The notes under the pieces are model-generated. The model ran no database searches, was not told the origin of the DNA, and was given only the letters and a program-made list of their open reading frames with translations. A DNA stretch of 64,000 nucleotides, taken from NCBI GenBank assembly GCA_028866995.1, contig JAGWHD010000001.1, positions 636,068-700,067 of the forward strand. Reading direction: 5' to 3'. The translations under genes were made by a program, and so were the position numbers. The stretch comes from Candidatus Micrarchaeota archaeon. GTDB lineage: Archaea; Micrarchaeota; Micrarchaeia; Micrarchaeales; CABMGC01. Positions 1 through 64,000 of the stretch are shown piece by piece (the stretch's first letter is position 1; every line of letters starts with the position of its first letter).

Positions 1-540
1 TCAGAATAGACCCACAGCCTTCCGGCCATGTTGTAGCTCAGCTCTCCCCTGTTTATCAGGTCTATTATGCTGTAGGCCTTCTTCTTGAAGCTCCTTATCG
101 TTATATCTGCACCGAGCGGCGATTCAACAATGTTGGCCCTTGAGCCGTTTGGCATGTGCACGTCGAAGATATGCTTGCTCGCCATATCCGATGTCGCGTA
201 CATCCTCAGCTTCTTCACGAACATGTTCAGGTCCCTCCTTGTAGGTATCCTCTCCTTTGCCTCTGCTATGCCCTCCCCTGTCTTGAACACGAATATGTTC
301 CTGGTGTTGTTCACCATTATGTCCTCTATGTTCTCGTCGTGGAGGTAGCCATCGATAGGGTCGAACCTCTTCGCATCTGCTATGACCCTGTCTATCTCCT
401 CCTGCGTGATTGCCGGGTTAACTGTCTTGGCTATCGTCTCTATGTTCTTGAGCAGGTCTGCCTCGTCGCTGTACTGGCTCAGCTTGCCCTCCAGTAGCTC
501 AAAGACCCTCCCCTCGAACTGCCTGAAGTCGTCGTCCATT
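1..540 (-). CDS. Type II/IV secretion-family ATPase (archaeal PilB/FlaI/VirB11-like), N-terminal part. The gene runs off the left edge. The start is ambiguous: ATG at 540 requires a frameshift near 480, otherwise TTG at 503.
   Basis: Hand translation of the minus strand, frame with codons starting at 479, 476 and so on: SQYSDEADLLKNIETIAKTVNPAITQEEIDRVIADAKRFDPIDGYLHDENIEDIMVNNTRNIFVFKTGEG...ITIRSFKKKAYSIIDLINRGELSYNMAGRLWVYS. This matches the N-domain and linker pattern of T4P/archaellum assembly ATPases as I remember it. It is absent from the ORF track because it is open at the window edge. Confidence 0.6.
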
Positions 541-585
541 AAACCCGCCTAGTATCACTGATGAATCCCAATTCTTTTATAATGC

Positions 586-1887
586 TTAGTTGTTCGGCAC
601 TATGTTGTCTATGATGAAGTTGGGGTCATAGGCCATGAGATCCGAGTACTTTTCGCCCATTCCGAAGAAGAGTATGGGTATTGTCGTGTCGCTGAGTATC
701 GATATGGTGTTGCCTCCCTTAGCGTCGACGTCAAGCTTGGTGAGTATTATGCCGTCTATCTTTACTGCCTCGTTTATCGCCTTGACCTGGTTCAGGAGCG
801 CATTGCCCGCTATGCCCTCGCCGACGAATATCTTCATGTCAGGAGCCGTGACTCTTGACATCTTCTTGAGCTCCTCTATAAGGCTCTTGTTCGTTTCCTG
901 TCTTCCCGCGCTGTCCATCAGAACGACATCTATCCCGTGAGCCTTCGCGTGGGCTATGGCGTCGAAGGCTATGCTTGCGGGATCAGCGCCATAGGCTCCC
1001 TTTATCACGTTGATGCCCAGTCTCTGCGCGTGTATCGCAGTCTGCTCCATCGCCGCTGCCCTGAATGTGTCGCTTGCAGACATGACGCACGTGAAGCCGT
1101 TGTCGAGCAGCATCCTCGCTATCTTCGCCATTGTCGTGGTCTTGCCTGCTCCATTGGGTCCCAGGAAGAGTATCCTAAAAGGCATCTCCCCGTTCTGCTT
1201 CTTCGCCCTCACCCTTGAGGGCAGGTCCGAATCGTCCCTCTTGGCTATGATGCTGAGTATGGAGCTCCTAACGCTCCTCCTTATCTCGCCTGCTATGTCC
1301 CTTGAGCTGATCTTCTTTCCTATGAGCTCCTTTGAAAGGTTGTCGACCATCCTCTCCGCGACGTCATAATTGACGTCCGATTGCAGCAGGTCCATCTTGA
1401 GACCATCAAGAAATGAGACAACATCCTTCTCCTTTATCTCCACCTGCCCGAAGATGAATCCCTTTATCCTTGTCGTTGCCGAGAGTTTTATCCCGCTCCT
1501 GTCCTCCTGCGGCTTCTGTTTTGGAGCCTCATTGCGCAAAGGCTCGCGCTTATTATCTTCGATTATGGGCCTCGCCTGCTCCGTCTTCTTCTCCTCTTCC
1601 TTTACCATTACCTTTTCGTATTCCTCCTCGTCACTCTCCTCTTCATCCTTCGGCTCAGGAGTTTCGGTTTTTTGGGGAATTGATTGCTTCTCCTCCGGCT
1701 GGAACTCCGCAGGCGCCTGCTTTTCCTCAACTTCGGGCTCCTCGAGTTTTTCCTCGATTTCAGGTTCTTCGGCCTTGGGCTCTTCGATTTTCTGCTCCTT
1801 CTTCTGTTCTTCCCTTATCTCCTCCTTCTCCTTCTTCGTTATGTTGTCTATGAAATTGGAGAACTTCTTCTTGAGCCCCTCAAACAT
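586..1887 (-). CDS. ftsY: Signal recognition particle receptor FtsY
   Basis: 433 aa. SRP-GTPase motifs LFLGPNGAGKTTT, DSAGR and TKLD in the C-terminal NG domain. Long E/K-rich N-terminus. Confidence 0.9.
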   Translation of the reverse strand: MFEGLKKKFSNFIDNITKKEKEEIREEQKKEQKIEEPKAEEPEIEEKLEEPEVEEKQAPAEFQPEEKQSIPQKTETPEPKDEEESDEEEYEKVMVKEEEKKTEQARPIIEDNKREPLRNEAPKQKPQEDRSGIKLSATTRIKGFIFGQVEIKEKDVVSFLDGLKMDLLQSDVNYDVAERMVDNLSKELIGKKISSRDIAGEIRRSVRSSILSIIAKRDDSDLPSRVRAKKQNGEMPFRILFLGPNGAGKTTTMAKIARMLLDNGFTCVMSASDTFRAAAMEQTAIHAQRLGINVIKGAYGADPASIAFDAIAHAKAHGIDVVLMDSAGRQETNKSLIEELKKMSRVTAPDMKIFVGEGIAGNALLNQVKAINEAVKIDGIILTKLDVDAKGGNTISILSDTTIPILFFGMGEKYSDLMAYDPNFIIDNIVPNN

Positions 1888-1899
1888 CGGATTACCTTA

Positions 1900-2340
1900 T
1901 CACTGTCCCGAGAGCTGCTGCTGGAGCGCTCCCATCCTGTAGTTGATGTCCATGAGCTCCTTCTCGAGCTTCTGCTTGTCCGAGACCAGCTTCATGAGAA
2001 CCTCCTCTCCCTTCTTCTGGTTCTCCTCCATGAATGACCTCGCGTCGTCTATGCTCTTCTCTATGAGGTAGCCTGCCCCGACATATGTTATGACGCTCTT
2101 GACATCCCCTATGCTCGCCTCCATGTACAGTCCCGCATCTGGGCTGACAAGGACCTTCGATCCCTTGACGTCGTCCATGCTACCCAGCAGCTCTATGCTC
2201 CTCCTTACCGAGTTGTTCGCTATCGTGTAGCTTGCGAGATTCTCCTCTACGTACTCGTACTGCTGGCTGTAGAGGTTCTGCAGGTACTGCAGCTGCGCGT
2301 ACAGCTCCCTCGGATCAACGTTCTGGTTGTTAGCCTCCAT
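1900..2340 (-). CDS. pfdA: Prefoldin alpha subunit
   Basis: Coiled-coil / beta-hairpin / coiled-coil layout. Sits between ftsY and eIF6 as in the conserved archaeal cluster. ATG at 2340 is preferred over the TTG at 2346 used by the track. Confidence 0.75.
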   Translation of the reverse strand: MEANNQNVDPRELYAQLQYLQNLYSQQYEYVEENLASYTIANNSVRRSIELLGSMDDVKGSKVLVSPDAGLYMEASIGDVKSVITYVGAGYLIEKSIDDARSFMEENQKKGEEVLMKLVSDKQKLEKELMDINYRMGALQQQLSGQ

Positions 2341-2342
2341 CT

Positions 2343-2588
2343 TCAAGCACCATTAGCATGATTGGTCTCTTTCTTGCCAGTCCTTGCGCTGGATTTCAGC
2401 TCTTCCATGCGCGCAATTCTGGCAGCTGCATCGCCGTTCAGGGCCATCCTGGATCTCGATCCCGGGTCTATGCCCTTCCTGAGCATCCTCCTGAGCTCCG
2501 CGCCGTTCATCGCCCTGGGCCTGCTGTCCAGCTCCCTCCTGGGCTTGGGCCTCCTGAATAGCCTCCTCCTGGCTTTCACGTGAGTCAT
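2343..2588 (-). CDS. Small Arg-rich basic protein, function unknown (81 aa from the internal ATG)
   Basis: ORF 2343..2642, with the likely start MTHVKARRRLFRRPKPRR at 2588. Codon usage (AGG, ATA, CTC) matches neighbouring genes. Its stop is 3 nt from the pfdA start. Confidence 0.4.
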   Translation of the reverse strand: MTHVKARRRLFRRPKPRRELDSRPRAMNGAELRRMLRKGIDPGSRSRMALNGDAAARIARMEELKSSARTGKKETNHANGA

Positions 2589-2634
2589 CAGATCCCCATT
2601 AAAAGATGGCGTGCTTGAATTTATAAGACATTGC

Positions 2635-3315
2635 CTATTCAAGGTCGAGGCCTTCTGCTATCCTCGCAAGCTCGAATCCAGTGGTCTCTTCACCTACCAC
2701 TACGCCGTTGGAGTTCGCCACTGCGCACAGTCCTATAGCAGAGGCTCCAAGGTTGGCTGTCGAGTACGATACCGATCCGAAAGCCTTCTTCAGCATGTCG
2801 CTCTCCTCGTCGCTCGCCTTGTTGTTCAGCACCATGCCCTTGTTGGTCATTATGTTGCTCGCGCCAACGGTCTGGAACCCTCCTATGGGCAATCTCATTG
2901 TCTCGACACCTAGGAAGTCCGCAATCTCCTTCTCCTCCCTCCCGCTGTACTCCGGGTTTATGACCGCGATCCTGTCATTCGCAAGTATGTTGTTCTTCAA
3001 CGCGTTCAGGCCTGTCCTCAGCACATGCACCTCGATGCCGTGCGCGGCCTTCCTTATCGCCTCTATCTCGTGCCTCTCCATCATCTCAGGGACCAGCACG
3101 GCCCTGGAATTCGCTACGGTGTATATGCCTACCAGTCCTGAGCCGTTCACAGTTGTCCTGACGACATCCGTCTGCAATGCCTCCCTTATCAGCTCCTCCT
3201 CGTTCTTGGTAGCTGCAGGAGTGAGTATTGTCAACCTGTCGCTTGACGTGGCGAAAGCGCCCACGTAGCTGTTGCCCAGGATGCTGCCCTTTACGATGCC
3301 CATCCTACGCATCAC
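2635..3315 (-). CDS. eif6: Translation initiation factor 6 (aIF6)
   Basis: 226 aa with the repeated GN..VG/VAN pseudo-repeat pattern of eIF6. Conserved cluster position. Confidence 0.9.
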   Translation of the reverse strand: MMRRMGIVKGSILGNSYVGAFATSSDRLTILTPAATKNEEELIREALQTDVVRTTVNGSGLVGIYTVANSRAVLVPEMMERHEIEAIRKAAHGIEVHVLRTGLNALKNNILANDRIAVINPEYSGREEKEIADFLGVETMRLPIGGFQTVGASNIMTNKGMVLNNKASDEESDMLKKAFGSVSYSTANLGASAIGLCAVANSNGVVVGEETTGFELARIAEGLDLE

Positions 3316-3732
3316 CTAGGTCTTGTTCTGGACCTTCTTGTCCTTGGGCTCGTTCTTCAGAGGATTAGGCTTCGGGGGCTCCGGCGCCTTTGCGGGCTTT
3401 ACCGTCTGATTCGCGCTCTCCTTCTCCTTTTGAGTATCCTTCGACTTCTGCTTGTCCTTCTTGTCGTCTGCCTTCTGCTCCTGCGCCGGCTTGACCAGCT
3501 TCACGTTCACGACTGCTCCTGCCTTCTCTACGCTGACGTCTATGGGCTCGATGTTCCTGGAGACTCTTATGGACAGCCGCTGGTTGAGCTCCTTGTCAAG
3601 TTTTACCATGTCCTCGTCCACCTTCTGGTGCATCGCAACGAAGCTCTTGATGAGGCCCGCAGCTTTCGCGTGCCTCCTCGACATGTGCAGCCTGACGAGC
3701 TGCTTCCTTAGGTTTATCCTTATCGCTGCCAT
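3316..3732 (-). CDS. rpl31e: Ribosomal protein L31e with a Lys-rich C-terminal extension
   Basis: N-terminal 85 aa resemble L31e (INLRK...RRHAKAAGLIKSFV...LDKELNQRL). About 55 aa of K/E/P-rich tail follow. Start is ATG 3732 or GTG 3738. Confidence 0.7.
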   Translation of the reverse strand: MAAIRINLRKQLVRLHMSRRHAKAAGLIKSFVAMHQKVDEDMVKLDKELNQRLSIRVSRNIEPIDVSVEKAGAVVNVKLVKPAQEQKADDKKDKQKSKDTQKEKESANQTVKPAKAPEPPKPNPLKNEPKDKKVQNKT

Positions 3733-3734
3733 TT

Positions 3735-3899
3735 TCACAACTCCTTGCTGAGCCTCATCTTCCTGTGCCTCCAGCTCCTCTGGAACCTGTTGTGCTGGAC
3801 GCTCCTGTGCGTCCTGAGCATCGCGAGAGCAGGTATCCTCCTGTTCTGCTTCAGCTTCTTCCCCAAACGCATCTTCAGCTTCTGGCTCTTCTTCGACAT
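3735..3899 (-). CDS. rpl39e: Ribosomal protein L39e
   Basis: From the internal ATG: MSKKSQKLKMRLGKKLKQNRRIPALAMLRTHRSVQHN, typical of L39e. 54 aa. Confidence 0.85.
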   Translation of the reverse strand: MSKKSQKLKMRLGKKLKQNRRIPALAMLRTHRSVQHNRFQRSWRHRKMRLSKEL

Positions 3900-3909
3900 G
3901 TTCTCAACT

Positions 3910-4215
3910 TCACTTGTGCTTGAATTCAATCTTCGCATCCGGCCTGTATGTCAGTCTGGACAGCAGGTCACGGAGCTGCTCGTCGGTCATCTTTCCCTGT
4001 ATGCGGTTCTGCTGCGCCATCGCTATTATCAGGTCAACGAGCTGCGAATACAATTGGTAGTTTGCCACTCGAACATTCATAAGCCTTTCATACGCGTCGG
4101 GCTCCATGAACTTCTGCGCTATACTCCTTTTCTGCTGCTCGACCTGCATGGCGCGCACGCGCCTCTCGAGGGCCTTCCTTGCCTTCATGTCCTGGTTCTC
4201 CTGCTCCTCCGGCAA
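3910..4215 (-). CDS. PDCD5/TFAR19-family DNA-binding protein
   Basis: 101 aa. FMEPDAYERLMNVRV...LVDLIIAMAQQNRI...MTDEQLRDLLSRL matches the archaeal PDCD5-like family. Conserved position between L39e and S19e. Confidence 0.75.
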   Translation of the reverse strand: MPEEQENQDMKARKALERRVRAMQVEQQKRSIAQKFMEPDAYERLMNVRVANYQLYSQLVDLIIAMAQQNRIQGKMTDEQLRDLLSRLTYRPDAKIEFKHK

Positions 4216-4218
4216 GGC

Positions 4219-4638
4219 TTACGCACCCTTGGATATCTCTCCCGCAACCTTGTCGAGGAATGACTTGCCGCTTGATGTTATTATCCTGCCCTTCTTTCCT
4301 TTCTTGACGTATCCCTTCTTCTCCAGTGCGTCGAAAGCGTCCTTGATTATGGAACCTCCCGCCCTTGCATGATGATGCCTGTGCACTGTGTGGTTTACCC
4401 TCGAGCCGTACCTTGTCCTGAGCTTGGACACTCCTATAGGCCCTTCCAGGTATACCTGCCTCAGTATCGACGCGCACCTCATGTACCAGAAGTCGGGGCT
4501 CTGCGGAGGCCTTTCCCTGCTCGCGCCGCTCTTCACGAGATCGACGTACTTGGGCTTGTCCATGCCCCCGCTCTGCTTCAGCCTCTGGGCTGCGCTCTCT
4601 ATCAGCCTCTGTGTGTCAACGTCAAGTATGTTTGCCAT
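4219..4638 (-). CDS. rps19e: Ribosomal protein S19e
   Basis: From MANILDVDTQRLIESAAQRLK. PDFWYMRCASILRQVYLEGPIGVSKLRTRYG is typical of S19e. Confidence 0.9.
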   Translation of the reverse strand: MANILDVDTQRLIESAAQRLKQSGGMDKPKYVDLVKSGASRERPPQSPDFWYMRCASILRQVYLEGPIGVSKLRTRYGSRVNHTVHRHHHARAGGSIIKDAFDALEKKGYVKKGKKGRIITSSGKSFLDKVAGEISKGA

Positions 4639-4756
4639 GTCTAGACCCTGTGAAAATGAAGGAATCTGCAACGTATATAGGCATGCATTAACTATATATA
4701 TTTAAGTATGCTATGCTACCCATATAGCGTTTGCTGCTTATTCAGGGGTATATATC

Positions 4757-5023
4757 TTGAAGCTGAATTTCATAGAAGACGAGGCAAAGAGCCTTACGAT
4801 AGAGTTCGAAGGATTCGACAGGGGCATTCCGGACATGATAAAGGAGAAGCTCCTCGAGAGCAAGGAGGTCGACTTCGCCGGCGTTATAAAGGAGCATCCC
4901 GAGCTCGGAAACCCGAGGCTCGTGGTCAAGTCTGAGAAGAACGCGAGGAACCTTGTGCTTAAGGCTGTCGAGGAGGTACAGGAGGAGCTGAAGGAGATCG
5001 CCTCCCAGGTGCCTAAGAAGTAA
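4757..5023 (+). CDS. rpoL: DNA-directed RNA polymerase subunit L (Rpo11)
   Basis: 88 aa. LTIEFEGFDRGIPDMIKEKLLESKEVDFAGVIKEHPELGNPRLVVK resembles Rpo11/RpoL. TTG start. Confidence 0.7.
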   Translation: MKLNFIEDEAKSLTIEFEGFDRGIPDMIKEKLLESKEVDFAGVIKEHPELGNPRLVVKSEKNARNLVLKAVEEVQEELKEIASQVPKK

Positions 5024-5027
5024 TCTG

Positions 5028-5579
5028 ATGCTGAAGGAAGGCGCAAGAATACTCGTAATCGAGGACTCCCCGTTCAGGAGGACTGACAAATCTGTTTTTG
5101 CACTGGGCATGATAGTCAGAAATGACATCGTAGAGGGCGCCATGTCCTTCATGGTAAAGAAGGACGGCGACGACTCGGCAGACAAGATAATAAGGGCTGT
5201 CAAAAGGTCCAGGTTCAAGGACCAGATAAAGCTCTTAGTCATCAACGGCATCGCCATCGCCGGGCTCAACATCGTCGACATGGCCAAGATAAGGGAGATG
5301 CTGGGCATAGGCTCGATCGCGATAACCAGGAAGAGGCCAAGGCCCAGCCTGCTAAGAAGGGCGATAAGGACCATGACCAAGGACAAGGAGAAGCTCTCGC
5401 TATTCAACAGGCTCTCCAACGAGATAAGCATCTACAGGGCAAACGGCTACTACCTGCAAGCATTTGGCATCGAAAAGAAGGATGCTGTCAAGGTTGCCTC
5501 CTACGCAGTCAAATACCTGAGGCTTGCGCATCTCATAACAGGGGCCGTAGTGAGGGGAGAGAGCAAAGGCAGAATCTAA
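5028..5579 (+). CDS. UPF0215/DUF99 family protein (endonuclease V-like fold)
   Basis: 183 aa. ILVIEDSPF...DGDDSADKII...LLVINGIAIAGLNIVD pattern as remembered for archaeal DUF99. Confidence 0.6.
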   Translation: MLKEGARILVIEDSPFRRTDKSVFALGMIVRNDIVEGAMSFMVKKDGDDSADKIIRAVKRSRFKDQIKLLVINGIAIAGLNIVDMAKIREMLGIGSIAITRKRPRPSLLRRAIRTMTKDKEKLSLFNRLSNEISIYRANGYYLQAFGIEKKDAVKVASYAVKYLRLAHLITGAVVRGESKGRI

Positions 5580-5585
5580 GCATCT

Positions 5586-6449
5586 TCATGATGTCGGCGC
5601 GGAATAGCCCGATTGCCAGTTCGCATTCCATATGGCCTTACTGGCAGCGCCCTGGTTGTTGTTGCCTGAATAGTCGTTCGCGTTCCCGTTCAGCGGCCAC
5701 CATCCCGCGAGATGGTTCGGATCCACAGGAACGCCACCTATGCCTTCAAGGTATAATGCCTTGGCAGTGGCATTGTCTAGCGATGCGTTGTATATCTGGA
5801 CATTCGCCACGTATATCGTCTCGCCGTTCGCACCTTGGGCCAGGATAAGTTGCTGACTTCCTGAGAAGATAGTGAAGGAAACAGAATTGCTTTGAACTTG
5901 TACACCGTCAATGTACAGATAGGCGTTGCCGTTTGAGACGCAGGTTATTACAATGCTGTGCCATCTGCTGTCGTTGTAATTGCCGCTACTGGGCTTTATG
6001 TTTAGCACCGTGTGCTGGGTCCCTAGATTGTCGCTAGGTTCAAACTCATAGGCTCCATTGGAAGCTAGGATGAGATTGTAGTTCTGGTTCGCATTGCTTG
6101 TCCCTTTCTCTAGCATATACTGGCCGTTTACATCCGGACCAACCACCTTTATCCAGAGTGAAACGGTGAAGGCCGTCAGGGCCAGCGCAGATGAAGGCGA
6201 CGAGATCGATGCTGACGTACCGGGACCGAACTGCCCGACGTATTTGGGGATTAGGTTACTGCATTGCCCAGCGAGACTGGTCTGCGCAGCCGTCTTCATT
6301 ACCTGGCAAGATCCCGGAGTCGCGGTAGGTTTGAGGCTTCCAGCATTGAATATGCCAAGGGAATAGAGCGAGACCATGACGATCGCAATGGCAAGGATGG
6401 CCCAGCCATATGTCATCAGGTACTCCATCGCCGACTGCAACTTGCGCAT
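5586..6449 (-). CDS. Class III signal peptide (archaeal type IV pilin-like) protein with a LamG/concanavalin-type lectin domain, dispersed paralog
   Basis: N-terminus MRKLQSAMEYLMTYGWAILAIAIVMVSLYSLGIFN (QSxxEY plus hydrophobic helix). LamG-like FTVSLWIKV, RWHSIVITCVSNGNAYLYIDGVQ, VANVQIYNASLD. Conserved tail WWPLNGNANDYSGNNNQG. Confidence 0.75.
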   Translation of the reverse strand: MRKLQSAMEYLMTYGWAILAIAIVMVSLYSLGIFNAGSLKPTATPGSCQVMKTAAQTSLAGQCSNLIPKYVGQFGPGTSASISSPSSALALTAFTVSLWIKVVGPDVNGQYMLEKGTSNANQNYNLILASNGAYEFEPSDNLGTQHTVLNIKPSSGNYNDSRWHSIVITCVSNGNAYLYIDGVQVQSNSVSFTIFSGSQQLILAQGANGETIYVANVQIYNASLDNATAKALYLEGIGGVPVDPNHLAGWWPLNGNANDYSGNNNQGAASKAIWNANWQSGYSAPTS

Positions 6450-6531
6450 ACAACCCTCTCGCGCATCCCTTATTTATTGTTTTGCGGGTACCATAAGGAA
6501 ACGTTAAATAAGCTATTTGCGAGATGCTATC

Positions 6532-6681
6532 ATGGCTTTGGCAACACCGCAGTCGCAGGCAGGGATACTCAGCTTCTACGATGCACCTGAGAGGGGACCG
6601 TCGCTCAATCCCAGGGCTGTGCTCATAGCAGTGGTCATATTCGCCGCACTTGTCATAATATTCAACCACTTCGTGGTCTAG
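6532..6681 (+). CDS. secG: Preprotein translocase subunit Sec61 beta (archaeal SecG), 49 aa, below the ORF-track size cut-off
   Basis: Hand translation: MALATPQSQAGILSFYDAPERGPSLNPRAVLIAVVIFAALVIIFNHFVV. AG(I/L)xx(F/Y)D, then a P..V motif, then a single C-terminal TM, typical of Sec61beta. Confidence 0.65.
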   Translation: MALATPQSQAGILSFYDAPERGPSLNPRAVLIAVVIFAALVIIFNHFVV

Positions 6682-7517
6682 GCAAGGGCAAAGGTGTCTC
6701 TCTTCTTCTCGCTGACGTCCCCGTTCTCCGACAGAAGGTAAAGCACTCCCCTGACTCCGTCCTCATCCAGTCCAAGAGTGTCCGCTATCTCACCTACCTT
6801 GCTTGACCCTCCCCTTAACTCCTTTATTATCGCACCGCTGTACCTCTCGAAGAATGCCCTAAGGACAACGTAGAACTTCTTGTTGAAGGCCCTCGTGCCC
6901 AATACGATCCCCTGCCTTATCGATTCCTCAAGCGCAAGCGACAGCGTCGCCGCCTCCCCTTCAGTCGTCACCACTACGAACCCGTTCTGCTCCAGGAACC
7001 TGACGTTCGGGTCCTGAGCGCTCTCGGGCTTCTTCTTCAGCATGTAGGTGTACTGCTTCACCACCTTGCTCTCCTTCATGCCCTCATCCTTCTTCTGCTC
7101 CTGCTGCCCCTGCCTCTTCCTCATGAGAAAGGTATCATAGATGCTCTTGGGTATGCTGTACAGCTGCGTACCCTTGCTGTTCTTGAAGAGCGTGACGCGC
7201 TTCTTGTCGAGGAGCTGCTTGAGCGTCGATTTCTCACTATCGTTCAGTATCCTGCTTACATTCTCGGGAGTCCTGTTCATGTACCTGAGCGTATCGAGCT
7301 TCTTCAGCACGCCAAGCTCAGGGTCGGACATGGAAACCTGCTGCGCCGCAGTCATGACCTCGGGCTTCTGCTCCTGCAATGCCTTGCCCCCAACCAGCAT
7401 GCTGGCTATGTCCGACTTCTTTGCGAACGCGAAGGAGCTCTGGTTAAGCTTGATGAAGTCTACCTCGTCCCCGTCCTTGAGCTTGAGCGCGTTGATTACC
7501 TCGAAAGGCAGGTACAC
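6678..7517 (-). CDS. Hypothetical protein with an AbrB/SpoVT-like N-terminus and winged-helix-like middle and C-terminal regions
   Basis: 279 aa. N-terminus MYLPFEVINALKLKDGDEVDFIK. C-terminus GEIADTLGLDEDGVRGVLYLLSENGDVSEKK looks like a wHTH. No family recognised. Confidence 0.45.
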   Translation of the reverse strand: MYLPFEVINALKLKDGDEVDFIKLNQSSFAFAKKSDIASMLVGGKALQEQKPEVMTAAQQVSMSDPELGVLKKLDTLRYMNRTPENVSRILNDSEKSTLKQLLDKKRVTLFKNSKGTQLYSIPKSIYDTFLMRKRQGQQEQKKDEGMKESKVVKQYTYMLKKKPESAQDPNVRFLEQNGFVVVTTEGEAATLSLALEESIRQGIVLGTRAFNKKFYVVLRAFFERYSGAIIKELRGGSSKVGEIADTLGLDEDGVRGVLYLLSENGDVSEKKRDTFALA

Positions 7518-7622
7518 GATCAGCTTGTCCTTTTGCTTGTATATCTTCGAGATGCGAACACCTACAGGAGTTTTAATATATGCTCTAAGATATAGAAATC
7601 AAAGTATAAAAGTGTTTGCGAG

Positions 7623-8534
7623 ATGGCTGCCGACGTTAAAAACAGCGAGGTGAAGGTCGACCTTGCGAGCGAAGCCGACCTGGCGCAGGCGATCTCACCG
7701 AAGAGCGCCTTTTCCGATAAGACTACCAGGGGCATCGTCCTCGTCATAGGCGGCAGCGACAGGTACTACGGTGCCCCTGTCCTCGCATCTAACGCAGCAT
7801 ACAATTCGTTGGTTTCGCTGCGCACATCAGCGGGCTACGCCAAGACATACGTTCCAAAGGGCACCCTTGCACTGACAAGGGGCTTCTCGCCGAATCTGGT
7901 AGTCAACGCTTTGGGTAATAAATCAATAACCCTAAACGGCACCATAAGGAAGGAGATAGAGGGATCCGACGCAGTGGCGATAGGCATGGGGATAGGAAGG
8001 GAGCCTGCGGCGCTGAGATCCGCCTACGGCATAATAAAGCATGCAATGTCGAATGGCAAGAAGGTCGTCGTGGACGCCGATGCGATAGCCTCTGTCAAGG
8101 GGAAGAAGATGTCGAAGGACGTGGTGCTGACCCCGCACGACAGGGAGTTCCTGAAGCTGTCCGGGCTCTCTGTGTCGAAGACAGACATCAAGGACAGGGC
8201 AGCCAAGGCGATGTCCGTAGCAAGGAAGCTGAACGCAAACGTGCTGCTCAAGGGCCATTACACGATAATAACGGACGGGACAAGGGCAAAGGTCAGCATA
8301 CCGAAGACACCTGCCCTGGCTACAATGGGCACCGGGGATGTTCTGTCTGGAATCATAGCCGCGCTAGCCTCCTCAGGAGCCTCTGCATACGACGCGGCAG
8401 TAGCCGGAGCATACGTCCACGGCAGGATAGGCGACGCGCTCTTCGAGGCAAAGGGCGCCCACATACTGGCAGTGGACGTAATAGATATGATACCTTCAGT
8501 GCTAAAGAAATACGACAGGATAACAGGGAGATGA
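7623..8534 (+). CDS. nnrD: ADP-dependent NAD(P)H-hydrate dehydratase (YjeF C-terminal / carbohydrate kinase family)
   Basis: GGSDRYYGAPVLASNAA and GTGDVLSGIIAAL motifs. 303 aa. Confidence 0.85.
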   Translation: MAADVKNSEVKVDLASEADLAQAISPKSAFSDKTTRGIVLVIGGSDRYYGAPVLASNAAYNSLVSLRTSAGYAKTYVPKGTLALTRGFSPNLVVNALGNKSITLNGTIRKEIEGSDAVAIGMGIGREPAALRSAYGIIKHAMSNGKKVVVDADAIASVKGKKMSKDVVLTPHDREFLKLSGLSVSKTDIKDRAAKAMSVARKLNANVLLKGHYTIITDGTRAKVSIPKTPALATMGTGDVLSGIIAALASSGASAYDAAVAGAYVHGRIGDALFEAKGAHILAVDVIDMIPSVLKKYDRITGR

Positions 8535-9782
8535 ATGGCGCTAAAGGTCAAGAAACAGGTCTACGACGACGTCCATGGGTACATAGAGCTGACTGAGCTG
8601 GAGACAAGGATAATCGACACGCCTATATTCCAGAGGCTGAGGCACATAAGCCAGATGGGGCCTGCCCATTATGTCTATCCAGGAGCAACGCACACAAGAT
8701 TCTCGCACTGCATGGGCGCGATGTTCATGATGCAGCAGTTCCTGGACAACGTCAGGAGCGACGGGGAGCTGCTGACCACTGATGACGAAGAGATACAGAA
8801 GCTGAGGCTTGCCGCGCTACTTCACGACGTGGGCCATTATCCGATGTCCCACACCATAGAGGATGGCATAGTCAACAGGCTGAAGGGGATGGGACACGAG
8901 CAGCTCGGGGCCGCTTTCGTGGAAAGGTTCCTGCCAGACAAGCTCGACACGTACAAGCCGCACGAGATAACGGACATATTCACCAAGAAGAGAAAGGGCA
9001 GGTTCTCGCTGCTCATATCCTCTGCGTTCGACGCTGACAAGAGCGACTACCTGCTAAGGGACTCGTACCATACCGGGGTCCTGTACGGAAGGATAAACAT
9101 AGAGAGGCTGATGCGCACCATGAGCATAGAGGACGACAGGATAGTCTTCAGCAAGGACGAGAGCGTAGTGGAGAGCTTCCTCATAGGGAGGTACCACATG
9201 TACAGGTCAGTGTACCACCACAAGACCGCTGTCGGATTCGCCCTGATGGCCGACAGGATATTCGAGATGCTCGTGAAGGAGGGCCGCATAGCCCACCCTA
9301 ACGATCTGCTCAAGTCCAGCGAGCTGGACGCATTCTCGTACAACGACAACATGTTCTATTCAGCAATGCAAGCCTACGTAAGCAATGGAAAGAACAGGTA
9401 CCTGAAGGAGCTTGCAGGGATGTTCCTCCTCAGGAAGCCGTTTGCCGCAGCGCATTTCGATCCACAGCCATCCGAGAAAGGGAAGATCCCCAAAACACCG
9501 CAGCGCATAAAGGAGATAGAAGAAAATGAAAAGGCAAAGCAGGCTTTCGCGCAGAAGTCCGGAGTCGATGAGGAATGGATATTCCCAACGTATCTTAGGC
9601 CGCTCAGCCTTGTCGATGAGAGCAGCAGGATATACACCAGCAGGGAGGGCGGGACGATGCCCCTTTCGGAGAACAGCGGGCTGATACTGGGGATGATAGG
9701 CAAGAAGACGCTTTATGACGCAAGGGTATACACCAAGAAGGAGCACGCTGAGAGGCTCAGGAAGGCGATGAAGGGATGGTGA
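8535..9782 (+). CDS. HD-domain phosphohydrolase (dGTPase/SAMHD1-like, COG1078-type)
   Basis: THTRFSHCMGAM, LLHDVGHYPMSH and DADKSDYLLRDSYHTG motifs. 415 aa. Confidence 0.8.
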   Translation: MALKVKKQVYDDVHGYIELTELETRIIDTPIFQRLRHISQMGPAHYVYPGATHTRFSHCMGAMFMMQQFLDNVRSDGELLTTDDEEIQKLRLAALLHDVGHYPMSHTIEDGIVNRLKGMGHEQLGAAFVERFLPDKLDTYKPHEITDIFTKKRKGRFSLLISSAFDADKSDYLLRDSYHTGVLYGRINIERLMRTMSIEDDRIVFSKDESVVESFLIGRYHMYRSVYHHKTAVGFALMADRIFEMLVKEGRIAHPNDLLKSSELDAFSYNDNMFYSAMQAYVSNGKNRYLKELAGMFLLRKPFAAAHFDPQPSEKGKIPKTPQRIKEIEENEKAKQAFAQKSGVDEEWIFPTYLRPLSLVDESSRIYTSREGGTMPLSENSGLILGMIGKKTLYDARVYTKKEHAERLRKAMKGW

Positions 9783-11668
9783 TGCAGGCCCCAAGCATGG
9801 ATCTCAAGGAAGAGTTCGTATCGATCCTAAAGGAAGCGATATCCAAGGGCTTCCCGGGCTCCGGAATTGGCGATGAGGAGATACTCCTGTCGTTGTCAGT
9901 GCCGAAGCCGGAGAACGGCGATATCAGCTCATCCATATCCTTCAGGATAGCAAAGACAGAGAAGAAGAACCCCAAGGAGATAGCCGAGAGGCTTGCATCT
10001 GGGGTAAAGGGCGCACGATTCATAACAAAGACGGCGGCGCTGAACGGCTACATCAACTCGAGCATAGACGAGAAGGAATACGCAGCGCATGTCCTTGGGA
10101 GCATCAAGAAGCAGAAGGGCTCATACGTAAGGAGCGGGCTCGGCAAGGGAACCAAGGTGATAGTGGAGTCTCCTAGCGTTAATCCAAACAAGCCATGGCA
10201 CATAGGCCACCTCAGGAATGCCCTGCTCGGCGATTCCATATCCAACATGATGGAGGCGTGCTCCTACAAGGTCGAAAGGGAAGATTACATAGACGACCTG
10301 GGCATGCAGGTGGCTGAGAGCTACTGGGGGTACACCAACATAAGCGACAAGCCCGACAAGAAGTTCGATACCTGGTTGGGGGAGCAGTACGTCGAGGTCA
10401 ACAAGCGCCTACAGGACAAAGCGATAGAGGAGCAGGTGAGGAAGACACTGGAGAGGATGGAAGAGGGATCATCAAAGGAGGCCAAAGAAGCAAGGAAGCT
10501 GGCCGAGGAATGCGTTAGGGCGCAGTACCAGACCGCAGGCGACTACTCCGTCTACCACGACGTTCTCGTATGGGAGAGCGACATAGTCAGGGCAAAGCTG
10601 CTTGACAAGGCATTTTCCATCCTGACTAAGAGCGGTGTTGTGAAGAAGGATACGAGCGAGAAGTACAAGGACTGCATAATAGTGGACCTGGAAAGGATAA
10701 AGCAGGTGGCCAAGGACTTCGAGAGCCCAAACGAGGACGTAAAGGTATTGATAAGGAGCAACGGCACCGCGACGTACGTGGCCAAGGACATAGCGTTCCA
10801 CATGTGGAAGTTCGGCCTTCTCGAGGACCCTTTCTCGTACGGCACCTTCATGGAAGGCCAGGGCAATGGCAAGCCGCTCTATACGACTTCAGAGTTCGGG
10901 AAGAGGATGGGATTCGCAGGGGTCAGCATGGCCGTCAATGTAATAGACAACAGGCAGAGGTATCTGCAGCTCATACTCAAGTCGATGTTCATGCTCATGG
11001 GCAGGAAGGACATATCCGATTCGATAATGCACCTCTCCTACGGAAAGGTCGATGTGGAGGGGGGCACGCTCAGCGGAAGGGAAGGCGGATGGATGGGCAG
11101 CGGCAGGAACTATACTGCGGATTCGCTGCTAGCAGAGACCGAGAAGAAGGTAATAGAGATAGTGGAGAACAGCGAGAAGATATCCAACAAGGAGAACGCA
11201 AAGGCGATAGCGAGGGCTGTCGCGATAGGGGCCATAAAGTTCGAGTTCCTGAAGATAGCTCCCGAGAAGAACATAACATTCTCATGGGAGAGAGCGCTCA
11301 AGTTCGAAGGCAACACCGGCCCCTACTGCATGTACACCTACGCAAGGGCTTCCAAGATAATAGAAGGGCAGGAGGTTGGCATGCTGAAAGACATGGATCA
11401 CATGTCAAGGTCCGATGATCTGGAGCTGGTCAAGCTTCTAGGCATGGCTCCAGAGATGCTGGAGAAGGCATGCTCCGAGTACAGGACAAACATAGTAACA
11501 GATTATCTGATAGAGCTGTGCACTGCATTCAGCAGGTTCTACGAGACCATGCCCGTCCTCAAAGGAGGGGGTGCAAAGGAGCTCAGGCTGGCGCTGGTGG
11601 ACTCCACGGCCGAGGTGCTGAAAGAGACCTTGATGCTCCTCGGGATAGCGGTCGTCAAGAGCATGTAA
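9776..11668 (+). CDS. argS: Arginyl-tRNA synthetase
   Basis: 630 aa. PNKPWHIGHLRNA (HIGH region) and a C-terminal anticodon-binding region. Overall ArgRS-like. Confidence 0.9.
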   Translation: MVMQAPSMDLKEEFVSILKEAISKGFPGSGIGDEEILLSLSVPKPENGDISSSISFRIAKTEKKNPKEIAERLASGVKGARFITKTAALNGYINSSIDEKEYAAHVLGSIKKQKGSYVRSGLGKGTKVIVESPSVNPNKPWHIGHLRNALLGDSISNMMEACSYKVEREDYIDDLGMQVAESYWGYTNISDKPDKKFDTWLGEQYVEVNKRLQDKAIEEQVRKTLERMEEGSSKEAKEARKLAEECVRAQYQTAGDYSVYHDVLVWESDIVRAKLLDKAFSILTKSGVVKKDTSEKYKDCIIVDLERIKQVAKDFESPNEDVKVLIRSNGTATYVAKDIAFHMWKFGLLEDPFSYGTFMEGQGNGKPLYTTSEFGKRMGFAGVSMAVNVIDNRQRYLQLILKSMFMLMGRKDISDSIMHLSYGKVDVEGGTLSGREGGWMGSGRNYTADSLLAETEKKVIEIVENSEKISNKENAKAIARAVAIGAIKFEFLKIAPEKNITFSWERALKFEGNTGPYCMYTYARASKIIEGQEVGMLKDMDHMSRSDDLELVKLLGMAPEMLEKACSEYRTNIVTDYLIELCTAFSRFYETMPVLKGGGAKELRLALVDSTAEVLKETLMLLGIAVVKSM

Positions 11669-11696
11669 TTAAAAGGATTAATTCAGGATATGTTTC

Positions 11697-13229
11697 ATGG
11701 CGAAACCCGCAAGGAAGACACAGTCTGCCCTTGAATACCTCTCAATATACGGAGTCGCCATCTTCATCATAGTCGCTGCCGCAGCAGCCCTCTATCTCCT
11801 CGGAGTCTACTCCCCTCAGAACAACGTCATAGGCACGTGCACGTTTTCGGAAGGGTTCAGCTGCTCCGACCTGAGGCTCTCCAGCGGCGGAGTTCTGCAA
11901 CTGGGTCTTGTCAATGCAGGACAGTATCCGATATACGTGAAAGGCATAGGCTGCAACACCAACAGGAGCGTCATCAACGTAGTCAAGACAACTGGATCCA
12001 ACAACAACACTGTCTACATACCTGTAGGCTCGTCATACGCCCTGACTGTGCAGTGCTATAAAGGCTCCAACCTGTTCTCTGCAGGCGTAGGGTCTCCGTT
12101 CACGGGATACCTAATAGTCAACTACACGGACCAATATACCGAGACAAAAACTACGAGCCTGGGAACCATAAACACGAAAGTGGTACAGGGATCAGCGACG
12201 TCCACTACATTCACTACATCCACAACCTCCACCTCCACATCGTCTACCTCAACGACCTCGACATCCACAAGCTCCTCAACGACCTCGACAAGCACGACAT
12301 CTACATCCACCACATCCACGTCTACTTCGACAAGCACGACATCAACCGTGTCGTACGTCTACTGCGTAGGCGGCTACACCGGCAGCTATATTAATAGTGT
12401 CTACTACGCGCCAGTCTCAAGCACAGGAGTCGGCGCCTGGACTGCAACAACCAACTACCCGACACCAATCTATGAACATTGGTGCTCCTCATCAGGTGGC
12501 TATGTCTACTGCGTAGGCGGCTACACTGGTTCAGCTTACTCAAGCACTGTCTATTACGCACCTATCAGCAGCACAGGCATAGGCACTTGGACTTCAACAA
12601 CAAGCTATCCACTTATCGATTCTTATGGCTGGTGCTCAACATCTGGCAGTGACATCTACTGCGTTGCTGGATATACGGGCAGCACGGCTTACAGCAACGT
12701 CTATTACGCACCTATCAGCAGCACAGGAGTTGGTACTTGGACTTCTACGACCAGTTATCCCCTTTCCATTGCATATTCCCATTGCTCCATATCTGGCAGT
12801 GACATCTACTGCGTTGCTGGTTGGGCGGGAGGGACGTCTTACAGCAACGTCTATTATGCACCAATCAGCGCAACGGGAGTCGGCGCCTGGACCTCAACAA
12901 CCAGCTATCCTATTGCATTATACGAACGCCAATGTATCACCTCCGGTGGTTACATCTATTGCATTGCGGGTTCGGGTGCAAGCAAAAACGTCTACTACGC
13001 ACCCATTTCCAGCAGCGGAGTCGGTGCATGGTCCAGCACTACAGCCTACCCACTGGATGTCGGATATCACAGATGTGCTCTATCTGGCAGCTATGTCTAT
13101 TGCGTAGGAGGCAGTGCACTAACTGCCAGCGTCTACTATGCACCCATTTCCAGCACTGGAGTCGGCGCCTGGACCTCAACAACCAGCTATCCAACATCCG
13201 TCTACGGGCAGTGGTGCTCGGCATCATAA
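11697..13229 (+). CDS. Class III signal peptide (pilin-like) protein with a Ser/Thr-rich linker and six Kelch-like repeats
   Basis: N-terminus MAKPARKTQSALEYLSIYGVAIFIIVAAAAALYL. About 50 aa of pure S/T tract. Six repeats of YCV(G/A)GYTGS...VYYAPISSTGVGAWTSTTSYP. Confidence 0.8.
   Translation: MAKPARKTQSALEYLSIYGVAIFIIVAAAAALYLLGVYSPQNNVIGTCTFSEGFSCSDLRLSSGGVLQLGLVNAGQYPIYVKGIGCNTNRSVINVVKTTGSNNNTVYIPVGSSYALTVQCYKGSNLFSAGVGSPFTGYLIVNYTDQYTETKTTSLGTINTKVVQGSATSTTFTTSTTSTSTSSTSTTSTSTSSSTTSTSTTSTSTTSTSTSTSTTSTVSYVYCVGGYTGSYINSVYYAPVSSTGVGAWTATTNYPTPIYEHWCSSSGGYVYCVGGYTGSAYSSTVYYAPISSTGIGTWTSTTSYPLIDSYGWCSTSGSDIYCVAGYTGSTAYSNVYYAPISSTGVGTWTSTTSYPLSIAYSHCSISGSDIYCVAGWAGGTSYSNVYYAPISATGVGAWTSTTSYPIALYERQCITSGGYIYCIAGSGASKNVYYAPISSSGVGAWSSTTAYPLDVGYHRCALSGSYVYCVGGSALTASVYYAPISSTGVGAWTSTTSYPTSVYGQWCSAS
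12198..12347 (+). repeat. Ser/Thr-only low-complexity coding tract (linker, likely O-glycosylation target)
   Basis: aa 168-217 of the 11697..13229 product: TSTTFTTSTTSTSTSSTSTTSTSTSSSTTSTSTTSTSTTSTSTSTSTTST. Confidence 0.9.
12348..13226 (+). repeat. Six tandem coding repeats of about 135-150 nt (Kelch-like blades)
   Basis: Six VYYAP(I/V)S(S/A)(T/S)G(V/I)G(A/T)W units. Exact DNA copies 150 nt apart: 12549..12577 = 12699..12727 and 12641..12670 = 12791..12820. Confidence 0.9.
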
Positions 13230-13282
13230 CCCGATACTCATCGCACCGACAATCTTATATCCTCTCGCTGGTCATTAGTAGC

Positions 13283-13810
13283 ATGGCGCCAAGATCTGGA
13301 AGGCAAAGGACCAAGCTCCAATCCGCTGTGGAGTACCTTACGACATACTCCTGGGCGCTCATAATCATTGCCATAGCTACAACGACATTCGTGGCATTCG
13401 GGATCTTCAACCCCTCGTCGCAGGTGACCTCGTGCAGCTTCCCTGTAGGCATCGAGTGCAAGCAGACGCTCATGTCATCGAACGGCATCCTCTACCTCAG
13501 CATATCGAACGCCAACCAGTACCCTATAAAGATAACCGCCTCAGGCTGCAACACCAACCAGACGGGCATAGTCACGCAGAACCAGAGCCTCGTGATACTC
13601 GGAGGGAGCACAGCAGCCATATCGATGCAGTGCTATTCCGGGTCAAGCGCCTTCGCTGGTAAGATAGGCGCGCTGTTCAGAGGTTCCCTGCAGCTCAACT
13701 ACACTGAGACGCAGACGGGCACGCCCCATGTCATCTACGGACAGCTGCTTGACAAGGTCTCGTCAGCAGTGTCCATAACGACCTCCGTCACCACCACGAC
13801 AACTATCTGA
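13283..13810 (+). CDS. Short class III signal peptide (pilin-like) protein, paralog of the N-terminal domain of the Kelch-pilin
   Basis: Internal ATG of ORF 12821..13810: MAPRSGRQRTKLQSAVEYLTTYSWALIIIAIATTTFVAFGIFNP. CSFPVGIEC...ISNANQYPIKITASGCNTNQ...MQCYSG parallels CTFSEGFSC...VNAGQYPIYVKGIGCNTNR...VQCYKG in the upstream gene. Confidence 0.7.
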   Translation: MAPRSGRQRTKLQSAVEYLTTYSWALIIIAIATTTFVAFGIFNPSSQVTSCSFPVGIECKQTLMSSNGILYLSISNANQYPIKITASGCNTNQTGIVTQNQSLVILGGSTAAISMQCYSGSSAFAGKIGALFRGSLQLNYTETQTGTPHVIYGQLLDKVSSAVSITTSVTTTTTI

Positions 13811-15605
13811 GCTGCGTCAGGTCAAGCTCCTTGGAGGCGATGTACCTCTCATCAAAGGCCGTGACGAATATCTTGGTATGGTTGTTGACCAGCGGAAGCC
13901 GGTAGCTTATGTTGTACGCTACGGATTCGTGAGCCGGCAGCTTCGGCAGCTGCACCGAGAGCACGTAACCCTGCAGGTTCGGGCTCTGGCTCACTATGTA
14001 GAAGGAGACGTTCTGCTGGTAGTCCGCATTGCTCGAGACGTTTATCCTCAGCTCTCCCAGCGCGTAGCCATTCTGGTATCCGTACACTGAGCTGGGATAG
14101 AGCACAGGGGTAATGCTGTCTATGGCGATGGATCTGTTGCGCAGGTACTCATCGTGCGATATTGCGGCAAGGACCAGCGACGCGACTACGACGAAAGCCA
14201 GCGCGTACCTTGCCTTTATCCTATGGCGATGTTCCTTTCCCTTCCTCTCATGCGAGTAATATACTGCAAGTATCAGCGGAACGAAGGAGAGCCCGTATAT
14301 GGATATATTCCTCCACGACAAGAAGAATATCATAGCAGGCATTATCCCGACCAGCGGCCTGAACCTGTCCGGATCAAGATAGAACAGAACCATTATCGAC
14401 AGTATCGTGATTACGGATATTGCCGTAGGGTACCAGTAGCTTACAGGATAGAACGGGACAAGGAACTGCATTATGTTGGTGCCGTAGAACGGCAGTTTTG
14501 TGGCCAAAAGAAGCACGAAGAGGTTGTTCAGTGTCACGTTCGGCGACCAAGCAATGAAGTAAACGTTCACTATGAGGAAGACTAGCGCAGACATGCCTGC
14601 GCACTTAAGCGCATTCCTCATTCCGTGCTCCTTCAACGCAAGTATGTACATCAAAGGCAGGGCGAACCATGCGAGCTGCGTGGTGCTCGCGGCAAGCCCA
14701 AGGAGCGCGCCTGACAGCAACACCCTTCTTCTTTCGAGATATGCAAGCAGCACGAACATGCTAACTGCGAGGTACGGAGTCACGACGCCTATCAGGCCGT
14801 ACGATGCCATGAACCAGAAGAGCATCGGAAGAAGAACTGCGTTGTTGCCTCCAGACCTGTCGTAGACGATGTAAGCCGCAAGCAGGCTCAGGAATATCAC
14901 GATCGCTATGTAGCTCATGAAGGAGGTTATGCCAAGCAGCGGTATGAACGCGAACACGATGAAGCTTAGCGCAGGATAGTCATAGGTGTACTCGTAAGAA
15001 CCGTTGAGCAGGACCGTGGGGAACACCCCGAGCTTGGTCGTTATGTACTCCATGCTTGTGGTGTATGGATTCTGGCCGTGGACGAAGAGGTATGACGCGT
15101 AATAGTTGAAGGCGAGCTCGTCGACGCCGTGCCAGTTCAGCCTTACGAAGGCGTACATTATGAAGTATGCGATCAACGCTATGGCTGCCACGCCGAGGAG
15201 CACCGCAGCGTATCTCCTGTAGCCCTCAAGCTTGCGCACGGACTTCCTGAGATAATGGATTGCTATGATTGAGAATACGGACGCGGCTGACACGAGGAAC
15301 AGCGGAGTCGAGACGCTCTGCACTATGTTGGGCGCAGGCACATCGACAACGAACTCGTAAGCAGAAAGTATCGCTAGAACAATAGCGATCGCTGCGAAGG
15401 CATACAGGACAGCGCCTTCCAGTTTCGCATCCCTGCCTAGTCTTGAAGGAGCGAGGAATGAGACAAGGGCCACGAGCGCTATCGCGAATATGCCCAAGGA
15501 GCCGGACACGGAGAAGTACTGCTGGTTGGTGAAAAGAAGGTACGAAAGGCCCAGGGCCACTACCGCCAGCGCGAGGTATGCCGATCTTGCGTCTATTCGT
15601 GCCAA
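13803..15605 (-). CDS. Polytopic membrane protein, GT-C-type glycosyltransferase-like (GT87/DUF2029-like)
   Basis: 600 aa, more than 12 predicted TM helices, YDYPALSFIVFAFIPLL-type loop. The C-terminal ~120 aa look soluble. Family assignment is from memory only. Confidence 0.5.
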   Translation of the reverse strand: MARIDARSAYLALAVVALGLSYLLFTNQQYFSVSGSLGIFAIALVALVSFLAPSRLGRDAKLEGAVLYAFAAIAIVLAILSAYEFVVDVPAPNIVQSVSTPLFLVSAASVFSIIAIHYLRKSVRKLEGYRRYAAVLLGVAAIALIAYFIMYAFVRLNWHGVDELAFNYYASYLFVHGQNPYTTSMEYITTKLGVFPTVLLNGSYEYTYDYPALSFIVFAFIPLLGITSFMSYIAIVIFLSLLAAYIVYDRSGGNNAVLLPMLFWFMASYGLIGVVTPYLAVSMFVLLAYLERRRVLLSGALLGLAASTTQLAWFALPLMYILALKEHGMRNALKCAGMSALVFLIVNVYFIAWSPNVTLNNLFVLLLATKLPFYGTNIMQFLVPFYPVSYWYPTAISVITILSIMVLFYLDPDRFRPLVGIMPAMIFFLSWRNISIYGLSFVPLILAVYYSHERKGKEHRHRIKARYALAFVVVASLVLAAISHDEYLRNRSIAIDSITPVLYPSSVYGYQNGYALGELRINVSSNADYQQNVSFYIVSQSPNLQGYVLSVQLPKLPAHESVAYNISYRLPLVNNHTKIFVTAFDERYIASKELDLTQLR

Positions 15606-15623
15606 CCAAATGACCCGTTCTCT

Positions 15624-16484
15624 TTACTGGTAAGCTCCAGGGTGCGGCCATTCCACGTCAGCCACGCTGAGCCTGTCGCTGACGCTGGACACCGAGCTCA
15701 TCCTGCTGAAAGCTAGGGCGCCCAAGGCGAAGAGCATTATTACCACTGACACGAGAAGGTTCTGCGTGCCGCTGGTGAGGTATTCATAGCTGAGCAGCAT
15801 CATCGATACTCCGATGACCACGCTGGAGAATATGAACGCCCTGTTTGACTTCGAGAGCGATACAAAAACTGCGATGACGTTGCAGAGAAGTACAAGCGTG
15901 TCCGTCATCGATATGATGTAGCTGTAGTTGTAGTTGCTGATGAGGGCCGATATGCCGGAATTGATCGCGTAGTTGAGTATGTACAATGCCTGCTGGTTGA
16001 AGAGCAGGAAGAGGACCGCAGAATTGACTGCGAATATAGCCGATGCGATGTAGGTGAACATGCTCCTCTGCGTCCTTACCTCCTTCTCCATAGTCGCCTT
16101 GTCTATGTCGGCAAGGCAGTAGTACTTCCCGTTATGTGTCATTATGTCGGCGTAGCAGAACGGGAGCGTGCATACGGAGCATATCGCATATGCGGGCCTC
16201 CAGGGGTGGCTGATGCAGTTCATGTTCTCCACGCTGCCGGGCTTGGGCGCCATCCTGGTCACCTTCTGCTCCAGCTTAGGTTCGGGCTTCGGTTCCTCTC
16301 TAGGCTCTACTTTCTGCTCGGCCTTCGGCTCAGGCTTTGGAACCGGTTTAGGAACAGGCCTTGGTGCTGCTTTCTGGACAGGCTTCGTAGCCTCCGGCGC
16401 TGGCCTGGGCTTCTCCCTTTCCTTCTTGCCCTCTTCGCCCTCCTTCTTTCGCAGCCTGAATATCAGGAGGTCTGAAGAATCCAT
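15624..16484 (-). CDS. Membrane protein with a Pro/Lys-rich repeat region, a Cys-rich (B-box/zinc-ribbon-like) module and about 5 TM helices
   Basis: PKPVPKPEPKAEQKVEPREEPKPEPKLEQK, then CISHPWRPAYAICSVCTLPFCYADIMTHNGKYYCLADI, then a hydrophobic C-terminal half. Confidence 0.5.
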   Translation of the reverse strand: MDSSDLLIFRLRKKEGEEGKKEREKPRPAPEATKPVQKAAPRPVPKPVPKPEPKAEQKVEPREEPKPEPKLEQKVTRMAPKPGSVENMNCISHPWRPAYAICSVCTLPFCYADIMTHNGKYYCLADIDKATMEKEVRTQRSMFTYIASAIFAVNSAVLFLLFNQQALYILNYAINSGISALISNYNYSYIISMTDTLVLLCNVIAVFVSLSKSNRAFIFSSVVIGVSMMLLSYEYLTSGTQNLLVSVVIMLFALGALAFSRMSSVSSVSDRLSVADVEWPHPGAYQ

Positions 16485-16486
16485 GC

Positions 16487-16729
16487 TCAGCCTCGCATGC
16501 CCTGCCTTCTTGCCGCCATCCTTGCGGCCCTCTCGGCCTTCTTCTGGAATATGCCCCTGTGCTTCGCGCAGCTTATGCAGTAGTATACCTTTCTCGTGGA
16601 GAAGTAGCTTACCTCAGCCTCCTTCTGCTCGGTGCTGAACCTTATCGCTTTCTCGTCTACCACAGCCTTGTTCCTCGGTACCGTCCTTCCGCAGCTGCTG
16701 CATGTCACTGGTGGCTCTCGTCCTCTCAA
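16487..16729 (-). CDS. rps26e: Ribosomal protein S26e-like
   Basis: PVTCSSCGRTVPRNKAV and KVYYCISCAKHRG align by eye with the eukaryotic eS26 motifs PIRCTNCARCVPKDKAI and KLHYCVSCAIHSK. Confidence 0.6.
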   Translation of the reverse strand: MRGREPPVTCSSCGRTVPRNKAVVDEKAIRFSTEQKEAEVSYFSTRKVYYCISCAKHRGIFQKKAERAARMAARRQGMRG

Positions 16730-16775
16730 ATGAACACCTTAATTAGCAATCGCCTCTCATATATTTAAACATTAA

Positions 16776-17444
16776 GTGTATAGGTCTATTATCGGTGAGT
16801 CTATAAAGGTACTTCTGTTGAGCAATTTGGAGGGCGGAACTGACAGGATAATGGACGCCCTGGACGAGAACGAGATAAGCATAGTGGCGAAGGAGGTCGA
16901 TACCGACGCGGAGGGCCTTGCATCTACGGCCTCGAAGTTCATGGACAGGAAGGGCTTCGACCTTCTCGTGTGCGTTCCTGACAACCCTTCAGGTGCAGGC
17001 ATAGCGCTTAACAAGTACAACGGGATACGCGCCGTGGTTTGCGCATCTCAGAGCGACATAGAGGAGGCGCTGTCGAACAAGGCCAACGCCATCATATTCA
17101 AGAACATGGGCGCGAGGGACATGCAAGGCGTCCTAGGATACCTGATGAGCAGGCACGAGACTGCAACCGCAACCCCGGCAGCGCCAGCGCAGAGGAGCAG
17201 GCAGCAGCCAAGGCAGCAGGTGCAGGAGCAGCCAAGGCAGCAGCCGCAGCAGCCAAGACAACCACTGTTCAAGGCGCCTTCATTCAGGATGCCTGAGATC
17301 CCTAAGCTCTCGATGCCTGCGCAGAAGGCGAGAGAGGAGCCTGTCCAGGAGAAGGAGAGACAGATGCCCGACAGGCAGCAGAAGGGCAAGAAGAAGGGCA
17401 TGCTCGAGAGGCTCAAGGACGAGCTGGGCATAATAGACGGCTGA
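16776..17444 (+). CDS. RpiB/LacA/LacB-fold domain protein with a Gln/Pro-rich C-terminal tail
   Basis: LLVCVPDNPSGAGIALNKYNGIRAVVCASQSDIEEALSNKANAIIF resembles the RpiB core. The tail carries QQPRQQVQEQPRQQPQQPRQP. GTG start. Confidence 0.45.
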   Translation: MYRSIIGESIKVLLLSNLEGGTDRIMDALDENEISIVAKEVDTDAEGLASTASKFMDRKGFDLLVCVPDNPSGAGIALNKYNGIRAVVCASQSDIEEALSNKANAIIFKNMGARDMQGVLGYLMSRHETATATPAAPAQRSRQQPRQQVQEQPRQQPQQPRQPLFKAPSFRMPEIPKLSMPAQKAREEPVQEKERQMPDRQQKGKKKGMLERLKDELGIIDG

Positions 17445-17472
17445 CGATCCAATTTCAAAACGGGTAATCTAC

Positions 17473-17772
17473 ATGGAGCTTGAATGCGGAAGGATAACAA
17501 GGTTCGTACTCCCTGCTGTAAGGGCGGCGATAGCGGAGAGGATGAGCGTAAGGAGGCACAGGCAGTCTGAGATAGCGGGCAAGCTGGGAATAGTGCAGGT
17601 TGCTGTGAGCAAGTACCTCAACGGAAGATACTCGGACGAGGTAGGCAGGATAAAGAGGTACATAGAGAGCAAGGGGCTGGAGAAGGGCATAGTCGAGAGG
17701 ATAGAGAGGGGAGAGAGCAAAGAGACGATAAATGCCGAGATAGACCAGCTCTGCACCGCTCTCACAAGGTAA
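17473..17772 (+). CDS. Small HTH transcriptional regulator (XRE-like)
   Basis: 99 aa. RQSEIAGKLGIVQVAVSKYLNGR helix-turn-helix. Confidence 0.55.
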   Translation: MELECGRITRFVLPAVRAAIAERMSVRRHRQSEIAGKLGIVQVAVSKYLNGRYSDEVGRIKRYIESKGLEKGIVERIERGESKETINAEIDQLCTALTR

Positions 17773-17790
17773 TGATCATTGGTTGATTGA

Positions 17791-19053
17791 ATGGTAGAAG
17801 AACTTGATCCTTTCAAGATAGCGCAGGAGCAGCTAGACGAGGCCGCGGAGATGATGAAGCTAGACAAGACGGCGCACGAGATACTCAGGGAGCCGATGCG
17901 GACCATATCCGTCAACATACCTGCGAAGATGCGCGACGGCACTGTCAAGGTCTTCAAGGGCTTCAGGGTGCAGTACAACGATGCAAGGGGGCCGGGCAAG
18001 GGGGGCATAAGGTACCATCCTGCGGAGAACCTGAACACAGTCAAAGCGCTCGCTGCGTGGATGACGTGGAAGACCGCGCTTGCCAACATACCTTACGGAG
18101 GCGCAAAGGGCGGCATAATCTGCGACCCCAAGTCGATGAACGACACAGAGCTCGAGAACCTCTCAAGGGCATACATACGCGCGATAGGCAAGTTCATAGG
18201 GCCGAAGGTCGACGTGCCAGCCCCTGACGTATACACGAACCCGCAGATAATGGCGTGGATGATGGATGAGTACAGCAAGCTCGTGGGGCACAACGAGTTC
18301 GGAGTCATAACCGGCAAGCCGCTCGAGGTGTGGGGATCCGAGGGCAGGTTCGATTCTACCGCATTGGGGGGCATGTACGTGCTGAGAGAGGCCGCAAAGA
18401 GGCTGAACCTGGACCCGAAGAAGGCGAAGATAGCGATACAGGGCTTCGGCAACGCCGGAAGGTTCGCGTACGAGCTCTCGCAGAAGGTCTTCGGCGCAAA
18501 GATAGTCGCGATAACAGACTCGAAGGGCGGGGTGTATGACCCTGCAGGGCTTGACTACGATAAGCTGCAGGCAGCTAAGGCCAAGGGCACGGTCGAGGAC
18601 TACAAGGGAGCGGACAGGATAACCAACGAGGAGCTGTTCAAGCTCGACGTCGACATAATAATACCAGCAGCGATAGAGAACCAGATAACCAGGAAGAACG
18701 CGGACAAGATAAAGGCGAAGCTCGTGCTAGAGCTCGCGAACGGGCCCGTCACTCCAGAGGCCGACAAGATCATGTTCGAGAAGGGCATAGTCGACATGCC
18801 TGACTTCCTCGTCAACTCAGGAGGGGTCATAGTCTCGTACTTCGAGTGGGTGCAGAACACCCAGAACTACTACTGGACAGAGCAGGATGTCTATTCAAAG
18901 CTCGACCAGATAATGACGAGGTCCTACAACGACGTAATCGGCACGCAGGATGTTTACAGGAAGAAGGGGAAGAAGATAAGCCCTAGGATGGCGGCATACA
19001 TAGTCGCTGTCGACAGGGTGGCAAGGGCGATGAAGGTCCGCGGCTGGTACTGA
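17791..19053 (+). CDS. gdhA: Glutamate dehydrogenase
   Basis: [15 protein letters not shown] and QGFGNAGRF motifs. 420 aa. Confidence 0.9.
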
Positions 19054-19057
19054 GAAC

Positions 19058-19474
19058 TCACACTGAAGAGTTCTTGCTTGCTGTGACGTTCGCCAGCGGC
19101 ACCACCGTTGTAGTGTAGCACTGGTACTTGTTCACGTTGCCGCATGTCCCTATGAGCTTTGGATAGCACCCTTCAGGGCAGTTGACAGCTGTTGGCGCCG
19201 ATGTCTGGTTGCCCCAGCAGAACGCCGCTCCGCAATCTACTGTCGTGCTCCTCGAAGTCGTAGTGAAAGTGGTCGTAACTGTCGATATGCTCGAGTATGT
19301 GGTCACTGTCGTGGTGCTCCATGTGGTTATGACCGCGCCCCTGTAAAGCTGCTGCTGGCCTGACCCGTAGTTGGAGGTTATGTACTGCGCGCCTATCACG
19401 AAGGCGACTGCCGCAATGACGAATATCGCCACAGAGACAAGTATGGCATCCCTTTCCACGGCCCTAACGTCCAT
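19058..19474 (-). CDS. Membrane-anchored Thr-rich protein with a Cys-rich C-terminal module
   Basis: N-terminal TM ILVSVAIFVIAAVAFVIGA, T-rich stretch, then DCGAAFCWGNQTSAPTAVNCPEGCYPKLIGTCGNVNKYQCY (6 Cys). Confidence 0.45.
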   Translation of the reverse strand: MDVRAVERDAILVSVAIFVIAAVAFVIGAQYITSNYGSGQQQLYRGAVITTWSTTTVTTYSSISTVTTTFTTTSRSTTVDCGAAFCWGNQTSAPTAVNCPEGCYPKLIGTCGNVNKYQCYTTTVVPLANVTASKNSSV

Positions 19475-19515
19475 GAATAGAGATATGCAACAATCCTTAT
19501 ATATCTTATTTCGGG

Positions 19516-21240
19516 CTACCTCTTCAGGAAAGAAAGCAATTCCTTGCAGCCCATGGTGTTAATGACGTCGCCTTTCTCCAGCCATCCCCTTCTTGCGACT
19601 CCTATGCCGTACCTCATGAACGAGAGATGGTCTATCGAGTGTGAATCCGTGTCTATGCAGAACTTGAGCTTATGCTTCCTTGCCCTGAATATGTTCTCGT
19701 CGCTCAGGTCCAGCCTGTCCGGAAATCCGTCTATCTCCATGACCACCCCGTTCCTCTCAGCCGCCTCAAAGACCTTGTCGAAGTCGAAGTTTATCGGCTC
19801 CCTCGCGTTTATGAGCCTGTCTGTGGGGTGCGCCCATATGCTGACATGGCCTGAATCAAACGCCCTGACTATCCTCCTTGTCATCTCCTCCTTGGGCATC
19901 GTCAGGCTGGTATGTATGCTCGCAAGCGTATAGTCCATCATGTCCATCGTCTTGCTGGAGAGATCCAGCGAGCCGTCCTTCAGTATGTCTATCTCAGCCC
20001 CTTTCAGTATCCTTATGCCTTCAGCAGAGTCATTGGCCTTGTCTATCGCCGCAAGGTGCTTCACGAACCTCCTGTCGTCCATCCCGTGGGCAACGTACTC
20101 GCTCTTGCTGTGGTCGCTTATGCCTATGTACTCCCTCCCTAGCTTCTTCGCAGCGTCTGCCATCTCCATTATGCTGTACGACCCGTCGCTCGCAGTGGTG
20201 TGCGTGTGAAGGTCTCCCCTTATCTCATCAAGCTCTATCAACTTAGGCAGTTTGTGCTTGATAGCGAGCTCTACCTCTCCGCGGTTCTCGCGCATCTCAG
20301 GGGGCATGCAGTCCATGCCCAGCTTCTTGTATATGTCCTCCTCACCGTCCTTCGACACGTTCCTGCCCTTCTTGTCGAAGAGCCCGTACTCGTTCAGCTT
20401 GTACCCCTTGCCTATCGCTATCTCCCTCAGCTTCACGTTGTGCTCCTTGTTGCCGGTGAAGTACTGGAGAGCCGCGCCGAAGCTCTCATCATCTACCACT
20501 CTAACGTCGCAGTTGAGGCCTATCTTAAGCCTGACCGTCGTCTTGGTTGGTCCCATCAGCACCACGCTCTCAACCTCGCGCATTCCCGATATGAAATCCA
20601 TGACCCTCTCCGGCTTGCCAGAGGTCAAGAGTATGTCCAGATCACCTACCGTCTCCTTCCTCCTTCTCGTGGACCCTCCGATTACCGCTTCATGCACAAG
20701 CCCTGATCCCTTTATGCTTTTGACAATCCTCTCTGCTTCAGGCAGCGCCCTTCCAAGGAGCATCCTTCCGCTGCTGGATTCGTACTGCTGTATGCCCTTC
20801 AGTATGACCTCTTCGCTCCTTTCTCCGAATCCTTCGAGCTTCATTATCCTGTGCTCCTCTATGGCCTTCTTCAGGCTGCCGAGGTCCTTCACCTTCAGCT
20901 CCTTGTAGAGCCTCGCGGCCTTCTTGGCCCCTAATCCAGGTATCTTGGTGAGGGTGTTGAAGTCTATCGGGAACCTCTTCTTCAGTTCGTCATACTTCCC
21001 TATCCTTCCTGTCTTGATGTACTCCTCGATGTGCTGGCTCGTGGATTTTCCTATTCCTGGCAGCTCCTGCAGCGCCTCGAGCCCTCCCCTGGCGTATATG
21101 TCCTCAACAGGCTCCTGCAGGTCCTGTATCGTCTGCGCCGCCTTCCTGTATGCGAGCACCTCGAACTTCCTGTCGACAGTGTCCAGCTCGAGCATGTCAG
21201 CTATCTCCTCAAATATCTCAGCGATCCTCGAATTGACCAT
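19516..21240 (-). CDS. polX: Family X DNA polymerase with a C-terminal PHP domain
   Basis: From the internal ATG MVNSRIAEIFEEIADMLEL. HhH motifs PGIGKSTSQHI and PGLGAKKA. GSTRRRKETVGDLDIL. PHP motif GDLHTHTTASDG. The track's longer N-terminus reads through the 3' end of the upstream LamG gene in another frame. Confidence 0.85.
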   Translation of the reverse strand: MVNSRIAEIFEEIADMLELDTVDRKFEVLAYRKAAQTIQDLQEPVEDIYARGGLEALQELPGIGKSTSQHIEEYIKTGRIGKYDELKKRFPIDFNTLTKIPGLGAKKAARLYKELKVKDLGSLKKAIEEHRIMKLEGFGERSEEVILKGIQQYESSSGRMLLGRALPEAERIVKSIKGSGLVHEAVIGGSTRRRKETVGDLDILLTSGKPERVMDFISGMREVESVVLMGPTKTTVRLKIGLNCDVRVVDDESFGAALQYFTGNKEHNVKLREIAIGKGYKLNEYGLFDKKGRNVSKDGEEDIYKKLGMDCMPPEMRENRGEVELAIKHKLPKLIELDEIRGDLHTHTTASDGSYSIMEMADAAKKLGREYIGISDHSKSEYVAHGMDDRRFVKHLAAIDKANDSAEGIRILKGAEIDILKDGSLDLSSKTMDMMDYTLASIHTSLTMPKEEMTRRIVRAFDSGHVSIWAHPTDRLINAREPINFDFDKVFEAAERNGVVMEIDGFPDRLDLSDENIFRARKHKLKFCIDTDSHSIDHLSFMRYGIGVARRGWLEKGDVINTMGCKELLSFLKR

Positions 21241-21281
21241 GATAAAAATACGGCTTAGGAATAGATAAATTTTGGCTTTTG

Positions 21282-22169
21282 CTAAGTGGGTCCTGTATAC
21301 GTGCTCTGCCAGTTCGCATTCCATACGACAGGCTGGACGGCACCCCCACCTATGGTGTTCACGCCCTGGTAGTTGTTGCCAGAGTAGTCGTTCATGTTCC
21401 CGTTGAGCGGCCACCACGCGACCGTCTTCTGCGGGTTTATCGGTGCGCCCCCTATGCCCTCATTGTACAGCGAGGTCAATGACGCCTTGTCCAGAGAGAC
21501 GTTGTACACCTGTATATTAGCAAGGTAGCCGGTCCACAGGGAGCCCCCGTTGCCTCCGCCAATGTCTACAACAGTCGACGGGGTGTAGAACAGGTTCCCG
21601 TTGCCGCCGAAGGTCTGCACCGTAGAGTACGTGCCGCTGCTGTTGATTACCGTTATGTTGGCGTTTCCGTTCGTGTTGTTCAGGTTCACGCTGACGAACT
21701 CCCAAGCACGGAAAACGATCGGAGTCAGTTGACCGTAGTTCCCGTAACTGGTCACGTTCTTGAATATGAAAGAAGGGCTGGGGCAGTCCTTCACTCCCAT
21801 TGTCGAACCGTGAAAGCCGCCTGACTGCCATATCGACATGATGACAGTCGGGCTGACGCAGCTTTGCATGTTGTCATATTCCCAGAATGTGAAGGTATAT
21901 GCGCTTCCGGCCTGCGCCCACGAAACGGCAACCTGCGCATTGCCGTTGAACTGCCCTATGTATTTCGGGATGAGATTGCTGCACTGCCCGGCAAGGCTTG
22001 TCTGCGCCGCTGTTCTTACGACTTCGCATGAGCCCGGAGCGGCGACAGGCTGCAGGCTGCCCGAATTGAATATCCCAAGGGAATAGAGCGACACCATGAC
22101 GATTGCAATGGCGAGGATCGCCCATCCATAGGTCATCAGGTATTCCATCGCAGATTGAAATTTTAACAT
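21282..22169 (-). CDS. Class III signal peptide protein with a divergent LamG-like domain (tandem copy A)
   Basis: Start MLKFQSAMEYLMTYGWAILAIAIVMVSLYSLGIFN at 22169. YTFTFWEY, GYLANIQVYNVSLD, tail WWPLNGNMNDYSGNNYQG. Confidence 0.7.
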   Translation of the reverse strand: MLKFQSAMEYLMTYGWAILAIAIVMVSLYSLGIFNSGSLQPVAAPGSCEVVRTAAQTSLAGQCSNLIPKYIGQFNGNAQVAVSWAQAGSAYTFTFWEYDNMQSCVSPTVIMSIWQSGGFHGSTMGVKDCPSPSFIFKNVTSYGNYGQLTPIVFRAWEFVSVNLNNTNGNANITVINSSGTYSTVQTFGGNGNLFYTPSTVVDIGGGNGGSLWTGYLANIQVYNVSLDKASLTSLYNEGIGGAPINPQKTVAWWPLNGNMNDYSGNNYQGVNTIGGGAVQPVVWNANWQSTYTGPT

Positions 22170-22188
22170 CCGAATCACGATGAAGGGG
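22151..22188 (-). repeat. 38-nt gene-junction repeat, copy 1 (identical to 23014..23051)
   Basis: cagattgaaattttaacatccgaatcacgatgaagggg occurs exactly at both LamG gene junctions. It spans the start codon, a 5-nt spacer and the preceding stop. Confidence 0.9.
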
Positions 22189-23032
22189 TGGTATATCCAG
22201 ACTGCCAGTTGGCATTCCATGTAACATTGAATGGCGTGCCTTGCCTGTTGCTTCCAGAATAGTCGTTGGCGTTGCCGTTGAGCGGCCACCACCCCACAAC
22301 GTGCTGTACATCTATCGGTGCTCCCCCTATCCCTTCCATGTATAGGGCCTTTACAGAAGAGTTGTCAAGCGATACATTGTAAATCTGCGCGTTTGCCACC
22401 AATCCGTTGAATCCCCTGCCTATATAGTAAGGATTGGTGCTGTTGGAACACATGCCTGACTGCAATGTGCTCGATCTCTTCACGCCGTCGATGTAAAGAG
22501 TTACTGTCGATCCGTTGTAGGTCGCCAAGGCCTGGTGCCATCTCTTATCCGTTATCGAAACGCTGCCAGTGGCCGCAAACAAAGAACCGTCGCAGGTCGG
22601 ATACTTGCCGAATTCAACGTAAACAAGAGCTCCCCAGTTGTTGGTTCTTATGGCCGAATAGTAATGGCTGTCACGACTCGCAGAAGCTCCAACTAGATAA
22701 GGCCACTGTGAAAGCGTTGAGTTGCCTGCATATCTTACCCATACTGAATAGGTGAAATTGCCTCCGTATGCCATCGGCACCCCAACATTAATGTTCGAAT
22801 TGTACTTGTTGTAATTGGCTGTGTACTTGGGTATGATATTGCCGCACTGCCCGGCAAGGCTTGTCTGTGCCACTGTCCTCACGACCTGGCAGGATCCTGG
22901 AGTAGCTGTCGGCTGCAGGTTTCCCGTGTTGAATATGCCAAGCGAATAGAGCGATACCATGACGATCGCAATGGCGAGGATGGCCCATCCATAGGTCATC
23001 AGGTACTCCATTGCAGATTGAAATTTTAACAT
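22175..23032 (-). CDS. Class III signal peptide protein with a LamG lectin-like domain (tandem copy B)
   Basis: MLKFQSAMEYLMTYGWAILAIAIVMVSLYSLGIFN. FTYSVWVRY, RWHQALATYNGSTVTLYIDGVK, VANAQIYNVSLD, WWPLNGNANDYSGSNRQG. An alternative GTG start lies at 23041. Confidence 0.75.
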   Translation of the reverse strand: MLKFQSAMEYLMTYGWAILAIAIVMVSLYSLGIFNTGNLQPTATPGSCQVVRTVAQTSLAGQCGNIIPKYTANYNKYNSNINVGVPMAYGGNFTYSVWVRYAGNSTLSQWPYLVGASASRDSHYYSAIRTNNWGALVYVEFGKYPTCDGSLFAATGSVSITDKRWHQALATYNGSTVTLYIDGVKRSSTLQSGMCSNSTNPYYIGRGFNGLVANAQIYNVSLDNSSVKALYMEGIGGAPIDVQHVVGWWPLNGNANDYSGSNRQGTPFNVTWNANWQSGYTTPSS

Positions 23033-23051
23033 CCGAATCACGATGAAGGGG
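23014..23051 (-). repeat. 38-nt gene-junction repeat, copy 2
   Basis: Exact copy of 22151..22188. Confidence 0.9.
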
Positions 23052-23904
23052 CGGCATACCCGCTCTGCCAGTTCGCGTTCCAGTTTACGTTCGTCGGTGT
23101 GCCTTGGTTGTTGTTTCCGGAATAATCATTCACATTGCCGTTCAGCGGCCACCACCCTACTAAATGCTTTACATCTATGGGTACGCCACCAATCCCTTCC
23201 TGATAAAGGGCTTTCACTGCTGCACTATCAAGAGAGGTATTGTAAACCTGGACATTCGATATCGAACCATTATAGCCATAGCCGACATAATACGGCGTAC
23301 TGCCTGGGCATAAACCAGATTGTGATGCGCTGTTCTGTTTGATGCCATCGACATAAAGGACTAACGCAGAGCCGTTGTAGGTCCCGACTGCTTGGTGCCA
23401 TTTCCCGTCTGAAATCGACACGCCTCCGGCGTTAGTGTAGCTTGTGCCATCGCATGTCGGATACTTTCCATACTCCAGGAAGACGCTAGCTCCCCAATTG
23501 GACGTCCTCAGTGCTGACCATTCGTGGCTTCCCTGCCCTGCAGATGCGCCGAGGATGGTCGGCCATTGGGAGACTGTTTTATTAGAAAGGTACTTGATCC
23601 AGATGACATAGGTGAAGTTACCGCCAAAAGGCATCGGGGTGCCGACAGTAATAAGCGACGAATACCCGACCCTTCCCACATACTTCGGGATGAGGTTGTT
23701 GCACTGCCCTGCGAGGCTCGTCTGCGCAGCCGTCCTCACGACCTGGCAGGATCCAGTTGTTGCTGTAGGCTGCAAATTCCCAGTATTGAATATCCCCAAC
23801 GAGTATAAGGAAACCATGACAATGGCAATGGCGAGTATGGCCCATCCATAGGTCATCAGGTACTCCATCGCTGACTGCAACCTTGTCTTTTTCAGGATGG
23901 CCAT
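23038..23904 (-). CDS. Class III signal peptide protein with a LamG lectin-like domain (tandem copy C)
   Basis: MAILKKTRLQSAMEYLMTYGWAILAIAIVMVSLYSLGIFN. FTYVIWIKY, KWHQAVGTYNGSALVLYVDGIK, ISNVQVYNTSLD, WWPLNGNVNDYSGNNNQG. Confidence 0.75.
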   Translation of the reverse strand: MAILKKTRLQSAMEYLMTYGWAILAIAIVMVSLYSLGIFNTGNLQPTATTGSCQVVRTAAQTSLAGQCNNLIPKYVGRVGYSSLITVGTPMPFGGNFTYVIWIKYLSNKTVSQWPTILGASAGQGSHEWSALRTSNWGASVFLEYGKYPTCDGTSYTNAGGVSISDGKWHQAVGTYNGSALVLYVDGIKQNSASQSGLCPGSTPYYVGYGYNGSISNVQVYNTSLDSAAVKALYQEGIGGVPIDVKHLVGWWPLNGNVNDYSGNNNQGTPTNVNWNANWQSGYAAPSS

Positions 23905-23971
23905 GTCATTTCCACTATATGTCGTTTTTTGCAAAGCTATTTATTATTGCCATACGTCATTACACTGAGGC

Positions 23972-25018
23972 ATGGGCATGTACGGCGAGACGATTAAGAA
24001 TGCAAACTTCGACATAAACGACTTCGAGGCGTTCAAGCCTAGGATAGGCGTTGTCGGAGTAGGCGGAGGGGGGAACAACACTGTGGAGAGGCTAAGCAGG
24101 CTCGATGTGAGAGGCGCAAGGCTGTTCGCATTCAATACCGATGCAAAGCAGATAAACATGATACCCCCGAACATCACAAAGCTCATGCTGGGCAAGTCAC
24201 TGACCCACGGCCTCGGGGCGGGAGGATATCCTGAGATAGGCGAGAAGGCAGCGGACCTCTCGGGCCACGACATAGAGGTGCTGATAAAGGACCTGAACAT
24301 GGTCTTCCTGACCGCTGGAATGGGCGGAGGGACAGGGACCGGAGCCGCTCCTGTAGTGGCAAGGATAGCGAGGGAGAACGGAGCCATAGTCATAGGCGTT
24401 GTCACGATACCATTCTCGCTGGAGAGGGTGAGGCTGGAGACAGCAAGGAAGGGGATAAAGAAGCTCAGGGAGCAGGTAGACACGCTCATAATAATAGACA
24501 ACCAGAAGCTGGTCCAGGTGTACCCTAACCTGCCGATAGAGAAGACGTTCGCGATAGCCGATGACATAACCGCAAAGGCTGTCAGGGGCATAACCGAGGC
24601 CATAACGCAGCCCAGCCTGATAAACCTGGACTTCGCGGATGTCAGGAGCATAATGAGGAGAGGCGGACTGGCTATGATAAGCGTGGGCTCGGCCCACGGC
24701 TCGAACAGGGTAGAGGACGTGGTCCACGACACGCTGAAGAACAAGCTGCTTGATGTTGATTACAGCGACGCGAAAGGGGTCCTGCTCCACATTACGGGAG
24801 GGCCCGACCTTACGCTCGGAGACGCCAACCAGATAGGCGAGAAACTGACGTCAAGCTCTGCGCCGAACGCAGAGGTGATATGGGGCGCAAGGCTCGACAG
24901 GGACTTCTCGGGAAGGACCGAGGTAATAGCGATCTTCACAGGGGTCAAGGGAGGAGCCTCTGTAATGGGCCACGATGAGGCGCCGCAGGGCAACGACCTC
25001 GGATTCGGAATGATCTGA
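23972..25018 (+). CDS. ftsZ: Cell division protein FtsZ
   Basis: GVGGGGNN and GMGGGTGTGAAPVVA tubulin/FtsZ signatures. 348 aa. Confidence 0.95.
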   Translation: MGMYGETIKNANFDINDFEAFKPRIGVVGVGGGGNNTVERLSRLDVRGARLFAFNTDAKQINMIPPNITKLMLGKSLTHGLGAGGYPEIGEKAADLSGHDIEVLIKDLNMVFLTAGMGGGTGTGAAPVVARIARENGAIVIGVVTIPFSLERVRLETARKGIKKLREQVDTLIIIDNQKLVQVYPNLPIEKTFAIADDITAKAVRGITEAITQPSLINLDFADVRSIMRRGGLAMISVGSAHGSNRVEDVVHDTLKNKLLDVDYSDAKGVLLHITGGPDLTLGDANQIGEKLTSSSAPNAEVIWGARLDRDFSGRTEVIAIFTGVKGGASVMGHDEAPQGNDLGFGMI

Positions 25019-25021
25019 AGC

Positions 25022-27331
25022 TCAGACCTCAGCGATCCTTGTCTGCTCGTGCTCGTCCTTGTTCCTGTTCAGCATGTATATCCTGGCGTTGCTGACCTGC
25101 TTAAGCGCCTCGTCATGGGTTATTATGAATGTCTGGTCTATTATCCTGGGTATGGCGTCGTTAAGCACCTCGACGAACTTGCCTATCCCTTCCCTGTCTA
25201 TGTTGTGGGTCGGCTCGTCCAGTATCAGCCACTTCAGGTTCGGGACCAGTACAAGGGCTATGGCTATCCTCATCGTGAGGCATGCGGTGCTGCGCTCCCC
25301 TCCGCTCGCTATCTCCTCCACTCCTTGCCAGACCTCCTGGTTGTCGACGACGGACCTCAGCTTGAGCACGTAGTCGTTCTCCATCGCGTCGAGCATTATG
25401 CTCGTATAGTCGCCGTAGGGGTATATCTGCGGCCATATCTCGTGCATTATCTCGTTGACGGACCCGACGAGCCTGCTCCTCAGGACCACCTGCGTCTCCT
25501 CCAGCGAGCTCCTGAACAATGCAAGGTTCTCCACAAGCATCTTCTTCCTCTTTACAGTCTCGTATATCCTCTCAACCTTTGCAATCTCCTGCATCTTACC
25601 GTCTATCTGCCTCTGCTTCTCGGACGCATACCTCGCGCTGGCCTCGAGCTCCGCGCCTATCTTGCCCAGCTCGGAGCTCCTATCGGAGAATTCAGCCTGC
25701 AGCCTGTCAAGCTTCTTCTGGTCCATCCCTATCCCCTGCTCCTCCTCCTTTCTCTCCTGCATCTCATTGCCTATCTTCGCTGACTCCGCAACATGCGCCT
25801 CCATCCTCTTGACCATGTCCAGCGATGACTTCAGCAGCGACAGCGCGTCCCTCGCATTCAGTGACCTCTCCTTAACGGCCTCGTATTCCTTCCTCGCGGC
25901 TTCAGCATCGGCCGATGACCTCACTATTCCGGCATCAAGCTCCCTTATCCTCGCCTCTATCCCTGCATACTCCTTGAGCCTCTCCAGCGCCATCTCAACC
26001 CGTTTCAGCTGCTCGGCAACTGTGTCCTTCTCTTTTCTCTTTGAACCGTCCATGGACTTGAGCTCATCAACCCTCTTGCCGGCGTTCATGATCTCCTCCT
26101 CGTTCTTCCGCGTCAGCCTCTGCCTCATCTCTTCTGTAAGCTCCCTCTCGCAGACAGGGCATTTGCCAACGTGCTTCCTAAGCTCGGCCAACGCCTTCTC
26201 CTTCTCCTCCAGCATCGCCTTAGACGACGCGCTCTCCTTCATCGCATCCTCTATCTCCCTGGTCAGCGCCTCGTGCCTTCTCCTGAACTCTTCAACGCTC
26301 TTCCCCTGTGACTCCTTCTCGAGTCTCTCCTTCTCAGCCAGGTCCTTCCTGGCCCTCTGCAGCTCGGTCTCGAGCTTTGTCTTGGCGTTCTGCGCCGCCT
26401 GCAGCCTGTCCGAAGCCATCTTCTCATCGCCTGCAGATGCCTTTACCTGCCTTTCAGCGTCGTCCATGTCCTTCTCTATCGCGCTCCTATCCTTCAGCCC
26501 TTTCCTCTTCGCATCCTCTATCTCCGTCTTCAGGGCCGACAGCCTTCCGCTCATCTCCTGTATCTGCTTCTCGAGCCTGATCTTCCTGTCGTACAGCTCC
26601 TTCGCTTCCTTGAGCTCCTTCTCTACGCTATCCTTCCCCTTCTCGACCTCACGCCTCCTCTCCTTGGCATCGACCTCAGCCTTCCTGTGCTGCTCCAGCT
26701 CCGCAGATAACGATGCGAGCTGCTCGTTCAGCTGCTTCACGTCGAACTCCTCCGCGATGTGCTCGTCAGATGCAGCCGTCCTGTTCAGGTCGTTTATCAC
26801 CCCCTTCGCGTTATCGAGCGCGTTGACGAACCTGTCCAGCCCGAGGAAGCCGTCTATCCTCTTCTTCCTCTCCCTGGGGTCTATGCTTAGGAAGTAGTCA
26901 AGGCCGTTCTGCTCAGAGTATATCGCCTTGGAGAACAGGTCGTAGTCTATCCTCAGCGCCCTCTCTATCTCCTCAGTGACCCTCTTCGGCTGCGACTGCA
27001 GGTAAGCCCCGTTCTTCTTCAGTTCCGCAGCCGAAGGCCCTTCAAGAGATATCCTCCTCTCGACAGAGTACTCGTCGTCGCCGCTAGTGAATTCGAGCCT
27101 CACAGTCGCCTCGCGCTTCTGAGAGGGCTTGTTCCTTATCAGGCCGCTGACGCTCCCCCTGCCCATCGACGGGAATGTGCCGAAAAGCGCGAACGATATC
27201 GCATCCATTATGGAGCTCTTCCCTGCGCCCATCTGGCCTATGAGCAGGTTGGTGCCCTTCGCGAAATTGAGCTTGGTTGAGCCATGGGTCTTCCAGTTGA
27301 CAAGCTCTATGGATTTTATCATCATGACCAC
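25022..27331 (-). CDS. rad50: Rad50-type SMC-like ATPase
   Basis: Walker A GQMGAGKSS. Long coiled coil with a central CPVC zinc hook. Signature SGGERS. Walker B LILDEPT. 769 aa. Confidence 0.85.
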   Translation of the reverse strand: MVMMIKSIELVNWKTHGSTKLNFAKGTNLLIGQMGAGKSSIMDAISFALFGTFPSMGRGSVSGLIRNKPSQKREATVRLEFTSGDDEYSVERRISLEGPSAAELKKNGAYLQSQPKRVTEEIERALRIDYDLFSKAIYSEQNGLDYFLSIDPRERKKRIDGFLGLDRFVNALDNAKGVINDLNRTAASDEHIAEEFDVKQLNEQLASLSAELEQHRKAEVDAKERRREVEKGKDSVEKELKEAKELYDRKIRLEKQIQEMSGRLSALKTEIEDAKRKGLKDRSAIEKDMDDAERQVKASAGDEKMASDRLQAAQNAKTKLETELQRARKDLAEKERLEKESQGKSVEEFRRRHEALTREIEDAMKESASSKAMLEEKEKALAELRKHVGKCPVCERELTEEMRQRLTRKNEEEIMNAGKRVDELKSMDGSKRKEKDTVAEQLKRVEMALERLKEYAGIEARIRELDAGIVRSSADAEAARKEYEAVKERSLNARDALSLLKSSLDMVKRMEAHVAESAKIGNEMQERKEEEQGIGMDQKKLDRLQAEFSDRSSELGKIGAELEASARYASEKQRQIDGKMQEIAKVERIYETVKRKKMLVENLALFRSSLEETQVVLRSRLVGSVNEIMHEIWPQIYPYGDYTSIMLDAMENDYVLKLRSVVDNQEVWQGVEEIASGGERSTACLTMRIAIALVLVPNLKWLILDEPTHNIDREGIGKFVEVLNDAIPRIIDQTFIITHDEALKQVSNARIYMLNRNKDEHEQTRIAEV

Positions 27332-27389
27332 GCAGAGGAAACACTAGCATATGACGGAAAAACAATATAATTCCTCTGTAGAAAAAGGG

Positions 27390-27629
27390 CTATAGGAGGC
27401 TCTCCTCCTCTACCTCGACTTCCTTCACGCCCTCGATTCCCTTGAGCCTGTCCTCGAAGACGTTGCTCCCTTCGGAATCCTCATGGACGAACATGACCTT
27501 TATGACCTTGATCCCGAAAGCGATCTCCATAAGCTGCAACGACTTCGGCTTCAGCCTCTCCTTTATCGCCTTCGCAGCGGCATCGGTATCGTCAGAATAA
27601 ACCTTGAACACTGTGGCTACAAGTCCCAT
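27390..27629 (-). CDS. ef1b: Elongation factor 1-beta (aEF-1beta)
   Basis: From the internal ATG MGLVATVFKVYSDDTD...IAFGIKVIKVMFVHEDSEG...GVKEVEVEEESLL. Typical size (~79 aa) and pattern. Confidence 0.8.
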   Translation of the reverse strand: MGLVATVFKVYSDDTDAAAKAIKERLKPKSLQLMEIAFGIKVIKVMFVHEDSEGSNVFEDRLKGIEGVKEVEVEEESLL

Positions 27630-27796
27630 TACGGTCCCTCGAACTCGCACTTCGTGCACCTGTACTTCGTGTGCTTCTCCCTGCAGCCGTAGCACCTTAT
27701 TATGTTGCCCTCACCGCAGTTCGGGCACTTGAACTCGACATACTGGTTGCTAAGCCTGCCGCATGAAACGCAAATCTTCCCCGGATTGTCTGCCAT
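27629..27796 (-). CDS. Small zinc-ribbon protein (four CxxC pairs)
   Basis: MADNPGKICVSCGRL...KCPNCGEG...RCYGCREKHTKYRCTKCEFEGP. Its TAA overlaps the EF-1beta ATG by 1 nt. This pairing is common in archaea. Confidence 0.65.
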   Translation of the reverse strand: MADNPGKICVSCGRLSNQYVEFKCPNCGEGNIIRCYGCREKHTKYRCTKCEFEGP

Positions 27797-27869
27797 ATGC
27801 TCACGATGGTGAAAACCAATGACGAGTATTAAGCTATTAAATAACAATATATAAAAAGATATGTAGCCT

Positions 27870-27944
27870 GGGCATGTGGTGTAACTTGGATAGCACGTCG
27901 GCTTGCGGAGCCGTTGGTTGCGGGTTCAAATCCCGTCATGCCCG
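27870..27944 (+). tRNA. tRNA-Arg (anticodon GCG), no intron
   Basis: Hand-folded cloverleaf: acceptor GGGCATG/CATGCCC, D arm GTGT/GCAC, anticodon loop TTGCGGA, T arm GCGGG-TTCAAAT-CCCGT, discriminator G. 75 nt. One U-U at 27:43. Confidence 0.8.
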
Positions 27945-28040
27945 TCTACTAAAAGATCCTCGGCAGGTATCTCGAAATGAACCACGCTATCCATCGCATC
28001 CATCTACCAACATCGGCTCACAGAATCTAAATATCGATTG

Positions 28041-28517
28041 TTAGAACCTGTTCGACTTCCTGTCGGTTATTGCCTCGTCTACAGAATGCCTCTTTATCAC
28101 AAGCGCCTTTATCCTGTCGACGTCCTGCACGTGCCTCTCCTTCGCTATCTTCTCGGCCTGCTTGAGCTTGTTGGCGTAGGAGTTGTACGCGATCATCGCA
28201 GCGGCCAGCGCGTCCCTCTCGTGCAGGTTCTCGAGCTCCCTGCCATGTGCAATCTGCTGCTTCCTGTCGACGCTTACGTCGGCATCAGGCGTGAATATCG
28301 AGGAACCGAATATCGCAGCGAGCCTGTGCACCAGCGACTGCGCGTTCCGCTTGTCGCTCGCTATGACAACCGGGGTGCCCTTCTCACGTATCCTGTCGAC
28401 GAACCATTCCAGGCCCACGAACCTCCCCGTGTCTATTCCTACGACGTTGCCGTCAAGGTCTATTGACACTACCGCTGCGGTCTTCCCCGAGTCTATCCCT
28501 ATTATCGTGTGCTTCAT
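28041..28517 (-). CDS. RNase H-fold nuclease-like protein (RuvC/YqgF/DUF460-like)
   Basis: MKHTIIGIDSGKTAAVVSIDLDGNVVGI...PVVIASDK pattern. ATGA overlap with the upstream gene's stop. The start could also be 28523. Confidence 0.45.
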   Translation of the reverse strand: MKHTIIGIDSGKTAAVVSIDLDGNVVGIDTGRFVGLEWFVDRIREKGTPVVIASDKRNAQSLVHRLAAIFGSSIFTPDADVSVDRKQQIAHGRELENLHERDALAAAMIAYNSYANKLKQAEKIAKERHVQDVDRIKALVIKRHSVDEAITDRKSNRF

Positions 28518-29566
28518 GAGCATATTCCGCTTCCGGAATGGCATATCGCGTTCCTTGCGGTCTGCGGCAGCGCCATGTACTGGCAGTCTGCCACGGCTAT
28601 CGGTGTTGATGTTATGTTGTAGTACTTGGCCAGAAGCGCCTGCGAGTTTATCGGATTCTGCGACGACGCCAGGCACGAATTGAGCCTCACCGTGTCCAGT
28701 TTCGAGATGTTAGCTATGCTTGCGAGAGTCGCAGGCGAGATGTATCCGTTGAACGCTGCAAGGCTTCCGGAAAAGTTCGCGAAGTTCTGCTGTGAAGAGG
28801 CGCAGAAGAGATACTTGCCAAGCTGCGCTGCGTTGTCCTGGCCGTGCGCGCCGCCTATGCCCTGCGAGTACTGGCTGTACAGTATCTCCAGGCTCATGTT
28901 GACCTTGCTGCCATAATCATGCTCGAGCTGCGTGTAGTTAGCGAGACTGCCCAACGCGCCAGGCGCATAAGGGTCCATGAACCAGTACACCGGCACGGTC
29001 CCGTTGGCCTGCAGGCATGGCACCTTCCCGTAGAGTTTGACGACTCCTGCGGAGACCACCTGGTTCTGCGAGAGCGGAGTGGGGTTAACTGTCTCCTGGA
29101 ACGGCATGACTACCGAGCCGTTGGCATCGTCTATTATCGCGGAGATGTTGAAGCTCTGGTTCGTGATCGGGTTGCTCGCCCTGACCGAAACGTACCACTG
29201 CCTTGCGCTAGGCATGTACTCGGCCTGTATCGCGCTTACGTTGGTTATGTACGGTATGAGCGCAAGCGTGCTGTTCATGCTGGCATAGCTCGCGAGCAGC
29301 CTCTCGGCTATGCCCTTTACCTGGCTTGCGTTGTAGTTGGGACTTATGCAGGTGCCGTTGTAAGCGCCGTAGGCGCACGAGCCGTTCGGGGAGATGTTCT
29401 GTACAAGAACCGGTCTGTTGTAGGCGATGGCCAGGAGCAGAAGCACCAGCACGATGACAAGGATGACAAGAGCCATGTGTATGCTGTCAAGGCCGCCGAA
29501 CCTCGACAGGGGCTTTACTATGATGCTGGGCTCCTTTATGTCAGCCGTTTTGCTCTTCTTGGCCAT
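28514..29566 (-). CDS. Membrane-anchored DsbA/thioredoxin-like domain protein lacking the CxxC motif
   Basis: N-terminal TM ALVILVIVLVLLLLAIA. VPVYWFMDPYAPGALGS sits where DsbA-like proteins carry D..CP.C. GKYLFCASSQQNFANF resembles the qgkf..f helix. Many N-x-S/T sequons. Confidence 0.45.
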   Translation of the reverse strand: MAKKSKTADIKEPSIIVKPLSRFGGLDSIHMALVILVIVLVLLLLAIAYNRPVLVQNISPNGSCAYGAYNGTCISPNYNASQVKGIAERLLASYASMNSTLALIPYITNVSAIQAEYMPSARQWYVSVRASNPITNQSFNISAIIDDANGSVVMPFQETVNPTPLSQNQVVSAGVVKLYGKVPCLQANGTVPVYWFMDPYAPGALGSLANYTQLEHDYGSKVNMSLEILYSQYSQGIGGAHGQDNAAQLGKYLFCASSQQNFANFSGSLAAFNGYISPATLASIANISKLDTVRLNSCLASSQNPINSQALLAKYYNITSTPIAVADCQYMALPQTARNAICHSGSGICS

Positions 29567-29577
29567 GGTAATCATTA

Positions 29578-29713
29578 CGGGTCCGACGGGATTTTCATTA
29601 ATACCTTACCGTTCATTTTTAAAAAGGTAAGGATTTATTTTGAACCCGTGACCATCACCTTGATCCTTTCGGATTAGGACGGTGCTGCTCTATCCAAGCT
29701 GAGCTACGGACCC
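29578..29713 (-). tRNA. tRNA-Arg (anticodon CCT) with two introns: about 14 nt at the canonical 37/38 site and about 47 nt in the T-loop
   Basis: Hand fold of the reverse complement: acceptor GGGTCCG/CGGACCC, D arm GCTC/GAGC, anticodon stem GCACC/GGTGA enclosing 21 nt (GTCCTA+14+A), T stem ACGGG/CCCGT enclosing 54 nt (TTCAAA+47+T). The mature length sums to 75 nt. Confidence 0.7.
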
Positions 29714-29753
29714 TTGGTAAGATATTTGCATGCAAGCAATTAAAAACAGTTCT

Positions 29754-30167
29754 TTATGCAAGAACCTTGCGCATCCATACGGCCTCGTTGGGCTCCTCGT
29801 ATCCCTGCTTCATGTAGAACGACTTGACCTTCCTGTTTGTGTGGTTCACGAAAAGCAGCACCTTCCTCGCACCCTCGCCTTTCAGCGCATTCTCCGCTCT
29901 TCTGAGCAGGGCGGTGCCAACGCCCTTTCCCTGCATGGCGGGGTCGACTGCCAGGTGGTGTATCCAGGCCCTCCTGCCGTTGTAAACGCCGAATATGGTT
30001 CCTACTACCCCCTTCTCCACGGCGACAAAGCAGGTCTTGGGGTTTATCCTCAGCATCTCCCCTGCCTCGTATCTCTCGTCCGCGATGCCGTTCAGGTCAA
30101 GGCCGGCCCTTTTCCACACTTTGTACATGGCATTGAAGTCACCGATGCGCATGCTCCTTATCCTCAT
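29754..30167 (-). CDS. GNAT-family N-acetyltransferase (137 aa)
   Basis: Acetyl-CoA binding motif HHLAVDPAMQGKGVGTALL. Last gene of the argG-argH string. Confidence 0.8.
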   Translation of the reverse strand: MRIRSMRIGDFNAMYKVWKRAGLDLNGIADERYEAGEMLRINPKTCFVAVEKGVVGTIFGVYNGRRAWIHHLAVDPAMQGKGVGTALLRRAENALKGEGARKVLLFVNHTNRKVKSFYMKQGYEEPNEAVWMRKVLA

Positions 30168-30180
30168 ATCCCATCGAACC

Positions 30181-30510
30181 TTAGACTATCCTGAGCATGC
30201 GCTGCATCTGGCCTTCCATGTTGGCGTAGTGGCTCTCCTCGGCAGCAGCTGTGTATGCGCACCAGAGCTTCCTGTCCTCATCTGTCGCATGCCCTCCCTC
30301 GTTCTCCAGCCTCGATATCCTCTCATCGAGCCTGGCAAGATTCTTGGACGACATGTCGACGACTTTTGGCGAGGCAAGCGGATACTGCTCCGCAAGCATC
30401 TGCCTGTGCCTCTCCACACGCTCCTTGAAAGAAGCTGGAGGCCTGAGCAGCACCATTATCTCCTTGTCCGTGACAATCAGGAGAGGCTTGGTCTCTACCA
30501 TTGCAGCCAT
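30181..30510 (-). CDS. Hypothetical protein (109 aa)
   Basis: ORF is 8 nt downstream of argH and 13 nt upstream of the GNAT gene. No recognisable family. Confidence 0.4.
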   Translation of the reverse strand: MAAMVETKPLLIVTDKEIMVLLRPPASFKERVERHRQMLAEQYPLASPKVVDMSSKNLARLDERISRLENEGGHATDEDRKLWCAYTAAAEESHYANMEGQMQRMLRIV

Positions 30511-30518
30511 GGCATCAT

Positions 30519-31694
30519 CTAATACTTCTTCGCCACCTTCTTGTAGGCGTCGCGGAACGGAACGCCCTTCTTCACAAGAAGATAGGCCTGCTGCGTGGCG
30601 AACAGCTCTTCAGTCATCGCCTTCTTGCATGCGTTCTTATCCACCTTTATGGCGTTCACCATCGCGCCGGCTACTGCCAGCGACGTCTCCGCCGTATCAA
30701 ACGCCTTCATCGCAGGCTCCTTGGTGAGCTGGAAGTCCCGGTTGTATCCTGAAATCAGGTTCGAGATTATGCCCTTTATCTGGAACTCGCAGGAGCTGAC
30801 CACATGATAGCTTGCCCGCAGCAGCTCCAGCGCATCAGGATTCCTCTTGTGCGGCATCATCGAGCTTCCAGTAGTGAATTCCTTGGGTATTGTGAAATAG
30901 CCGAACTCGGGCATGCTGAATGTTATGAGGTCCTGCGCCATCTTGTTCAGATCAAGCATGACCATGGAAAGTGCGTGGGCCATCTCAGCCTCGAACTTGC
31001 CCCTGCTGTTCTGGACGTATATGGGGTTCTCCTGGACCTTCGCGAAGCCGAGCTCCTTTGCTGTGGACTGCCTGTCTACCTTTATCGGGACTCCGTATCC
31101 TGCGCCAGTGCCAAGCGGCGACTGGTCTATCATGGAGTAAGCGCCCTTCAGCAGCGAAATGTTGTCCTCCATCGACTCGATGAAGGCGCCTGCCCAGAGC
31201 CCTGCCGATGACGGCATCGCCTTGCGCGTGTGCGTGTATCCTGGCATCGCGATGCTGCCGTACTTCTTGCTGAAGGACTTCAGCGACTTTATGAAAGAGC
31301 CGCAGAGAAGCTCGCATTTCTTCAGTTCGTCCTTGTAGTAGAGGCGCAATGCAACAGCCACCTGGTCGTTCCTTGACCTTCCTGTATGTATCTTCTTGCC
31401 GACGTCGCCCAGCTTCCTGGTCAGGTAGTTCTCTATTGCAGTATGGCAGTCCTCGTCCTCCTTCCTTATCTGGAACTTGCCCTTCTCGTCGAGCCCGATT
31501 ATCTCCTCAAGCACCGACACCAGCTTCTTGACCTCTGTTGCGCTGAGCACGCCCACCTTGCCCAGCATCCTCGCGTGCGCTATCGACGCCTTGCAGTCGT
31601 ACTTGAGCAGCTTCATGTCCAGCAGGTAGTCGTTGCCGGTCGTGAATTCCTCAACGGCCTTGTCTATGTTGTAGCCCTTGTCCCAGAGTTTCAT
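30519..31694 (-). CDS. argH: Argininosuccinate lyase
   Basis: Fumarate-lyase signature GSSMMPHKRNP. 391 aa (short form). Confidence 0.9.
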   Translation of the reverse strand: MKLWDKGYNIDKAVEEFTTGNDYLLDMKLLKYDCKASIAHARMLGKVGVLSATEVKKLVSVLEEIIGLDEKGKFQIRKEDEDCHTAIENYLTRKLGDVGKKIHTGRSRNDQVAVALRLYYKDELKKCELLCGSFIKSLKSFSKKYGSIAMPGYTHTRKAMPSSAGLWAGAFIESMEDNISLLKGAYSMIDQSPLGTGAGYGVPIKVDRQSTAKELGFAKVQENPIYVQNSRGKFEAEMAHALSMVMLDLNKMAQDLITFSMPEFGYFTIPKEFTTGSSMMPHKRNPDALELLRASYHVVSSCEFQIKGIISNLISGYNRDFQLTKEPAMKAFDTAETSLAVAGAMVNAIKVDKNACKKAMTEELFATQQAYLLVKKGVPFRDAYKKVAKKY

Positions 31695-31700
31695 CGCATC

Positions 31701-32972
31701 TCACTTCACAGCTTTCTTGGCTTTCTTAGTGCGCCATGCGTAGGGGTCCTTCTCCCCCAATGCCACGTAGTGCGCCTTGAGCCTTATGGCGCTGACGTTG
31801 ATGAAGCCCTTCGAGTCCTCGGCGTTGAAGCCTCCCTCCTCGTGCATGCTGGAGAACTTCTGGTCGTAGAGCTTCCTGTCGCTCTCCCTCCCGACAGTCA
31901 TGACGTTGCCCTTGTAGAGCGCTACTGTCACCTTGCCGTCTATGGCCTCCTGGCTCTTGTTGAACGCGTTCATCAGGAAATCCATCTCAGGGGAGAACCA
32001 GAATCCGTTGTACACCAACTCGGAGAACTTCTGCGTGAGCATGTCCCTTATGTGCATGACCTCACGGTCCATCGCAAGCCCTTCGAGATCGCGATGAGCG
32101 GTCCAGAGTATCGTGGCTCCAGGTGTCTCATAGACTCCCCTTGACTTTATCCCTATGTAACGATTCTCGACCATGTCAAGCCTTCCGACCCCGTTCTCGC
32201 TGCCCACCTTGTTAAGGTACATGAACAGCTCCAGCGGGTCCGTCTTCGTAACCTTGTTGGTCTTGTCCACCACCTTTACCGGTATGCCGTCATTGAAGTG
32301 TATCTCGACAACTGTCTCCTTGTCAGGGGCCTTCTGCAGCGATGTCGTCCTGTTGAAGACATCCTCGGCCGGCCTGAGCAAAGGATCCTCGAGTATGCCT
32401 GCCTCGTGGCTTATGTGCATCAGGTTCTCGTCCTCGCTGTACGGCTTGGCAACAGATGCCTTTACCTGTATCCCGTACTTCTTCGCATACGCTATAAGGT
32501 CATCACGTCCTTTGAACTGGTTCAGGAACTCCTTGTCCCTCCAAGGCGTTATCACCTTTATCTTGGGATCAAGCGCGAAGTACGACAGCTCGAACCTCAC
32601 CTGGTCGTTGCCCTTGCCCGTGGAGCCGTGCGAGACATACTGGGCCCCTTCCTTGTTCGCTATCTCTATCTGCTTCTTCGAGAGCAGCGGCCTTGCAAGT
32701 GACGTGCCCATCAGGTACCTGCCCTCGTATAGCGCGTTGCACTTGAGCGCAGGGAATATGAAATCGGTGACAAACTCCTTCTTGAGGTCCTCGACGTAGA
32801 CCTTGGAGGCGCCTGTCGCTATCGCCTTCTTCCTTATCGCCTCGAAGTCCTCGTGCTGCCCTATGTCACCTACGAAGCAGATGACCTCAAGGCCCTTGTT
32901 CACCAGCCACTTGAGTATGACCGATGTGTCAAGACCTCCGCTGTATGCCAATACAATCTTCTCCTTCGCCAT
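31701..32972 (-). CDS. argG: Argininosuccinate synthase
   Basis: AYSGGLDTS and [13 protein letters not shown] signatures. 423 aa. Confidence 0.95.
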
Positions 32973-33039
32973 GTTCTCATCTATTTTTCCAATAAGCGCA
33001 ACAGGCCAGCGGCACCCCTGCCGCTGTCCTTATCAGAAT

Positions 33040-33900
33040 TCATTTCCTTGCCAGCTCCTGCCAGACTATAGATGCGCACGTCAGGCTGCCGTTGAGTATC
33101 TGCGTCTGGCTCGTAGGCGCCTGCTGCACCTTCGATTCGTCGTAGTACTGCAGCGCGAGGTTGTACACAGTCTGGAACTCCTTGGGCACAACCACTCCTC
33201 CGTTCACCTGCAGCACGTTCGCTGCGTAAGCGTCCTTGGGATCGAGCTCTATCACCTTCTTGCCGGCTATGTATTCCACAATGTCAGCTGTCAGGTGCGG
33301 GCTCTTAAGGAAGACCTCCTTAGTGAGGGGAGTCATGCCTGTTGTAAGGTGGAGCACACCCTCTATGTTCTGCAGCTGGAATGACGTTATGCTCGGGTCT
33401 ATCCTTCGCGCCTCTCGCATGAAGGACATGGCCCCCTCGAAGTTGGTCCTTTCGGACAGCCCTATGATCATGGTGTTCCCCACCCTCTCAACGTCTCCGA
33501 ACTCTATGAACGTGCCCTTGCCCTTTATCTTTATCGTCTCTATGCCAAGCGATCCGACGAACTCCTTGATCTCCCCAACCTCCTTCCGCCTGTCTGGATT
33601 CCCTGGATTGGCTATTATCGCGATGGGCTTCCAGTCGGAGCCGGATCCCGCCATTATGTAGGCGGTGTCCTGCACGTATACGCTGTCAGGATGCTTGCTC
33701 TTCGGTATCTCCATGACATGGCCGCCGGCATCGCGTATCGCCTGCTTGTAGGCCGCATGCTCTCGGCTCGCGAGCTCCAGGTCAACCTTCTCCATCCTGC
33801 CGCTGCTCCTTATGCCCTTGTTCATGGTGTCTGGAACATCTGCCCTTACCAGGACCTTGGTCACCAGCGCAGGCTTCTGCTTCTCCCCAATAGCAGTCAC
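33040..33900 (-). CDS. Guanidino-group modifying enzyme, dimethylarginine dimethylaminohydrolase (DDAH)/amidinotransferase-like
   Basis: KVLVRADVPDTMNKGI..., HPDSVYVQDTA, VLHLTTGMTP, AANVLQVNGGVVVP and C-terminal NGSLTCASIV (catalytic Cys context) parallel DDAH by eye. My proposed GTG start at 33900 trims the track's 33993 start, which runs into the divergent promoter. Confidence 0.6.
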   Translation of the reverse strand: MTAIGEKQKPALVTKVLVRADVPDTMNKGIRSSGRMEKVDLELASREHAAYKQAIRDAGGHVMEIPKSKHPDSVYVQDTAYIMAGSGSDWKPIAIIANPGNPDRRKEVGEIKEFVGSLGIETIKIKGKGTFIEFGDVERVGNTMIIGLSERTNFEGAMSFMREARRIDPSITSFQLQNIEGVLHLTTGMTPLTKEVFLKSPHLTADIVEYIAGKKVIELDPKDAYAANVLQVNGGVVVPKEFQTVYNLALQYYDESKVQQAPTSQTQILNGSLTCASIVWQELARK

Positions 33901-33928
33901 TATAATTACCAGACATATTGGGCGATAC

Positions 33929-33941
33929 CTATATATATTAA
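33929..33941. promoter_or_regulatory. AT-rich TATA-like element in a divergent intergenic region
   Basis: ctatatatattaa lies between the DDAH-like gene (minus) and the ACT-domain gene (plus), about 30-40 nt from the proposed GTG at 33900. Confidence 0.3.
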
Positions 33942-33994
33942 CCTTGCGCCATATTTGATGCAAATTGAGCTTAAAATGTATCAAATGGGACAAA

Positions 33995-34597
33995 ATGGCC
34001 GAGACGAAGATCGCAGATCTGGTAAGGACCTACCTGAAGAACAAGCCATACACGATGGAGGCATTGGAGAGCGGCATAGTCAACTTCAGCTCCCTCTCAA
34101 GGCTTGTGCAGAAGGAGCTGAACATAGGCAGCTACCAGGCAGTGAAGGCAGCAGTCAGGAGGTACGCCGCGCAGATAGGCAGCATGAAGGGAACCATAGA
34201 GAAGCGCGCCCTCGAAGTGCTGAAGGAGAACCGGATAACCCTCCTTGACGGCGTCTACGTGATAATATCAAGCCAGAAGATGGACATAGACAACAAGGCG
34301 GAGGTCAAGGTCGATTCCTATTACGTGTACCTCACTGACAAGAACGCATTCAAGTCCATGACGAGGAAGCAGAAGTCGTCGCTGATAAAGGTGCACGAGA
34401 ACTGCTCCGCGATAATAATATACTCCGAGGAGAAGCTGGAGAACGTCTCAGGAGTGCTCGCATTCGTGACTTCGCTGCTTGCGGAGAGGAGCATCAACGT
34501 GATAGAGTTCATATCCTGCTACACCGAGACCATGCTCATAGTCAGCAAGGAGGACGCGCTCAGGAGCTACGAGGCATTGTCCGAAATAATAAGATGA
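33995..34597 (+). CDS. ACT-domain protein (predicted amino-acid metabolism regulator, COG2150-like)
   Basis: From MAETKIADLVRTYLKNKPY (HTH-like N-terminus). C-terminal ACT-like VSGVLAFVTSLLAERSINVIEFISCYTETMLIV. Confidence 0.55.
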   Translation: MAETKIADLVRTYLKNKPYTMEALESGIVNFSSLSRLVQKELNIGSYQAVKAAVRRYAAQIGSMKGTIEKRALEVLKENRITLLDGVYVIISSQKMDIDNKAEVKVDSYYVYLTDKNAFKSMTRKQKSSLIKVHENCSAIIIYSEEKLENVSGVLAFVTSLLAERSINVIEFISCYTETMLIVSKEDALRSYEALSEIIR

Positions 34598-35506
34598 TCA
34601 GGCTACCGAGGCGATAATCCCGTCGATGATGCCGTGGACGCCTATCCCCCCTGTCGACCTTACAGTCATCCTGTGGCTCAGCACCGGCTTGGCCAGGAAC
34701 CTTATGTCGTCCTTTGTTACCTCGTTCCTTCCGTTTATCAGCGCCCTCGCCTTGGAGCACTGCATGAAAGCGATGTCGGCCCTCGGGCTCGCGCCCATGA
34801 CCACGTGCAGGTCCTTCCTGCTCTCAGCCACTATCTGAGCTATGAACCTTGCGACATCATCCGGCAGCTTGACGCCCTTTGCCTGGGCCTGGAAATCCAG
34901 GACATCGTTAGTGGCTATGATCTTGTTCGTCAGCACCTTCTCCTCCGCTTCCTTTATCCTGAGCATGCTCACCTCCTCCTCCATCGAGGGATAATCAACG
35001 TCTATCTTCATCACGAACCTGTCCGCAAGCACCTTCGGCAGCTGCTCAGTGCCCTCGATCCTGAGAGGGTTCTGCGTCGCAAGCGCGGTGAAAGGCTTCA
35101 TCAGCGGCATGTTGACGCCTCCAACGGTCACCATGCGCTCCTCAAGGGTCTCGAGGAAAGCGGCCATGGTCTTAGGGGGGCTCCTGTTGAGCTCGTCGAC
35201 AAGGAGTATGTTAGTGAAGATGGGCCCTTTCTTGAACTGGGTCTCGTTCTGGCTGTCGAGGTAAGCCTCGCCTATGATGTCGCTGGGCACAAGGTCAGGC
35301 GATCCCTGTATCCTCTTGAAGTCAGCCTGTATGCAGTCCGCGAGCGCCTTGGACATGGTGGTCTTTGCAACTCCCGGGACTCCCTCAAGGAGCGCGTGCC
35401 CGTTGGCCACGACCGTTGTGAAAAGCAGCTCTATCGTCTCCTCCTTGCCCGCTATGTGCTTCTTCATCTCCTCCTTTACCTTGAGATATGCGTCGCGGGC
35501 GTCCAT
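34598..35506 (-). CDS. MoxR-family AAA+ ATPase
   Basis: Walker A EGVPGVAKT, Walker B ILLVDELNR, ATQNP...EGT..LP.A..DRF pattern. 302 aa. Confidence 0.85.
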   Translation of the reverse strand: MDARDAYLKVKEEMKKHIAGKEETIELLFTTVVANGHALLEGVPGVAKTTMSKALADCIQADFKRIQGSPDLVPSDIIGEAYLDSQNETQFKKGPIFTNILLVDELNRSPPKTMAAFLETLEERMVTVGGVNMPLMKPFTALATQNPLRIEGTEQLPKVLADRFVMKIDVDYPSMEEEVSMLRIKEAEEKVLTNKIIATNDVLDFQAQAKGVKLPDDVARFIAQIVAESRKDLHVVMGASPRADIAFMQCSKARALINGRNEVTKDDIRFLAKPVLSHRMTVRSTGGIGVHGIIDGIIASVA

Positions 35507-35579
35507 TCCGTCACACTAACCTTATACCAAACAATACATTTAAATTAAGGTATTCAGCAATAATATCTACGGGGTACTT

Positions 35580-35921
35580 ATGATTGGAAAGAAGCAGACT
35601 GCCTCAAAGATGGTCTCGATCGCAGACGTGCTGGACATACTCGAGGATAGGCAGAAGGACGGCGAGCTCGGGTACGAGCAGCAGATAGAGCTGGAGCATG
35701 CGAAGAAGTTCTCTAAGCTGGGCAAGAAGGAGGCGGAGAAGATGAAGGAGGAGCTGATGGAGAACGGCATGGGCGAGAAGACTGCCACAAAGACCGTAGA
35801 GATAATGCCGATAGACATCACGCAGCTGAAGCTGATACTTGTCATGGACAGGCTCACCCTTGACGACGAGGCCTGCAAGAAGCTGATGGGCATAGTCGAG
35901 AGCCACAGGGGAAAGCAATAA
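35580..35921 (+). CDS. rpoF: DNA-directed RNA polymerase subunit F (Rpo4)
   Basis: 113 aa. VLDILEDRQKDGELGYEQQIELEHAKKFSKL...TATKTVEIMP resembles Rpo4/RpoF. Followed by a DUF655 gene, as is typical in archaea. Confidence 0.7.
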   Translation: MIGKKQTASKMVSIADVLDILEDRQKDGELGYEQQIELEHAKKFSKLGKKEAEKMKEELMENGMGEKTATKTVEIMPIDITQLKLILVMDRLTLDDEACKKLMGIVESHRGKQ

Positions 35922-35939
35922 GGCTTCATTTGGGAGAGC

Positions 35940-36521
35940 ATGGAGGAGACGGAACAGAGGAGAGAGGGTCTTGAGGAATACGCAATAGTGCTAGACTATC
36001 TGCCTACTGGCAGGTCATCGTCCATCAAATCGGAGCCGCTGGTGCAGCTGCTTGGGGAGCAGAGGTTCACGCTCCTCGAAGCGGTAGCGAAGGACGGCGA
36101 CATCAAGACAGCAGAGAGGGTTTACATAGGAAAGGGGGACAGGGACAAGATATCGCTGATAAAAGGCAGGCTCTCGTACAGCGAGCTGACTGAAGGCGCA
36201 AAGAACGAGCTGATGCCTGCGATCTACAAGATAATCAAGGGCAACGAGAAGCATTTCGTCGAGATGTTCAACACCGCTTCGCCGCTCAACATAAGGATGC
36301 ACTCATTGGAGCTGCTTCCTGGGATAGGCAAGAAGCACCTCACCGCGATACTCGACGCTAGGGAGGACAAGCCCTTCGAGAGCTTCGAGGACATAACTAA
36401 GAGGGTGCCGCTGCTGCAGGATCCTGTAAAGCTGCTCGCAGAGAGGGTGGTCATGGAGCTGAAGGGCGACAGCAGGTTCTACATACTTACGAGGCCCTCT
36501 TTCCATCACGAAGGCTACTGA
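35940..36521 (+). CDS. DUF655-family nucleic-acid-binding protein (OB-like plus HhH)
   Basis: EEYAIVLDYLPTGR...RFTLLEAV...LELLPGIGKKHLTAILDAREDKPFESFEDI. Confidence 0.65.
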   Translation: MEETEQRREGLEEYAIVLDYLPTGRSSSIKSEPLVQLLGEQRFTLLEAVAKDGDIKTAERVYIGKGDRDKISLIKGRLSYSELTEGAKNELMPAIYKIIKGNEKHFVEMFNTASPLNIRMHSLELLPGIGKKHLTAILDAREDKPFESFEDITKRVPLLQDPVKLLAERVVMELKGDSRFYILTRPSFHHEGY

Positions 36522-36529
36522 ACTGTTTT

Positions 36530-37945
36530 TCAGATCGTCGCGAGCCCCAATATTGACCATCTGTTAGAGACCGTAGTCTGTACCACTCCAAGGGTATTGG
36601 CAACCTCGCGCTGCGTCCTGTACCCTACCTCTTGGTCGATGTACCTTGCATGCGCATCCTTGTAGTCTTCGTCGGCAAGCTCCTTCCGGGGCTTGCGGAC
36701 TTTCTTCTCCACAAGGCCTAGTTTCCTGACTCTTGCGGACATCGCACCCTGCGTCAGGCCCACCCTATTGCCCATCTCAGCCTGAGTGCCTCCAAGCCTG
36801 AACGCCGCTATTATCTCGTCGTCGCTCACCCCGCCGTTGGATAAGGGCACCTCCAGTTCCAACTCCCCGGCTCTCTTGCGGTAGACTTGATGGCTGATGC
36901 CGATCTCTTTCCTCGCCTGCGGCGCCGTCAAGCCCCTCGAAATTGCATCGGTTATCTGCTCGTCGCTGTATGCCTTTCTCCTATTCGGCATGAGTTCCAG
37001 CTTTCTCATCCTCGAATATACTGCCCATCTGCTCATCCTGTACTCAGAGGCTATCTCCTCCGGCATCTTTCCGGCCTCATGCGCTGCAATGAGCTGTTCA
37101 TTCGTGATCTTTTGGAAACGTCCCTTGGCAATCCTGTGCGCTGCCTGACGCTTCTCCGGCCTGTTCGGCTCCAGTTCCAGCCTGTTTAGCAGCACACGTA
37201 CCCAGTTCTGGCCTATGCCAAACAATGCAGCCATCTCCGATACGGTCTTTCCTTCGCGCTGCGCAGTTATGAGTTGCTCGTCAGTTACCTTTCTTCTCCC
37301 AGCTCTTTTTCCTTTGCGTTCGGATTCATGTGCTGGTCCATTCCTCGCAGGTCTGTTGGGCTGGAGCCCCATCTTCCTGAGTCTAGGGTAGAATGTGTTG
37401 GGATGCAGGTTGCATTCTGCAGCCATCTCAGCTACAGTCTTGCCGTCCGCATGCATCTCCCTTATCTTCTGTTCGCTGACCTTTCCGTTGCCGGCCGGAG
37501 AACCACCGTTTCTCCGTCTGAGATAGCTCCTCTCGAACTCCTCGTCGCTTAGGCGCTGCGCTTCTCTAATTGCAGCCGCTTCAGCTTCCCTGCCGTGCTC
37601 TACTACAACGTCCGGATACCTCTTTGCAAGCATCTCCTTGTACGCGCTGTTGCCTATGTCAAGCGCGGGCCTGACGCCGTTCGCTGTCACGTTCAACGTG
37701 CTCAGCATTAGCTTCTTCTCGACCTCGACTCTCCTGCACTCGAACAGCGCCTGCAGCTCCTTCGGGAGCTTGCTGTAGTTCGCGGGCTCGCTGATGCTTC
37801 CGAATTCCCCCTCCACTCTTCTCAAAAGCTCGAAATAGGGCCTGCTCCTGTCGAGGAGCCTGTGTACCTTCTCCTCACCGCCCTTGCCCCCGAACATTGA
37901 CTGGGCGCTGTTAGGGCTCGTCCTATAAGCATCAGAACCTGCCAT
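36530..37945 (-). CDS. Protein with six tandem helix-turn-helix modules after a ~155-aa N-terminal domain of unknown function
   Basis: Five repeats of (V/I)(S/T)(D/E)EQ(I/L)...G(K)T..E(M/I)A...(HTH)...L.L.PNR, plus a sixth variant RTQREVANTLGVVQTTVSNRWSILGL. Confidence 0.6.
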   Translation of the reverse strand: MAGSDAYRTSPNSAQSMFGGKGGEEKVHRLLDRSRPYFELLRRVEGEFGSISEPANYSKLPKELQALFECRRVEVEKKLMLSTLNVTANGVRPALDIGNSAYKEMLAKRYPDVVVEHGREAEAAAIREAQRLSDEEFERSYLRRRNGGSPAGNGKVSEQKIREMHADGKTVAEMAAECNLHPNTFYPRLRKMGLQPNRPARNGPAHESERKGKRAGRRKVTDEQLITAQREGKTVSEMAALFGIGQNWVRVLLNRLELEPNRPEKRQAAHRIAKGRFQKITNEQLIAAHEAGKMPEEIASEYRMSRWAVYSRMRKLELMPNRRKAYSDEQITDAISRGLTAPQARKEIGISHQVYRKRAGELELEVPLSNGGVSDDEIIAAFRLGGTQAEMGNRVGLTQGAMSARVRKLGLVEKKVRKPRKELADEDYKDAHARYIDQEVGYRTQREVANTLGVVQTTVSNRWSILGLATI

Positions 37946-37996
37946 GGTGAGATAGGGGACTGATTCTGGTATTTAAATTTGCCGCTGAGGAAAAGT

Positions 37997-38284
37997 TCAG
38001 GCGCTGTCAAGATGCATCTGCGGCACTATGAGCTTTCTGATGGTCGACTTGCTCGTGTGTATCTCAACGACATAAGCATCGCCCCTCTTCTCTATGACCG
38101 TTCCCACCCTGCCCCTGTACCTCGGGTGCGGTATGTTGTTGAAGTTGCCCTTAGGCGCTATCAGTACCTTCGCGCCTATGCTGAAGTTCTTAAGGAGCTT
38201 GCTTATGCCTAGCCTTGATGGCGGATTGTGCCTTGCTAGTTGCCTTGTCCTTCCTACGAAGAGACCGTGCGACCTTCCAGTCAT
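37997..38284 (-). CDS. rpl21e: Ribosomal protein L21e
   Basis: MTGRSHGLFVGRTRQL...PHPRYRGRVGTVIEKRGDAYVVEI is typical of L21e. Confidence 0.9.
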   Translation of the reverse strand: MTGRSHGLFVGRTRQLARHNPPSRLGISKLLKNFSIGAKVLIAPKGNFNNIPHPRYRGRVGTVIEKRGDAYVVEIHTSKSTIRKLIVPQMHLDSA

Positions 38285-38373
38285 GCTAATTACCTCTGAA
38301 CAGATTAGGAATATTTATACTTTGCTTTATAAACCTTTATAAACACTTGCTTTTCAATAGTAGTGTGAATCGC

Positions 38374-38700
38374 ATGGCGAAGAACGCTAAATCGGGTAAG
38401 AGGGTAGAACTCAAGCCTGTCTTCAAGATTGAGAACATCGTTGCAAGCGCAGACCTGGGGGTCGAGCTCGACCTTTACGGCATAGCAAAGGCGTCTCCAG
38501 ACGTCGACTACGAGCCCGAGCAGTTCCCTGGTGCCATATGCAAGATACACGATCCCAAGACCGCGTTGCTCCTGTTCAAGAACGGAAAGATAATCTGCAC
38601 TGGCGCGAAGACAGAGGCAGACATAAAGCGGGCTATAGACCAGGTCATAAAGATAGTCAGGAACTACATAATAGAGCACAAGGAGACCGAATCAAAGTAG
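38374..38700 (+). CDS. Single-repeat (half-size) TATA-box binding protein homolog, 108 aa
   Basis: IENIVASADLGVELDLYGIAKASPDVDYEPEQFPGAICKIHDPKTALLLFKNGKIICTGAKTEADIKRAI equals one TBP repeat. The ORF stops after KETESK and is flanked by minus-strand genes. Confidence 0.7.
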   Translation: MAKNAKSGKRVELKPVFKIENIVASADLGVELDLYGIAKASPDVDYEPEQFPGAICKIHDPKTALLLFKNGKIICTGAKTEADIKRAIDQVIKIVRNYIIEHKETESK

Positions 38701-38713
38701 CTCCTCTAATCCT

Positions 38714-39343
38714 TCATCCTTTTCTGATGTGCCTTGCCGCAAGCGAGTATACCACATAAAGGGCTATCAGGAACAGCGCAATGGCGACAATGCTTATCGT
38801 CAGGCTTCCTGTGGATAGCGCGTAGTACCCGAACGCCATGAGCGCTATCTCCCAGATGAAAGCGCCAATCATCGAATATGCGATGAACTTGCCCAGCGGC
38901 ATCTCCGCGAACCCTGCGGGGAAATTGATGAGCCCCCTCACTCCTGGGAGCAGCCTGGACACGAAGACCGCGAACGGGCCGTTCCTCAAGAACCACCTGT
39001 CGAAGGCCTCTATGCTCTCCCTCTTTATGCTGAACAGGCCGAGGTGCTTGTAGACGACCTCCTTCCCTATGTAATAGGCTATCGTGTAGTCTATGAGATA
39101 GCCGGTGAGGCTCGCGAGAAGCACGTCTGCAGCTGCAAGGTAAGGGTTCAATTGCCCGGTGTACACGAAGTGCCCGACAGCAGGCAGCACCACCTCGCTC
39201 GGTATGGGGAACGATGCGGACTCAAGCGTCATGAGTACGAATATGCCTACGTAGCCGTATTGCGATATGATGGAGTTGATGGCGCCGGCTGCGCCGCTGA
39301 GTATCTGGAAGCCTGTCTGCAGAATCAGCATCTCGAGAAGCAT
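38714..39343 (-). CDS. dedA: DedA/SNARE-associated family membrane protein
   Basis: YVGIFVLMTLESASFPIPSEVVLP motif, 4-5 TM, 209 aa. Confidence 0.8.
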   Translation of the reverse strand: MLLEMLILQTGFQILSGAAGAINSIISQYGYVGIFVLMTLESASFPIPSEVVLPAVGHFVYTGQLNPYLAAADVLLASLTGYLIDYTIAYYIGKEVVYKHLGLFSIKRESIEAFDRWFLRNGPFAVFVSRLLPGVRGLINFPAGFAEMPLGKFIAYSMIGAFIWEIALMAFGYYALSTGSLTISIVAIALFLIALYVVYSLAARHIRKG

Positions 39344-39351
39344 ACGGCCAC

Positions 39352-39879
39352 CTAGTACTTGACGAGGACCTTGATGTCCCTGTTCCCAAGGGCGCCTCTT
39401 CCGTTCAGTGCCTCAAGCTCTATCACAAACGCGAACCCCGCGACATGCCCTCCCACGGACTCTACCATCTCGGCTGCGGCCTTGGCAGTGCCTCCTGTCG
39501 CGAGAAGGTCGTCTACCAGCAATGCCCTCTGGCCGCTGGCAAGCGCGTCATGGTGCATCTCTATCGTGGCTGTGCCGTATTCGAGGGCGTACTCCTTGCT
39601 TATCCTCTTGTACGGCAGCTTGCCCATCTTCCTTATTGGTATGAACCCTTTCCCGAGCTTGTACGCCAGCGCGGCCCCTATTATGAAGCCCCTTGCCTCT
39701 ATCCCTACGACGTAATCGAAGTCCATGCCCTTGACGCTCTCCGCCATCCCGTCTATGCAGAGCGCGAATGCCTTGCCGTCCTTGAGCAGAGGCGTGATGT
39801 CCCTGAAAAGTATGCCCTCCTTCGGGTAGTCGGGTACGTCCCTTATCCTGCCCTTCAGCGTGCTCTCTACGTCTTCCAT
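39352..39879 (-). CDS. apt: Adenine phosphoribosyltransferase
   Basis: PDYPKEGILFRDITPLL and PRPP motif ALLVDDLLATGGTA. 175 aa. Confidence 0.9.
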   Translation of the reverse strand: MEDVESTLKGRIRDVPDYPKEGILFRDITPLLKDGKAFALCIDGMAESVKGMDFDYVVGIEARGFIIGAALAYKLGKGFIPIRKMGKLPYKRISKEYALEYGTATIEMHHDALASGQRALLVDDLLATGGTAKAAAEMVESVGGHVAGFAFVIELEALNGRGALGNRDIKVLVKY

Positions 39880-39967
39880 GATATCGCTTTGGCAGGTCTA
39901 ATTTATAACGCTTAAGTATGCCGTCGCCAATGGACATATCTTTATATAGATTCATCAGATAGTATAA

Positions 39968-40675
39968 GTGAATTTGATGGCCTTCAGGTTTTTACCAAAG
40001 ACGATAGCCCTGATACCCGACGGCAACAGGCGCTGGGCCAGGAAGCACAGCATGTCCGTTTTCAACGGGTACGAATTAGGCGTAAGGAAGTTCATAGACT
40101 TCAGCAGATGGTGCATGGGCTATGGCATAAACAACCTCAGCGTGTGGGCGCTCTCGCCCGAAAACCTGGGCAGGAACCCTATAGAGGTCAGGGCGCTTTT
40201 CACCATATACAAGAACGTCGCGACGGATCAGGAGATGCTCGAGATGGTCCACGATAACAGGGCGCGCATAAGGATAGTCGGGGACAGGAAGATACTGCCC
40301 AAGGACCTCAACAGGGCGCTGCGCAAGCTCGAGACGGACACCGAGCATTACAAGGATAAGTCGATAAACCTGCTAATAGGCTACGGCGGCAGGGAGGACA
40401 TACTCCAGGCCGCAAAGAACTTCGCCGGCAGCGTCAGGAAAGGACTGAACGGGACTGTGGAGAAGTTCCAGTCTGAGCTGATATCGTCTGCGGTGCCTGA
40501 CCTTGACCTCATAATAAGGACGAGCGGCGAGAGAAGATTATCGGGGTTCATGCCCTGGCAGTCATACTATTCTGAGCTCTACTTCTCGGACAAGCTCTGG
40601 CCCGACTTCACGAAGCGCGACCTGAACCTTGCTTTGGCAGACTATGGCAAGAGGGACAGGCGCTACGGAAAGTAG
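39968..40675 (+). CDS. uppS: cis-Prenyltransferase (undecaprenyl/dolichyl diphosphate synthase)
   Basis: IPDGNRRWARKH, IRTSGERRLSGF and C-terminal RDRRYG motifs. Start is GTG 39968 or ATG 39977. Confidence 0.9.
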   Translation: MNLMAFRFLPKTIALIPDGNRRWARKHSMSVFNGYELGVRKFIDFSRWCMGYGINNLSVWALSPENLGRNPIEVRALFTIYKNVATDQEMLEMVHDNRARIRIVGDRKILPKDLNRALRKLETDTEHYKDKSINLLIGYGGREDILQAAKNFAGSVRKGLNGTVEKFQSELISSAVPDLDLIIRTSGERRLSGFMPWQSYYSELYFSDKLWPDFTKRDLNLALADYGKRDRRYGK

Positions 40676-40683
40676 GTTTTTTG

Positions 40684-42525
40684 ATGCCTGCTCGAAAGGG
40701 CGACCTGACAAAGTACGCTACATACTTCAACATGTCTGTGCCAGGCATAGTGGCGCAGCTCGCCATGGTCCTTCTCCTCGGCGCGCTCTTCGGCATCCTC
40801 GCAGTGCTCATAGTGCACATCGGCAGCCTTGATGGCATACTCAACCTCTCGCTCTACGGGGTCAGCTCCGGCATATTTGTCATAAGCATGCCCGCGATCC
40901 TCACAGTCATAACGATAAAGGGCATGAAGAGGAGCCTGAGGATGAAGCACGCGATGTTCGCGGCCCTTGCCATATCGTCAGCATACTCGTTGTTCCTGCT
41001 TGCAGGCTACCTCCTCTACCTCGTCACCGGCATACAGTCCATAGCGTACCTGCTGCTCCTGCTCGGCAATGTTGCTGTCTACGGCTACTGGTTCTTCATA
41101 AACAAGCTCGCAGTGGGGCAGAGGAAGAGCGCCCCAATCACCGCGTCGGTGCAGCCGCTCCTCAACGTCATCTTCTACATACCGTTCGGCAGCCGCATAC
41201 TGGACTTCAACATGCCCATCGAGGCCACTCTTATCAAGCTCTCCGCAGGCATGCTCGTCTTCGCCGCAGTGGGCTACGCCGTCATATACATAATCGACAG
41301 GCCCGCCAAGAAGCAGCTGGACGTGAGCAGCGTCGCGCTGTTCGGCTCCATGGTGAGCCAGCTGCTCTACGAGTTCACCAGGGACACCAAGATACTGGGC
41401 AGCGGCGGGGTGAAGCGCGACGTCAACATCGACATACTCGTGCTCAAGAGGAGAAGCAGCTTCAAGGCCGTCTTCGTCAAGCCTGACCTGCACTACGGCC
41501 CGTTCGCCAACATAGGCGGCAGCGTCATAACGGAGCATCTCGGCAGGCACATAATATCCGACTTCAAGGCCAGCCCATTCATAGTGCACGGGGCCGTAAA
41601 CATAGACGACAACCCGATAAGCACCACGCAGGTGGAGGGCCTGAACAGGCAGGTCATAGACAGGATAGCCTCGATCAGGGAGGGCAGCTTCAGGCCCGCA
41701 TTGGGCAGCATAGGCTTCGGGAGGGACGGCCAGTGCAGGTCGATAAACGTGAAGATAAACTCTGTCAACCTCCTCACCGTAACCAAGGCGCCATCCGTCA
41801 CGGAGGACATATCAAGGAACATGGGCCTCAGACTGGAGAGGGCTGCTGCGCTGAACGGCGCCTCAAGGACCATGCTCATCGATGCACACAACTCCAGGTA
41901 CGAATCGGCACCGCCAGACGACCTGAAGGGCATATACGACGGAAGCCCCTATGTCGCCAGGTACGAGAGGGCGATAAGGCAGTCTGTCAGGGCCCGCGGA
42001 GCGTCAAAGATGCTGTTCGGCTCATCCGCCAGGAGGCTCTCCTCGCTGCTGAGCGGCGCAAGGGACCTCGGCAGCGGCTACAGCTGCGTATGCGTATTCT
42101 CGTCCAAAGAGAGGAAGTTCTGCATGGTCTACTTCGACGCAAACAACATGCTCCCTGCCTTCCGCAAGGCCGTGATAGGGCACGTGAAGGACAGGTTCGG
42201 GCTTGACGCGGAGCTCTACACGACCGACACGCATTCTGTCAACTCGCTCGCAATGTCGGCAAGCAACTCGCTGGGGAGGTACACTAGGGCAAGCGAGGTG
42301 ATGCCTATACTCGACGGGATGGTGGAGGAGGCACTCAAGGACCTGGGCCCGGTAAGCAGCGCCTACGTGTCAGCGACTGTTAAGGACTTCAAGACCTGGG
42401 GGACGGGCTCAGAAGCCCTCATAACAAAGGTCGGCATGGACATAATAAGGATGAGCAAGCGCTACGTCCCGTTCATAATCGTGCTCGGCTTCATAATAGC
42501 CGCATGGCTAATCTACATAGTGTGA
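40684..42525 (+). CDS. Large membrane protein, DUF2070-like (N-terminal ~7 TM plus a ~380-aa soluble domain)
   Basis: Architecture and size fit the archaeal DUF2070 family as I remember it. No catalytic motif recognised. Confidence 0.45.
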   Translation: MPARKGDLTKYATYFNMSVPGIVAQLAMVLLLGALFGILAVLIVHIGSLDGILNLSLYGVSSGIFVISMPAILTVITIKGMKRSLRMKHAMFAALAISSAYSLFLLAGYLLYLVTGIQSIAYLLLLLGNVAVYGYWFFINKLAVGQRKSAPITASVQPLLNVIFYIPFGSRILDFNMPIEATLIKLSAGMLVFAAVGYAVIYIIDRPAKKQLDVSSVALFGSMVSQLLYEFTRDTKILGSGGVKRDVNIDILVLKRRSSFKAVFVKPDLHYGPFANIGGSVITEHLGRHIISDFKASPFIVHGAVNIDDNPISTTQVEGLNRQVIDRIASIREGSFRPALGSIGFGRDGQCRSINVKINSVNLLTVTKAPSVTEDISRNMGLRLERAAALNGASRTMLIDAHNSRYESAPPDDLKGIYDGSPYVARYERAIRQSVRARGASKMLFGSSARRLSSLLSGARDLGSGYSCVCVFSSKERKFCMVYFDANNMLPAFRKAVIGHVKDRFGLDAELYTTDTHSVNSLAMSASNSLGRYTRASEVMPILDGMVEEALKDLGPVSSAYVSATVKDFKTWGTGSEALITKVGMDIIRMSKRYVPFIIVLGFIIAAWLIYIV

Positions 42526-42529
42526 GCAT

Positions 42530-43471
42530 ATGGATACGTACCAATTTGCAGCAATAGCATTCTATGCCGTCATCGCGCTGCTTTCCGCTGACAGGATAAG
42601 GGGATACGGAAGGAAGCAGCTGGCATCGCTGCTATTCTTCGTCATCCTTGGCGCCGTAGTCTTCGTCGGCGAGTCGATCCCGCTGTACGGCATCGTCGAG
42701 CTTGAGATAGGCATACTGGTGTTCAGCTGCGTCCTCGGCTCAAGCATCCCGTCGCAGAGGCTGCTGTACCTGATGGCGGGCACAGCATACATCGCAGTGA
42801 ACATGTTCTCTTACACTAACTTCCTGCTGCAGTCCGTCCTCTTCGGCATGATCGGCTCGGTCATATACAAGGAGTCGGCGCGCACAGCGAATGTCGAGAA
42901 GAACAAGGAGGAGAAGCGCGATATACTCCACTTCCTTGTCGGCGTCCTCCTAATCGCTATCTTCTTCGCGTTCAGGGAGAGCGTCGCATCGATGATACTC
43001 ATGCTGCTCGTGGTCTTCATGACCTATGTCGTCGTGCTGTCCGAGACGTTCAAGAGGAATGCATTCTCCAGGTTCGTCTACAGCTTCGAGAGGAGGGGAA
43101 GCATACTGGGGCATGGCGCGATATGGCTGGCCATAGGCTCCATGCTCGTTGCGTCCTTCCTGTCCGGCCCTTTCGTCATCGCGGCGCTGATAGCGATATT
43201 CATAGGCGACCCGATAGCGACATTCGTGGGGCTAAGGCTGGGAGGCCCTCGCCTGCCGTACAACAGGAAGAAGACCGTATCAGGAACGGCCGCATACCTC
43301 TGCTCAACCCTCGCGCTCTCGTACCCGTTCATAGGGTACTACTCCGTGCCGCTGTCGCTGATAGCTGCGGCTGCAGAGGGCCTCGATGTCAAGATGGACG
43401 ACAACTTCACGGTTGCGCTAATACTCGTAATCGTAATACTGATCGCAAGGCACACTGGAATAGGGTACTAG
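42530..43471 (+). CDS. Dolichol/polyprenol kinase-like (CTP-dependent, cytidylyltransferase-fold) membrane protein
   Basis: C-terminal IGDPIATFVGLRLGGPRLPYNRKKTVSGTAAYL...AAAEGL pattern of the SEC59/DolK/phytol-kinase family. Confidence 0.55.
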   Translation: MDTYQFAAIAFYAVIALLSADRIRGYGRKQLASLLFFVILGAVVFVGESIPLYGIVELEIGILVFSCVLGSSIPSQRLLYLMAGTAYIAVNMFSYTNFLLQSVLFGMIGSVIYKESARTANVEKNKEEKRDILHFLVGVLLIAIFFAFRESVASMILMLLVVFMTYVVVLSETFKRNAFSRFVYSFERRGSILGHGAIWLAIGSMLVASFLSGPFVIAALIAIFIGDPIATFVGLRLGGPRLPYNRKKTVSGTAAYLCSTLALSYPFIGYYSVPLSLIAAAAEGLDVKMDDNFTVALILVIVILIARHTGIGY

Positions 43472-44871
43472 CCGAGCAGCACGAACGGCAGCACCCCTAG
43501 GACTACTGAGGCTGCGATGAGCAGCACCGCGCCGGCCATGACCTCCCTGTCTATGGCGTTGTAGGGCTCGGTGACCCTCGAGCTCCTGAAGAAGGTCGTC
43601 TCAGCCACCCAGAAGAGCGCAGCGCCGACTACCGCGAGGCCGAGCAGCGGCAGCAGCGAGACGAACTTGAATGTTGAGAACGATCCTATGAAGACGAGGA
43701 CATCCCCTACGAACCCTGCTGTCAGGGGCAGCCCGAGGAGCATGAAGGCCCCTGCGACGAAGAGGTACGCAAGCCACGGGAAGTTCCTGACGACGCCGCC
43801 TATCTTGCTTATCTCCATGGTCCCGTAGAGCTCGTCGAGCGTGCCAGCTATCAGGAAGAGGAGCGACACTGCTATGCCGTGCGCCAGCATCAGGAACAGC
43901 GCACCTGATACGCCTATCTGGCTGCCCGACGCAATCCCCATGCCTACTATCCCCATGTCGGTTATGCTCGTATATGCTATCATCCTCTTGATGTTGGTCT
44001 GCCTGAGGGTGAGTATCGCCGCGTATGTGGATGAGAGTATGAACAGGAGCGCCATGTGCAGAGCGTAGTGCCGTGCAAGCGGCAGCAGCAGGAACATGAG
44101 GAAGAGGCCGTAGCCTCCGAACTTGAGCAGCACCCCTGCCAGAATCATGCTTCCTGTGGTGGGAGCCTCTGTGTGCGCGTCAGGGAGCCACGTGTGCAAC
44201 GGGAACACGGGCATCTTTATCAGGAAGGAGCCAAGCATCAGCGCTATTATCGCGAGCTGCACCTCATTCGGTATCGAGTTCGCGAAGGTGCGCAGCTCCG
44301 AGATGCTGAATGTGTGGACTGATGAGCCAGTGTATATGAGTATTATCGCTATCAGAAGCATGAGGCTCGAGACTATTGAATAGAGTATGAACTTGAGCGA
44401 CGCGTACCTCCTGTTGAAGCCTCCGTACAGGAATATGATGAAGAACATCATGACCTCGCCGATCTCCCAGAAGAGGTAGAACAGGAAGAGGTTGCCCGAG
44501 AGGAAGACCCCGAGCGACGACCCCTCGGCAAGCAGGAAGATGATGCTGTATATCCTCTCGCGCTCCCGTATGAAGTACCTTCCGACAACCGATGCCGCGA
44601 GGAATACCACGCTCGTCATGACAGCGAGCATCAGCCCCGCGCTCGTGAGCCCGAACTCGAAGCCTATCCCTAGCTCCTTTATGTAGGCGCTGTTGAAGGA
44701 TAGCGAATCGAGGCCGTTCGCGTACGCGAGATACGCCATAAGCGCGACCAGCGCAAACGTGGCTATCGAAGCGCCGAGCGCGACATCATGGGCGCGCCTC
44801 CTGTCGAACACGAGCAGCGGGACTATCGCAGCGAGAGGCACAAGCACTATCAGGGGCAGTAGTGGCAGCAT
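43468..44871 (-). CDS. NuoM/ND4/MrpD-type proton-conducting antiporter-like subunit (orphan)
   Basis: FPLHTWLPDAHTEAPTTGSMILAGVLLKFGGYGL signature. About 14 TM. The ATG overlaps the upstream AAA gene's TGA (TGATG). An alternative GTG lies at 44874. Confidence 0.75.
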   Translation of the reverse strand: MLPLLPLIVLVPLAAIVPLLVFDRRRAHDVALGASIATFALVALMAYLAYANGLDSLSFNSAYIKELGIGFEFGLTSAGLMLAVMTSVVFLAASVVGRYFIRERERIYSIIFLLAEGSSLGVFLSGNLFLFYLFWEIGEVMMFFIIFLYGGFNRRYASLKFILYSIVSSLMLLIAIILIYTGSSVHTFSISELRTFANSIPNEVQLAIIALMLGSFLIKMPVFPLHTWLPDAHTEAPTTGSMILAGVLLKFGGYGLFLMFLLLPLARHYALHMALLFILSSTYAAILTLRQTNIKRMIAYTSITDMGIVGMGIASGSQIGVSGALFLMLAHGIAVSLLFLIAGTLDELYGTMEISKIGGVVRNFPWLAYLFVAGAFMLLGLPLTAGFVGDVLVFIGSFSTFKFVSLLPLLGLAVVGAALFWVAETTFFRSSRVTEPYNAIDREVMAGAVLLIAASVVLGVLPFVLLG

Positions 44872-47684
44872 CACTTACCCCCATGGAGCGCGAGGAAGTT
44901 TATGTACCTTCCAAGCACCGATTCAGGAGCGGATGGCCTTATCGTGTCAAGCGCCTTCAGCAGCTCCTTCATCGTTATCTTCGATTCCTGCGCCGTCGAC
45001 AGGTCCTTCTCGAGAGCTGACATCTTGCACTGCCTGCAGACGTTCGCGATGTCTGCGCCGGTGTATCCTACCGTCATGGAAGCCAGTTTCTCGAAATCGA
45101 CGTCGTCAGACAGCGCCACCTTCCTCAGATAATGCTTGAACAGCTGCTCCCTGTCATCCTTGCCCGGAGGCGCCACGAATATCAGCCTGTCGAACCTGCC
45201 TCCCCTGAGCATTGCTGAGTCGAGCTGGTCCGGCCTGTTCGTGACGCCGACGACCACTATGCCTGAGCTAGGCTTTATGCCGTCGAACTCCTGAAGGAAC
45301 TCCCCGACTATTCCTACTCCGAGCTCGCTTGCGCTGTCCCTTCCTGGCAGCAGCGCGTCTATCTCATCTATGAATACTATCGCAGGCGCGTTCTCCTTGG
45401 CCCTGTTGAACGTCTCCTTGACTGTGAAGACGGCACGCTCGAGCCCCAGCCTGCTGACGTCTGCTCCAGACAGTATCACCATGTGCACGTCTCCAAGCTC
45501 GTTGGCTATCGCGCGCATCAGCATCGTCTTTCCCGTTCCCGGAGGGCCGAACAGCAGTATGCCCTTGGTCTCCGGCACGTCGTACTTCTTGACGAGGTTC
45601 GGATGCAGTATCGGCACCTCGACAGCCTCGTACAGCGCCTTCTTCGCGCTCTCCAGCCCTATGACATCGTCTATGCTGATCGTGCTCTCGCGCCTGTCGA
45701 GCATCTCCGGATGGGTCCTCCTCTCGTAGTCCATCTTGAAGGTGTTGTACTGGTCTATCCTGGACAGCGACGTCGAGGGCTTCGTTATCTTTATGACGTT
45801 GAGCAGGTCGGCGGTGTTCATCTGCAGCACCTTCGCCTCCTTCACCGCCTCGTCCGCGACCTTCCTGGCAGCTTCCTCGCAGACGTTCTTTATGTCCGCT
45901 CCGGTGTACCTGTTCGTCAGCGAGGTCAGCTTGTCGAAGTCTACGCTCTTGCTGACTGGCAGGTTCCTGAGATAATGCCTGAAGATCTTCTCACGCCCGT
46001 CCTTGTCCGGCAATTCCATGTATATTATCTTGTCGAACCTCCCCGGCCTGAGTATGCTCGGGTCCAAAAGGTTGGGCACGTTGGTCGAGCCGACTATCAC
46101 GACCCCCTCTATCTTCTGGAACCCGTCCATCTCGCTGAGGAGCGTCGACAGCAGCTGCCTGTCCCCGGCGGCCGTCTGCAGCTCCCTGTTGCCCGCTATC
46201 CCGTCTATCTCGTCGAAGAAGAGGACCGCTGGAGCGTGCTTCTTCGCCGTCGCGAATATCCTCGAAAGGGTCTGGGAGCTCTCCCCCATGTAGGGCGAGA
46301 GCAGCGAGCTTGTCTTTACGTAGAAGAACCTCGCGCGCAGCTCGTTGGCTATCGCGCGCATCAGCATGGTCTTTCCCGTTCCCGGAGGGCCGAAGAGAAG
46401 GATTCCCTTCGCCGGCTTTATGTTGTAGGCTCCGGATATCTCCCTGTGCTCTATCGGCGCGAGTATCGCCTCGCGCAGCTCCTTCTTGGTCTCCTCATAA
46501 TCGGCAACGTCGTCCAAGGTTTCCCTTGAGCCGCTGGTCAGGTCCTCGAACGCCTCGCCGAACTTCCCCAGGAAGTCCTTCTTCATGACCTCCAGGGCCT
46601 TGACAACTCCTATGTTGTTGAACTCGAGGAAGAATATGACTATCGGCGCGGCTATGAACCCGAATACCACGAAATAGTCGAAGCTTGAGTTGGAGACGTA
46701 AGAGAGCACAGCGTAGTTGGCTAGCAGTATCACCGAGAAGAGGCTCGCAACGGTGCCCTTGTACGCGGACCTGCTGTTTATCACGTACATCGTCATGGCC
46801 GACACGACTACGAGCCACACGGCCATCTCGATGAGCCTGAGCGGGAGGTTGAAGATTACGGCAGATATGACAGCGTCGAAGGCGTTGTATATGTTGCTCG
46901 CGACATCCGGTTTCACCATGTCTCCGAACGCGCCTGAGACCGCATCGGGGAAGCCGAGGAGGCTTGAGATGCGCATCGAAGGGGCCATGAACTGCACTGC
47001 AGGGTTGGATGACATGGCGGCGTGCGCGGCCAATCCGTCATAGATGAACGGCCCGTTCAGCGCCACGCCAGTAACGCCGGACAGGATGCTCAGCATCACC
47101 AGTATCGCGACGACAGATATCATCGCCCTCCTGTAGCCTATGTACAGCACCCCGATTATGAATGCCGGGAGCTCGAGGAAGGAGCCCAGGAAGGAGAGCG
47201 GCAGCATCGACAGCGTGTATACGAACGTTATGCTCCTGTAGTGCTTGTAGCCCAGGAAGAGCGCCACGCTGATGAATAGCGTCATGACCCAGGCGAGCAG
47301 CGGCGCCTGGTACATGAACATGAGCAGGGTCTCGAACAGCAGCCCCATGAGGCCGAGAAGCGGCGAGAGCAGGGTCAGCACGAACGTGCCTATCAGCAAC
47401 GGTATCAGTATCACGTAAGGGAAGAAGGGGAACGCTATGGCTATGCTCGCAGCCGAGAAGACTATGGCCAGCGCGTCAGGGAAGTTCTCATGGCTCACGA
47501 ACTGCCTGAGCACGTCCTTGAGCCAGTAGAACGACAGGGGCACGTGCGTGTATCTCTGGTGCTTCTGCGGTGTCCCGTCAACATCCTCGGGCACCGAGCC
47601 TGCGGTCTCCTCACTCCCCGACAGCAGGTTGGGCATCTTCGCCTTGGGAGACGCTCTCCTACCATCAGCTCCTTTAGCAGGCAT
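44871..47684 (-). CDS. Membrane-anchored tandem AAA+ ATPase (Cdc48/VAT-like D1-D2 preceded by a ~390-aa polytopic membrane domain)
   Basis: 937 aa. About 8-10 hydrophobic helices in the N-terminal 390 aa. Two AAA modules, each with GILLFGPPGTGKTMLMRAIANEL (Walker A), FFDEID/FIDEID (Walker B) and second-region-of-homology-like RPGRFD/RGGRFD. Confidence 0.8.
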   Translation of the reverse strand: MPAKGADGRRASPKAKMPNLLSGSEETAGSVPEDVDGTPQKHQRYTHVPLSFYWLKDVLRQFVSHENFPDALAIVFSAASIAIAFPFFPYVILIPLLIGTFVLTLLSPLLGLMGLLFETLLMFMYQAPLLAWVMTLFISVALFLGYKHYRSITFVYTLSMLPLSFLGSFLELPAFIIGVLYIGYRRAMISVVAILVMLSILSGVTGVALNGPFIYDGLAAHAAMSSNPAVQFMAPSMRISSLLGFPDAVSGAFGDMVKPDVASNIYNAFDAVISAVIFNLPLRLIEMAVWLVVVSAMTMYVINSRSAYKGTVASLFSVILLANYAVLSYVSNSSFDYFVVFGFIAAPIVIFFLEFNNIGVVKALEVMKKDFLGKFGEAFEDLTSGSRETLDDVADYEETKKELREAILAPIEHREISGAYNIKPAKGILLFGPPGTGKTMLMRAIANELRARFFYVKTSSLLSPYMGESSQTLSRIFATAKKHAPAVLFFDEIDGIAGNRELQTAAGDRQLLSTLLSEMDGFQKIEGVVIVGSTNVPNLLDPSILRPGRFDKIIYMELPDKDGREKIFRHYLRNLPVSKSVDFDKLTSLTNRYTGADIKNVCEEAARKVADEAVKEAKVLQMNTADLLNVIKITKPSTSLSRIDQYNTFKMDYERRTHPEMLDRRESTISIDDVIGLESAKKALYEAVEVPILHPNLVKKYDVPETKGILLFGPPGTGKTMLMRAIANELGDVHMVILSGADVSRLGLERAVFTVKETFNRAKENAPAIVFIDEIDALLPGRDSASELGVGIVGEFLQEFDGIKPSSGIVVVGVTNRPDQLDSAMLRGGRFDRLIFVAPPGKDDREQLFKHYLRKVALSDDVDFEKLASMTVGYTGADIANVCRQCKMSALEKDLSTAQESKITMKELLKALDTIRPSAPESVLGRYINFLALHGGK
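45496..45551 (-). repeat. 56-nt intragenic repeat, copy in AAA module D2
   Basis: agctcgttggctatcgcgcgcatcagcatCgtctttcccgttcccggagggccgaa. One mismatch to 46339..46394. Confidence 0.9.
46339..46394 (-). repeat. 56-nt intragenic repeat, copy in AAA module D1
   Basis: agctcgttggctatcgcgcgcatcagcatGgtctttcccgttcccggagggccgaa. Confidence 0.9.
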
Positions 47685-47745
47685 ATGGATATTCTAGCGA
47701 TTGCATATATATAAATAATATTACACAATCTCTATAGTTGCTAAT

Positions 47746-47844
47746 CCCGTTGTAGCTCAATGGCTAGAGCGGCCGCCTGTAGTTCGTAGCAGCACTTACG
47801 TGTTGGAAAGCGGCAGGTTGGGTGTTCGACTCACCCCAACGGGA
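47746..47844 (+). tRNA. tRNA-Tyr (anticodon GTA) with a 26-nt canonical intron (47783..47808)
   Basis: Hand fold: acceptor CCCGTTG/CAACGGG (C1-G72, as expected for archaeal tRNA-Tyr), D arm GCTC/GAGC, anticodon stem GCCGC/GCGGC enclosing CTGTAG+26+A, T arm GGGTG-TTCGACT-CACCC, discriminator A. Confidence 0.8.
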
Positions 47845-47859
47845 CATAGGTGTTAACGC

Positions 47860-48309
47860 ATGGCTGAAAGCTGCCTGTTCTGCAGGATAGTCAACGGAGA
47901 GCTCCCTTCGTACAGGATATACGAGGACAAAAGGCACATCGCGTTCCTGGACATATTCCCCAACATCAAGGGGCAGACGCTTGTAATACCAAAGGGGCAC
48001 AGGGAGAGCTACGCGTTCGACATAGATGACGAAGAGCTCAAGGAGTTCATGATGGCCGTGAAAAGGGTGTCAAAGCAGATCGAGAGGAAGCTCAACGTGG
48101 GGAGGGTGCACATGGTGCTCGAAGGCACAGGGGTCAACCATCTCCACGCAAAGCTATATCCTGCGATAGGCACCGATAAGGGCTTCAAGGAGCACATTGC
48201 CAAGGAGAATGTCCACTTCGATTCCTATCCGGGATACGTAACTACGCTAATGGGCCCTCGCGCCGATGACAATTATCTCAAGGAGCTGCAGAAACTGCTC
48301 ACTGAATGA
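47860..48309 (+). CDS. HIT-family nucleotide hydrolase/transferase
   Basis: CLFCRIVNGELPSYRIYEDKRHIAFLDIFP and histidine-triad region GVNHLHAKLYP. 149 aa. Confidence 0.85.
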   Translation: MAESCLFCRIVNGELPSYRIYEDKRHIAFLDIFPNIKGQTLVIPKGHRESYAFDIDDEELKEFMMAVKRVSKQIERKLNVGRVHMVLEGTGVNHLHAKLYPAIGTDKGFKEHIAKENVHFDSYPGYVTTLMGPRADDNYLKELQKLLTE

Positions 48310-48339
48310 TGCTGTTAAAAGTGCCTATATGGTGCTTTA

Positions 48340-49080
48340 ATGAAACGATTAACCGCTTATCAAAGGATTATGATAAGGGAACTCGCCAAGACAGGCAGCC
48401 TGAATGAGATTTATACTCGTCTTTCCCTACCAAAATCAACCGTTCAGTATTGGTACAGCGATTACTCTAACTATGTTGCCCCGAAGAGTTTGCGATTTGA
48501 CCTAGGTTCTAACCTGTCAGTAGGTGAATTCATGGGTGCGTTTGCAGGCGATGGTAATTACACAAAAGACCGTGCATACAAGCACCAGATAAGGATTTAC
48601 ATAAACCGAGCAGACACTGGATACATAAACCATCTGAAAGGGCTTATGTTTTCTTTGTTCGGTAAAAATCCAAGCATCTTTATAGATACTAAAAAGAATG
48701 TGGCTGTGCTGCGTTTAGTCTCTGCGGATTTAATAGCGTTTATCCGGACATATCTCAGATGGGAGCATACAAAGACAAAAACAGTGCGATTGGCTCCTGG
48801 AGTAAAGAGAACCAAAGGTTTCATTACCGGTTTTCTAAAGGGGTTAATGGATACTGACGGATACATTAACAAGAAACAACATGTGGCGGTCTTCTCAACG
48901 ATATCCAGTAACCTGGCTAGGGATATAGGAACCTCATTAAGGGGACTTGGGATAAAGTATAATTGCTATAAGAACATTGATAAAAGACCAAATTATAATC
49001 CAATATTCAGGGTTGCTGTGCGACAAGATTTCCTAAAATTCATTAACATTATTAAGCCCTACCATGCAAATAACTTCTAG
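48340..49080 (+). CDS. Free-standing LAGLIDADG-type endonuclease with an N-terminal HTH
   Basis: Two dodecapeptide-like motifs: VGEFMGAFAGDGNY and ITGFLKGLMDTDGYI. N-terminal IMIRELAKTGSLNEIYTRLSLPKSTVQYW (HTH). AT-rich codon usage unlike its neighbours. Confidence 0.7.
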   Translation: MKRLTAYQRIMIRELAKTGSLNEIYTRLSLPKSTVQYWYSDYSNYVAPKSLRFDLGSNLSVGEFMGAFAGDGNYTKDRAYKHQIRIYINRADTGYINHLKGLMFSLFGKNPSIFIDTKKNVAVLRLVSADLIAFIRTYLRWEHTKTKTVRLAPGVKRTKGFITGFLKGLMDTDGYINKKQHVAVFSTISSNLARDIGTSLRGLGIKYNCYKNIDKRPNYNPIFRVAVRQDFLKFINIIKPYHANNF

Positions 49081-49082
49081 AT

Positions 49083-49209
49083 GCCTTGGTCGTCTAGTGG
49101 TTAGGATGCGAGCCTGTCAACACACTTGTTGTGTGGCAGGGCGCTTGCGAGTTTTTGTGAGTTTATTCACAAAGGCCAAGAAACCCGGGTCCGAATCCCG
49201 GCCAAGGCG
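49083..49209 (+). tRNA. tRNA-Asp (anticodon GTC) with two introns: ~22 nt at 37/38 and ~32 nt in the variable region
   Basis: Hand fold: acceptor GCCTTGG/CCAAGGC, D arm GTCT/GGAT, anticodon stem CGAGC/GCTTG enclosing CTGTCA+22+C. 37 nt lie between the anticodon stem and the T stem (4-5 expected), containing the hairpin TTTGTGA/TCACAAA. T arm CCGGG-TCCGAAT-CCCGG. Confidence 0.65.
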
Positions 49210-49268
49210 TCCTATTCTGAAAAACAAAAGACATTTAATAACATTATACGGAATGTATCCGTGATTGG

Positions 49269-50066
49269 GTGGCAAACAACCTAATGGTAGCTGGAATAGC
49301 TATCGTAATAGTAGTGGTGGCAGCGGGAGCGTTTTTGTACACATCCTCTAGCTCTTCTGGAGGGCTCCATTCTGGAACCAACGGCAACGCGGCCTCGACC
49401 GGAACAACAGGATCGGGAAATGGGGCCCAGGCAAGCACGACCATGCTGCAGACAGGGGCCCAAGGCTCAACAGCAGCAAACGCAAGCGCTGCAGGAGCAG
49501 GCAGCAGTCCGTCTGGAACCCAGCAGCAGTCCTCAGGGACGCTCTCAGGATATCAGCCGGCGCAGTGCGGCTCCGGCAATTCGTGCGTAAGCAACAGCGA
49601 AGCTGTGTCGCTCATAGGCTCAGGCGGCAACTACCAGTCAGGCTATCTCCCTGACTTCGCATCATCGATGGCCAAGGCCGAGGCTGTAAGTGGAGGGAAC
49701 TACAGCGACTACGTTTACACAAACAACATAACCTCGTTGTACGTCGTAGTGTACAATTTCACCCCGACGAACAGCTCTCCGCAGGCATACCTCAAGGCAA
49801 AGTCCCTGATCGAGACAGTATTCGTATCGCCCCATCCGAAGGCGCTGTACGACTACAACCTCAACCAGAGCTTCGGGTACTTCAACGTGACCAACGCGAC
49901 GCTCAACGGTCTGACATACTCGTATCTGGGCTCGAACGGCCAGTACGGCTTCAGCTCGTCAGAGCTCATAGGCTATAAGAACGGCGAGTTCGTGTCGTTC
50001 ATATCGCCCAACGCGTACATAGACCCTACGACCCTCGCGACTGTGGTATCCAAGGACATGCCGTAA
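49269..50066 (+). CDS. Membrane-anchored or secreted protein with a Gly/Ser/Thr/Ala-rich linker
   Basis: N-terminal TM LMVAGIAIVIVVVAAGAFLY, about 90 aa of low-complexity region, then a ~150-aa domain with several N-x-S/T sequons. Start is GTG 49269 or ATG 49284. Confidence 0.5.
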   Translation: MANNLMVAGIAIVIVVVAAGAFLYTSSSSSGGLHSGTNGNAASTGTTGSGNGAQASTTMLQTGAQGSTAANASAAGAGSSPSGTQQQSSGTLSGYQPAQCGSGNSCVSNSEAVSLIGSGGNYQSGYLPDFASSMAKAEAVSGGNYSDYVYTNNITSLYVVVYNFTPTNSSPQAYLKAKSLIETVFVSPHPKALYDYNLNQSFGYFNVTNATLNGLTYSYLGSNGQYGFSSSELIGYKNGEFVSFISPNAYIDPTTLATVVSKDMP

Positions 50067-50165
50067 CGCGCCAAATAGCGCTTGCGGCGCGCTAAAAGCC
50101 CTAGCGATAGCAAGGAACATGCAAGGCCGCGTTACATTTAAAACCTTGAACGCTGAGAGTAATCC

Positions 50166-51236
50166 ATGCCGACAATATCGAACGGAATAGCATCAAGAGG
50201 CTATGCGACAAGGAGCCCCAATGGCAAGCTTGCGCCGTTCAACTTCATGCGCAGGCCCGTAGGAAAGGCCGACGTGCTCATAGACATAATGTACTGCGGG
50301 ATATGCCATTCGGACATACACTCGGCAAGATCCGAATGGAGAGGATCCGCGTATCCGGTCGTTCCGGGCCATGAGATTGTAGGGAAGGTCTCTGCAGTGG
50401 GCCAATCCGTCAGGAAGTTCAGGAAAGGCGACATAGTGGGCGTAGGGTGCATGGTCGGCTCGTGCGGAAAATGCAAATACTGCAAGGAAGGTCACGAATA
50501 CAACTGCGTAGAAGGCGGACCAATCTGGACATATGGTTCCTACGACAAGCATACCAAAGGACATACCTTCGGCGGATACTCCAACAACATAGTCGTTGAC
50601 CAGGGATTCGTCCTCAGGATACCCAAGGGGATGGACCTTGCGAGGACAGCGCCGCTCATGTGCGCAGGCACGACGACATACACCCCATTGAGCTACTGGA
50701 AGGTCAAGAAGGGGCAGACTGTAGGGGTCCTCGGACTAGGAGGCCTCGGCCACGTCGCGGTCAAGATAGCGAAATCGATGGGCGCAAAGGTGATTGTGCT
50801 GACATCCTCAAAGAACAAGGTAAAGGACGCGTTGAGGCTGGGAGCAAGCGCAGCGCTGCTCACAAGCGACAGGAAGCAGATGGAGAGGCACAATGACAGC
50901 TTCGACCTGATAATAGACACTGTATCTGCAGACCACGATGTCAACTCGTTCATGCCATTGCTGAAGCTTGACGGCAAGCTGGTGCTGGTAGGGCTTCCGA
51001 GCAGTCCGCTGAAGGTGGCAGCTTTCTCGATAGTCGGAGGGCATAGGGCGCTTGCGGGATCTGGGCTAGGGGGAGTCGAGGAGACGCAGCAGATGCTGGA
51101 CTACTGCGCCAAGCACGGGATAGCTGCTGACATAGAGCTCATACCGATACAGAAAGTAAACGAGGCGTACGACAGGATCGTAAAAGGAGACGTCAAGTAC
51201 AGGTTCGTGATAGACCTGAAGTCGCTGAAGAAATGA
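50166..51236 (+). CDS. adh: Zinc-dependent alcohol dehydrogenase (cinnamyl-ADH/YahK-like)
   Basis: CGICHSDIH, GHEIVGKV, structural-zinc Cys cluster CGKCKYCKEGHEYNC, and NAD(P) motif GLGGLGH. Confidence 0.85.
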   Translation: MPTISNGIASRGYATRSPNGKLAPFNFMRRPVGKADVLIDIMYCGICHSDIHSARSEWRGSAYPVVPGHEIVGKVSAVGQSVRKFRKGDIVGVGCMVGSCGKCKYCKEGHEYNCVEGGPIWTYGSYDKHTKGHTFGGYSNNIVVDQGFVLRIPKGMDLARTAPLMCAGTTTYTPLSYWKVKKGQTVGVLGLGGLGHVAVKIAKSMGAKVIVLTSSKNKVKDALRLGASAALLTSDRKQMERHNDSFDLIIDTVSADHDVNSFMPLLKLDGKLVLVGLPSSPLKVAAFSIVGGHRALAGSGLGGVEETQQMLDYCAKHGIAADIELIPIQKVNEAYDRIVKGDVKYRFVIDLKSLKK

Positions 51237-51419
51237 AATGCCCTGCAGAAGATTTATATACCACATCGTGCTACACAATCTCAAGGATAACATGACAGCA
51301 CAAGAATCGGGCTACCTGTCCTGTGCAAGCATCAGTGTTATCTCCGGTTCTTCTTCATCCTCAGGAAGCTCAGCTTCATGCTAATTGGCATAAAGCTGGA
51401 ATAATTTTAAGGTGTCTTT

Positions 51420-52418
51420 ATGCCAATAACAAAACCCCTAGATAGAATGCCAGGTGCAGCGCAAGCCGCATTGAACGCCATAGTAGTTGACAAGGTCGAC
51501 AAGGAGATAGTCAGGGCACTGCGGAGAGAAGGCGTGCGCGTGAGAGAGGTACCTGGGATAAAGCGCGTCGAGCTGCTGAAGGAGATAGCGGGATACGAGA
51601 TACTGATAGGCAGGACGAGGCTTGCGGTGGACAGCGAGATGATAGAGCAGGGGAAGCGCCTCAGGATAGTGGGAAGGGCGGCTGTCGGGACCGACAACAT
51701 AGACTTCAAGACAGCTGAAAGGAACGGCATAAAGGTAGTCAACGCGCCTGGGGCTGCAACCGAATCGGTCGCAGAGCTTGCGCTGACGCTCACGTTCATG
51801 GCATTAAGAGGGGTATACAACGGCTCCGCGAAATTGAAGAACGGCGAGTTCCTCAAGAACAGCGGCCTGGAGCTTGCAGGCAAGACAATAGGCATAGTCG
51901 GCTTCGGAAGGATAGGTTCGAGGTTCGCGGAGCTGCTGCGCCCGTTCAACGTCACGATACTGGTCAACGACATCGCAAAGATGAACGGAGAGATAAAGAA
52001 CGCAGGAGCCACGTCCGTCGAGATGCATGAGCTGCTCGCGAGATCCGACATAGTCAGCCTTCACGTCAACATGGAGGTCAACAACGGAGCAATAATGGAT
52101 GATTCCTCTTTCGGAATCATGAAGGACGGTGCCATACTTGTGAATACGGTGAGGGCAAAGGCTGTCGACATGCACGCGCTGCAGAGGGCCCTGGACATCG
52201 GCAGGCTCGGGTTCTACGCGTCTGACGTGCTCTGGAATGAGCCGCCGAAGGAACCAGCAGAGCTGGAGATAATACAAAGAGAAAACGTCCTGATAACGCC
52301 GCACATAGGCGCGCAGACGACGGAAGCACAGGCAAGAGTCGCCGAGGTGATGATACCCGGCCTGCTTGAAGCGCTAAAAGGATTGGCCAGGGAAGAGGTC
52401 GTAATGGGGTTCGCGTAG
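51420..52418 (+). CDS. D-isomer-specific 2-hydroxyacid dehydrogenase (phosphoglycerate dehydrogenase-like)
   Basis: NAD-binding GIVGFGRIGS, a catalytic R/E/H-type region, and ITPHIGAQT. 332 aa. Confidence 0.8.
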   Translation: MPITKPLDRMPGAAQAALNAIVVDKVDKEIVRALRREGVRVREVPGIKRVELLKEIAGYEILIGRTRLAVDSEMIEQGKRLRIVGRAAVGTDNIDFKTAERNGIKVVNAPGAATESVAELALTLTFMALRGVYNGSAKLKNGEFLKNSGLELAGKTIGIVGFGRIGSRFAELLRPFNVTILVNDIAKMNGEIKNAGATSVEMHELLARSDIVSLHVNMEVNNGAIMDDSSFGIMKDGAILVNTVRAKAVDMHALQRALDIGRLGFYASDVLWNEPPKEPAELEIIQRENVLITPHIGAQTTEAQARVAEVMIPGLLEALKGLAREEVVMGFA

Positions 52419-52440
52419 CCTTTTAATCCCTCAGCATCAA

Positions 52441-52995
52441 ATGTCTGTCATGGACCGAGTTTACATACTGCACGGATGGGAAGGCAGCCCTGATGGCAAC
52501 TGGTTCCAGTGGTTGAAGACCAAGTTGGAGGAGCGCGGCATCGAAGTCGATGTACCCTCATTTCCAGATCCAGCGCATCCGGACATGGACGCGTGGCTCG
52601 TAAAGCTGCGCGAGGCGGTGGGGAAACCAGATGGCAGATGCTATTTCGTGGGCCACAGCCTTGGCAGCATAACCATACTCAGATACCTTGAAGCTCTAGA
52701 TGGTGATGCGCATATAGGAGGATCGGTCCTTGTTGCAGGCTTCACCGATGACCTCGGCATCAAGGAGCTGGCCGGCTTCTACAGGAAACCGATAGAATGG
52801 GACAGGATAAGGGGCGCGTGCGGCAGGTTCGTCGTGATAGCCTCTGACGACGACCAATACGTGCCACTCAGGCACGCTGACATCCTTGAGAATGAGCTGC
52901 GCGCAAAGAAGATAATAGAGCCAAACATGGGGCACTTCAACATGAAGGAGCTGCATGTTGTCCTCAACGAGCTGCTGAAGATAATGCAGGGCTAG
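52441..52995 (+). CDS. YdeN/RBBP9-family alpha/beta serine hydrolase
   Basis: VYILHGWEGSPDGNWFQWL and nucleophile elbow GHSLGS. 184 aa. Confidence 0.7.
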   Translation: MSVMDRVYILHGWEGSPDGNWFQWLKTKLEERGIEVDVPSFPDPAHPDMDAWLVKLREAVGKPDGRCYFVGHSLGSITILRYLEALDGDAHIGGSVLVAGFTDDLGIKELAGFYRKPIEWDRIRGACGRFVVIASDDDQYVPLRHADILENELRAKKIIEPNMGHFNMKELHVVLNELLKIMQG

Positions 52996-53588
52996 CGCTT
53001 CTTCTTTCCGCTCTTAGCGAAGGACCACCATTCCTTGTAGTGTGTGTTTCCTGCAAGCTTCATAAGCTTCCTTCCAGACTTTGTCTTGACCAGGGAATCA
53101 GAGTTGTCCTTCCATTCCTTCAGCGCCTGCTTCGGATATCCCTGCAGCTCATACTCGTGCGCCTGGAGAAACATCTCTACCTTGTCGGCGTCCATCGCCA
53201 CCCTAGCCTCCTTTGTCTTTGCGGCGTGCCATTCGTCAAGCAACTGCCCCATCTCTTTCCTCATCCCGCTCGGAAGCGACCTTACGAAATCCTTCTCGGC
53301 CTTCAGTTCTCCTTCATTCTTGCCCAAGTAGTAAATGTTCACTATGTTCAAGTCCGATATTCTCGCCTCGGCGAAGTCATGCACAAGGCACATCTTGACA
53401 ACTTTGTCCGCATCAGCGCCCTCCATATCAGCGAGGACCCACCCTACCAGGGCAGTCCTCATGCTGTGGTCCGCGACGCTTTCAGGAATCCTGACCCCGA
53501 GCTTCATCCATCCGCTCCTTGGAGTGTTCTTGAGTGAACCCGCCTCGAAAAGAAAATTCACTATGCCTCTCATACCTGCGTCATCCAT
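52992..53588 (-). CDS. HD-domain 5'-deoxynucleotidase (YfbR-like)
   Basis: LKNTPRSGW, ESVADHS and LVHDFAEARISD motifs. 198 aa. Confidence 0.75.
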   Translation of the reverse strand: MDDAGMRGIVNFLFEAGSLKNTPRSGWMKLGVRIPESVADHSMRTALVGWVLADMEGADADKVVKMCLVHDFAEARISDLNIVNIYYLGKNEGELKAEKDFVRSLPSGMRKEMGQLLDEWHAAKTKEARVAMDADKVEMFLQAHEYELQGYPKQALKEWKDNSDSLVKTKSGRKLMKLAGNTHYKEWWSFAKSGKKKR

Positions 53589-53732
53589 TGCAAAACCAGG
53601 CGCAACTGATTGCGCAGAAATATTTCAATATCCACGATTATTAACCTTGCGAGCGCATGCGCGCGAAGCCGTTTCTGCAGAATAGCTTTAAAAACGTATT
53701 TCCATCTACATCTTTCTGGATTGGCGACCAAA

Positions 53733-54170
53733 ATGGTAGAAGCAGTTGTTCAATTACGAAGACCCACCAAGGAGTATAACGGATCCAGGGATCCTTACCT
53801 TCAGCTAAACCTGCGTCTTGCAAACCAGACCAAAGACCTCTTCACTGCCAACAAGTACAGGCGCGAGGTTATAAGGAGGGCCGACGAGCTAGGCTACAAG
53901 CCGCCCAAAAAGATGCTCGAGCACTTTGCCAAATGCTTCTACTGGGAGGGTTACCTGCGCGAGCAAAGACATGCGCTGCTGCAGGCTGCCGATGCCTATG
54001 ATATCGCATCGAACCTTGCAAGCAGGATAGGGAAAGCAGAGCTCATTAGAAAATACGATGCGAACGCCAAGAGGCTGTCCAGGATAAGGGACGAAATACT
54101 CCTCAAAGAAATAAGACGAGGACGCGGGGATACGACCCAAGCCGCTGGAGAGTATCTAGACGCTGCTTAA
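53733..54170 (+). CDS. Hypothetical protein (145 aa from the internal ATG)
   Basis: ORF 53610..54170. The ATG at 53733 (MVEAVVQLRRPTKEY) follows an AT-rich ctttaaaaacg element. No family recognised. Confidence 0.35.
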   Translation: MVEAVVQLRRPTKEYNGSRDPYLQLNLRLANQTKDLFTANKYRREVIRRADELGYKPPKKMLEHFAKCFYWEGYLREQRHALLQAADAYDIASNLASRIGKAELIRKYDANAKRLSRIRDEILLKEIRRGRGDTTQAAGEYLDAA

Positions 54171-54172
54171 TG

Positions 54173-56128
54173 CTACTTGAAGCGTATAGAGTCCAGGTTC
54201 ATCGGCGCCCTTGACTCCACTCTCATCATGTTGCCGACCGTCCTTGCGAGGTCCTCGCACTTTGACTCCTCTCCGTGCATGGTGAATATCTTCTTCGCGT
54301 AAGGCCTCAGGTTCCTTACGAAATCGAGCAGCTGCGCCCTGTCGCTGTGCCCCGAGAATCCTTCAACGGTCCTTACCTGCATGTTTATCTTGAAGTTTGT
54401 CAGCTTTCCGTCCTCGCCAGGCAATGCGACCTCGCGCAGCCTGTTCTGTATCCTCCTCCCAAGCGAGTTCGAGCTGTTGAACCCCACGAAGACTATCATG
54501 TTCTTCTGGTCCTCTGCAAGGCTCTTGAAGTACTCGAGGCTCGCGCCTCCGTTGAGCATGCCACCGCTCGCGAGTATGACGGAAGGGCCCTTGTCCAGTA
54601 TCTCGCTCTTCTCCCCTTTCGCTATCTGGAATATCTCGCTCTCAAAAGGAGAGTTGTTGTTGAGTATCCTCTGCTGTATGCCCATCTTAAGGTACTCTGG
54701 ATATGCTGTGTGTATCGCGCTCGCCTCAAGGATCATCCCGTCGAGGTATATCGGAGCGTCTATCTTGTACTTGGGGTTGTTGGTCATGTAGCTCTCGAGC
54801 ACAAGCTGCAGCTCCTGGCTCCTTCCCACTGCGAACAGCGGTATCAGCACCTTGCCGCCGTTCATGACCGTGTTCTTTATCGCCTCGAGCAGCTCTATCT
54901 CAGCGTTCTTCCTGTTGGGCGTTATGTCGTTAGGACCGCCGTATGTGCTCTCCATGAAGAGCGCGTCTATCCTTGGATACCTCGTATCGGCCTCGTCCAG
55001 AAGCCTCGTGAAGCCGTACTTCATGTCTCCGGTGCTGACTATGTTGTACAGGCCGTCCCCTATGTGGAGGTGGACTGTACCGCTGCCGAGTATGTGGCCG
55101 GCGTTGTGGTATGTCAGCTTTATCTCATCGGTGACATTGGTGACCTCGCCGTAATCCCTGGTTATCGTATGCATGAGCATTGTCTTGACGTCCTTCTCGT
55201 TGTATAGCGGAGTCCCTCCGGTCTTGTTGACCAGCCTCACGTAGTCGTAGAGCAGCAGCGCCGCTATGTCCCTGGTAGGCGGCGTGCAGTAGACGGGTCC
55301 TGTGTACCCGAACTTGTAGAGGTACGGAACGAACCCTATGTGGTCCATGTGCCCGTGCGTGAGTATGACTGCGTCTATGTCATTCATGGTGAGGTTGACG
55401 TTGCTGAGATACGGGTACGCCTTGTTCTCCCCGTTGCCTGACGCGTTGGCGTCAGCGCCCTTTATCCCCGGCTCGGGGCTTATGCCGCAGTCCACAAGTA
55501 TCTTGGAATGGTTGGTCTCTATGAGCAGGCACGACCTTCCCACCTCCTTGAAGCCTCCCAGAGCGGTGGCCTTTATCCACTCGTTCTTGACAACTACCCT
55601 GTTTATCTTCTTGCCTATAGTCGTCAGGAACTTCTTCCTGAAGGGGCTCTCCTTGAACATGAGCTGCCTGACGCCCTTTATGACGTCGCTGTTCATCGTC
55701 GGTATCCTGAGCACCTTCGGTATCCATCCTGTCTCGGTTATTATCTTGACCAGCGTCGAGCCCTGCTTGCCTATGACAAGCCCTGGCTTCATCGCCTCTA
55801 TGTAGACTTCGCAGAACTCGGGGGAGAACCTTATGCCCTCCTCGTTGACTCCGGCATCCTCGGGCAGCAGCTCCTTTATCTTCTTCCTCGCATCCTCAGG
55901 ATCCATCAGCTTGTTGGCCTTTGACCTGACGATGAGCCTCTTCTTTACCGCTACCGATATGTTCCTTATCGTGTTCTCGTCGCGGTAGACCGCTGCGACG
56001 TTCTCCACGTAGACGGCCACATCGGGCCCCTCGAACTCGACGTCTATGTTGCCGGCTTCTGAGGGCATCAGCCCCTTTACCTTCTCCAGAATCTCTTTGT
56101 TGTACTCTTCCTCGCCCACTTTCATCAC
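54173..56128 (-). CDS. Archaeal CPSF1-type beta-CASP ribonuclease with N-terminal KH domains (aCPSF1/FttA)
   Basis: 651 aa. Metallo-beta-lactamase motif THGHMDHIG, beta-CASP region, N-terminal KH-like ~180 aa. Confidence 0.9.
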   Translation of the reverse strand: MMKVGEEEYNKEILEKVKGLMPSEAGNIDVEFEGPDVAVYVENVAAVYRDENTIRNISVAVKKRLIVRSKANKLMDPEDARKKIKELLPEDAGVNEEGIRFSPEFCEVYIEAMKPGLVIGKQGSTLVKIITETGWIPKVLRIPTMNSDVIKGVRQLMFKESPFRKKFLTTIGKKINRVVVKNEWIKATALGGFKEVGRSCLLIETNHSKILVDCGISPEPGIKGADANASGNGENKAYPYLSNVNLTMNDIDAVILTHGHMDHIGFVPYLYKFGYTGPVYCTPPTRDIAALLLYDYVRLVNKTGGTPLYNEKDVKTMLMHTITRDYGEVTNVTDEIKLTYHNAGHILGSGTVHLHIGDGLYNIVSTGDMKYGFTRLLDEADTRYPRIDALFMESTYGGPNDITPNRKNAEIELLEAIKNTVMNGGKVLIPLFAVGRSQELQLVLESYMTNNPKYKIDAPIYLDGMILEASAIHTAYPEYLKMGIQQRILNNNSPFESEIFQIAKGEKSEILDKGPSVILASGGMLNGGASLEYFKSLAEDQKNMIVFVGFNSSNSLGRRIQNRLREVALPGEDGKLTNFKINMQVRTVEGFSGHSDRAQLLDFVRNLRPYAKKIFTMHGEESKCEDLARTVGNMMRVESRAPMNLDSIRFK

Positions 56129-56191
56129 AGAATATGCTTTGGCATCTGGTTAGCAACGTTTCAGAATCGTCATGGCGCTGCGCACCGCCGC

Positions 56192-56833
56192 TTACTTCGC
56201 AGTGTTGAGCTTGTCAAGCTCCTCTTTAGTGTACTCCTTGAAGCCCTTCTTCGATATGGACACTATCCTCGTGCCGTCGCCCGTGGCAGCATCGCGCTTC
56301 ATCGCTATCCTGAGAGCCTTGGACACGTGCCTTACCGCTTCCTGCGTTGTCAACTCGCTGTTGTATACGCTCTCTATGTATCCCAGGGCCGTCGGGGAGC
56401 CGCTTCCCGTCGCTGTGAACTTGCTCTCCTTGGTGTATCCCCCGACCATGTCAATGTTGAATATCTCATGAGCGCCCTTGTTCACCCCTCCTATGACCAG
56501 GCCGACGAAGAACGGGTACATCTTGTTCTCCTGGAGTATGAGCGACAGCAGTGAGGTCGCTGAGGTCGGCGAAAGCGGCCTTCCCTCGTTCATCCTGTAC
56601 ATCTCGTCGTGCATCTTGAGCAGCTTTACCAGGTACTCCGCATCGCCTACTCCTCCAGCAATGGTCATCGCGAGGCCGTCATTGATCTTGTATATCTTTA
56701 TCGCCTCGGAGCTGGATATGAAAGTATCCATCGTCGCCCTTGCGTCAGCGCCCATCACGACGCCGTCGCTGCAGACTATCCCAATCGTTGTCGTACCCTT
56801 CTTTATTGCTTCGTAGTGTTCCCTATCAACCAT
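56192..56833 (-). CDS. psmB: Proteasome beta subunit
   Basis: Propeptide followed by the active-site TTTIGIVCSDGVVMGADARAT. 213 aa. Confidence 0.9.
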   Translation of the reverse strand: MVDREHYEAIKKGTTTIGIVCSDGVVMGADARATMDTFISSSEAIKIYKINDGLAMTIAGGVGDAEYLVKLLKMHDEMYRMNEGRPLSPTSATSLLSLILQENKMYPFFVGLVIGGVNKGAHEIFNIDMVGGYTKESKFTATGSGSPTALGYIESVYNSELTTQEAVRHVSKALRIAMKRDAATGDGTRIVSISKKGFKEYTKEELDKLNTAK

Positions 56834-56874
56834 TTAGACACCATGAAATAGAAAATGAAAAATAAAAATAACCG

Positions 56875-57111
56875 TTATACTAATAGAGTACCATTACCTA
56901 TAAAAGGCTTGCTATTATCCGTCGGCTCGGCGTACGCGAACGCCTCATGGGTCTTCGTTATCCTCACCTTGTACGTCTTCCCTATCCTTGACTTCGCGTT
57001 CCTGACGAAGACAACGATGTTGTTTATCCTTCCTATCCCTTCACCATGAGGATTCTTTGCAGAGATCTTCAGGTCGTACATTTCGCCCTCTACCAATTCT
57101 TCCATTCCCAT
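56875..57111 (-). CDS. TRAM-domain protein
   Basis: 78 aa. GEMYDLKISAKNPHGEGIGRINNIVVFVRNAKSRIGKTYKVRITKTHEAFAYAE is a typical stand-alone archaeal TRAM. Confidence 0.75.
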   Translation of the reverse strand: MGMEELVEGEMYDLKISAKNPHGEGIGRINNIVVFVRNAKSRIGKTYKVRITKTHEAFAYAEPTDNSKPFIGNGTLLV

Positions 57112-57223
57112 TTCTCACACCTATAAGCATTTACCCAATGCCCTAATACCCGAATGATAAAACGCAAAGAAGCTATTTAAAGCTATTCTGCAGGTCTAGG
57201 CATTGACGTCGGAACAGATGGCG

Positions 57224-59569
57224 TCAGGATGCGCTGCGCGATACGGTTATGTTTCTCATCCCGAACTGGAAGTAGGAAGATGTGCTGCTCTGGTTGATGC
57301 CGAATAAGGAAGTGCCGTTGGTGACGAGGAACGCAATCTGGCTGTATCCCTGCGGCAGCACGACGTCGACAGAATAGCCCACGCTCCTGTTGGTCAGCTG
57401 CACGCTGCCCACCTGCTGGTTGGCCAGGTATATGCCCAGCTGCGCGCTTCCTGTGTAAGAAGCCGCTTGGAACGATACCTTGGCCTTTGTGACTCCGGGA
57501 GCGTATACGCCTATGCCCCTATATCCGTTGCCGAACCACATGGTCTCTGTATCCGTATTGCAGTACAATGCCTGGCACACTGCGAATCCAGGCTGCCAGT
57601 TGCCGAGCGCATACGAGACTATGGCGTTGCCCGTCATGTTGGCTATCGCGGCGCTGGTCTCGAACACGAATGTTGTGTTGTCCTGGTACACAGGCGCGCC
57701 CATCATGCCATAGAGGTACGAGTATAGCATCTGCTGCTCGGAGAGCGTGTATGCGCTCCTTGCAACTGCGACATACGCGACCCTGTCGTTCAGGATCCAG
57801 AAGAGGGTAGCGTTCGTAACGTTCTGCGATATAGGGGACGGATAGACGAGCCCCTGCCCATACTGCAGGTACAGCGCCTGCACCGCAAGCGGTATGTACT
57901 CTACTGAAAGCTGCTGCGAGGTGTTGACCCTTGTGGCGTAGCCGCCGATTATCGGCTTCTTGAGATCCGTGACATAGTAAGTTGCTATTCCTGGATATAA
58001 CTGCGGCGTAGAGGAGTTCTGGTTCGTTATTATCGGTAACTGCAATACGGAGAAGTTGCCCTGCACATGCCCTATCTCGGCATATGCCTTGGGTATGATT
58101 GTGGACATCGTCAGCGAGTTGGCGAAGGAGCCCGAGAGCGGCATGCCGTTGTATTCAATAAGTATAATGACTGCGATTATCGCCATGTACTTGAGCGAGT
58201 CGGTCTTGCTCCTGTTCTTGGATATGTGCGAGAAGCCCATGGCTGCGAGTATCGCAAGCGCAACAGTAGCTACGATATCGAACCTTCCAGGCTCTCTTAT
58301 CAGGTTGAATATCGGTATGTGCGAGTAGAGCGCGTATATTCCCGGTATGGTAGTGGCATTGGAGTAGACCTGGAGATAGGGTCCTAGCGAGAGGAGCGCA
58401 TAAACAGCAAGCGTCACTATCCATAGAACCGAGTTCCTCAGTTTGTGGTGCTTGTAGTCGTAGTATATGGCTATCAGGATCAGCGCAAGCACAGAGTATC
58501 CTACATAAGATGTCCTTTCCGCTATGTCTGGCAGCGACGTAGCCCCTGCAATTGTCAGGCTGTATATCTTGCCTGCGTAAGAGGCGCTTAGGCCATGGAA
58601 TATGCCGTTGTAATATCCCGGAAGGAAGAACGAGGCAAGGTCGTTGCTCCATAGCATGCTGCTTATGGTGGAGGTGCCTGCCTGCGCCGTGCCCAGCTGC
58701 GAGCCTACATTTGGAAGTATGAACACCAGGAACGGAGAGGCGATTACCAGGAAAGACAACGGTATGACTGCGAGCCTTGTAACCGTCTGAACGTTGAGCA
58801 GCATCTCGCGGTAGCGCTTCATCGCCAGCATTATGGCGAGAGTCGTTATCGTGAAGAACGCTACGAGCACGCCCTGCTGAAGGTCTCCCATGAAACTGAC
58901 CAGGACCAAGGAAAGGCCTGCAAGCAGAGGATACTCGAACCTTTTCTCCTCAACGGTCTTGAACAGAAGGAGCGCGTACAGCGGTATCCACTCTATGATC
59001 GTCCAGTCGAGGTGCGCATACGCGTGCGCTATGTGTATCGGGCTGAACGCGTAGACAAGGCCTGCGAGGAACGCCGCGTGCCTGTTCCTGATGAAGTGCT
59101 CAGAGAGCATGAACATGAATATGCCTGAAAGGGCGAAGCTGGTGAAGAATAAAACGTTGTACGCCAGCGCGCTGCTGACCCACCATACAGGAGCGACCAG
59201 TATGCCAGCCAAAGGAGTCATCGTCTGCGTCACGAAGTTCGCGCCGATAGGATAGTACAGGAGGCTGGTGAAGTATGGCGACTGGTGCAGGCTGAATATC
59301 GAGTACGGGACCCACCAGAGGTTGAAGAGGCTCTGGTACCCGTCCGCAGTGGCGTTGACTATCCTGGAAGTGGCATTCACGGTGACCTGCCAGAACATGA
59401 CGAGCGCGATGAGAAGATACAATCCGAAGGCTACGTAATAGGTCCTGTTCCTGGAGATGTGGTGGCGAATCCCTACTTGCCTGTGCGCCTCGTGCGCCTG
59501 CGGCGCCTCGGAAGTCTCGGCCGTATGCGTCACATGCCCAGCATTAGTCTCTTCCATGGTAACCTTCAC
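57224..59569 (-). CDS. Large polytopic membrane protein, GT-C glycosyltransferase-like (YfhO-like), with a ~300-aa extracytoplasmic C-terminal domain
   Basis: 781 aa, more than 12 TM. No WWDYG motif, so probably not AglB/STT3. The family call is tentative. Confidence 0.4.
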   Translation of the reverse strand: MKVTMEETNAGHVTHTAETSEAPQAHEAHRQVGIRHHISRNRTYYVAFGLYLLIALVMFWQVTVNATSRIVNATADGYQSLFNLWWVPYSIFSLHQSPYFTSLLYYPIGANFVTQTMTPLAGILVAPVWWVSSALAYNVLFFTSFALSGIFMFMLSEHFIRNRHAAFLAGLVYAFSPIHIAHAYAHLDWTIIEWIPLYALLLFKTVEEKRFEYPLLAGLSLVLVSFMGDLQQGVLVAFFTITTLAIMLAMKRYREMLLNVQTVTRLAVIPLSFLVIASPFLVFILPNVGSQLGTAQAGTSTISSMLWSNDLASFFLPGYYNGIFHGLSASYAGKIYSLTIAGATSLPDIAERTSYVGYSVLALILIAIYYDYKHHKLRNSVLWIVTLAVYALLSLGPYLQVYSNATTIPGIYALYSHIPIFNLIREPGRFDIVATVALAILAAMGFSHISKNRSKTDSLKYMAIIAVIILIEYNGMPLSGSFANSLTMSTIIPKAYAEIGHVQGNFSVLQLPIITNQNSSTPQLYPGIATYYVTDLKKPIIGGYATRVNTSQQLSVEYIPLAVQALYLQYGQGLVYPSPISQNVTNATLFWILNDRVAYVAVARSAYTLSEQQMLYSYLYGMMGAPVYQDNTTFVFETSAAIANMTGNAIVSYALGNWQPGFAVCQALYCNTDTETMWFGNGYRGIGVYAPGVTKAKVSFQAASYTGSAQLGIYLANQQVGSVQLTNRSVGYSVDVVLPQGYSQIAFLVTNGTSLFGINQSSTSSYFQFGMRNITVSRSAS

Positions 59570-59646
59570 GAAACAGTTATCGGGAACTATTGTTAATGCG
59601 AATCACAATTTATATATCTATACATGGATAGAGATGTGGGGGTAAA

Positions 59647-60540
59647 GTGAAGAACGTCATATCCTCGAGCGACTTCACTAGAAAGGAGATAGAGGAGATA
59701 TTTTCAGTTGCGGATTCTATAAAGAAGGGAAAGAGACCTAAGGTAAAAGGGGACAAGGTGGTCGCGCTGGCATTCTTCGAGCCGAGCACAAGGACATTCA
59801 CGAGCTTCGACGTTGCAGCGAAGAGGCTGGGGTTCCAGACTACGGGCTTCAGGTCCGAGCACGAGACCTCTGTGGCCAAGGAGGAGTCCTTCGCGGACAC
59901 GATGCGCATGCTCTCGTCATACGCGGACTGCCTCGTAATAAGGCACAGGTACGACGGCGCCGCGAAGTTCGCGTCGCAGATAACCGACAAGCCCGTGATA
60001 AACGCGGGAGACGGGAAGAGGGAGCATCCAACGCAGTCCCTCATGGACCTATATACTATAAGGGACGCTTTCGGCAAGATAGACGGACTCACGATCGGCA
60101 TAGTCGGGGACCTGAAGTACGGCAGAACGGTCCACAGCCTCATGTCGATGCTGACAGCGTTCAAGCCAAAGCGCGTGCACCTCGTGTCGCCGCTGCAGCT
60201 CATGCTCCCGCGCAACTTCCTGAAGGGGCTCAACTACCCTTACTCTGAGACGTCTGACCTCGGGAAGGTGATAGCGGATGTCGACGTATTGTATGCGACG
60301 AGGATACAGAAGGAGAGGTTCCCTGACGAGATGGAGTACAACAAGGTGAAGGAGAGCTACAGGATAGACTGCGAGACCGTCAAGAGGATGAAGGAGCGCG
60401 CCATAATACTGCACGCACTGCCCAGGATCACGGAGATAGCGAGGGAGGTCGACAGGACGAAGAACGCAAAATACTTCGAGCAGGCGCGCAACGGCGTGCC
60501 GATACGCATGGCCCTGTTCAGCAAGGTGCTGGGTGCATAG
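59647..60540 (+). CDS. pyrB: Aspartate carbamoyltransferase catalytic subunit
   Basis: FFEPSTRTFTSF, REHPTQSLMDL and HALPR motifs. GTG start. Confidence 0.95.
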   Translation: MKNVISSSDFTRKEIEEIFSVADSIKKGKRPKVKGDKVVALAFFEPSTRTFTSFDVAAKRLGFQTTGFRSEHETSVAKEESFADTMRMLSSYADCLVIRHRYDGAAKFASQITDKPVINAGDGKREHPTQSLMDLYTIRDAFGKIDGLTIGIVGDLKYGRTVHSLMSMLTAFKPKRVHLVSPLQLMLPRNFLKGLNYPYSETSDLGKVIADVDVLYATRIQKERFPDEMEYNKVKESYRIDCETVKRMKERAIILHALPRITEIAREVDRTKNAKYFEQARNGVPIRMALFSKVLGA

Positions 60541-61008
60541 ATGGACGACACCATAATGATAAACAAGATAAAGGAAGGGACTGTCATAGACCACATACCG
60601 GTAAGGAAGGCGATGCTCATACCTAGGATACTCGGGCTTGCAGACGGCAAGGACACAATAGCCATACTCGTGAACGCGAAGAGCAGGCTCATGGGCTTCA
60701 AGGACATAGTCAAGATAGAGAACAGGATACTAAAGGACGACGAGGTCAATATGCTGTCACTGATCGCGCCAGGCGCCACGATAAACCTAATCAAGGACTA
60801 CAAGATTGCAGGGAAGAAGAGCGCGGTCATACCCAAGATGATAGAGGGACTGCTCAAGTGCCCCAATGGCCATTGCATAACCAACCACGACCCCGAAGCA
60901 CGTACCGTATTCGACCTCGTGGCCAAAGAACCTCTTGAGATGCGATGCGGGTACTGCGACATAGCGCTTGGCGAGCAGGAGGCTCTCAAGCAGGTCTCGG
61001 GAGAATAG
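60541..61008 (+). CDS. pyrI: Aspartate carbamoyltransferase regulatory subunit
   Basis: IKEGTVIDHIP, and C-terminal zinc domain CPNGHCIT...RCGYC. 155 aa. Confidence 0.9.
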   Translation: MDDTIMINKIKEGTVIDHIPVRKAMLIPRILGLADGKDTIAILVNAKSRLMGFKDIVKIENRILKDDEVNMLSLIAPGATINLIKDYKIAGKKSAVIPKMIEGLLKCPNGHCITNHDPEARTVFDLVAKEPLEMRCGYCDIALGEQEALKQVSGE

Positions 61009-61977
61009 ATGAGGCACATAGACCCGCACGTGCACTGCAGGGACTGGGGCCAATCCTACAAGGCGACGATAAAATCCACGATGGAGCTCGCAAGGAACCA
61101 GGGAGTCGTCGCGATTTTCGACATGCCGAACACAGACCCGCCGATATTCACAAAGGAGCTTGCCGAGAGAAGGCTCAGGACCGCGATCGAGGAAGGGTGC
61201 ATCGACGGCTATTATCTTTACATGGGCATAACAAGCAGGCCTGATCAGATAAGGGAGGCCGTAGATACATACAACTCAAACCCGAAGGTCATCGGCTTCA
61301 AGATGTACGCGGGCAAGTCGACAGGAGAGCTGCAGATATCGGAGCCTGAGAAGCAGAAGATCGTGTACGAGACGCTCGCAGAGTGCGGATACGGTGGAGT
61401 GCTTGCGGTGCATTGCGAGAAGGACAGCTTGGCGAGGATGGACCTGTGGGATCCGAAGAGGCCGCAAACTTGGAGCCTTGCGAGGCCAAAGGAGATGGAG
61501 ACGGAATCCGTAAAGGAGCAGGTAGCGCTGGCCAAGGGGAGCGGCTTCTCCGGAACTCTCCATGTCGCGCACGTCACCACTGACGAAGCGGTGTCGATAG
61601 TGGAACGGGAGAGGAGAAACATGGACATAACCTGCGGGGTGACTCCGCACCACGTGACGCTCTCAACAGATGAGATGGACGGGGCAGAGGGGATGTCGTA
61701 CAAGGTCAATCCCCCGCTAAGGGACAGGAAAACCGTCAAGAGGATGAAAGAGCTTCTGATGGAAGGCAAGATAGACTGGATAGAGACCGACCATGCGCCG
61801 CACAGCCAAGAGGAGAAGTCCTATCCTGGCAACGGGGCATTCATGTCCGGCATACCGAGCCTTGCATCATATTCCAGTTTCATCGACGGCCTTATCGGTC
61901 ACGGTTTCAAGGAAAGTCAGATAGAGGACCTTACTTACAACAACATCAAAGGAAGGTTCACTAAGGTTGCGGATTAA
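61009..61977 (+). CDS. pyrC: Dihydroorotase (compact form)
   Basis: IDPHVHCRDW, FKMYAGK, HCE, HVAHVTT and ETDHAPH metal-ligand pattern. 322 aa. Confidence 0.8.
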   Translation: MRHIDPHVHCRDWGQSYKATIKSTMELARNQGVVAIFDMPNTDPPIFTKELAERRLRTAIEEGCIDGYYLYMGITSRPDQIREAVDTYNSNPKVIGFKMYAGKSTGELQISEPEKQKIVYETLAECGYGGVLAVHCEKDSLARMDLWDPKRPQTWSLARPKEMETESVKEQVALAKGSGFSGTLHVAHVTTDEAVSIVERERRNMDITCGVTPHHVTLSTDEMDGAEGMSYKVNPPLRDRKTVKRMKELLMEGKIDWIETDHAPHSQEEKSYPGNGAFMSGIPSLASYSSFIDGLIGHGFKESQIEDLTYNNIKGRFTKVAD

Positions 61978-63166
61978 TTCCCTGCCTTGCCTTTGCCTGC
62001 AGCTCCTCAATGCTGGCAAACCCATCCTTTTTCATCCTTTCCATGACGCCTTTCTGTATCTCTCCAAGCAGGCCTAGCCCGTAGAACGTATACGGCGTAT
62101 ATCCCTCTACCAGGTCGGCACCGTTCATGAAAGCGTCGTACGCGTCATCCCCGCTGTATATGCCGCCGGTGGCTACTATTACCGAATCAGGGAACGCGGC
62201 CCTGAGCTCCCTCACGGACCTTGTCATGTAGGGCTTCAGGAATCTCCCGCTCCTTCCAGCTGATTGGTATCCCCATTCAGCTGCAGGGATCTCGCTCCTG
62301 GGGAACATCTTGGTATTCGTAGTGACTATTCCGTTGCCTCCGGCTTCCATGAATCCGCCGACAAAATCGAATACAGGCTCTTTATCCTGAGGCTCGTAGG
62401 GCCATATCTTGATGAGCCTCAGCTTGTCCGGGGCCATCTCCTTCATCATGGCCGATGTCGCGTGCGCTATCTCCCTGGTCCTCAGCGTCTTCAGCGCCTC
62501 TGTGTTGGGCGAGGCGCAGTTCCAGACGAAACCGTCGACATACGGCGTCAGCCTCTTCAGCAGCTCCCTCATCTCGTCCATGGCTATCTGTATCGCGTTG
62601 TCAGCTGACGTCGGCATGCCGCACAGGTTGACGTATACCGGCGTCTTCCCGCCCCTCTTCCTGTAATTTGCTATGTTCCTCATGAAGTAGTCTATGCCGT
62701 TGCACGGGAAGCCCTGCGCGTTGTAAAGGTCGAGGTTCTTCTCGTCGACCGCCACTCTCGGCCTGCTGTTACCGGCCCTGAAATTCAGCGTCAGCGTCCC
62801 CGGCTCGAGGAACCCGAAGATGCCAGACAACGGAAGCAGCGCGTCGCCGTTCTTGTCAAGTCCCGCCGCGGTGCCGAAGGGAAACACGCTCCTTCCATTG
62901 ATCTTCACGAAGAGCTCTTTCTCCTGCTTCAGCAAGCGCGACAGCATGCTCACGCCAAAAGCGTTGCTGCGCATCTGGGCAAGCACCAGTTCGTGGACTG
63001 CCTCCGGATCATTATTCGCTATACTGTACAGCTCCGGCCTAACCGAGTTCCTGAATACGTCGGTGCTGAACATGGACCTTGCAAGGTTGATCTTTGTGAG
63101 TATTCCAACTGCTGGTTTGCCGTTCGTGTCGACTCCTCGATCATGCGCTGGACTTGGCAGCCGCAT
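61961..63166 (-). CDS. pyrD: Dihydroorotate dehydrogenase (class 2-like)
   Basis: FGTAAGLDKNGDAL...FGFLEPGTLTLNFRAGNSRPRV and IVATGGIYSGDDAYD. The start may be the internal ATG at 63073, because 63166 overlaps pyrE by 26 nt. Confidence 0.85.
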   Translation of the reverse strand: MRLPSPAHDRGVDTNGKPAVGILTKINLARSMFSTDVFRNSVRPELYSIANNDPEAVHELVLAQMRSNAFGVSMLSRLLKQEKELFVKINGRSVFPFGTAAGLDKNGDALLPLSGIFGFLEPGTLTLNFRAGNSRPRVAVDEKNLDLYNAQGFPCNGIDYFMRNIANYRKRGGKTPVYVNLCGMPTSADNAIQIAMDEMRELLKRLTPYVDGFVWNCASPNTEALKTLRTREIAHATSAMMKEMAPDKLRLIKIWPYEPQDKEPVFDFVGGFMEAGGNGIVTTNTKMFPRSEIPAAEWGYQSAGRSGRFLKPYMTRSVRELRAAFPDSVIVATGGIYSGDDAYDAFMNGADLVEGYTPYTFYGLGLLGEIQKGVMERMKKDGFASIEELQAKARQGINPQP

Positions 63167-63899
63167 CCTTCAGCCTATCCTGGACAGCTTTGTCCTGGTA
63201 CTTCTGCGGATCCTTTAGATAGTCCGTTATCGTATCATACTCGGTCTGCGAGAACCTCTCCTTGAGCCATCCTATGCCCTTGGACGAGAAAGGTATCAGC
63301 GCATGCAGCTCGAAGCCCGCCGCCTTCGCCTTCTCCGTCCCTCCCTGCTCCCTGTCAACGAGGACTATGACATCCTTCATCGACACATTCACCCCTCGCT
63401 TTACGGCTTCCTGCTTCACTTGGCTTATCGCCAGCAGCTTGCTGTCGAACCTTGTCACAAGGTCGTCTATTATCGCGAGCGTATCCCCTTCTTTCATCTC
63501 CCCTTCTACCAGAGCCTTCTGCCCGTGCCCCTTTATGTAAGCGTCAAGCTCATCAGGGGTCTTGACCTCCTCAGGCAGCTTTCTCGTGTACAATGAGGGT
63601 ATGCCCTTCTGCAGCGTGACCGCGTTGGCGAAAGGTATCCCTGCCATGGCGATGCCTACCACCCTGTGCTTTCCGTCTGCCTTGAACCCGATCTCGTCGA
63701 GAAGCATGCCTATGCCATCCGCGGCGAGCCTGTACAGTTCGGCGCTTGCTCCTGATATGAGCCTGAGGTTGAGGTAAAAAGGGCTCCATAGGCCGCTGGC
63801 AAGCGTCCAGCCTTCGGGCCTGTCCCTGTACCACGTGAGTATCATCCTCTCGTTGTACAAACCTTCCATTATCCTTTTCCCTATCTCCTCCTTGTCCAT
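63141..63899 (-). CDS. pyrE: Orotate phosphoribosyltransferase-like
   Basis: LASGLWSPFYLNLRLI and PRPP motif LAIIDDLVTRFDSKL. 252 aa (longer than typical). Confidence 0.7.
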   Translation of the reverse strand: MDKEEIGKRIMEGLYNERMILTWYRDRPEGWTLASGLWSPFYLNLRLISGASAELYRLAADGIGMLLDEIGFKADGKHRVVGIAMAGIPFANAVTLQKGIPSLYTRKLPEEVKTPDELDAYIKGHGQKALVEGEMKEGDTLAIIDDLVTRFDSKLLAISQVKQEAVKRGVNVSMKDVIVLVDREQGGTEKAKAAGFELHALIPFSSKGIGWLKERFSQTEYDTITDYLKDPQKYQDKAVQDRLKDAAAKSSA

Positions 63900-63902
63900 T
63901 GC

Positions 63903-64000
63903 TCATTCACCCAGTAACTGCGAGCACATCTCCTCAGCTGCTTTCCGCATGTCCTTCGCCTGGTATATTCCCCTGCCCACTATCGCATGGAAGGACTCGC
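63903..64000 (-). CDS. pyrF: Orotidine 5'-phosphate decarboxylase, C-terminal end (gene continues beyond the window)
   Basis: Hand translation: ...ESFHAIVGRGIYQAKDMRKAAEEMCSQLLGE*. IVGRGIY..A.D...AA is the typical PyrF C-terminus. It sits 3 nt upstream of the pyrE start. Confidence 0.55.
   Translation of the reverse strand, partial: ESFHAIVGRGIYQAKDMRKAAEEMCSQLLGE

Follow-up and report, generated by a model that had tools for sequence, protein, structure and literature searches.

The segment at positions 49083-49209 of the analysed DNA, a stretch of 64 kb that is called the window below, has all the stems of a tRNA for aspartate and is interrupted at two places. It raises the question of whether this is a working gene from which both insertions are removed as introns, or whether one insertion is kept in the mature molecule or the sequence is decaying. 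We consider it very probable, on the strength of sequence comparisons, that the segment is a functional tRNA-Asp(GUC) gene with two introns of the BHB type that would be spliced by proteins to yield a product of 72 nt. The individual steps of this processing, namely cleavage, ligation, the order of intron removal, and the exact junction of the second intron, are set out below as predictions.

Anatomy and detection of the tRNA-Asp(GUC) gene

The gene occupies 127 nt of the forward strand (49083-49209, +) and is divided into three exons and two introns, as delimited by the Rfam family RF00005, ARAGORN, and comparison with orthologs. Its acceptor (GCCTTGG/CCAAGGC), anticodon (CGAGC/GCTTG), and T (CCGGG/CCCGG) stems are followed by a discriminator G, and the D stem (GTCT/GGAT) includes two G-U pairs. 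Exon 1 (49083-49119, +; tRNA nt 1-37) comprises the 5' strand of the acceptor, the D arm, the 5' strand of the anticodon stem, and CUGUCA; it is followed by intron 1 in the canonical position 37/38 (49120-49141, +; 22 nt). Exon 2 (49142-49149, +; nt 38-45) is defined by the sequence together with the BHB rule and consists of C38, the 3' strand GCUUG of the anticodon stem, C44, and G45; its 3' end would be 49148 instead if the splice occurs at 44/45. Intron 2 lies in the variable loop, most probably at 45/46 (49150-49182, +; 33 nt), with 49149-49181 as the alternative for 44/45. Exon 3 (49183-49209, +; nt 46-73) contains A46, C48, the T arm, the 3' strand of the acceptor, and G73.

This arrangement agrees in its main points with the original prediction, which had named the stems, the tRNA-Asp(GUC) identity, and the two insertions: all of these stand, being supported by the sequence, the full-length Rfam match, and the ARAGORN call for the spliced product. 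A recount of the sequence also gives the predicted 29 nt inside the anticodon stem (CTGTCA, 22 nt, and C) and 37 nt from the end of this stem to the start of the T stem. The expectation that removal of 22 and about 32 nt would leave 73 nt needs correction in its second part, since the first insertion does measure 22 nt, while the second has 33 nt and the mature molecule 72 nt.

The gene is easily overlooked, as it was missed by ARAGORN with default settings and by the Rfam run over the whole window at the gathering threshold. An Rfam search restricted to 2 kb, on the other hand, matched RF00005 to the 127 nt with 36.5 bits (gathering score 29; E = 1.6e-5), and model positions 1-71 were aligned end to end, with two insertions at the predicted sites. 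In MFE folding the 127-nt precursor is more stable than shuffled sequences (z = -4.1). The spliced sequence carries G73, G34-U35-C36, C38, and, in the D arm, G10-U25, the known identity elements of tRNA-Asp in yeast.

ARAGORN run with the options -i -ps reports a different gene at this place, a tRNA-Val(CAC) with one intron of 50 nt at 34/35. This call appears only at lowered thresholds; it demands an odd intron position and a variable region of 9 nt and discards a perfectly conserved CUGUCA loop, and the Rfam alignment favours the reading as Asp. Orthologs with one intron or none are unambiguously tRNA-Asp(GUC), and the tRNA-Val(CAC) reading, whose probability we consider negligible, was rejected.

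Splice motifs of the two introns

The tRNA-Asp precursor can form a strict hBHBh' motif around intron 1. Helix h is represented by the anticodon stem (5 bp), and the central helix H is formed by CUGU (49114-49117) and GCAG (49136-49139). The two bulges are CAA (49118-49120) and GGC (49140-49142), and helix h' is formed by CACAC (49121-49125) and GUGUG (49131-49135), which gives the strict 3-4-3 geometry with an h' of 5 bp. Both cuts fall after the second nucleotide of a 3-nt bulge, and excision leaves the 7-nt anticodon loop CUGUCAC found in intronless orthologs. Since no other junctions restore this loop, the ends of intron 1 are fixed. Among 11 alleles the helices of intron 1 are 97.7% paired, and 4 of the 12 pairs have changed on both sides, these double changes being located in h and h'.

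The motif of intron 2 is of a relaxed type. Its central helix H (4 bp) joins CUUG (49144-49147), which corresponds to tRNA nt 40-43, to CAAG (49177-49180); the 5' bulge is CGA (49148-49150), and h' is a helix of 10 bp (49151-49160 with 49167-49176). On the 3' side, AAA (49181-49183) is unpaired and is followed by the single possible closing pair, G39-C48. The second bulge is not closed by an exon-side helix as in a strict motif, and because only G39-C48 can serve as h, the motif should be described as HBh' rather than hBHBh'. The H-bulge-h' part of this structure also emerges from MFE folding, whether of the local region or of the whole precursor.

Two elements noticed earlier in this intron can now be placed. 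The hairpin TTTGTGA/TCACAAA does exist, as part of the longer 10-bp helix. The heptamer GGCCAAG (49174-49180) is indeed identical to 49200-49206, whereas its reading as a duplicate of the 3' acceptor sequence does not hold: its GGC closes the intron helix, and its CAAG pairs with nt 40-43 in the BHB motif. A BHB pairing between this heptamer and an exon had been envisaged in the original prediction, and it is borne out by the folds and the orthologs in the form of CAAG paired with CUUG of the 3' strand of the anticodon stem. Pairing of the intronic GGCCAAG with the 5' acceptor strand was considered as well and was dropped, since the same folds and orthologs point to nt 40-43.

The six alleles that possess intron 2 have a common junction, CUUG-YGA...CAAG-AAAC, around hairpin interiors that are unrelated and give intron lengths of 23-33 nt. 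Their intron 2 helices are paired in 97.9% of cells, and 4 of the 8 pairs have changed on both sides. For example, the central helix between exon and intron, CUUG/CAAG, is replaced in L131 by the compensatory CCUG/CAGG. If the alignment is slid into other registers, only 19-48% of the cells are paired. The alignments used for both introns were manually cut to the regions of the proposed helices and lean towards the BHB model; in our judgement the covariation signal is still clear despite this bias. Copies of the intron 2 interior were searched for in the window, and the intron itself was the only match. Taken with the existence of orthologs that lack one or both insertions, the compensatory changes in the BHB motifs support the earlier view of a canonical intron accompanied by an intron in the variable region.

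The exact junction of intron 2 leaves two choices. The bulge rule validated on intron 1 places the splice at 45/46 (CG^A...AA^AC, with cuts marked by carets; 33 nt), and we regard this position, which would give the variable loop CGAC, as reasonably probable. A splice one nucleotide upstream, at 44/45 (C^GAG...AAGA^AAC, positions 49149-49181, also 33 nt), would give CAAC. It has in its favour that intronless Micrarchaeota orthologs carry YAAC (CAAC or UAAC) and that this loop would be restored in all six intron 2 alleles. Against it, the sole rule that restores the loop at intron 1 places the cut behind the second nucleotide of a 3-nt bulge, and it leads to 45/46, with YGAC predicted as the variable loop in six of six intron 2 alleles; loops of the NGAC type exist in other DPANN tRNA-Asp genes (L135, L148, and L009), and introns are known to recur at 45/46 (PMC4090602). 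We therefore hold 44/45 to be the less probable choice, though one of some weight. The joined exons are predicted to read GCUUGCG-ACCCGGG for 45/46 and GCUUGC-AACCCGGG for 44/45, and the junction in the anticodon loop to read CUGUCA-C.

The complete motifs of the two introns are mutually exclusive because both need nt 40-43. Conformer A, which combines the anticodon stem with the strict BHB of intron 1, has a predicted energy of -47.3 kcal/mol, and conformer B, with both H-bulge-h' motifs and an open anticodon stem, has -44.9 kcal/mol. We suppose that the precursor may switch between these two conformers of similar stability and that the introns are probably taken out one after the other, as their motifs compete. 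The archaeal tRNA splicing endonuclease would cut at the bulges of both motifs, and a ligase of the RtcB type would join the exons. As intron 2 lacks helix h, its removal would depend on an endonuclease of relaxed specificity, and the cleavage would call for broad specificity, as in enzymes of (alpha-beta)2 or epsilon2 architecture, the latter being described for Ca. Micrarchaeum acidiphilum. The expected product is a class I tRNA of 72 nt with a 4-nt variable loop, either CGAC or, if the cut is made one nucleotide upstream, CAAC.

Intron states among orthologous genes

The protein encoded directly upstream of the tRNA is 100% identical to an NCBI entry from a MAG of a Candidatus Micrarchaeota archaeon, and the window is assigned to this phylum. 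Orthologs were gathered through homologs of the neighbouring ORF, by scanning 185,579 genomes for exact matches to a pattern from the 3' exon, and through a metagenome scan. The relatives of the locus come from MAGs of the Micrarchaeota, Micrarchaeia, and Micrarchaeales, and all four intron states were found among tRNA-Asp(GUC) genes of the Micrarchaeota type. Thirteen alleles have no intron and possess a 4-nt variable loop YAAC. Intron 1 alone is present in L001, L006, and L008 (variable loop AAAC) and in L044, L097, and L109 (UAAC), while intron 2 alone, 23 nt long, occurs in L131. Both introns are found in the window, L003, L005, L088, and L118.

In silico splicing of the window gene gives results consistent with these states. 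Removal of both introns leaves 72 nt, which ARAGORN recognises with default settings as tRNA-Asp(gtc); the variable loop then has 4 nt, as in intronless orthologs, and the product is identical to intronless Micrarchaeota tRNA-Asp at 63-64 of 72 positions (64/72 for L016 and L078). If intron 2 alone is removed, the remaining 94 nt are reported as tRNA-Asp with a canonical intron of 22 nt. If intron 1 alone is removed, ARAGORN reports nothing in the remaining 105 nt.

The last result bears on the idea that the 37-nt stretch ahead of the T stem forms a long variable arm, similar to that of class II tRNAs, which would be kept in the mature molecule while the canonical intron alone is removed. The stable 10-bp hairpin does lie roughly where the variable arms of class II tRNAs are situated, but once intron 1 is taken out no tRNA is detected. 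Class II tRNAs belong to the Leu and Ser isotypes and, in bacteria, to Tyr; the anticodon here is GUC, so the isotype is Asp, and to our knowledge tRNA-Asp is class I everywhere. Moreover, a 4-nt loop is present in the six alleles with intron 1 only and in the 13 intronless genes, and among the alleles with the insertion the BHB junction alone is conserved, not the interior. Since orthologs without insertions, the covariation of the BHB helices, and the isotype agree, a retained arm is for practical purposes excluded, its probability being very slight.

Perhaps, the locus could also be a decaying pseudogene, in which the second insertion would be debris, left for instance by repair near the endonuclease gene described below, and another tRNA-Asp would serve the cell. 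U55 is near-universal in tRNA T-loops, and the T arm of this gene (CCGGG-UCCGAAU-CCCGG) has an unusual C55; a gene of mobile appearance lies 2 nt away, and our inspection covered 64 kb of the genome, so a further copy may exist elsewhere. Nevertheless, C55 is also carried by L001, L006, L008, and L086, which makes it common to five lineages with genes that are intact in other respects. None of the stems of the window gene is broken, the gene retains the identity elements, and no second tRNA-Asp gene was found by ARAGORN or Rfam within the 64-kb window. The insertion site of intron 2 and its junction are preserved in six lineages with compensatory changes. The covariation and the signal from orthologs, together with the isotype, make a pseudogene improbable, and we return to the functional gene with two introns as the preferred reading.

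The doubly interrupted tRNA-Asp fits a known kind, as multi-intron tRNAs, the 45/46 position, and a broad-specificity endonuclease have already been documented in Micrarchaeota and other archaea. In Ca. Micrarchaeum acidiphilum (ARMAN-2; Fujishima et al. 2011, PMC3239211), 56% of the tRNA genes are disrupted, some of them by two introns, and BHB motifs of both the strict and the relaxed kind are cut in vitro by its epsilon2 endonuclease. The ARMAN-2 precursors come from the same phylum and resemble the present one in combining canonical and non-canonical BHB introns, with two in one tRNA, in mixing strict hBHBh' and relaxed motifs, and in being missed by default tRNA finders. They differ in the tRNAs and positions concerned: the ARMAN-2 examples are interrupted at 53/54 and 59/60 in tRNA-Pro(GGG) and at 59/60 in tRNA-Cys, whereas here the host is tRNA-Asp and the positions are 37/38 and 45/46. 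In addition, the relaxed motif is hBH in the ARMAN-2 examples and HBh' here, where the exon-side helix is missing, and the sharing of nt 40-43 by two motifs distinguishes the present precursor from those examples.

Outside the phylum, 45/46 is listed among the non-canonical intron positions of archaea, often alongside a canonical intron (PMC4090602). The introns of Thermoproteales, Crenarchaeota, and Nanoarchaeota (Marck & Grosjean 2003; Sugahara et al. 2008; PMC4090602) share with our locus the recurrent use of 45/46, the frequent company of a canonical intron, and gain or loss between close relatives. They belong to another phylum and depend on an (alpha-beta)2 endonuclease, while the epsilon2 form is documented in Micrarchaeota; also, in contrast to systems of the Thermoproteales type, no intron sequence was seen to be copied into other tRNA genes, the comparison here being confined to the window. 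The tRNA-Asp gene itself is ordinary for its phylum, and its association with an endonuclease gene is the less expected part.

The adjoining LAGLIDADG gene and its family

Directly upstream of the tRNA-Asp gene lies a homing-endonuclease-like gene of the LAGLIDADG type (48340-49080, +; 246 aa; Pfam LAGLIDADG_3, PF14528, E = 1.3e-13), placed between the HIT gene and the tRNA, with its stop codon 2 nt before the latter. The protein begins with an N-terminal three-helix HTH, followed by two LAGLIDADG domains, and the catalytic Asp of both motifs (D71 and D173) is invariant in ten homologs, as are the sequences GDG and DTDG. The AF2 model, a confident one (pLDDT 87.8), has the two-domain alpha-beta-beta-alpha-beta-beta-alpha fold, and it matches I-DmoI, intein endonucleases, and I-SceI, as well as the domesticated factor WhiA. 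Because the ORF is surrounded by neither an intron nor an intein frame and has no group I match, the gene is regarded as free-standing; neither a group I intron nor any further RNA family turned up around it in the Rfam search.

The composition of the endonuclease gene is foreign to its surroundings: its GC content is 0.40, compared with 0.54 for the remainder of the window, its GC3 is 0.42 against about 0.70 in the neighbouring genes, and in every Micrarchaeota locus the GC of the endonuclease is 13-20 points below that of the flanks. An empty site is represented by L116, where the HIT gene ends about 8 nt before an intronless tRNA-Asp, and a degenerate copy by L088, where the last ~45 codons of the endonuclease remain. 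Foreign composition, presence/absence variation, and degenerate copies are marks of mobility, and the endonuclease gene shows all three. No relatives of the endonuclease were found in a viral contig collection. The cluster also includes a tRNA-Tyr(GUA) gene (47746-47844, +; RF00005, 56.1 bits) with a canonical intron of ~26 nt, whose ortholog in L129 is called tRNA-Tyr(gta) by ARAGORN; it is the second intron-bearing tRNA of the conserved cluster to which tRNA-Asp belongs.

Members of the endonuclease family adjoin tRNA genes in 29 distinct loci, and this is true of every homolog that could be placed in its context. The 3' end of the endonuclease always faces the tRNA, with a gap of 0-41 nt or with the ORF running into the tRNA. 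The two genes are co-oriented in 13 loci, so that the 5' end of the tRNA lies at the stop codon, and convergent in 16, with the 3' end of the tRNA in this position. The neighbouring tRNAs are Asp in 15 loci, Gly in 8, and Arg in 2, whereas Ala, His, a questionable Val, and a tRNA-like gene to which no isotype was assigned (L149) are each represented by a single locus. One can suggest as likely, if close to an even call, that this LAGLIDADG family targets the ends of tRNA genes. In the literature that we covered, which was incomplete and leaves novelty unproven, no description of tRNA-adjacent LAGLIDADG genes in DPANN or other archaea was found.

A connection between the endonuclease and the introns can also be considered. 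Within Micrarchaeota, all eight endonuclease-positive alleles (8/8, the remnant included) are interrupted between nt 37 and 46, compared with 4 of the 17 endonuclease-negative alleles; the Fisher test gives p = 4.6e-4 with phylogeny ignored, which overstates the association. The two insertion sites are 8 nt apart in the mature tRNA, at a distance of some 40 bp from the endonuclease gene, and a single LAGLIDADG recognition site is long enough to cover both. This arrangement is reminiscent of the collaborative homing of free-standing phage endonucleases with introns (PMC2790892, PMC6083498). A rule that an endonuclease implies an intron fails, since the tRNA next to the family member is intronless in L135, L148, L009, L138, and L070; L118 possesses both introns, and the 117 nt that could be inspected upstream of them contain no endonuclease sequence. 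A functional tie between the introns and the endonuclease is possible, and we hold it to be rather doubtful.

Several known systems offer points of comparison. T4 SegB is a free-standing homing endonuclease in the tRNA cluster of a phage. Other phage examples are F-CphI, encoded beside the intron-containing psbA, and mobE/I-TevIII with its "collaborative homing" (PMC6083498, PMC2790892). As in the phage systems, a gene of foreign composition abuts a highly conserved gene and shows presence/absence variation and degenerate copies, and, as in collaborative homing, the adjoining gene carries introns in every endonuclease-positive Micrarchaeota allele. The differences are that the hosts here are cellular archaea, the enzyme is LAGLIDADG and not GIY-YIG, HNH, or EndoVII-like, and the introns are of the protein-spliced BHB type and not group I. 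Also, the cleavage target here is only putative, and some archaeal family members lie beside intronless tRNAs, which means that the association does not depend on an intron.

I-DmoI, I-Tsp061I, and I-PorI are LAGLIDADG endonucleases encoded inside BHB-spliced introns of archaeal rRNA. The present protein has, in its predicted model, the same monomeric LAGLIDADG fold of two domains (with normalisation to I-DmoI, Foldseek gave a TM of about 0.75) and shares with all three the archaeal host and the association with BHB-spliced genes for stable RNA. It differs from them in that its ORF is situated directly upstream of the RNA gene, outside it, and in its extra N-terminal helix-turn-helix.

The analysis adds one more well-supported doubly interrupted Micrarchaeota tRNA that standard tRNA finders miss. 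It is useful for the four intron states seen in close relatives and for the compensatory change in an exon-intron helix, and the competition of two splice motifs for the same four nucleotides predicts an ordered splicing. Speculatively, and with a probability that we would call low, the neighbouring gene may belong to an undescribed family of free-standing DPANN endonucleases that specifically colonise the ends of tRNA genes, and in Micrarchaeota the target may lie within nt 37-46 of tRNA-Asp, where the two BHB introns would protect the allele carrying them and hitch-hike with the endonuclease. If this were true, it would provide a mechanism at the DNA level by which archaeal tRNA introns are gained and spread, a process that is currently unexplained. 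A family of homing endonucleases associated with tRNA genes, if real, would make the question of intron spread experimentally testable.

The endonuclease gene and its neighbourhood

A free-standing gene of the LAGLIDADG homing-endonuclease-like type occupies window positions 48340–49080 on the plus strand, its stop lying 2 nt before tRNA-Asp(GUC). It has a low GC content, intact catalytic motifs and an N-terminal HTH. Homologues adjoin a tRNA gene in 29 distinct loci of DPANN archaea (including some among comparison loci L001–L009, L070 and L129–L161), always facing the tRNA with their 3' end, while the tRNA itself may be oriented either way. The adjoining tRNAs are of the Asp, Gly, Arg, Ala, His and possibly Val isotypes. 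In the literature searched, we found no account of such a tRNA-adjoining LAGLIDADG association in DPANN.

The gene order AAA ATPase, tRNA-Tyr, HIT protein gene, endonuclease and tRNA-Asp is the same in the window and in loci L005 and L008, the window tRNA-Tyr(GUA) (47746–47844, plus strand) carrying a canonical intron of ~26 nt. At two other loci, a 5S rRNA gene lies immediately upstream of the endonuclease homologue (L131, 2148–2264; L140, 2292–2408), the order in L131 being tRNA-Tyr, 5S rRNA, endonuclease and tRNA-Asp.

In locus L088 (~6209–6340, minus strand), only the final ~45 codons of the endonuclease are left, directly upstream of a two-intron tRNA-Asp. Ahead of these codons lie stop codons and the ORF of an unrelated membrane protein. 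The remnant is a decayed endonuclease copy, which fits the homing-endonuclease life cycle.

Variation among the tRNA genes

U55, the pseudouridine-55 site, is nearly universal in tRNA. The T-loop of the window tRNA-Asp (49190–49196) reads UCCGAAU, with C55 at 49191. Since the tRNA-Asp genes of L001, L006, L008 and L086 also have C55, it represents a lineage trait rather than an error.

The variable loop is AAAC in the endonuclease-positive alleles that lack intron 2 (L001, 5744–5836; L006, 1161–1250; L008, 4996–5093) and YAAC in the intronless alleles. AAAC would remain if intron 2 had been deleted imprecisely from the genome, with the loss of YGA...CAAG, which suggests that the intron was lost at the DNA level in these three loci.

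Other insertions were also seen. The Micrarchaeota tRNA-Asp(GUC) of L086 (~5236–5343, plus strand), with C55, has no introns at 37/38 or 45/46 and carries a ~35-nt insertion in the D-arm region, which would bring the intron positions of this tRNA to three. Beside endonuclease homologues, tRNA-Gly(UCC) has a T-arm insertion at ~53/54 in L143 (3238–3388, minus strand) and L145 (3202–3302, minus strand); the 151-nt L143 gene has a long canonical intron as well.

Micrarchaeota-type tRNA-Asp genes were detected on contigs labelled “Acidiferrales bacterium” (L020, DATLRT010000042.1) and “Acidoferrum sp.” (L108, DATJLP010000007.1), and the endonuclease and tRNA-Asp of L108 are identical to those of L005. 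Both are probably archaeal contigs mis-binned into bacterial MAGs.

A candidate promoter within the endonuclease gene

An AT-rich ATTATTAA box (window 49048–49055) lies ~31 nt 5' of the tRNA-Asp start, within the final endonuclease codons, and could be a TATA box of tRNA-Asp itself. If so, the tRNA-Asp promoter overlaps the codons for the endonuclease's conserved C-terminal peptide.
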